NCBI GenBank assembly: GCA_039091855.1
Contig: JAWCLA010000026.1
Span: 1 to 10,857 of the forward strand
Direction: 5' to 3'
DNA length: 10,857 nucleotides
From: Candidatus Aenigmatarchaeota archaeon
Lineage (GTDB): Archaea > Aenigmatarchaeota > Aenigmatarchaeia > QMZP01
In this document: piece after piece, positions 1 to 10,857 of the stretch
How positions within the stretch are numbered: position 1 is the first letter of the stretch
Layout of the letters: every line of letters begins with the position of its first letter
Made by a program: the position numbers and the translations under genes
Notes under the pieces: generated by a model
Told to the model about the DNA's origin: nothing
Database searches by the model: none
What the model saw: only the letters and a program-made list of their open reading frames with translations

Positions 1-128
1 CTGCTTTTGTTTCTAAATGTTTCAGGGTATAGCTGGTAACAGAAAACGAATTGAGTAACCTTGGAAAGTTTTTAATTTAGCAATCAAATAGTATTTAACA
101 AAATTGTCAGGGGTTCTGCGGTGGTTGT

Positions 129-1355
129 ATGATAGCCCTTAACTGGGAGCCAAAGACAGGGATTTGGTGCGAGGAGGAGGATGGAAAGGAAAGGTTGAGG
201 AAGAACTTTTTCGGCGAGTTCAGAGACGAAAGGATATTCCTAAACCCAGAGGAGGCGCTTTACATCATAACGTTCCTAAATGGCGTTTGCTACAAAAGCG
301 GAAACCCTGTCGGCTTCAACGATATAGCATCTCATTACATAAGGCAGAACCCAAGGCTTATGGTTGACTACAACGCCTACAGGGACTGGAGGGACAGGGG
401 ACTGATACTGAAAAAATTCGGCGAGGTAAAGCTCCAAAAGGAGCCAAAAAAGCCGAAGGGGGAGAAAAGGTACCCGGCAAAGGGCCTGAAGGTAGAGAGC
501 ATACCAGAAAAGGCTCACTGGTACCCTGAATCGCTCTTTGCTGTTGTTGACGAGCAGAAAATCGGGGAGGAACTTTTCAACAAATACTGGTTCGGACAAC
601 TTGGGGTTTACAGGCAGGAAAGGGGAAACCTGTTAAGGCTCGACTTTATGGAAACCATATTCCTGTCAAAGATGTTCGGGCTGAAAGTGATAGATTCCTC
701 CACAGGAAAGCTTGTGACGGGTGAACATATTTTAGAACAGGTTTCAAAGAAGCGCGAACACGCAAGAAGGCTTTACGAGGTTTACGAGGACTGGAGGATG
801 AGGGGATATGTTGTAAAGACAGGCTTCAAGTTCGGCTCGCACTTCAGGATATATTTCCCGGGCGCATCGCCCGCCCTCTCACCCAGCAAGCAGGGAAACG
901 AAAAAAAGGAGTGGATACATTCAAGGCACGTCCTTCACGTCTTCCCAAAGGAGCAGAAGCTTCTTGTTTCGGAGTGGGCGCGGGCAGTGAGGGTGGCGCA
1001 CAGCGTTAAAAAAACCTTTCTCCTTTCTGTTCCCGAGCTGAAGGAAAAGGATATAAGGGAGTTTGGCGTGGCATCGGAATTTCTCGCCTACAGGAGAAAG
1101 AAGCAGGGACAGAATCTCGTGAGGGAGAACCCTGAGGAAGACAAGCCAAGATACCTTTTGGTTGCCTTTTCAGAGGATGACCACATAGGTGGCGTTGAGC
1201 TCGCAAGCCTGCTGAAAAAGGCAGAGTCCCTCGGGCTTCAGCTGCTGCTTTCAATAACCGACAGGGAGACATCAATAACCTATTACGTCCTTAACAAGAT
1301 AGTCCTGCCAGACTCGGAGAATGAGTATTACGAGATAGAGTGGATGAAGCCATAG
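129..1355 (+). CDS. endA: tRNA-intron (splicing) endonuclease, three-unit epsilon2-like architecture
   Basis: 408 aa. Catalytic unit with YEDWRMRGYVVKTGFKFGSHFRIY (Tyr), WIHSRH (His) and RVAHSVKK (Lys). Duplicated N-subdomain (LNPEEALY..AYRDWRDRG). Third C-subdomain unit ending YYEIEWMKP. Confidence 0.95.
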   Translation: MIALNWEPKTGIWCEEEDGKERLRKNFFGEFRDERIFLNPEEALYIITFLNGVCYKSGNPVGFNDIASHYIRQNPRLMVDYNAYRDWRDRGLILKKFGEVKLQKEPKKPKGEKRYPAKGLKVESIPEKAHWYPESLFAVVDEQKIGEELFNKYWFGQLGVYRQERGNLLRLDFMETIFLSKMFGLKVIDSSTGKLVTGEHILEQVSKKREHARRLYEVYEDWRMRGYVVKTGFKFGSHFRIYFPGASPALSPSKQGNEKKEWIHSRHVLHVFPKEQKLLVSEWARAVRVAHSVKKTFLLSVPELKEKDIREFGVASEFLAYRRKKQGQNLVRENPEEDKPRYLLVAFSEDDHIGGVELASLLKKAESLGLQLLLSITDRETSITYYVLNKIVLPDSENEYYEIEWMKP

Positions 1356-1405
1356 TTGTTGCAACCTTTATCATTTTTCGATTAACCTTTGCAGAAGACT
1401 CTCGC

Positions 1406-1488
1406 AGGACGGCTTAACCCAATCTATCCAAGCCGTCATTCCAAACCCAAGAAGGACGGCTTAACTCAATCTATCCAAGCCGTCATTC
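1406..1488. repeat. Two 36-bp direct repeats (1406-1441, 1453-1488), each palindromic
   Basis: AGGACGGCTTAAC(C/T)CAATCTATCCAAGCCGTCATTC occurs twice with one mismatch and an 11-bp spacer. Internal inverted repeat GACGGCTT/AAGCCGTC. Confidence 0.95.
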
Positions 1489-1581
1489 TATAGTTGGCTC
1501 TCGGAAAGGGTTAGGGAAAAGCCTAACAAATTCCTGCTGATATTTAAGGACATAGAATAAATTCCTAACTGGAGGTTTGTT

Positions 1582-3765
1582 ATGTTTTTTTCAGGAAGGA
1601 AGGGTGTTGCTCACCTGTTGGCTTTTGCTTTAATAGTTATTGTTAGTGCTGGAATTGTTTTTGCAACTATTTTTTCAACGCAGTTTCTGCCCAAGACCAA
1701 GCCTACAGAGGAATTGAAGAAATTCTACTCCTGCGAGCAGATAAAGAGCTTCATAAAGGAGAATGCGGGTGGGTATGGCTATGGATTTTTAGGAACCTTC
1801 GGGGCCCCGACAATGACAAGGGAGTTAATTCCCATGGCAGTTGGGGGAGCTGAAAAAACCACGACCGCAACAGAGTTCTCTACCACCAACATACAGGTTG
1901 AGGGTGTGGACGAGCCGGACATAGTCAAGAATGACGGCAAGTACATATATACTGTTTCTGGAAACAGCATATTCATAATCAATGCCTATCCCCCTGAAGA
2001 GTCTGGAATACTTTCCCAAATAAACTCGTCAGGGGTTCAGGAGATTTTCATAAATGATGACAGGATTGTTGTTTTTGGGGTTGAGTATCCGTCCTATGAA
2101 GAGCCTGTCGTAAAGAGAGAATTTGCAGCGGAGATTATGCCTTATCCGATGTATTCACCAAGAACTTACATCCGTGTTTATGACGTGTCTGACAAATATA
2201 ACCCCGTGCTGAAAAGGAACATTTCAATAGAGGGGAATTACTATGACGCGAGAATGATAGGAGATTATGTTTATGTGATTGTTAACAAGGATGTATATTT
2301 TTCGGAAAACGGGCCTGTAGTCGTTCCGATGGTTTATTCAGAACAGGGTTCTAAACCCGTGTGCAAGTGCTCTGACATCTATTATTTTGGAATTCCTGAC
2401 TACGGCTATCAGTTCGTCACGATTGCCTCAATAAACGTTAAAGAGGATTCGGGAGAGCCCAATACAAAAGTGATAATGTCAGGATATACAGACACGATGT
2501 ATGTTTCAGCCAGAAACGTATATCTTTCCTATATGAAGAGGATGAGCTGGCAGGAGCAGTCAGAGAGATTCATAAATGCTATAAAGCCTTTTCTGCCTTC
2601 AGAGGTTTCAATAAAAATAACCCAAACCCAGAGCGAAAACATACCATTCAGCGAAAAGATGGAGAGGATGGGAGAAGCTTTCCAGGATTACTACAACTCG
2701 CTTTCAGAGGAGGAGAAAGAGGAGTTTGTGAACAAGACATACGAGGCGATGGAAAAGGCTTATGAGGACATAGCAAAGGAAACCGAGAAAACGGCAATAC
2801 ACAAAATATCTATAGAAAACGGTCAGATAGAATACAGGACAAAGGGAGAGGTGCAAGGACGTCTTCTTAACCAGTTCTCTTTGGACGAGAGCAATGGATT
2901 TTTGAGGGTTGCGACAACAACGTCAGGAAGCTGGGACTGGAGAACAGGGCAACAAGTTTCTCCTCAGAAAAACCACGTCTATGTTTTGGATGCAGGAATG
3001 TCTGTTGTAGGAAAGCTCGAGGACCTTGCCCCTGGCGAAAGCATATATTCGGCAAGGTTTATTGGAGACAGGGCATACCTCGTGACATTCAAGAAGATTG
3101 ACCCACTTTTCGTCATAGACCTGTCAGAACCCACCAACCCGAGCCTTCTCGGAAAGCTGAAAATACCAGGCTACTCGGATTACCTGCACCCATACGATGA
3201 AAACCACATAATAGGGATAGGTAAAGAAACAGTAGAGGCAGAGGAGCCTGGAATGGATTTTGCCTGGTACCAGGGAGTGAAGCTTGCATTGTTTGACGTT
3301 TCTGACCCAAACAAACCGAAGGAGATTTCAAAATATGTTATAGGCGACAGGGGAACAGAATCTTACGCCCTTCGCGACCACAAGGCATTCCTTTTCAGCA
3401 GGCAGAAAAATCTTCTGGTGATACCAATCCTGCTTGCTGAGATAGACGAATCGCAATACCCAAAAGGAGTTCCATCAAATGCCTATGGAGATTACACATT
3501 TCAGGGCGCCTATGTATTCAAAATTGACCTCGAAGATGGGTTCTCCCTCAAGGGAAGGGTAACTCATAGTAATGAACAAAACCTGAAGAAGTCAGGTTGG
3601 TACTGGTATTCTCCATACTCAATACAGAGATCCCTGTACATAGATGATGTGCTCTACACTGTTTCCCAGGGAATGGTAAAGGCAAACTCCCTTTCGGACC
3701 TTTCGGAAATAAAAGCTATAACAATACCTGTTGCAGCAGAGAGCGTTTACAAAGGCGTATGGTAA
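1582..3765 (+). CDS. Secreted/membrane-anchored beta-propeller domain protein (Beta_propel, COG4880-like)
   Basis: Family motifs FSTTNIQVEGVDEPDIVKNDGKYIY, LLNQFSLDE, GESIYSARF, LVTFKKIDPLFVIDLS and LKIPGYSDYLHP. N-terminal hydrophobic helix. GGAGGT at 1571-1576. Confidence 0.9.
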   Translation: MFFSGRKGVAHLLAFALIVIVSAGIVFATIFSTQFLPKTKPTEELKKFYSCEQIKSFIKENAGGYGYGFLGTFGAPTMTRELIPMAVGGAEKTTTATEFSTTNIQVEGVDEPDIVKNDGKYIYTVSGNSIFIINAYPPEESGILSQINSSGVQEIFINDDRIVVFGVEYPSYEEPVVKREFAAEIMPYPMYSPRTYIRVYDVSDKYNPVLKRNISIEGNYYDARMIGDYVYVIVNKDVYFSENGPVVVPMVYSEQGSKPVCKCSDIYYFGIPDYGYQFVTIASINVKEDSGEPNTKVIMSGYTDTMYVSARNVYLSYMKRMSWQEQSERFINAIKPFLPSEVSIKITQTQSENIPFSEKMERMGEAFQDYYNSLSEEEKEEFVNKTYEAMEKAYEDIAKETEKTAIHKISIENGQIEYRTKGEVQGRLLNQFSLDESNGFLRVATTTSGSWDWRTGQQVSPQKNHVYVLDAGMSVVGKLEDLAPGESIYSARFIGDRAYLVTFKKIDPLFVIDLSEPTNPSLLGKLKIPGYSDYLHPYDENHIIGIGKETVEAEEPGMDFAWYQGVKLALFDVSDPNKPKEISKYVIGDRGTESYALRDHKAFLFSRQKNLLVIPILLAEIDESQYPKGVPSNAYGDYTFQGAYVFKIDLEDGFSLKGRVTHSNEQNLKKSGWYWYSPYSIQRSLYIDDVLYTVSQGMVKANSLSDLSEIKAITIPVAAESVYKGVW

Positions 3766-3886
3766 TAATGGTATTCTGACATTAATTATACCACATTTCT
3801 AATAATATAATATCCACAAACCAAGTATTTCCTTTTTATTTCTGACTAACATTTTAAAAAATAAATTAAAAGTAGGAGGTGACAAA

Positions 3887-4066
3887 ATGGGAAACAAAGA
3901 GAAAGAAGCTTTCTGGAAGGGATACCTAGATTTTGAAAAATCAGGAGGGCACCCTAATCCCAACCCGATTATAGAGCTAATCAAACCCGTTTACGATCCT
4001 CCCAGAGGTCGCGAGGAAGCATACAAAGCTGGATGGGAAAAAGCTAAGCAGGATAGAAGAAAGTAG
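3887..4066 (+). CDS. Small hypothetical protein, 59 aa (not in ORF track)
   Basis: GGAGGTGA Shine-Dalgarno at 3875-3882, ATG at 3887, TAG at 4064-4066. Translation MGNKEKEAFWKGYLDFEKSGGHPNPNPIIELIKPVYDPPRGREEAYKAGWEKAKQDRRK. Confidence 0.8.
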   Translation: MGNKEKEAFWKGYLDFEKSGGHPNPNPIIELIKPVYDPPRGREEAYKAGWEKAKQDRRK

Positions 4067-4109
4067 CTGGCTTTAAACTGTAAAAATGACTTGGGGAAAC
4101 GAGGGCAGA

Positions 4110-4141
4110 GGGAGAGGATTTTTTATTTTTTAACCTCTCCC
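4110..4141 (+). terminator. Inverted repeat enclosing a T-tract, probable terminator of the 59-aa gene
   Basis: GGGAGAGG-ATTTTTTATTTTTTAA-CCTCTCCC, between convergent genes. Confidence 0.45.
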
Positions 4142-4258
4142 ATTCAATATTCTAACCTCTAAAATAGGTGCACTATCAAAAGTCTTTTTCCAAAACAAAT
4201 TTAATGGACGGCATCACACCCTGCTTTTATGCAATGATGCGAAAGCCGCCAATTGTTT

Positions 4259-4486
4259 TTAGAATTCTTTGACTTTCTTTGAGATGAAGTCCCTTATCTC
4301 CTTGTCGTCAGGTATTGCAATGGACTTCTTGAATCTCTTTGTTCCGTCTGGCAGGAAAAAACCCCTAGAGATGGCAATGAACTCGTTCTCGCCCTCGTCA
4401 GCGATTGCCTTCTTCCTCGCTATCTCTATGAAGTTGTTCTTGCCGAACTTCACTTCCTCCGCCTTCAGTGTTTGGAATTCTACCAT
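4259..4486 (-). CDS. Small archaeal protein, probably PC4/Pur-like nucleic-acid-binding fold
   Basis: 75 aa. GGAGGT on the minus strand at 4493-4498 and TTTATAAA at 4568-4575. Beta-strand pattern (EFIAISRGFFLPDGTKRFKKSIAI) plus a C-terminal helix resembles PC4. The fold call is inference. Confidence 0.75.
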   Translation of the reverse strand: MVEFQTLKAEEVKFGKNNFIEIARKKAIADEGENEFIAISRGFFLPDGTKRFKKSIAIPDDKEIRDFISKKVKEF

Positions 4487-4784
4487 GTTTATACCTCCGT
4501 GTCAAAGCAGCCGCAGTGAGATGACCGGCGGTTGCTATATAGTTAGTAGTAGGAAATGGGGTTTGGATTTATAAAGGTATCGTTGTATTGCTCTATGAGG
4601 TCGTGGAAACTCATTATGGAAGCGGAAATGTTGGACCTATTGTATACGGCAAGAATTAGTGAAAATACCCTGAGGGGAATTTTGTGGAAAAGCTGTCGGT
4701 TTCATAGGAGAAGATTGCAGTTTATTTATTTGGTTTGCAGTTACCCTGATGCCAACCTTAAATAATCCTGTGCAAAATATTCTT

Positions 4785-5246
4785 ATGCTTAATGAGATTG
4801 CTCTCGTGGCTTTTGTGGCAATGCTTCCTGTCTCAGAACTGAGGGGGGCAATCCCTCTTGGAATCTCGTTGGGTCTTCCTCTTGAATATGTTATAATTGT
4901 TTCATTGTTTGCAAACTGCCTTGCATTCTTTCCAATATACTTTGGACTTGAACTTTTGTACGAGAGGTTTTTTATAAGATACCTTTTTTGCAGGAATTTG
5001 ATGGAAAAAAGCAGGAAAAGGGTAGAGCCTTACATAAGCAGGTACGGGATTATCGGGCTGGCTGTTTTTATTGGAATCCCACTGCCAGTCACTGGGGTTT
5101 GGACAGGGACAATTGTGGCGTGGGTTCTCGGGCTGGATTGGAAAAAGTCCTTTCTCGCAGTCTGTTTGGGAGTTCTTATGGCAGCAGCAATAGTTAGCAT
5201 GGTAGTTCTGGGATTTTTGGCAGGCTTGGGATTTGTTTTGGGATGA
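4785..5246 (+). CDS. COG2426 / putative small multidrug export membrane protein
   Basis: MLPVSELRGAIPLG and FIGIPLPVTGVWTG motifs with several TM helices. Start at 4785 is preferred over 4749 because TATA-like CTTAAATA at 4757-4764 implies a leaderless mRNA. Confidence 0.88.
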   Translation: MLNEIALVAFVAMLPVSELRGAIPLGISLGLPLEYVIIVSLFANCLAFFPIYFGLELLYERFFIRYLFCRNLMEKSRKRVEPYISRYGIIGLAVFIGIPLPVTGVWTGTIVAWVLGLDWKKSFLAVCLGVLMAAAIVSMVVLGFLAGLGFVLG

Positions 5247-5261
5247 TTGAATAAAAACTCT

Positions 5262-6422
5262 CTATTTCAACCCCAGCTCCTTCTTGAGTTGTGGAACCTT
5301 GTCCGTCTTTTCCCATGTGAAGTCCGGATCATTCCTGCCGAAATGCCCGTATGCAGCTGTTTTTTTGTATATTGGCCTGAGAAGTTTAAGGTGCTCTATT
5401 ATTCCCCTTGGTGTTAGAGGGAAAATCTTTCTGACTGCCTCTGAGATTTTTTCGTCAGGAACCTTTCCTGTGCCAAAGGTGTGGATGAGGACAGATACCG
5501 GCTGTGCGATCCCTATTGAGTACGCAAGCTGAACCTCGCACTTTTCAGCGGCTCCGGATGCAACTATGTTCTTTGCTATGTATCTCGCCATATAGGCGGC
5601 AGAGCGGTCAACCTTTGACGGGTCCTTTCCTGAGAAGCAGCCGCCTCCGTGCCTGCCCATCCCCCCATAAGTGTCAACTATTATCTTTCTTCCTGTTACC
5701 CCGGTATCCGCCTCTGGTCCGCCTATCGCAAACACGCCTGTCTCGTTTATGAATATCTTTGTCTTGTCATCCATCCACTTGCCACATACAGGCTTTATCA
5801 CATGCTCTGTTATGTCATGCCTTATCTTGCCGTTTTCAACTTCAGGGTTGTGGTGAACTGCAATAACAACAGCATCAACCCTTTTTGGCTTGCCGTCAAC
5901 ATACTCAACCGTGACCTGTGACTTGCCATCAGGCCTTACCCAGTCAAGTATCTTTTTCTTCCTCACTTCAGCCAGTCGCATTGTAAGCTTGTGCGCGAGC
6001 ATTATTGGAAGCGGCATAAGTTCGGGTGTCTCGTTGCAGGCAAAACCGAACATCATTCCCTGGTCTCCCGCGCCTTGTTCATGGTTTTCTGTCTGGTTTA
6101 CCCCTATAGCTATGTTCTGGCTCTGCTCGTGTATCGATGTTAAAACAGCGCAGTCCATACAATCAATCCCGTATTCCGGGTTTGTGTATCCTATCTCCCT
6201 GAGGGTTTCTCTTGCAATCTTTGGTATGTCAACATAGCAGTCTGTTGTTATCTCTCCTGCTATCATAACAAGACCTGTGGTCGTCAGGCATTCCACTGCC
6301 ACCCTTCCTTTTGGATCCTTTGAAAGTATGGCATCAAGTATGGCATCTGATATCTGGTCGCAAATCTTGTCAGGGTGTCCCTCTGTTACTGATTCCGAAG
6401 TGAACAAAAATCTCTCAGCCAT
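5262..6422 (-). CDS. metK: S-adenosylmethionine synthetase, bacterial/eukaryotic type
   Basis: [46 protein letters not shown] and [16 protein letters not shown] motifs. ATG at 6422 (MAERFLF) is preceded by GGAGAG and preferred over the track's 6470 start. Confidence 0.97.
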
Positions 6423-6617
6423 TTCCAACACTCTCCTTAAAATTTTTAATTTTGCATCAGGAACGAACACTTTATTGCGGCTTGGTTTCTGTTCTGTTTA
6501 GTTAAAGAAAGAAGGTATTTATATAATTTTTTATATATTTTAATAATAAAAAATAACTATCAGTTATTAATATCCCTAAAAAATAAAAGGAAACAAAAAA
6601 AATTGTTGTTAGGGTCT

Positions 6618-6704
6618 TTACCACTCGTCTTCTTCCTCCTCCTGCTCCTCTTCTTCCTCATCAAAGCTTTCCTCTTCTTCCTCTTTCTTCCTCTTCTTGT
6701 CCAT
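6618..6704 (-). CDS. 28-aa basic-then-acidic micropeptide (not in ORF track)
   Basis: MDKKRKKEEEEESFDEEEEEQEEEEDEW. AGGAGTGG SD just upstream, TTTAAATA TATA-like box near 6791-6798, T-rich terminator downstream on the minus strand. Confidence 0.6.
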   Translation of the reverse strand: MDKKRKKEEEEESFDEEEEEQEEEEDEW

Positions 6705-6872
6705 TAAAACCACTCCTAATTTTTAAGTCCCTTGGTGAAATTTCCACCTTGGGCAGCGCGAACAGGTTTAGCAATATATTGCAGAGGGCCTATTTAAATC
6801 CTTTTTTACAAGTATGATTATCTATCATTAAGTGGCAAAATCATTTTTATTGATTTTATTTAAGAAGTAATT

Positions 6873-7406
6873 ATGATAATAACCGGAAAACACATAAGGC
6901 AGAAAAGGGAGGAGGTTGGGCTTTCCCAGGCAGAATTGGCAAAGCTTGCAAGGGTTTCTCAGGCACACATAGCCAAAATAGAAAGCGATAAGGTCGATCC
7001 AAGGCTTTCTACAATAAACAGGATAATGTTTGCTTTAAAGACAAGGGAATCAAGAAAGACATGTTCTGATGTTATGCACAGGGGCGTTGTGTACGCATCT
7101 CCAGACGACCCCGTCGGAAAGATAATAAAGACTATGCACAGGATGGGCATATCGCAGATGCCTGTTATCCAAAGAGGCGTTCAGGTTGGCAGCATAGGGG
7201 AAACTACCATAATGAGAAACTTTGACAGGAACATAAGGAAGATGAGGGTTAAGGACATTATTGACAAGCCTTTCCCTATTGTTGATGTTAATGACACCAT
7301 AGAAATGCTTCCAGGCCTTCTGGAAGTTCACCAGGCTGTATTGGTTTCGGAAAAGGGCAAAATAAAGGGAATAATAACCAAGTCGGATTTGCTGTCACTT
7401 AAGTGA
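6873..7406 (+). CDS. XRE-family HTH transcriptional regulator with tandem CBS domains (COG3620-like)
   Basis: IRQKREEVGLSQAELAKLARVSQAHIAKIESDKVDPRLST HTH, followed by a CBS pair (ISQMPV..GSIGE; AVLV..GIITKSDLL). Confidence 0.93.
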   Translation: MIITGKHIRQKREEVGLSQAELAKLARVSQAHIAKIESDKVDPRLSTINRIMFALKTRESRKTCSDVMHRGVVYASPDDPVGKIIKTMHRMGISQMPVIQRGVQVGSIGETTIMRNFDRNIRKMRVKDIIDKPFPIVDVNDTIEMLPGLLEVHQAVLVSEKGKIKGIITKSDLLSLK

Positions 7407-7428
7407 GAATTGGTGTCTTTAAATATTT

Positions 7429-7592
7429 TAATATCAGCCCTTTTACAAAAAGGGCTGAACCCCCGTCAGCCCTTTCCAAGAAAGGGTTGATATCCCAAAG
7501 ACGTTACTATAACAATGCAATTGTTTCATATAATGTCAGCCCTTTTACAAAAAGGGCTGAACCCCCAAAAAATTTTACTATAACAATGCAAT
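7429..7592. repeat. Cluster of three palindromic hairpin repeats plus a duplicated 18-mer
   Basis: TCAGCCCTTTT-ACA-AAAAGGGCTGA-ACCCCC at 7434-7464 and 7536-7566 (identical). Variant TCAGCCCTTTC-CAA-GAAAGGGTTGA at 7466-7490. TTACTATAACAATGCAAT at 7504-7521 and 7575-7592. Confidence 0.95.
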
Positions 7593-7651
7593 AGGTGAAT
7601 ATAACAAAGTTGGGGCTATGGTGTAGCTTGGTCTAGCATCGGAGCATGGGG

Positions 7652-7736
7652 ACAAGCCTTTCTTTACAAGAGCCCACGGGCTTCTGCAAAGAAACCCTTG
7701 GGAAAGAAACAGGCAAAAAAGAAGGTCTTGACATCC
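7652..7736 (+). other. tRNA-Pro intron at canonical position 37/38 (85 nt)
   Basis: BHB: central helix ATGG/ACAT (one G-A mismatch), bulges GG^A and CC^T, flanking helices CAAG/CTTG and the anticodon stem. Confidence 0.88.
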
Positions 7737-7757
7737 TGCTTCAGACCCCGGTTCAAA

Positions 7758-7859
7758 CCTGAGCCTTCTTTCCCGAAAGAAGGCCAAGGCTCACCCAGAA
7801 ATGGAGTTACAAAATAACTGAGAAAGTGTTATCCGTTTATTTAAGGCCTGAGGTGAAAG
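7758..7859 (+). other. tRNA-Pro intron at non-canonical position 59/60 (102 nt)
   Basis: Central helix TTCA/TGAA, bulges AA^C and AG^T, T-stem as outer helix. Removal restores TTCAAAT. Confidence 0.88.
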
Positions 7860-7974
7860 TCCGGGTAGCCCCATTATTTCATTCTTTAGAGCAAAAGCTA
7901 ATAGTATTTAAATGGATTTTTTGCAGCCTTGCGGCTAACAATCACTAAGTCCTTAGAACGAACTTATAACCCAA

Positions 7975-8166
7975 TCAAAACCTTCTTCTCTTTGCGAAGC
8001 ACTCTTTGCAGTATACAGGCCTGCCCTCTGTTGGCTTGAAAGGAACTTCCGTATCCTTTCCACACTCAGAACAAACGGCCTTGTGCATTTCTCTCGGACC
8101 GAAATCCCTGCGCTGACCGCCAAAACCGCCTTGCCTGTCGCCGAAGCGCTTTCTTTCAAATGCCAT
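7975..8166 (-). CDS. CxxC-x17-CxxC domain protein (small zinc-ribbon)
   Basis: PREMHKAVCSECGKDTEVPFKPTEGRPVYCKECF with an R/G/F-rich N-terminus. ATG at 8166 is preferred because the TATA box near 8252-8262 would put the TSS downstream of the track's 8238 start. Confidence 0.92.
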   Translation of the reverse strand: MAFERKRFGDRQGGFGGQRRDFGPREMHKAVCSECGKDTEVPFKPTEGRPVYCKECFAKRRRF

Positions 8167-8367
8167 TTTCTTTCTCTTATCGGATTTTTTGTTTCCTTTG
8201 GTGAATCCGCTTTTATCCTTTGCTTTTGGTTCTGACACTATTGGGGATTGGTATTTATATATGTTTTGCAGAATACTCTACAACTGACGATAGCATTTAT
8301 TGAATGATTCATAAAAACAACTAAGGCTAAGCGCCGATGGTCCAATGGCTAAGACAAAGGCCTTCCA

Positions 8368-8434
8368 ACCAAAAAAAGCCTTTCAATAAAAGGCTTGAGC
8401 GAAAGGGAGCTAACGCTTCCATAAGCGAGGGGAA
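8368..8434 (+). other. tRNA-Gly intron at position 37/38 (67 nt)
   Basis: Central helix CTTC/GGGG (two G-U pairs), cut sites CA^A and AA^A. No clear intron-side closing helix, so a bulge-helix-loop type junction. Exact boundary is ambiguous by 1 nt because of A runs. Confidence 0.85.
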
Positions 8435-8455
8435 AGCCTTTTATCCGGGTTCGAA

Positions 8456-8565
8456 ACCCAAGCCTTTTTACAAGAGGCTTCCGCCCTCTTCAAAAAGGCT
8501 AGGGCTTACCCAAAAACAGGCGACATAGTTAACCGATTAAAGGGTTAGCCGTGAATGAAAGAAAA
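8456..8565 (+). other. tRNA-Gly intron at position 59/60 (110 nt)
   Basis: Central helix TTCG/AGAA (one G-A mismatch), cut sites AA^A and AA^T. Removal restores TTCGAAT. Confidence 0.85.
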
Positions 8566-8579
8566 TCCCGGTCGGCGCA

Positions 8580-8597
8580 TTTTTTGATTTTTTTTTT
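8580..8597 (+). terminator. Oligo-T archaeal terminator after tRNA-Gly
   Basis: Two long T runs immediately after the discriminator base. Confidence 0.6.
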
Positions 8598-8672
8598 GTG
8601 TGACTTAGTGTAAAAATGAAGTGTTAATATATTATATTTTTAATAAGTTAAGAAGTTTATGAAAACAACCAT

Positions 8673-10424
8673 TCATTCATTACTTGTTTTCTTTATTAAA
8701 TTTTTCAAACATTCTATAAAATTTTTATTATCATTAAGTTCATTTTCCTTTTTAAAATCCCAAATGTCTTCTTCTTTGGTTATTTCTTTTAAAAAATCTT
8801 CACTCAATATATCCTTTATGTCATCCCATCTGCCATAGAAATACTCATTTATTAAAGGCAAAATTTTTCTGAACCAAACCCTTCTCAAATCTTCTTCTGT
8901 TTCTACACCCATAAAATAAGAATGTCCTATTTGCTTGTCTCTTTCACCTTTTTCAATTATTCTTTTATTTAATGCTTCCAAAAGCTCCTTCAGATTCACA
9001 CCTTTAATACTTTTGCCTTCCAATATTCTGGCATCAGGCACCATCTCAAAAAACTCAAAGCGCCTTCTTAAAGCAATATCGATTAATGCTATGCTTTTGT
9101 CGGCAGTGTTCATAGTTCCTATTATATACAGGTTTGGAGGGATGGAAAAATTCTCTTGAGAATATGTAAGCTTTAAGATTATTTCATTTTCATTACTTTC
9201 TCTTTTATCTTCTTCAATTAGCGTAATTAGCTCTCCAAATATCTTGGGTATATTCCCACGGTTTATTTCGTCTATAATTAGATAGAATTTTTTATCTCTT
9301 TCTTTCTTTGCCTTGTCTACTATATTTTTTAAGATGCCTGGTTTTATCACATATGTAACTTGCCCACCATCTATTTTTGCTGTGATGCCTTCTACAAAAT
9401 CTTCATAAGAATAACTTGGATGGAAAGTTACAAACTCTATTCTACCTTCATTTTTTATGTTTTCATATTCTTTCTTGACTTTTTCATAATTGCTGAATTT
9501 TTTAAGTTCTTCTGCATCATCACATAGTTTTGTAAAATCCTCACTTCTTTCTATCTTAACTATGACTGCTTTTGTTGCATATGTTTTTCCCGTGCCAGAA
9601 GGACCGTAGATGATTATGTTCAGCGGAAGCTGTGTTTTTGATAGTTTGTTTTCTAAACTAGCAGTTATAGAAGCATTTCGTATATCTATACTATTTTTCC
9701 ATTTTTCGAAAAATTTCTTTCCTTTTTCATTTTTATCAAAATAATTAAACATCATATCTATTTCGTGATAGATTGTTAGATGTTGACCTGAAATTTTACC
9801 AACATAATCAAGATAAAATTCTTTAAACTTTTCAAATTTTTTTGAAAAATTTTCAAAATCATTGTTATCAATTTCTTCATTTAAAATATCTGATAATATG
9901 TTTCTAGAACATGCATTGAATATTGGTATTTTATCTGGGTGTAGAATAGAATATAATTCTAAAATTCTTTTTGTAGCGTAATTTTTCGCATTAACCCCCT
10001 TACCCTTCACTTGTTCAATTAGATTATACACCTTTTCTAATATTTTTGATAAATCTTTTTTTTCTTTCAACCTTTCTATATCAAAAATTATTTGTTTTAG
10101 TTCTTCTATATAACCTTTGTCTAATAATGTTCCAAGTATACTACATGTTCCTCCAAAAAAAACAAGCCAGTCTTTATCTTTATATTTTACATTCCTTCTT
10201 GACAAAAGATATCTCAATTTATCACCAATATCTTTTTCGTCTATGTCTTTTCTCAATTCTTCTACCAAATTTTTTACAATTTCAACTCTTTTACTCCATA
10301 TCGAATCTTCAGTAAAATCATAGTTTCCATCTTCACACACATTTTTTTCCAAAACTAAATTTTTCCAATAATAAAGCAAAGGTTTTACTTTTTCTTTCCA
10401 TTCTTCATCTCGATTTTGAAGCAT
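8673..10424 (-). CDS. mcrB: McrB-family AAA+ GTPase (type IV restriction)
   Basis: Walker A GPSGTGKT, FVTFHPSYSYEDFVEG, Walker B IIDEINRGN, McrB signature MNTADKS, ALRRRF and IGHSYF. About 260-aa N-terminal domain not recognised. Confidence 0.93.
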   Translation of the reverse strand: MLQNRDEEWKEKVKPLLYYWKNLVLEKNVCEDGNYDFTEDSIWSKRVEIVKNLVEELRKDIDEKDIGDKLRYLLSRRNVKYKDKDWLVFFGGTCSILGTLLDKGYIEELKQIIFDIERLKEKKDLSKILEKVYNLIEQVKGKGVNAKNYATKRILELYSILHPDKIPIFNACSRNILSDILNEEIDNNDFENFSKKFEKFKEFYLDYVGKISGQHLTIYHEIDMMFNYFDKNEKGKKFFEKWKNSIDIRNASITASLENKLSKTQLPLNIIIYGPSGTGKTYATKAVIVKIERSEDFTKLCDDAEELKKFSNYEKVKKEYENIKNEGRIEFVTFHPSYSYEDFVEGITAKIDGGQVTYVIKPGILKNIVDKAKKERDKKFYLIIDEINRGNIPKIFGELITLIEEDKRESNENEIILKLTYSQENFSIPPNLYIIGTMNTADKSIALIDIALRRRFEFFEMVPDARILEGKSIKGVNLKELLEALNKRIIEKGERDKQIGHSYFMGVETEEDLRRVWFRKILPLINEYFYGRWDDIKDILSEDFLKEITKEEDIWDFKKENELNDNKNFIECLKNLIKKTSNE

Positions 10425-10857
10425 TTAAACACCCCCATTCAAATTTTTAAAAACTTGCTTTAAATTTTTTACAAGCTCGTCTTTCCAATCCCTTTCCTTT
10501 AGCATAGACAAATCAATTTTTCTGAAATAAATAGAAATTTTATCTTTTTCTATTGTTATAGCATTTTCTTTGCTTTCTTCCTGAATGTGTTGCGGATATA
10601 ATAGAACTCCTTTAACATTTTCATATCCTTCATTTTTGTAAAACCGACAATAAGTATAAATCTGATAAAAATCATTGCTTGGTAAATTACTTTTTTCTTT
10701 AGAAGGCATTTTCTTATATTTTGTGTCTATTACAACAACTTCTTTCTCATTTTCATTATAAACTACTATGTCAGGTATTATTTTCAGATAACCTCCATTT
10801 TGCCACGTCCCCCCTTTTCTCCCTTCTTGTATTTTTATTCTATAATATTTCCCAAAG
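10425..10857 (-). CDS. mcrC: McrC-family PD-(D/E)xK nuclease, 5'-truncated by the window edge
   Basis: The frame stays open upstream of the track's 10709 start to the window end: IIPDIVV..VVVIDTKYKK..DFYQIYTY..GVLLYP, the McrC C-terminal motifs. Its TAA abuts the mcrB ATG. Confidence 0.88.
   Translation of the reverse strand, partial: FGKYYRIKIQEGRKGGTWQNGGYLKIIPDIVVYNENEKEVVVIDTKYKKMPSKEKSNLPSNDFYQIYTYCRFYKNEGYENVKGVLLYPQHIQEESKENAITIEKDKISIYFRKIDLSMLKERDWKDELVKNLKQVFKNLNGGV

Follow-up and report, generated by a model that had tools for sequence, protein, structure and literature searches.

Positions 7612-7873 on the plus strand very probably form a working tRNA-Pro(GGG) gene of a small hot-spring DPANN archaeon, with two introns that would be removed by splicing. 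The gene lies in a window of 10,857 nucleotides (the whole stretch of DNA that was analyzed), which is the entire contig C19 of an assembly (G000) of 689 kb in 38 contigs that is 84% complete. Following the ARAGORN cloverleaf, the gene is composed of these parts:

7612-7651, plus strand: exon 1, 40 nt, with the 5′ strand of the acceptor stem, the D arm and the 5′ strand of the anticodon stem
7652-7736, plus strand: intron 1, 85 nt, at the canonical position 37/38, with a relaxed BHB
7737-7757, plus strand: exon 2, 21 nt, with position 38, the 3′ strand of the anticodon stem, a 4-nt variable loop, the 5′ strand of the T stem and the T loop up to position 59
7758-7859, plus strand: intron 2, 102 nt, at position 59/60 in the T loop, with a strict hBHBh′
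7860-7873, plus strand: exon 3, 14 nt, with position 60, the 3′ strands of the T stem and the acceptor stem, and the discriminator A73

Exon 1 holds the anticodon GGG at 7648-7650 and G37 at 7651, exon 3 stops at the discriminator, and CCA is absent from the gene end. When the three exons were joined in silico, ARAGORN recognized a 75-nt tRNA-Pro(GGG) with a complete cloverleaf, consisting of a 7-bp acceptor stem, a D stem of two Watson-Crick and two G·U pairs, a 5-bp anticodon stem with the loop A-U-GGG-G-U (U33, G37), a 4-nt variable loop and a 5-bp T stem. A sequence-only reading had previously proposed a tRNA-Pro(GGG) broken by introns of 85 and 102 nt at this place, and both the identity and the coordinates were reproduced exactly. 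Its expectation that default tRNA finders would overlook the gene was likewise borne out, as neither ARAGORN (no tRNA genes) nor Rfam (no match at gathering score) detected anything in the unspliced window. A split or permuted tRNA gene was ruled out, as the three exons are colinear on one strand within 262 nt. In spliced alignments, the locus scored 102 against an intron-free Pro(GGG) gene of the same genus and 114 against a Pro(UGG) reference. With 50 references, a reversed-genome decoy reached no more than 64, so the match is more than chance. In two metatranscriptome runs of a study that also yielded a matching DNA run, no reads fell on this stretch, a result that is no measure of expression.

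The comparison with orthologues provides the strongest evidence for the gene. A BLAST search with 7560-7900 against 40 related genomes, after which the loci were read, yielded four orthologous Pro(GGG) genes that carry none, one, two and two introns, and these only at the same two sites:

G001, same genus: no intron at 37/38, none at 59/60; 49.1 bits with RF00005
G003, same genus: 33 nt at 37/38, none at 59/60; 41.3 bits with RF00005
G013, another genus: 29 nt at 37/38, 57 nt at 59/60
G014, another genus: 18 nt at 37/38, 28 nt at 59/60

The mature sequences of the four genes are identical to that of the window at 67, 70, 73 and 74 of 75 positions, with 73-74 for the orthologues from other genera, and all share its anticodon loop; the intron-free gene of G001 has the same A32...U38 loop that results from splicing in the window. 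Exon 1 is identical in G013 (40/40) and differs at one to three positions in G014, G001 and G003. Among the window and its orthologues, the intron sequences cannot be aligned. Differences occur at five stem pairs (30:46 and 32:44 in the anticodon stem, 52:66, 53:65 and 54:64 in the T stem, in the numbering of the 75-nt product), and all changes are double compensatory, with no pair broken. As the introns separate the two strands of these stems, which in the window are 85 and 102 nt apart, the compensatory changes point to pairing that is conserved across the introns. A zinc-finger gene on the minus strand follows downstream in the window, G001 and G003, which indicates that these three represent the same locus. 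Additional support for the 5′ junction comes from DNA contigs of run X1, in which the match to exon 1 ends at 7651 or 7652 and is followed at once by sequence resembling exon 2. They derive from relatives in the sample without intron 1, missing exactly at the predicted junction, and are silent on splicing.

A bulge-helix-bulge motif (BHB) has two 3-nt bulges separated by 4 bp and is cut after the second base of the bulge; this register was checked for consistency on intron 2. There, 7752-7755 (TTCA) and 7854-7857 (TGAA) make up a central helix of four Watson-Crick pairs, with bulges at 7756-7758 and 7858-7860; the 5-bp T stem serves as the outer helix, and the inner helix is 2 bp long. No other candidate of the region combines four Watson-Crick central pairs with an outer helix of 5 bp. 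At intron 1, the central helix of 7646-7649 (ATGG) with 7731-7734 (ACAT) consists of 3 bp and a G·A mismatch, accompanied by bulges at 7650-7652 and 7735-7737, a 5-bp outer helix, and a 4-bp inner helix of 7653-7656 (CAAG) with 7727-7730 (CTTG). G014 shares the imperfect ATGG/ACAT central helix; in G013 this helix is perfect, with 4 bp. In the region 7600-7885, eight strict BHB candidates were counted, compared to a mean of 3.45 and a maximum of 9 in 100 mononucleotide shuffles. As shuffled sequences give a similar order of candidates, the motif was rejected as stand-alone proof. It counts as evidence because, at both introns, the cut sites fall exactly on the exon ends that were placed by homology. 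An unconstrained fold of the 262 nt recovered the acceptor, anticodon and T stems. Near 37/38 the minimum-free-energy fold contains a GGG:UCC pairing instead of the BHB and no bulge at the 3′ splice site. Intron 2 folds at -29.9 kcal/mol (z -3.14), which none of 200 shuffles equaled.

One of the splicing enzymes of this genome is encoded in the window itself:

129-1355, plus strand: gene for an epsilon-type (three-unit) tRNA splicing endonuclease, 408 aa, identified by phmmer and Pfam

Pfam assigned two tRNA_int_endo domains and one tRNA_int_endo_N domain to the protein, and phmmer matched it to PDB entries 4FZ2 and 9W2K with an E-value of 1.5e-97 (query 16-408, chain 18-387 of 395). Both entries are the epsilon2 EndA of ARMAN-2, with which the protein, a single chain of about 400 aa, aligns end to end (alphaN-alpha-betaC). 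Residues Y236, H251 and K282, which we take to be the catalytic triad in ARMAN-2 numbering, all have their counterparts here, as do R275 and W384; the respective contexts are RIYF for Y, WIHS for H, SVKK for K, RAVRVAHS for R and EIEWM for the C-terminal W. The Lys-bearing loop between Tyr and His is three residues longer than in ARMAN-2. According to a study of the ARMAN-2 enzyme, the R275/W384 pair clamps the bulged base, and a role of an ARMAN-specific loop is described as well (PMC12397907). Fujishima et al. (2011) report in vitro cleavage by this enzyme of both an intron at 37/38 and a relaxed one at 59/60 (PMC3239211). When the genome was searched by protein family, a second, alpha-like EndA of 198 aa was found on C12, in which inspection by eye found Ala at the position of the catalytic Lys and a Lys-rich loop between Tyr and His. 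The ligase RtcB is encoded at C10:538-1842 (E 3.3e-169). On the basis of homology, we predict that both introns are cut by the epsilon-type enzyme and not by the alpha-like one. A single contig of 11 kb would consequently hold a substrate-enzyme pair, namely a strict 59/60 and a relaxed 37/38 intron with the predicted endonuclease 6 kb upstream.

The scarcity of detectable tRNA genes extends beyond the window. On the whole genome, the Rfam model RF00005 gave six matches with E ≤ 1, none over the cutoff, and ARAGORN made four calls with anticodon-loop introns allowed. Few tRNAs are also detectable in most of the 40 relatives, mostly 5-21, with 9-14 in the four genomes of the same genus. The only member of the family with a near-complete Rfam-detectable set (45 over the cutoff) is G005, which contains no epsilon-type gene and only an alpha-type EndA. 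The epsilon-type gene is found in 38 of the 40 relatives, 34 times at full length or nearly so and four times as pieces at contig ends; in the other genome without it, G012 (80% complete), no EndA match whatever was obtained. The coincidence in G005 of a missing epsilon-type EndA with detectable tRNAs is a single contrast and no rule, and G029 has an epsilon-type EndA yet 28 detectable tRNAs.

A census of G000 was performed by custom spliced alignment with 48 mature tRNAs of G005 and two Pro tRNAs of the same genus as references, with junctions refined by BHB score and the products confirmed by ARAGORN. Introns near the ends of the references were forbidden, and remaining downstream echo matches were filtered out. 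Out of 33 candidates, 25 gave a cloverleaf and eight gave none. The latter are two loci on C3 interrupted by a run of N, C1-:12041, C1+:10755, C2+:14822 (no ARAGORN tRNA in any splice combination for all five) and three Leu-like matches without an ARAGORN tRNA, whose scanning scores of 54-58 are below the decoy maximum of 64. Three of the 25 accepted genes are doubtful and have unsure boundaries, these being C12:44065 and C36:27210 with an undefined anticodon call, and a C11 gene with poor BHBs that was located through a Met reference and yet assigned to Glu(UUC).

All 25 rebuilt genes are interrupted, by 51 introns in total or 2.04 per gene (one in three genes, two in 18, three in four). The T loop contains 21 introns, in 21 of the genes, which leave a 3′ exon of 14-16 nt (59/60, with the one-base end slack of ARAGORN), 16 are located at 37/38, and 14 elsewhere. 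Only 11 of the 51 have a strict BHB, so that for many boundaries the accuracy is a few bases at best. The shortest intron measures 13 nt and the longest 208 nt, the median is 72 nt, and 21 of 51 introns are at least 80 nt long. The sequence-only reading had regarded introns of 85 and 102 nt as unusual, which holds against the literature but not within this genome, where they are ordinary. For archaeal tRNA introns, lengths of 11-129 nt with medians of mostly 12-25 nt are listed in a 2014 review (PMC4090602); four introns of G000 exceed this published maximum, with approximate boundaries. The window gene is hence unusual against the literature and typical within its own genome. Given the near-zero output of the finders, work on annotation, completeness and codon usage of such DPANN genomes will be wrong unless multi-intron genes are rebuilt.

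Additional elements were identified within the introns and around the gene:

7429-7566, plus strand: two tandem units of about 100 nt upstream of the gene, each with a hairpin CAGCCCTTTTACAAAAAGGGCTG and AACCCCC
7573-7583, plus strand: putative archaeal promoter with a TATA-like box, TTTTACTATAA, spanning -39 to -29 relative to the start of the tRNA
7656-7714, plus strand: structured repeat element nested in intron 1, GCCTTTCTTTAC ... AAAGAAAC ... GGC
7760-7793, plus strand: hairpin module at the 5′ end of intron 2, TGAGCCTTCTTTCCCGAAAGAAGGCCAAGGCTCA, common to T-loop introns of other tRNA genes
7874-7888, plus strand: T-rich trailer TTATTTCATTCTTTA, putative terminator

AT-rich boxes at a similar upstream distance precede many of the other 24 rebuilt tRNA genes, and the 52 nt upstream of the gene are 98% identical to those before a Pro paralogue on C3. 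Judging from the sequence and by analogy with these other genes, the TATA-like box and the T-rich trailer may serve as promoter and terminator. In the two upstream units, which fall within the 190 nt before the gene, positions 7429-7464 and 7531-7566 are 97% identical. This hairpin repeat is found again beside other tRNA genes, and its units occur on C6, C7 (3′ of tRNA-Ser), C2 and C3 and inside intron 1 of the Ile(GAU) gene. The first 35-50 nt or so of intron 2 are a hairpin common to other genes. Positions 7758-7789, which include most of the hairpin, are identical (32/32) at the C3 Pro paralogue, and the hairpin shares 83% over about 60 nt, including conserved T-loop bases, with C1:28409-28472, a segment overlapping the T-loop junction of an Arg(UCU) gene. 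Many further matches were found in G001, G003, G004 and G010. Within G000, 11 pairs of introns are significantly similar, in some cases a 37/38 intron with a T-loop intron.

The element of about 59 nt in intron 1 folds at -21.3 kcal/mol (z -2.75), and its TTTCTTT and AAAGAAA ends can pair. Its core (7656-7711) has no second copy in G000 and matches many loci in many relatives, for instance with 95% identity in G021. Twelve of these loci, plus three read earlier, were inspected, and Rfam confirmed the rRNA contexts and two of those downstream of tRNAs:

two tRNAs, in the 59/60 intron: G008
one tRNA, in the D loop: G021
Pro(CGG) genes, in the 37/38 intron: G021 and G002
within 16S rRNA genes, at two different places: G009 and G003
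with 95% identity, 17 nt before a 23S rRNA gene: G021
directly 3′ of tRNAs, including tandem arrays: G021, G006 and G008
within a putative P-type ATPase frame: G024

In the orthologous Pro(GGG) genes, the 37/38 introns (18-33 nt) are devoid of the element, and the 18-nt intron of G014 has the flanks ACA...GACAT in common with intron 1. Taken together, intron 1 looks like a short ancestral intron with an insert of about 59 nt. Together with the 0/1/2/2 series of the orthologues, the nested repeat illustrates how introns at fixed sites grow and shrink among close relatives.

Such a composite structure might be removed in two steps, the nested element being cut out first as a mini-intron, after which the remaining short intron forms the BHB. 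The element sits in 16S rRNA genes and, within tRNAs, at the D loop, 37/38 and 59/60, which suggests that it could be removable wherever it is placed, and intron 1 without it would measure about 26 nt, near the 18-33 nt of the orthologues. However, no BHB, strict or relaxed, with cut sites that bracket 7656-7714 was detected between 7600 and 7885, and where copies lie 3′ of tRNAs or in spacers there are no exons that could be joined again, so we consider removal in two steps unlikely. We regard it as quite unlikely that the long introns are retained for small guide or regulatory RNAs that they encode and that splicing releases, rather than being passive repeats. Although the intron 1 core is 95% identical in another genus (G021) and has a stable fold (z -2.75), and intron 2 folds better than 200 of 200 shuffles, neither intron contains a RUGAUGA C box when inspected by eye (CUGA occurs three times in intron 2), the window has no Rfam match at gathering score, and the orthologous introns are wholly without the element. 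Moreover, the element also occurs in 16S genes, 3′ of tRNAs, in tandem arrays and in a putative protein-coding frame, and a mobile repeat fits this wide spread better than a dedicated guide RNA. It is highly improbable that the locus is a dead gene, once compact or with short introns, that was inactivated by repeat insertions and is no longer spliced, as might be suspected from the nested repeat absent from orthologous introns and from the imperfect BHB of intron 1 missing in the lowest-energy fold, since the exons are intact (73-74 of 75 positions as in other genera, stem changes compensatory only), the imperfect ATGG/ACAT helix is kept in G014 with its 18-nt intron, and the same architecture in 25 of 25 rebuilt genes means that long introns cannot signal lost function. 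The sequence-only reading had held that an intact copy elsewhere would make the locus a pseudogene; no uninterrupted, second or replacement Pro(GGG) gene was found in the 84%-complete assembly, and genome-wide the Pro references matched only the window locus and the Pro paralogue at the end of C3, which has no placeable anticodon or 3′ end.

For a working tRNA-Pro(GGG) gene with two spliced introns, we infer from the sequence data a pathway of transcription, cleavage and ligation as well as the way in which the elements arrive. The gene would be transcribed as a precursor of about 270-280 nt, in which each exon-intron pair would fold into a BHB, strict at 59/60 and relaxed at 37/38. The epsilon-type endonuclease encoded 6 kb upstream would then cut in the four bulges, and RtcB would join the three exons to the 75-nt tRNA, to which CCA would be added afterwards. 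The long introns may have originated from structured repeats that were inserted into, or exchanged between, pre-existing short introns, where repeats would be harmless because they are spliced out. It is conceivable, albeit doubtful, that the long introns consist of related small structured cassettes, for example the element at 7656-7714, which spread among endonuclease-spliced sites in tRNA, rRNA and possibly protein-coding genes across the order and are the vehicle of archaeal intron gain and enlargement. On this view, every insertion of such a cassette would be survivable owing to the broad-specificity epsilon-type endonuclease. If true, this lineage displays ongoing intron gain, a step that has been described as open for the tRNA introns of Asgard archaea.

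As a kind of gene, multi-intron tRNA genes spliced by endonuclease are well described, namely in Thermoproteales, ARMAN-2 and, recently, Asgard archaea. Work by Sugahara in 2008 and Fujishima in 2010 reportedly dealt with multiple-intron tRNA genes and intron transposition in Thermoproteales. The endonuclease of this group is an (alpha-beta)2 EndA with the crenarchaeal loop, in contrast to the epsilon-type enzyme found here. Similar to our genome, Thermoproteales have multiple BHB introns (up to three per gene) at canonical and non-canonical sites and related intron sequences across different tRNA genes, as stated in the 2014 review (PMC4090602). The medians of mostly 12-25 nt given there are nevertheless far below the 72 nt observed here, and up to 87% of tRNA genes are disrupted in Thermoproteales according to another article (PMC3239211), compared to 25 of 25 rebuilt genes in this study. 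Long structured BHB introns at 37/38 are also present in the tRNA-Trp of Euryarchaeota; there, following the same review (PMC4090602), the intron nests a box C/D RNA, whereas Rfam detected none here. The euryarchaeal case concerns Trp only, while long introns occur in many isoacceptors of our genome. In Asgard archaea, most tRNA genes are likewise interrupted, with 2.2 intervening sequences per gene compared to 2.04 here, and annotators likewise miss the introns, which are detected by motif-free comparison with compact relatives. Asgard archaea differ in lineage and endonuclease type, and the intron sequences described here visibly belong to common repeat families.

The closest likeness is to ARMAN-2 (Candidatus Micrarchaeum acidiphilum), which is also a DPANN archaeon with an epsilon-type three-unit EndA and tRNAs disrupted at multiple sites including 59/60 (PMC3239211). 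Its pre-tRNA-Pro(GGG) also has two introns, but both are situated in the T loop (53/54 and 59/60), and the substrates tested had introns of 13 and 25 nt instead of 85 and 102 nt with nested repeats (PMC3239211). In a 2018 survey, the epsilon2 type is known only from Micrarchaeota-related organisms (PMC5829648), in contrast to its presence in 38 of 40 relatives of the order of the window. That survey names the phylum studied here only in spelling out the DPANN acronym, and it predicted undetected disrupted tRNA genes in DPANN genomes (PMC5829648). Our literature searches, apart from the supplementary DPANN tRNA tables of PMC3239211 and PMC5829648, listed no account of tRNA introns of Aenigmarchaeota/Aenigmatarchaeota. 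Compared with these known systems, what goes beyond the print record that we found is the lineage, the size of the introns, the repeat cassettes inside them, a near-universal 59/60 intron, an assembly with no detectable uninterrupted tRNA gene, and a wide distribution of the epsilon-type endonuclease outside Micrarchaeota.

The window carries, besides the tRNA-Pro(GGG) gene at 7612-7873, a gene for a tRNA splicing endonuclease, and a second such enzyme is encoded elsewhere in the same assembly (G000; C numbers denote its contigs unless another genome is named):

Window 129-1355, + strand: epsilon-type (three-unit) tRNA splicing endonuclease gene, 408 aa, full-length homologue of ARMAN-2 EndA (4FZ2)
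C12 ~5287-5883 (locus L057:1204-1800), + strand: second, alpha-like EndA, 198 aa

In the 2018 literature, the epsilon type was known solely from Micrarchaeota-related organisms (PMC5829648). It is present in 38 of the 40 relatives of the window's organism; among these 40 genomes it was not found in G005, which is also the sole relative with 45 detectable tRNAs. The alpha-like enzyme is encoded immediately 3′ of genes for tRNA-Asn and tRNA-Phe and, as judged by eye, has Ala at the position of the catalytic Lys as well as a Lys-rich loop between the catalytic Tyr and His.

Other genes noted in the window are the following:

Window 5262-6470, − strand: S-adenosylmethionine synthetase with three Pfam S-AdoMet_synt (MetK) domains
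Window 8673-10856, − strand: McrB-like AAA_5 ATPase and McrC-like gene

The three-domain MetK enzyme, found here in an archaeal genome, is of the bacterial/eukaryotic type. The G+C content of the McrB-like/McrC-like region is 27-32% versus 40-50% in the remaining window, and the pair is probably an acquired restriction module.

Tandem units of ~100 nt, each carrying a GC hairpin followed by AACCCCC, flank several tRNA genes and also occur inside intron 1 of tRNA-Ile(GAU):

Window 7429-7566: tandem units
C6:4634-4863, C7:5714-5944, C2:14518-14662 and the end of C3: other copies in the assembly

The last ~350 nt of C3 additionally contain, on the minus strand, two Pro-like 5′ exons with the acceptor sequence GGGGCCA. 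Behind the first lies a hairpin, and the rest of the gene is not visible. The second is preceded by the same 52-nt upstream sequence as the window gene (98% identity) and shares with it the start of intron 2; no position could be assigned to its anticodon, and its 3′ part is interrupted by a run of N. These sequences possibly represent a split gene or a remnant. In sequencing run X1, a single DNA contig links window positions 7640 and 7751; it omits the 110 nt separating them and has unknown letters at the join. This contig probably derives from a related tRNA gene in a different population.

The ~59-nt repeat element of intron 1 (window 7656-7714) also occurs outside tRNA genes. In the relatives G009 (L067, C23) and G003 (L063, C42) it lies within the 16S rRNA gene, with two differing positions, and in G021 (L061, C11) 17 nt 5′ of the 23S rRNA gene; these copies probably represent introns of the rRNA or insertions into processing stems. 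The copy within a putative P-type ATPase coding frame of G024 (L062, C44:7016-7670) may represent either an intron of the mRNA or an in-frame insertion that is tolerated.

Reconstruction of the G000 tRNA genes yielded four particularly long introns, all with approximate boundaries:

C18 10392-10599: 208 nt
C7 9188-9376: 189 nt
C1 28234-28394: 161 nt
C36 26944-27087: 144 nt

At 144-208 nt, subject to these approximate boundaries, all four exceed the published range for tRNA introns of 11-129 nt, as stated in a 2014 review (PMC4090602).

Follow-up and report, generated by a model that had tools for sequence, protein, structure and literature searches.

Structured introns interrupt the detected tRNA genes of an Aenigmatarchaeota lineage and have probably spread among them as a cassette family

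The window analyzed here is a stretch of 10,857 nucleotides from the genome of a hot-spring Candidatus Aenigmatarchaeota archaeon (contig JAWCLA010000026.1). It encodes a tRNA splicing endonuclease and two tRNA genes, tRNA-Pro(GGG) and tRNA-Gly(UCC), each with introns at position 37/38 and, in the T-loop, at 59/60. The host genome (G000; contigs numbered C) comprises 689 kb and is 84% complete. It was compared with four congeners (G001-G004) and within a set of 41 genomes of the order. The features of the window are as follows.

129-1355, plus strand: three-unit (epsilon2-like) tRNA splicing endonuclease, 408 aa (Pfam tRNA_int_endo, tRNA_int_endo_N)
7434-7572, plus strand: intergenic array, three family units, before tRNA-Pro (hairpins; BLAST; nhmmer; covariance model R1, described below)
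7434-7465, plus strand: array unit X, hairpin plus C-rich/A-run tail
7466-7534, plus strand: array unit Y, hairpin plus C-rich/A-run tail
7536-7572, plus strand: array unit X', hairpin plus C-rich/A-run tail
7573-7611, plus strand: promoter-like stretch, common to unit Y and the second Pro gene, on C3
7612-7872, plus strand: tRNA-Pro(GGG), exons 7612-7651, 7737-7757 and 7860-7872 (own scan; spliced product accepted by ARAGORN)
7652-7736, plus strand: Pro-i1, intron at 37/38, 85 nt, with an inner local hairpin at 7659-7694
7758-7859, plus strand: Pro-i2, T-loop intron at 59/60, 102 nt, with a hairpin at 7763-7784 and then a tail ending CACCCAGAAA
8331-8578, plus strand: tRNA-Gly(UCC), exons 8331-8367, 8435-8455 and 8566-8578 (own scan; spliced product accepted by ARAGORN)
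8368-8434, plus strand: Gly-i1, intron at 37/38, 67 nt, with a hairpin at 8376-8396 and a small second hairpin at about 8406-8420
8456-8565, plus strand: Gly-i2, T-loop intron at 59/60, 110 nt, with a long hairpin at 8457-8504, a tail to 8516 and a second hairpin

Standard tools register almost none of the tRNA genes of this genome because these genes are interrupted by introns. ARAGORN found no tRNA gene in the unspliced window and four in the whole host genome, and the Rfam tRNA model gave nothing over its cut-off in that genome. Our own scan for acceptor stems and T-arms took the place of both and recovered 28 tRNA genes with 56 introns. This census is incomplete, given that it covers 28 anticodons of an 84%-complete genome and demanded a standard GTTCRA start of the T-loop. 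Every one of the 28 genes is interrupted, and 25 have an intron at 59/60; by position, 25 of the 56 introns lie at 59/60 and 22 at 37/38. Splicing and intron boundaries are predicted throughout the host genome. When spliced in silico, all 28 genes yield tRNAs that ARAGORN accepts, with the expected anticodons. The tRNAs of G005 were too divergent to serve as references for spliced alignment and were kept as intact comparators only.

Each of the four introns in the window carries AGCCTT near its 5' splice site, opening a hairpin, as a sequence-only reading of this DNA had claimed. The motif starts at nt 4 of Pro-i1, 5 of Pro-i2, 10 of Gly-i1 and 6 of Gly-i2, always inside a helix. In Pro-i1 this is a helix of 12 positions (11 pairs, one mismatch) that begins at nt 2 and closes the intron beside its 3' splice site; the hairpins of Pro-i2 (7763-7784, 9 bp), Gly-i1 (8376-8396, 8 bp) and Gly-i2 (8461-8500) are perfect. 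A string noticed in both Pro-i1 and Gly-i2, CAAGCCTTT followed after 0-3 nt by TTACAAGAG, is real, and these are its sole two occurrences in the 689-kb genome. The same reading had named three objections to itself, two of which concern the motif. The first, that the similarity might not exceed that of shuffled sequence, falls away: the window has 20 occurrences of AGCCTT, shuffles have 8.9 +/- 2.8, and 0 of 200 shuffles reach 20. The second, that other introns might lack the motif, holds for its literal form, which is missing from the first 20 nt of 47 of the 56 introns; however, the nine introns that have it there compare with 0.58 expected, an enrichment of about 15-fold.

The position of the hairpins follows the geometry of the splicing motif. 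In 25 of 47 introns, the foot of a helix of at least 8 bp falls within nt 1-4 (200 shuffles: mean 8.0, maximum 16), compared with 7-12 of 35-40 for other ranges of foot position. A central helix joins intron to exon. Among the 59/60 introns it has all four pairs in 18 of 25 and three in the other seven; among the 37/38 introns, 12 of 22 have four pairs, eight have three and two have two or fewer. Other intron 4-mers, used as a control, average 1.6-1.7 pairs. For the window the counts are 3/4 in Pro-i1, 4/4 in Pro-i2, 4/4 in Gly-i1 (two of them G-U) and 3/4 in Gly-i2. This arrangement fits a bulge-helix-bulge, in which two 3-nt bulges hold the splice sites, a 4-bp helix lies between them and the T-stem or anticodon stem forms the exon-side helix. 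Only 3 of 24 T-loop introns and 2 of 17 anticodon-loop introns have an intron-side helix that closes immediately next to the 3' segment; a local hairpin that leaves at least 10 nt before the 3' pairing segment is found in 16 of 24 and 11 of 17, respectively. As modeled, these local-hairpin introns have a junction, or relaxed motif, rather than a strict hBHBh'. Since the foot stands at the site required for the intron-side helix, the hairpin looks like a part of the splicing apparatus. The proposal that introns are safe havens for a passenger hairpin fares poorly for this reason: the foot occupies the place of the intron-side splicing helix.

The endonuclease encoded at 129-1355 is likely the enzyme for these introns. 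It matches PDB entry 4fz2_A over its full length (E=1.5e-97), an identifier that occurs in the paper on the ARMAN-2 EndA structure (Hirata 2012, PMC3488258). In vitro, cleavage of a 59/60 intron by the ARMAN-2 enzyme has been reported (PMC3239211). A broad-specificity endonuclease had been suggested as the enabler of the system, and an EndA of broad-specificity type is indeed encoded in the window, its activity being predicted by sequence. The epsilon2 form was known only from the Micrarchaeum group per Kaneta 2018 (PMC5829648); with the present enzyme, the range of the three-unit EndA reaches far outside the group of its original description. G005 is the one genome that lacks the long EndA. 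C12 of the host genome carries a second EndA homologue, which is short.

Fifteen introns of the host genome contain a module consisting of a hairpin, a CCAAAAA tail and a second hairpin. There are 21 module loci in this genome. Fourteen lie in introns of the 28 census genes, which amount to 0.6% of the genome, and the fifteenth intronic copy is in a partial Pro gene on C3. The remaining six have no tRNA feature, and all but two of the loci are in tRNA genes or within about 50 nt of one. The enrichment in tRNA introns that had been anticipated is therefore present, with 14 of 21 loci in 0.6% of the genome and a foot held at nt 1-4. A single covariance model for all subtypes was abandoned: MAFFT alignments A1 and A2 misregister the two arms between subfamilies. 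R1 was therefore built from six consistent copies, with no window sequences in training, and under-detects the TTTCCCGAAAG subtype. In the alignment fitted to this model, 97.2% of hairpin cells are paired, compared with 81.8% in shuffles, and compensatory changes affect 12 of 12 hairpin pairs. Conservation is not confined to the clamp, as tails and second hairpins are also conserved.

A covariance scan of the genome and its relatives, as had been recommended, shows that the family extends beyond the host. Of the 41 genomes, 19 gave module hits, which fall in introns of the T-loop, D-loop and anticodon loop as well as in DNA that has no tRNA feature. Among 28 inspected loci in relatives, 17 are in tRNA introns (11 T-loop, 4 D-loop, 2 anticodon-loop; intron counts from the best-scoring loci only) and ten have no tRNA feature, which brings the copies of the latter kind to about 16 with those of the host. 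Across host and relatives, 31 of 32 intronic copies are in the sense orientation. A single orientation had been claimed for all copies; this is true within the window, but elsewhere a copy in the Ile-GAT 37/38 intron and an array on C2 are antisense. The antisense intron copy and the roughly 16 non-tRNA copies are a poor fit to a purely splicing-linked element.

The four introns of the window are not equal members of this family. R1 matches the window at 7532-7572 (E=1.5e-4) and at 8455-8516, which is Gly-i2 (E=5.6e-4). The claim that one element occupies all four introns is thus supported only in part, as R1 leaves Pro-i1, Pro-i2 and Gly-i1 undetected. Pro-i2 represents a sister subtype, and Pro-i1 and Gly-i1 share sub-modules only. 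Over its first 32 nt, Pro-i2 matches the T-loop intron of the C3 Pro gene exactly, Gly-i1 has its second hairpin and flank in common with intron 1 of Ser-GGA, and Gly-i2 is 84% identical over 87 nt to the Ser-GGA T-loop intron. Other introns are more elaborate: a different hairpin is nested within a duplicated module in the Ala T-loop intron, and the Asp intron holds a unit in three copies. T-loop introns can be as long as 189 nt, and short ones (14-57 nt) are without the module. A 59/60 intron can therefore do without it, and the module could have colonized such introns secondarily. Rfam 15 gave no match in the window at gathering scores and none at E<=0.1 at four further loci with arrays and tRNA clusters. 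No convincing boxes of C/D-box or H/ACA guide RNAs were seen in the introns by eye, and there was no Rfam match to such RNAs.

The family also occurs outside genes, in line with the earlier suggestion of a repeated structured family that is not restricted to introns. Tandem module arrays adjoin tRNA genes, and near-identical arrays are present at five loci of the host genome; by BLAST, the window array is 90-100% identical to those on C2, C6, C7 and C3. The assembly has scaffold gaps at C7 5655-6050 and C6 4600-5500. The intergenic hairpins reported by the sequence-only reading are real, with 11-bp stems at 7434-7458 and 7536-7560, but they lie upstream of 7652-8565, where it had placed them. 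Between the array and tRNA-Pro is the stretch at 7573-7611, which may act as a promoter; its region is 97% identical to C3 21274-21377 and has a TATA-like run about 28-38 nt before tRNA-Pro. Other tRNA genes of the host genome have TATA boxes ending about 21-25 nt upstream. In four DNA runs (contigs only), extra depth was observed over the X/Y repeats, as were loose ends resembling Pro tRNA variants of related organisms; neither was used as evidence.

This upstream arrangement raises the prospect of a transcription cassette, which we consider improbable. The hairpin and T-run would act as terminator or insulator, and the A-run and TTTAC-type stretch as a BRE/TATA-like promoter that drives tRNA genes from upstream; intronic copies might yield adjacent pieces that are joined in trans. 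Runs of 5-7 T are expected to stop archaeal RNA polymerase, and such runs occur in the introns, including T7 in Arg-TCT 37/38. If the 3' piece were made separately, 16 bp could hold it, the sum of T-stem, acceptor stem and 4-bp helix. Two Pro genes have the unit immediately in front of them, its TATA-like run about 28-38 nt ahead of the mature 5' end, and a further copy precedes an ORF on C33; both observations point in the same direction. However, TATA-like runs inside the introns are weak (TTTACCTGAA), the array on C2 runs antisense to its tRNA, and a promoter role leaves the hairpin foot at the splice site unexplained.

Comparison with the congeners shows that the introns turn over. The compared loci are syntenic and have near-identical exons, whereas their introns vary in presence, length and subtype, the direction of change being unrooted. 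The Pro(GGG) gene has two introns in the host genome, one short intron in G003 (32 nt) and G004 (33 nt) and none in G001: these short introns are the orthologues of Pro-i1, and Pro-i2 is absent from all three. Gly-i1 is likewise absent from G001, G003 and G004, and Gly-i2 is replaced in the same three genomes, such that the Gly(UCC) T-loop intron exists in three subtypes across four congeners. Ala and Gln(CUG) introns also vary. The third objection, that orthologues might not be polymorphic, thus falls away, with congeners that lack, shorten or swap introns.

Introns are also shared between tRNA types. Nine of the 56 fall into three cross-type families at >=80% identity, compared with 0 in 20 shuffles. 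Examples are pairs that join Gly with Ser, Lys with Gln, Trp with Tyr, and Arg-TCT 37/38 with Gln 59/60, at 84-96% identity over 38-87 nt; the last of these (Arg-TCT and Gln-CTG) is 90% identical over 40 nt across two intron positions. Introns that share a subtype do not follow the T-stem identity of their genes, and simple gene conversion is a weaker explanation for that reason. Taken together, these patterns support a putatively mobile intron family. They already strain the reading that there is no mobility at all, by which tRNA genes were duplicated, their introns descended vertically and selection for a T-rich/A-rich clamp hairpin beside the splice site acted convergently in an AT-rich thermophile. 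That two Gln isoacceptors share introns, and two Pro genes both introns and flanks, fits gene duplication; the motif itself has low sequence complexity, being a GC clamp with runs of T and A, and most introns lack literal AGCCTT. Nevertheless, this reading is very improbable in view of the cross-tRNA identities, the conservation of tails and second hairpins besides the clamp, the unlike introns of syntenic orthologues and the near-identical arrays at five loci.

If the family is mobile, its module might be a non-autonomous DNA transposon of REP, PATE or MITE type that is moved in trans, for example by an IS200/IS605-type HUH enzyme acting on single-stranded hairpins, with introns as tolerated landing sites. 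Copies outside introns and in tandem arrays, the antisense intron copy, the ten of 28 loci in relatives that have no tRNA feature, the nested Ala hairpin and the Asp triplication would fit such an element, as would two Y1_Tnp matches on C37 of the host genome. We nonetheless regard it as unlikely. One of the two Y1_Tnp copies has an in-frame TAG, and their flanking hairpins are unlike the intron hairpins. Y1_Tnp is present in 9 of the 41 genomes, namely 2 of 19 with the module and 7 of 22 without it, and was found in none of G001-G004, where turnover is seen. An HUH transposase was rejected as the cognate enzyme on these grounds, and neither TnpB nor a reverse transcriptase was found in the 84%-complete host genome; the expectation of a cognate HUH transposase or reverse transcriptase was thus disappointed. 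Two tyrosine recombinases are encoded in the host genome. An element boundary at TTAC, which we take to be an IS608-like target, was discarded: conservation in relatives continues into the second hairpin. The splicing motif accounts for the GAA(A) repeat that recurs at the two T-loop junctions, and no target-site duplication was seen beyond what this motif requires. The sense orientation of 31 of 32 intron copies, the fixed foot and the confinement of all but two host loci to tRNA genes or their immediate surroundings likewise argue against a transposon.

From the observed gene structures, motif geometry, family relationships, distribution and polymorphism, we infer with a probability of about 60% that these are splicing-endonuclease introns of ordinary mechanism but unusual prolificacy, a cassette family that has spread through the tRNA genes of the lineage. 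The cassette would open with a stable hairpin 1-4 nt past the 5' splice site, which would supply the intron-side helix adjoining the 5' bulge. Four nucleotides near its 3' end would base-pair with exon sequence shortly before the 5' splice site, namely TTCR in the T-loop and nt 32-35 in the anticodon loop, and so create the central 4-bp helix between the two 3-nt bulges. The epsilon2-type EndA of the window would cut at the bulges, and the exons would then be sealed by a ligase. With one half of the motif self-contained, such a cassette would work in a T-loop, anticodon loop or D-loop. Copies would be gained, lost and exchanged between tRNA genes, duplicated in tandem, nested and spilled into tRNA flanks. 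Copying would presumably proceed at the DNA level without a dedicated transposase, for example by recombination or gene conversion between tRNA genes.

A bolder version, which is possible but doubtful, is that the cassette is a transposase-free, self-sufficient generator of introns that still creates and replaces tRNA introns in living populations. The hairpin would provide one half of the motif and a short, adaptable 3' segment the other, rendering any exon loop spliceable upon arrival. Such a cassette might also carry terminator or promoter signals, with some genes expressed as adjacent pieces joined in trans. If so, these genes would represent, in situ, a stage between tRNA genes with introns and split tRNA genes.

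Repetitive palindromic elements are familiar from bacterial REP/RAYT systems, archaeal PATE and the Rickettsia palindromic elements. The module resembles them as a short hairpin repeat with compensatory stem changes, tandem and nested copies, and insertion inside genes without destruction of the product. Unlike REP/RAYT and PATE, it has no co-distributed transposase (Y1_Tnp) and is biased towards tRNA introns, the sense orientation and a fixed offset. In contrast to palindromic repeats that are tolerated in proteins or intergenic DNA, it is predicted to be removed at the RNA level by EndA.

Two archaeal cases also compare. In Caldiarchaeum subterraneum (Sugahara 2012, PMC3293823), intron content likewise varies at the population level at one tRNA locus, and intron gain is linked to a repeated element; that element is 1.8 kb long and encodes a recombinase, whereas the repeats here are 40-110 nt and non-coding. 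ARMAN-2 (Ca. Micrarchaeum) shares a homologous three-unit EndA and 59/60 introns with relaxed motifs (PMC3239211, PMC3488258). Fujishima 2011 (PMC3239211) gives 56% of its genes as disrupted and a 13-nt 59/60 intron in tRNA-Cys; in the present genome, by contrast, 28 of 28 detected genes are disrupted, T-loop introns extend to 189 nt and sequence families exist. A paper on direct repeats (PMC11782384) covers only four archaeal introns and is uninformative here.

The closest precedent is intron transposition in the Thermoproteales. There, introns that resemble one another were reported from different tRNAs and positions (Fujishima 2010, Mol Biol Evol 27:2233, as cited in PMC4090602), so the general idea of such spread, for which the sequence-only reading knew of no prior description, is already in print. 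Accounts of that work in PMC4090602, PMC3239211 and a 2026 preprint describe the gain of these introns as recent and by a mechanism that is unknown but thought to act on DNA. A 2014 review (PMC4090602) also calls the mechanism by which archaeal tRNA introns arrive at new sites unknown. The lineage studied here is a tractable case: all detected tRNA genes are interrupted, 59/60 is nearly saturated and the introns form structured families. With modules outside genes and differences among congeners, donor and recipient, and gain versus replacement, become directly testable, and the lineage may show how hairpin-carrying tRNA inserts spread. The 2026 preprint reports cross-type introns at 28.3% in Thermoproteales and 1.5% in Asgard archaea, by a method that differs from the one behind our 9 of 56 (16%). 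The two systems have in common multiple introns per gene, similar introns across tRNA species and positions and, probably, recent gain. They differ in that the present host belongs to another phylum (DPANN) and has an epsilon2-like rather than an alpha-beta EndA, that 59/60 is occupied in 25 of 28 genes, and that the introns carry a hairpin-plus-tail module with compensatory changes, found outside introns in tandem arrays and as single copies. The present case is a variant of the transposed-intron phenomenon known from the Thermoproteales.

The sequence observations made earlier on the two tRNA genes of the window are confirmed, and the interpretation placed on their introns is partly supported. 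A sequence-only reading had described the motif AGCCTT near each 5′ splice site; it begins at intron nt 4 in Pro-i1, 5 in Pro-i2, 10 in Gly-i1 and 6 in Gly-i2. Perfect hairpins lie within the introns at 7763-7784, 8376-8396 and 8461-8500, and the intergenic hairpins at 7434-7458 and 7536-7560. A string of 18-20 nt common to Pro-i1 and Gly-i2 occurs at those two places only in the genome. The motif is present 20 times in the window against 8.9 ± 2.8 times in shuffles. Genome-wide, it is found at the starts of 9 of 56 tRNA introns (0.58 expected), but the literal hexamer is missing from the other 47.

Features of the window
129-1355, + strand: three-unit, ARMAN-2-like EndA (archaeal tRNA splicing endonuclease) ORF, 408 aa; end-to-end match to PDB 4fz2, E=1.5e-97
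7612-7872: tRNA-Pro(GGG) gene
7652-7736: Pro-i1, 85 nt, position 37/38
7758-7859: Pro-i2, 102 nt, position 59/60
8331-8578: tRNA-Gly(UCC) gene
8368-8434: Gly-i1, 67 nt
8456-8565: Gly-i2, 110 nt

Downstream on the minus strand, positions 8673-10856 encode an AAA_5 ATPase (583 aa) and then a McrBC-domain ORF. The G+C content there is 27-32%, compared with 40-50% elsewhere in the window, and the segment resembles a restriction module of the McrBC type that was acquired.

The assembly comprises 689 kb in 38 contigs (C1-C38) and is 84% complete; the window is the entire contig C19, and the DNA runs containing this stretch are labelled as hot-springs metagenomes. ARAGORN detects only four tRNAs in the whole genome, none of them in the window. 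No match to the Rfam tRNA model in the genome reaches the model's cut-off; at E≤0.01 the model returns 7 to 47 matches in each of 20 relatives. A custom scan that permitted insertions and required 7 bp of acceptor pairing, a D-arm and a T-stem with GTTCRA at its start identified 24 credible tRNA genes, and a relaxed pass raised this to 28. When 56 inserts were excised in silico, all 28 products passed ARAGORN with the anticodons as expected. None of the detected genes is uninterrupted: 22 contain two introns, three contain one and three contain three. The introns are located in the T-loop at 59/60 (25), at 37/38 (22), in the D-loop (7) and at 29/30 (2), and tRNA introns constitute 0.6% of the genome. 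This census is incomplete: it covers 28 anticodons, and the scan requires standard arm features. As a separate observation, the anticodon loop of tRNA-Ala(GGC) is UCGGCAU, with C not U at position 33, both here (C7 9101-9389) and in the congener G001 (locus L074); the counterpart in G005, another genome of the order, has the usual UUGGCAU.

Alignment of the T-loop introns of at least 60 nt reveals one common plan: a 1-5-nt linker, a hairpin with variable interior, a tail of the form (A/T)RGG..YCCAAARA, a second hairpin and an RGARAR end. Sub-families with 84-96% identity over 38-87 nt span unrelated tRNAs (Gly-UCC and Ser-GGA; Lys-UUU and the two Gln; Trp and Tyr), and one spans positions, linking the 37/38 intron of Arg-UCU with the 59/60 introns of Gln and Arg-UCG. 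Such cross-type families take in 9 of the 56 introns; 20 shuffles gave none. Profile searches for the module (hairpin, CCAAAAA-type tail, second hairpin) located 21 loci in the genome: 14 in introns of the 28 census genes, one in a second Pro gene, on C3, within its T-loop intron, and six outside introns. Four of these six either flank a tRNA gene at a distance of no more than about 50 nt or are placed between duplicated tRNA ends. In the T-loop intron of Ala (189 nt), the module is duplicated and a different hairpin is nested within it, and the 37/38 intron of tRNA-Asp (208 nt; C18 10354-10715) consists of three tandem two-hairpin units of ~65 nt.

The claim that one element family occupies all four window introns is nevertheless too strong. 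A covariance model of the module, trained on six copies with none from the window, detects Gly-i2 (E=5.6e-4) and one X unit of the intergenic array as its only matches there, but not Pro-i1, Pro-i2 or Gly-i1. Pro-i2 represents a sister subtype whose loop is TTTCCCGAAAG; it follows the same plan, and BLAST finds relatives of it in other genomes. The remaining two share pieces only, namely the string that Pro-i1 has in common with Gly-i2 and a small second hairpin of Gly-i1 that also occurs in intron 1 of Ser-GGA.

When the 41 genomes of the order were scanned with this model, the module was found in 19; the four congeners all carry it, as does every one of the five genomes sampled from one other family. 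Inspection of 28 loci in relatives placed 11 in T-loop introns, four in D-loop introns of tRNA-Leu, two in anticodon-loop introns and one just upstream of a tRNA; 10 had no tRNA feature. The copies had been read as all sharing one orientation. This holds for 31 of 32 intron copies, which are sense in 17/17 cases in relatives and 14/15 here, but the 37/38 copy of Ile-GAU is antisense; the array on C2 also runs antisense to its adjacent tRNA. In an alignment of 55 matches, itself fitted to the model, 97.2% of hairpin cells are paired (81.8% in shuffles), two-sided changes occur at 12/12 pairs, and one pair is G-U in 15 sequences. The G-U occurrence hints that the folded strand is the sense strand.

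Presence/absence polymorphism, posed earlier as a test for orthologous introns, is observed among congeners: their introns differ, by gain or by loss, and their exons are near-identical throughout. The arrangement of Pro, zinc-finger ORF and Gly is syntenic in the congeners G001, G003 and G004. Pro(GGG) has no intron in G001 and just one, of 32-33 nt at 37/38, in G003 and G004; here it has 85 nt at 37/38 plus a T-loop intron. The 37/38 intron of Gly(UCC) is missing from all three congeners. Its T-loop intron is 63-65 nt and of another subtype in G003 and G004, and 73 nt in G001, of a subtype seen here in tRNA-Ala; the Ala intron of G001 is in turn of the subtype of Gln and Lys here. Likewise, the module of Gln(CUG) lies at 37/38 in G003, where the T-loop is intact, and in the T-loop here, where the 37/38 intron is 13 nt long.

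For every 59/60 and 37/38 intron of the genome, the four exon nt before the last two exon nt were compared with the four intron nt before the last two intron nt. They form four pairs in 18 and three in 7 of the 25 introns at 59/60; at 37/38, they form four pairs in 12/22, three in 8/22 and fewer in 2/22. Control 4-mers elsewhere in the same introns average 1.6-1.7 pairs. The predicted pairing layout at both positions is a 3-4-3 bulge-helix-bulge, with YGAA close to the intron 3′ end as the partner of the T-loop TTCR. The splicing motif would be relaxed rather than strict, because in most long T-loop introns (16/24) the helix near the 5′ splice site is a local hairpin, followed by at least 10 nt ahead of the 3′ pairing segment. 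A fixed offset of this helix from the splice site is supported: in 25 of 47 introns, a helix of at least 8 bp has its foot between intron nt 1 and 4, against 8.0 introns on average and never more than 16 in 200 shuffles. For other foot positions, the figure is 7-12 of 35-40 introns.

The intergenic copies belong to a tandem array upstream of tRNA-Pro, made up of unit X (32 nt) and unit Y (about 70 nt). The array also occurs on C2, C3, C6 and C7 at 90-100% identity, and Y can be aligned along its length to the T-loop intron of tRNA-Arg(UCG). In metagenome contigs (runs X1-X4), the repeat (window 7441-7522) has a summed depth of 98-122. This is far above the unique flank from 7646 on (mostly 5-11, some bins up to 31 in run X1), so the repeat is multi-copy in the community. 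The second Pro gene (C3 21050-21457, minus strand) has the same upstream unit and T-loop intron start as the window gene, with a further, third Pro-like 5′ fragment ahead of it where the contig ends. Two copies of the 3′ exon and trailer of tRNA-Ser(CGA) occur at C7 5655-6050, with an N9 gap and an X/Y array between them. Two population variants were probably joined here in scaffolding, one of which would have a much longer T-loop intron made of array units.

Two other hairpin families were observed. The second (GAAG, 4-5 variable nt, loop, complement, CTTC) forms tandem arrays ~80 nt apart, lies within introns of Leu-CAA, Met and Thr-CGU (37/38) and Ser-CGA (59/60), and in relatives is found immediately upstream of tRNA-Gly. 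The third (GACGGCTT, loop, AAGCCGTC) adjoins several tRNA genes, with a nested copy inside the Ala T-loop intron and another directly upstream of one of two Y1 transposase-like ORFs.

Locations of the other hairpin families in the genome
C4 8979-9305: second family
C38 20205-22380: second family
C13 8950-9048: second family
C12 15116-15281: second family
C1 27684-27780: second family
C37 about 9430-9460: third family
C10 5220-5300: third family
C36 27218-27245: third family
C7 9101-9389: third family

A cognate reverse transcriptase or HUH transposase had been named earlier as an enzyme to look for. Neither a reverse transcriptase nor TnpB was found in the 84%-complete genome. The HUH (IS200/IS605-type) domain Y1_Tnp is present in 9 of 41 genomes, but in 2 of 19 module carriers and none of the four congeners. 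There are two matches to it here, one with an in-frame TAG, and their flanking hairpins differ from the intron hairpins. On these grounds, we favor copying at the DNA level with no dedicated transposase; the need to remain spliceable would then produce the fixed hairpin offset and sense bias. The TAG-containing, IS200-like gene (C37 6890-7790, minus strand) is flanked by CCCCGTCATTTATGACGGGG-type hairpins, of which one further copy lies at C6 53-72.

In the openly searchable full-text literature, we found no description of a hairpin repeat common to tRNA introns and intergenic DNA, or of Aenigmatarchaeota tRNA introns. According to PMC5829648, it was not possible to complete the tRNA sets of some DPANN archaea, and a 2026 preprint finds no general arrival route in Asgard. 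The value of the lineage is as a natural system for the gain and exchange of archaeal tRNA introns.

The structure matched by the window EndA, 4FZ2, is named in the text of Hirata 2012 (PMC3488258), the structure paper on the three-unit epsilon2 EndA of ARMAN-2. Of the 41 genomes, 35 encode such a long, three-unit EndA of the ARMAN-2 kind at near full length, and four more have it in pieces at contig ends; the search gave no match in G012 and a weak match to the catalytic unit only in G005. G005 has 47 ordinary tRNA matches and lacks the module, a pattern that fits a link between enzyme and introns, short of proof. As stated in PMC5829648 (2018), epsilon2 was once known from the Micrarchaeum group only, and the ARMAN-2 enzyme cleaved a relaxed 59/60 intron in vitro, as reported in PMC3239211.

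What the first reader, a model, noticed from the sequence alone, without database searches (positions are those of the whole stretch)
7758..8565. The two 59/60 introns appear homologous, suggesting intron transposition between tRNA genes
Seen: both follow GGTTCRAA and share, in order, CCYRAGCCTT, hairpin 1, AAGGCYARGGCTYACCCARAAA, a second stem (Gly GGCTTACCC/GGGTTAGCC; Pro AGGCT/GGCCT plus AAATGGA/TCCGTTT), then GCC(G)TGA..TGAAAG near the 3' site. Established: intron transposition among tRNAs has been proposed for Thermoproteales. Inference: common ancestry, and the conserved two-stem architecture beyond what splicing needs hints that the excised RNA has a function.
Basis: partly seen in the sequence, partly recalled or inferred. 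Interest (0 to 1): 0.7.

Follow-up and report, generated by a model that had tools for sequence, protein, structure and literature searches.

The report
Triplex-coded mobile introns in tRNA T-loops
Two neighbouring archaeal tRNA genes are each interrupted in the T-loop by related copies of a small structured repeat that has spread through this group's tRNA genes and carries the sequence signature of a three-stranded helix, which gives a handle on how such introns arise.

Summary
tRNA-Pro(GGG) (7612-7873) and tRNA-Gly(TCC) (8331-8579) each carry a 37/38 intron and a 59/60 T-loop intron (7758-7859; 8456-8565). The two T-loop introns are similar beyond chance, also with hairpin 1 removed (z 3.2; 9 of 1000 shuffles). 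They belong to a family: 25 of 28 catalogued tRNA genes in this genome have a 59/60 insert, about half with the same module, which a covariance model finds in 34 of 61 related genomes. The 3' TGAA motif pairs with T54-R57 (splice helix). Hairpin 1 (P1) and a second helix (P2) covary. Unexpectedly, the purine tract after P1 is a co-varying mirror of P1's purine strand, the code of a class II purine-motif intrastrand triple helix, published only for bacterial DNA repeats. Syntenic Pro(GGG) in three congeners lacks the 59/60 intron. 16 of 89 copies lie at other sites (D-loop, 37/38, gene ends). Much shorter 59/60 introns exist, so splicing does not need the module. Best reading: a mobile triplex-coded repeat that seeds spliceable introns, not shown to be a functional excised RNA. 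No RNA data. Earlier notes of this scan reported the same module and mirror tract on other genomes; I found no paper on it.

The parts
7612..7873 (+). tRNA-Pro(GGG) gene; exons 7612-7651, 7737-7757, 7860-7873
   Evidence: Read; ARAGORN calls tRNA-Pro(ggg) with a 37/38 intron of 85 nt once the T-loop insert is removed
7652..7736 (+). 37/38 (canonical-position) intron of tRNA-Pro, 85 nt
   Evidence: ARAGORN i(41,85); orthologues have 33 nt (G003, G004) or none (G001)
7758..7859 (+). 59/60 T-loop intron of tRNA-Pro, 102 nt
   Evidence: R1 model hit 7747-7801, 57.2 bits
7758..7789 (+).
   Evidence: P1 covariation over 88 distinct copies: 90.5% of cells paired, 10 of 11 pairs with changes on both sides
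7790..7804 (+). Tail: CTCACCC (P2 5' strand) then purine tract AGAAA 7797-7801 (candidate third strand), then TGG
   Evidence: Column logo; mirror rule. In this copy 4 of 7 positions fit as computed, 5 of 7 if the third C is read as a substituted A (my reading)
7845..7852 (+). P2 3' strand (GGCCTGAG), pairs with 7790-7795
   Evidence: Duplex search (-4.8 kcal/mol); family-level cognate vs non-cognate test p<2e-4
7854..7859 (+). TGAA (pairs with T54-A57 at 7752-7755: splice helix) plus AG, the intron part of the 3' bulge
   Evidence: 67 of 67 T-loop introns form at least 3 of 4 such pairs; position 57 covaries with n-5
8331..8579 (+). tRNA-Gly(TCC) gene; exons 8331-8367, 8435-8455, 8566-8579
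   Evidence: ARAGORN tRNA-Gly(tcc) i(38,67) after removal of the T-loop insert; exons identical in G001, G003, G004
8368..8434 (+). 37/38 intron of tRNA-Gly, 67 nt; not present in the three same-genus orthologues
8456..8565 (+). 59/60 T-loop intron of tRNA-Gly, 110 nt
   Evidence: R1 hit 8445-8518, 69.8 bits
8457..8504 (+). P1 hairpin with a nested tip hairpin (about 8472-8490); T5 tract 8465-8469, A5 strand 8492-8496; A8460/A8501 mismatch
8505..8516 (+). Tail: CTTACCC (P2 5' strand) then A5 8512-8516 (candidate third strand; T5 = A5 = A5)
8542..8548 (+).
   Evidence: -5.7 kcal/mol. The MFE fold instead uses part of it in a TTAACC hairpin, so P2 and that hairpin compete in this copy
8560..8565 (+). 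AGAA (3 of 4 pairs with TTCG 8450-8453) plus AA of the 3' bulge
   Evidence: read
129..1355 (+). Context: 408-aa three-unit tRNA-splicing endonuclease paralogue (one N-terminal and two catalytic-type domains)
   Evidence: Pfam PF02778 plus 2 stretches of PF01974; found in 58 of 61 related genomes

Best explanation
The two T-loop inserts are protein-spliced (BHB-type) introns. Both are copies of one small structured repeat that has colonised the tRNA genes of this archaeal order. Each copy has four parts. (1) A 3' end YGAR+AA whose YGAR pairs with the universal T54-R57 of the T-loop. This gives the 4-bp splice helix, with the 3' cut in the bulge (A A | T60) and the 5' cut in the bulge (A58 A59 | N). 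(2) A long hairpin P1 starting about one nucleotide after the 5' cut, which stands in for the outer helix of the bulge-helix-bulge motif. (3) A tail N-T-Y-A-Y-C-C that forms helix P2 with a downstream GGRTR. (4) A purine tract that is the mirror image of P1's purine strand. Parts 2 and 4 together have the strand order and base code (A opposite A-T, G opposite G-C, antiparallel to the purine strand) of a class II purine-motif intrastrand triple helix. That design is published for bacterial DNA repeats (BoxC/PIT/TM_ECO) and reported there not to form in RNA. I therefore read the module as a mobile DNA repeat whose fold matters on the single-stranded sense DNA, in copying or instability. It survives inside tRNA genes because any T-loop can supply the splice helix, so the splicing endonuclease removes it. 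Shown here: the family, positions, splice-helix, P1, P2 and mirror covariation, occurrence outside tRNAs, and differences between close relatives. Inferred: that a triplex really forms, that it forms in DNA rather than RNA, that it drives copying, and that the introns are spliced.
For: Intron status: removing the insert at 59/60 makes ARAGORN call a tRNA in 28 of 28 candidates, against 4 tRNAs in the raw genome; 25 of 28 carry an insert there. Splice helix: in 67 T-loop introns (25 own, 42 relatives) 48 form 4 of 4 and 19 form 3 of 4 pairs between T54-R57 and n-5..n-2; 57:n-5 is A-T 24, G-C 23, G-T 5; slid controls give at most 2.25 of 4 against 3.72. P1: 88 distinct copies, 90.5% of cells paired, 10 of 11 pairs with changes on both sides, 0 of 500 shuffles reach the score, slid controls at most 58.4%. 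P2: cognate -5.52 vs non-cognate -4.46 kcal/mol, p<2e-4, 34 introns. Mirror tract: 42 distinct pairs, 5.74 of 7 cognate vs 4.42 non-cognate, p<1e-4; of 31 asymmetric tracts the mirror reading beats the antiparallel one in 25, loses in 2, ties in 4. T-run length equals A-run length in 33 of 42 (27 of 33 without the own genome), and a register slide drops 5.74 to at most 3.83. Tool count at columns 28/147: U/A 64, C/G 18, other 4; 24 double-change cells vs 5.6 +/- 2.0, 0 of 500. No Watson-Crick partner tract in 0 of 15 informative genes; the exact mirror tract in 10 of 15. Spread: model hits in 34 of 61 genomes, up to 19 per genome; 16 of 89 copies are not at the T-loop. Turnover: syntenic Pro(GGG) has no intron in G001, only a 37/38 intron in G003 and G004, both in G000. 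G003's Gly intron matches G000's Pro intron (84% over query 165-205) rather than G000's Gly intron. Not needed for splicing: module-less 59/60 introns of 14, 21, 29 and 32 nt in the same genome. Published comparator, passages read: class II order Y-R-R, purine motif not formed in RNA, link to genomic instability (PMC4666352); polarity rules (PMC7583470).
Against: No RNA run holds the locus, so splicing is unobserved. No physical evidence for a triplex; the tracts are short (5-8 layers) and A/T-rich, and the source is a hot-spring metagenome. The layer next to the tract (columns 25/144) does not follow the code (U/A 43, other 44). The window's Pro copy fits the mirror rule only partly (4 of 7 as computed) and the Gly copy is all A/T, so these two copies alone could not show it. 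P1 abuts the 5' cut and P2's 3' strand often abuts the splice helix, which fits an RNA-level splicing role just as well. G-U wobbles in P2 and in the splice helix show selection on the sense strand but do not tell RNA from DNA. No mobility enzyme is tied to the element: the hairpins beside the two Y1 transposase genes do not resemble P1 by eye, and no reverse transcriptase was found in an 84%-complete genome. Copies are related, so permutation p-values overstate independence. A3 is fitted to the model, which favours P1. The tRNA catalogue came from my own scan and is not exhaustive.
Confidence: 0.55

Rival explanations
1. The whole fold (P1, P2, purine strand laid along P1) is an RNA tertiary structure. 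It packs the roughly 100-nt insert into an autonomous three-way junction and presents the two cut sites to this lineage's unusual endonucleases. On this view the module is a cis-acting splicing aid.
For: P1 begins about one nucleotide after the 5' cut, so the cut lies in a 3-nt bulge between the splice helix and P1. P2's 3' strand lies 1-5 nt from the splice helix in the distal type. The genome has two endonuclease paralogues, one of three units. Module copies start at the stop codon of that endonuclease gene in three genera. G-U wobbles occur in P2.
Against: Introns of 14-32 nt without the module sit at the same site in the same genome. 16 of 89 copies are outside the T-loop, some outside any RNA gene. 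The code is that of the purine motif, which the passages I read describe as not forming in RNA (PMC4666352) or as contested (PMC7583470).
Confidence: 0.22
2. One reading: the excised (possibly circular) intron is a functional RNA acting in trans, and the conserved stems and purine-rich tract are its working parts.
For: Near-invariant positions among covarying pairs (A21, C24:G127 88 of 88, T130, A131, T138, A140, C142, C143). Many copies per genome would be released together with tRNAs.
Against: No target or partner emerges. The purine tract's variation is accounted for inside the molecule. No match to any Rfam family, including C/D-box RNAs. Copies in non-intron settings and in antisense orientation to a gene. 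Presence or absence varies among congeners for the same tRNA.
Confidence: 0.1
3. Similarity is plain recent common descent of a neutral insert, with no selected structure beyond the splice motif.
For: Very close pairs exist within the genome (z up to 31.6). A/T-rich low-complexity tracts inflate apparent similarity.
Against: Changes on both sides in 10 of 11 P1 pairs over 88 copies from 5 taxonomic families. Coordinated three-strand changes over run lengths 1-5. Invariant columns next to variable ones.
Confidence: 0.03
4. The module is a non-autonomous element moved by the IS200/IS605-type Y1 (HUH) transposases of the genome, which act on hairpins in single-stranded DNA and insert next to a short target such as TTCRA.
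For: Two Y1_Tnp matches over the curated cut-off on contig C37. The element is a hairpin with a conserved short motif just 3' of it, inserted after a fixed pentanucleotide in 73 of 89 copies.
Against: The inverted repeats beside the transposase genes do not resemble P1 by eye. Non-tRNA copies are flanked by direct repeats of about 12-16 nt, whereas this transposon family is said to make no target duplication (recalled, not from a call). No TnpB over the cut-off.
Confidence: 0.07

Closest known systems
Transposed tRNA-intron families of Thermoproteales (Fujishima et al. 2010, seen only as summarised in PMC4090602, and in the preprint 10.64898/2026.10.13.758758)
   Same: Related intron sequences in tRNA genes of different isotypes and at different positions; BHB-dependent splicing; differences between close relatives.
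   Different: One dominant site (59/60: 73 of 89 copies). A defined covarying fold with a mirror purine tract. Copies also outside tRNA genes.
Relaxed bulge-helix-bulge introns at non-canonical positions, cut by broad-specificity endonucleases with extra loops (PMC5829648, passages read)
   Same: 4-bp central helix with a 3-nt bulge on each strand; T-stem as one outer helix; endonuclease genes present.
   Different: The second outer helix is a hairpin (P1) in a multi-helix junction, not a continuation of the same two strands. Cleavage was not observed.
Class II purine-motif intrastrand triplex DNA repeats of bacteria (BoxC / PIT / TM_ECO; Holder et al. 2015, PMC4666352: abstract and passages read)
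   Same: Strand order pyrimidine - purine - reverse-Hoogsteen purine on one strand; dispersed multi-copy repeat; loci that differ between close relatives.
   Different: A/T-rich rather than G/C-rich. The second 'loop' is about 15 nt and itself structured (P1 base plus P2 strand). Archaeal. Sits inside spliceable introns. That paper does not contain the words tRNA or intron.
Triple-helical RNA stability elements and pseudoknot triplexes (review PMC7583470, passages read)
   Same: A hairpin plus an A-rich strand lying along it.
   Different: Those use two U-rich strands clamping one A-rich strand (pyrimidine motif, parallel). Here one U-rich strand faces two purine strands in the antiparallel code.

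Membership tests
Archaeal protein-spliced (BHB) tRNA intron | Insert lies in a tRNA gene and its removal restores a canonical tRNA | tested here: met
   ARAGORN of 28 after removal at 59/60, including Pro(ggg) and Gly(tcc)
Archaeal protein-spliced (BHB) tRNA intron | 4-bp central helix flanked by two 3-nt bulges that hold the cut sites | tested here: met
   Helix T54-R57 with n-5..n-2 in 67 of 67 (at least 3 of 4 pairs), with covariation; 3' bulge AA|T in 51 of 67; 5' bulge A58 A59|N from the alignment logo. In the Pro copy P1 starts at the first intron base, so that bulge is 2 nt unless the first P1 pair opens
Archaeal protein-spliced (BHB) tRNA intron | Two outer helices continuous with the central helix (strict hBHBh') | tested here: not met
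   The T-stem is one outer helix. The other is hairpin P1, whose 3' strand runs on into the tail and P2 rather than into the central helix: a relaxed form
Archaeal protein-spliced (BHB) tRNA intron | Cleaved by EndA and ligated in vivo | not testable with these tools
   No RNA run holds the locus; endonuclease genes are present
Transposed intron family (Thermoproteales type) | Similar introns in tRNAs of different isotypes | tested here: met
   hosts called Pro, Gly, Arg, Trp, Leu, Ser, Asp/Tyr, Cys, His, Glu, Val and others. Isotype calls for genes with more than two introns are unreliable
Transposed intron family (Thermoproteales type) | Same intron family at different positions of tRNAs | tested here: met
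   D-loop (L083, L101) and 37/38 (L102, own C1:28224-28274 at E 0.5)
Transposed intron family (Thermoproteales type) | Presence or absence differs between close relatives at orthologous genes | tested here: met
   Pro(GGG), Pro(TGG) and Gly(TCC) in G000, G001, G003, G004
Class II purine-motif intrastrand triplex repeat | Order 5' pyrimidine tract - purine tract - second purine tract on one strand | tested here: met
   definition read in PMC4666352
Class II purine-motif intrastrand triplex repeat | Third tract is the mirror of the duplex purine tract (A with A-T, G with G-C, antiparallel) | tested here: met
Class II purine-motif intrastrand triplex repeat | Short loops (3-6 nt) between the three tracts, as in TM_ECO | tested here: not met
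   The connection from the purine strand to the third tract is about 15 nt (P1 base plus tail head)
Class II purine-motif intrastrand triplex repeat | Triplex forms physically | not testable with these tools
   Needs CD, NMR or footprinting
Intron-borne C/D-box guide RNA | C and D boxes; match to a known family | tested here: not met
   No Rfam hit at gathering score; only sub-threshold chance-level hits at E up to 10
IS200/IS605-derived miniature element | Ends resemble those of a resident IS | tested here: inconclusive
   Two Y1_Tnp genes are present; the nearby inverted repeats do not look like P1 by eye; IS ends were not mapped

The most novel reading that the evidence does not exclude
A non-B DNA repeat is the vehicle of archaeal tRNA-intron gain. 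The module folds on the displaced sense strand of heavily transcribed tRNA genes into a hairpin plus a purine-motif triple helix, which provokes breakage or copying. It persists wherever its ends can pair with the universal T-loop sequence, so that the splicing endonuclease erases it from the RNA. Alternatively, if the fold forms in the transcript, it would be a natural all-RNA purine-motif triple helix; in the passages of PMC7583470 that I read, the triple helices described within folded RNAs are of the pyrimidine motif.
Probability: 0.4. Interest if true: 0.9.

Novelty: new variant of a known kind. Interest (0 to 1): 0.78.

Why it matters
[quoted passage not shown] Here the inserted unit can be defined, modelled and counted. 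It carries a testable structural code, and close relatives still differ in whether a given tRNA has it. That makes intron gain testable by biophysics on short oligonucleotides, by in vitro splicing, and by population metagenomics. It also explains why standard tRNA finders see almost no tRNAs in these genomes (4 in 689 kb; none over the Rfam cut-off).

Tried and rejected
Sequencing runs: no RNA holder is listed for 7600-8600. Contigs of four DNA runs laid on the stretch were fragmentary; the joints seen (for example a Gly-like gene without the T-loop insert in X1 and X2) had short sides at 85% likeness and may come from other organisms, so I draw nothing from them. Rfam at gathering and at E up to 10 gave nothing usable. 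My first custom tRNA scan was too permissive (1481 candidates) and a second timed out; the working version is. MAFFT on all 14 module copies misaligned the B-type copies (A1), so the model was built from 8 A-type copies (A2). Idea rejected: the purine tract pairs by Watson-Crick rules with P1's 5' strand (duplex energy cognate -5.8 vs -5.55, p 0.12) or with another tract in the gene (0 of 15). Idea rejected: the tract is a direct repeat of P1's 3' strand (antiparallel score not above non-cognate at widths 6 and 8). A first attempt at that test kept only 22 rows because of a column-extraction error and was redone. A pseudoknot between the GGG after the tract and CCC in the P1 loop was considered but not tested. 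The Y1 transposase reading frame I chose gave no Pfam hit (protein 3), so I rely. I thought three copies interrupted a protein gene; a frame check showed that they start at its stop codon. The direction of the Pro(GGG) change (gain or loss) could not be settled without a rooted tree.
Full report
WHAT IS IN THE WINDOW. The window is a whole 10,857-base contig (C19) of a 689-kb, 38-contig assembly rated 84% complete. An earlier scan note places the genome in the Aenigmatarchaeota from a hot spring; I did not test that. Standard tools see no tRNA here: ARAGORN finds 0 in the window and 4 in the genome even with introns allowed, and no Rfam tRNA match reaches the cut-off anywhere in the genome. 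Read by hand, 7612-7873 is tRNA-Pro(GGG) and 8331-8579 is tRNA-Gly(TCC). Each has an intron at 37/38 (7652-7736; 8368-8434) and a second one between T-loop positions 59 and 60 (7758-7859, 102 nt; 8456-8565, 110 nt). When the T-loop inserts are removed in silico, ARAGORN calls both genes with the expected anticodons.

THE OBSERVATION. The 22-mer occurs twice in the window, and 0 of 200 shuffles give two matches. The two introns align with z 5.0 (0 of 1000 shuffles). With hairpin 1 cut out, z is 3.2 (9 of 1000), and with the 22-mer remainder also cut out, z is 2.35 (35 of 1000).

A FAMILY, NOT A PAIR. A custom scan (T-stem, TTCRA, acceptor pairing and D-arm features) gave 28 tRNA genes. The list is not exhaustive. 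25 of the 28 have an insert at 59/60, and removing it gives an ARAGORN tRNA in 28 of 28. All-against-all comparison of the 25 inserts places the Gly intron with C1_10501 (z 31.6) and C2_15432 (15.8). The Pro intron groups with C1_28195 (16.2), C35_3102 (11.8), C28_4936 (8.4) and C1_50708 (7.4), with bridges between the two groups, and there is a third group of four. A covariance model of the 5' module (R1, built from 8 own copies) finds 13 copies at E<0.01 in this genome. It finds copies in 34 of 61 genomes of the order, own genome included: family f1 25 of 36, f2 2 of 9, f3 1 of 1, f4 4 of 5, f5 1 of 1, f6 0 of 8, with up to 19 per genome. Genomes without a hit are incomplete assemblies and stricter filters were used, so this is 'not found', not 'absent'.

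ANATOMY AND WHAT EACH PART IS FOR.
(a) Splice helix. The conserved TGAA near the 3' end pairs with T54-R57. In 67 T-loop introns (25 own, 42 from relatives), 48 form all four pairs and 19 form three. Position 57 covaries with its partner (A-T 24, G-C 23, G-T 5). Sliding the register drops the mean from 3.72 to at most 2.25 pairs. The last two intron bases are AA in 51 of 67 and position 60 is T in 64 of 67. This is the central helix of a bulge-helix-bulge motif with the T-stem as one outer helix.
(b) P1. Over 88 distinct copies, 90.5% of cells pair, 10 of 11 pairs change on both sides, no shuffle reaches the score, and slid controls stay at or below 58.4% (the alignment is fitted to the model, which favours it). 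P1 starts about one base after the 5' cut, so that cut lies in a 3-nt bulge and P1 takes the place of the second outer helix.
(c) Tail and P2. After P1 comes N-T-Y-A-Y-C-C, near-invariant at T138, A140, C142 and C143. It pairs with a downstream GGRTR, either directly after the purine tract or near the 3' end (cognate -5.52 vs non-cognate -4.46 kcal/mol, p<2e-4, 34 introns).
(d) Purine tract. The tract after CC(C) is neither a forward copy of P1's 3' strand nor complementary to its 5' strand in the usual antiparallel sense. It is the same-direction complement of P1's pyrimidine tract, that is, the mirror image of P1's purine strand.

EVIDENCE FOR THE MIRROR RULE. In 42 distinct pairs the match is 5.74 of 7 for cognate against 4.42 for non-cognate pairs (p<1e-4). 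Among 31 asymmetric tracts the mirror reading wins 25 to 2, with 4 ties. The leading T-run equals the leading A-run in 33 of 42 pairs (27 of 33 without this genome) over run lengths 1 to 5. A one-base slide lowers the match to at most 3.83. On the model alignment the informative column pair 28/147 reads U/A 64, C/G 18, U/G 1, other 4, with 24 double-change cells against 5.6 +/- 2.0 in shuffles. No Watson-Crick partner for the tract exists elsewhere in the gene (0 of 15 informative genes; the exact mirror tract is present in 10 of 15). By my inspection of the copies listed, the rule also holds in copies outside the T-loop. The window's own two copies are weak witnesses: Gly is T5/A5/A5, and Pro fits 4 of 7 as computed (5 of 7 on my alternative alignment).

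WHAT THE MIRROR RULE MEANS. A purine third strand that matches the duplex purine strand base for base in antiparallel orientation is the code of the purine-motif triple helix (PMC7583470, passages). The order pyrimidine - purine - purine on one strand is what Holder et al. call a class II intrastrand triplex motif. They describe it for dispersed bacterial DNA repeats (BoxC/PIT/TM_ECO), show it to form in vitro for the G/C-rich TM_ECO, link it to genomic instability, and say it does not form in RNA (PMC4666352; abstract and passages). That paper contains neither 'tRNA' nor 'intron'. I reached the mirror rule before seeing the scan notes that point to this paper (one search came), but the paper and the DNA-level reading came to me through those notes.

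MOBILITY.
(i) The syntenic Pro(GGG) gene has no intron in G001 (a plain 75-nt gene), only a 33-nt 37/38 intron in G003 and G004, and both introns in this genome.
(ii) Pro(TGG) has no intron in G003, a different 59/60 intron in G001 and a module intron in G004.
(iii) Gly(TCC) exons are identical in all four genomes. The three relatives lack the 37/38 intron. Their 59/60 introns are a 63-65-nt short-tip version (G003, G004) or a version with another P1 stem sequence (G001). BLAST pairs G003's Gly intron with this genome's Pro intron, not its Gly intron.
(iv) Of 89 aligned copies, 73 follow TTCRA and 16 do not. Those 16 include D-loop copies (L083, in a gene that also has a 59/60 copy; L101), a 37/38 copy in a tRNA-Trp (L102), and copies beside protein genes.
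(v) In this genome a copy lies antisense at the start codon of an S10-like gene, flanked by a 16-nt direct repeat.
(vi) Copies in three genera begin exactly at the stop codon of the three-unit endonuclease gene, and several insertions there are followed by a second copy of the gene's last dozen bases.
Whether the Pro(GGG) difference is a gain or a loss cannot be decided without a rooted tree. Its nearest relatives lie in other tRNA genes of the same genome, which fits copying within the genome.

IS THE MODULE NEEDED FOR SPLICING, AND DOES THE EXCISED RNA DO SOMETHING? Introns of 14, 21, 29 and 32 nt without the module sit at 59/60 in this same genome (C33_12071, C7_8883, C12_5141, C7_8676). 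The conserved parts are accounted for by intramolecular pairing, and the module lives outside introns too. I therefore favour a selfish, DNA-level explanation (0.55) over an RNA splicing-aid fold (0.22) or a trans-acting RNA (0.10). No RNA data could be found.

ENZYMES. The genome encodes a 198-aa endonuclease (C12) and, in this window (129-1355), a 408-aa protein with one N-terminal and two catalytic-type domains. The latter is found in 58 of 61 related genomes. Two Y1 transposase genes lie on C37, but the nearby inverted repeats do not resemble P1 by eye. No reverse transcriptase was found and no TnpB over the cut-off, in an 84%-complete genome.

LITERATURE. Searches for Aenigmarchaeota or Aenigmatarchaeota with 'tRNA intron' or 'intron' and for 'triple helix' with 'tRNA intron' and 'archaea' returned no paper on this. 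The library is limited to open-access texts, and supplements were not consulted. Fujishima et al. 2010 was not read; I know it only through PMC4090602 and the 2026 preprint. According to that preprint, cross-isotype intron families are frequent in Thermoproteales and nearly absent in Asgard.

EARLIER NOTES OF THIS SCAN. On other genomes they describe a hairpin-plus-purine-tail module in tRNA and rRNA introns and behind stop codons with 16-21-bp duplications, and a mirror purine tract in DPANN T-loop introns. My results on this genome and its relatives agree with them and add four things: the splice-helix covariation, the P2 test, the quantified mirror rule, and the orthologue comparison at this locus.

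CAVEATS. The copies are related, so permutation tests overstate independence. A3 is model-fitted. Isotype calls for genes with more than two introns are unreliable. All relatives are unnamed draft genomes. Nothing here shows that a triplex forms or that the introns are spliced.

Noticed in passing
window 129-1355 (+): 408-aa protein with one N-terminal and two catalytic-type tRNA-intron-endonuclease domains (three-unit layout), beside a conventional 198-aa EndA on contig C12. Homologues found in 58 of 61 related genomes.
   Followed up: partly
L116 (G010), L132 (G024), L059 (G050); module-like by eye in L119 (G018) and L122 (G027): The intron-type module begins exactly at the stop codon of the three-unit endonuclease gene, with the stop embedded in P1's 5' strand. 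The window's own copy ends with TAG and has no module. R1 calls only L116 and L132 at the stop among the 30 loci. A substrate-like structure on the enzyme's own mRNA might be regulatory.
   Followed up: partly
G000 contig C2, about 17090-17226 (-), locus L035: A module copy outside any tRNA, antisense at the start codon of an S10-like ribosomal protein gene, flanked by a 16-nt direct repeat that includes the ATG. The repeat's last 9 nt serve as P1's 5' strand.
   Followed up: partly
window 1407-1437 and 1454-1484 (+): Two tandem copies of a roughly 31-nt hairpin (GGACGGCTT ... AAGCCGTC) just downstream of the endonuclease gene. The same stem sequence is nested inside the 196-nt T-loop intron of the tRNA at C7:9101.
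   Followed up: no
window 7975-8238 (-): 87-aa treble-clef zinc-finger protein (PF23477) between the two tRNA genes. It is the most widely conserved part of the locus among relatives.
   Followed up: no
window 8406-8421 and 8474-8489; G000 C1:10501, C2:15432, C7:9702: A small GC hairpin of the form GAGNC-loop-GNCTC recurs as the nested tip of P1 and inside 37/38 introns, as if it were a separate insertable unit.
   Followed up: no
G000 C7:9177-9382 and C18:10354-10715: Internal tandem duplication of the module in one T-loop intron (196 nt), and three tandem repeats of a roughly 55-nt hairpin unit in a 37/38 intron.
   Followed up: no
L083 (G010 contig C16): One tRNA gene carries the module twice, in the D-loop and at 59/60.
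   Followed up: no
G000 C37:7094-7453 (-) and 9001-9324 (-): Two IS200/IS605-type Y1 transposase matches over the curated cut-off, one with an in-frame TAG.
   Followed up: partly
alignment A3 columns 18-21 (P1 5' strand): The conserved Y-R-A in P1 reads TAA or TGA whenever Y is T. In the copies at gene ends this triplet is the gene's stop codon.
   Followed up: no
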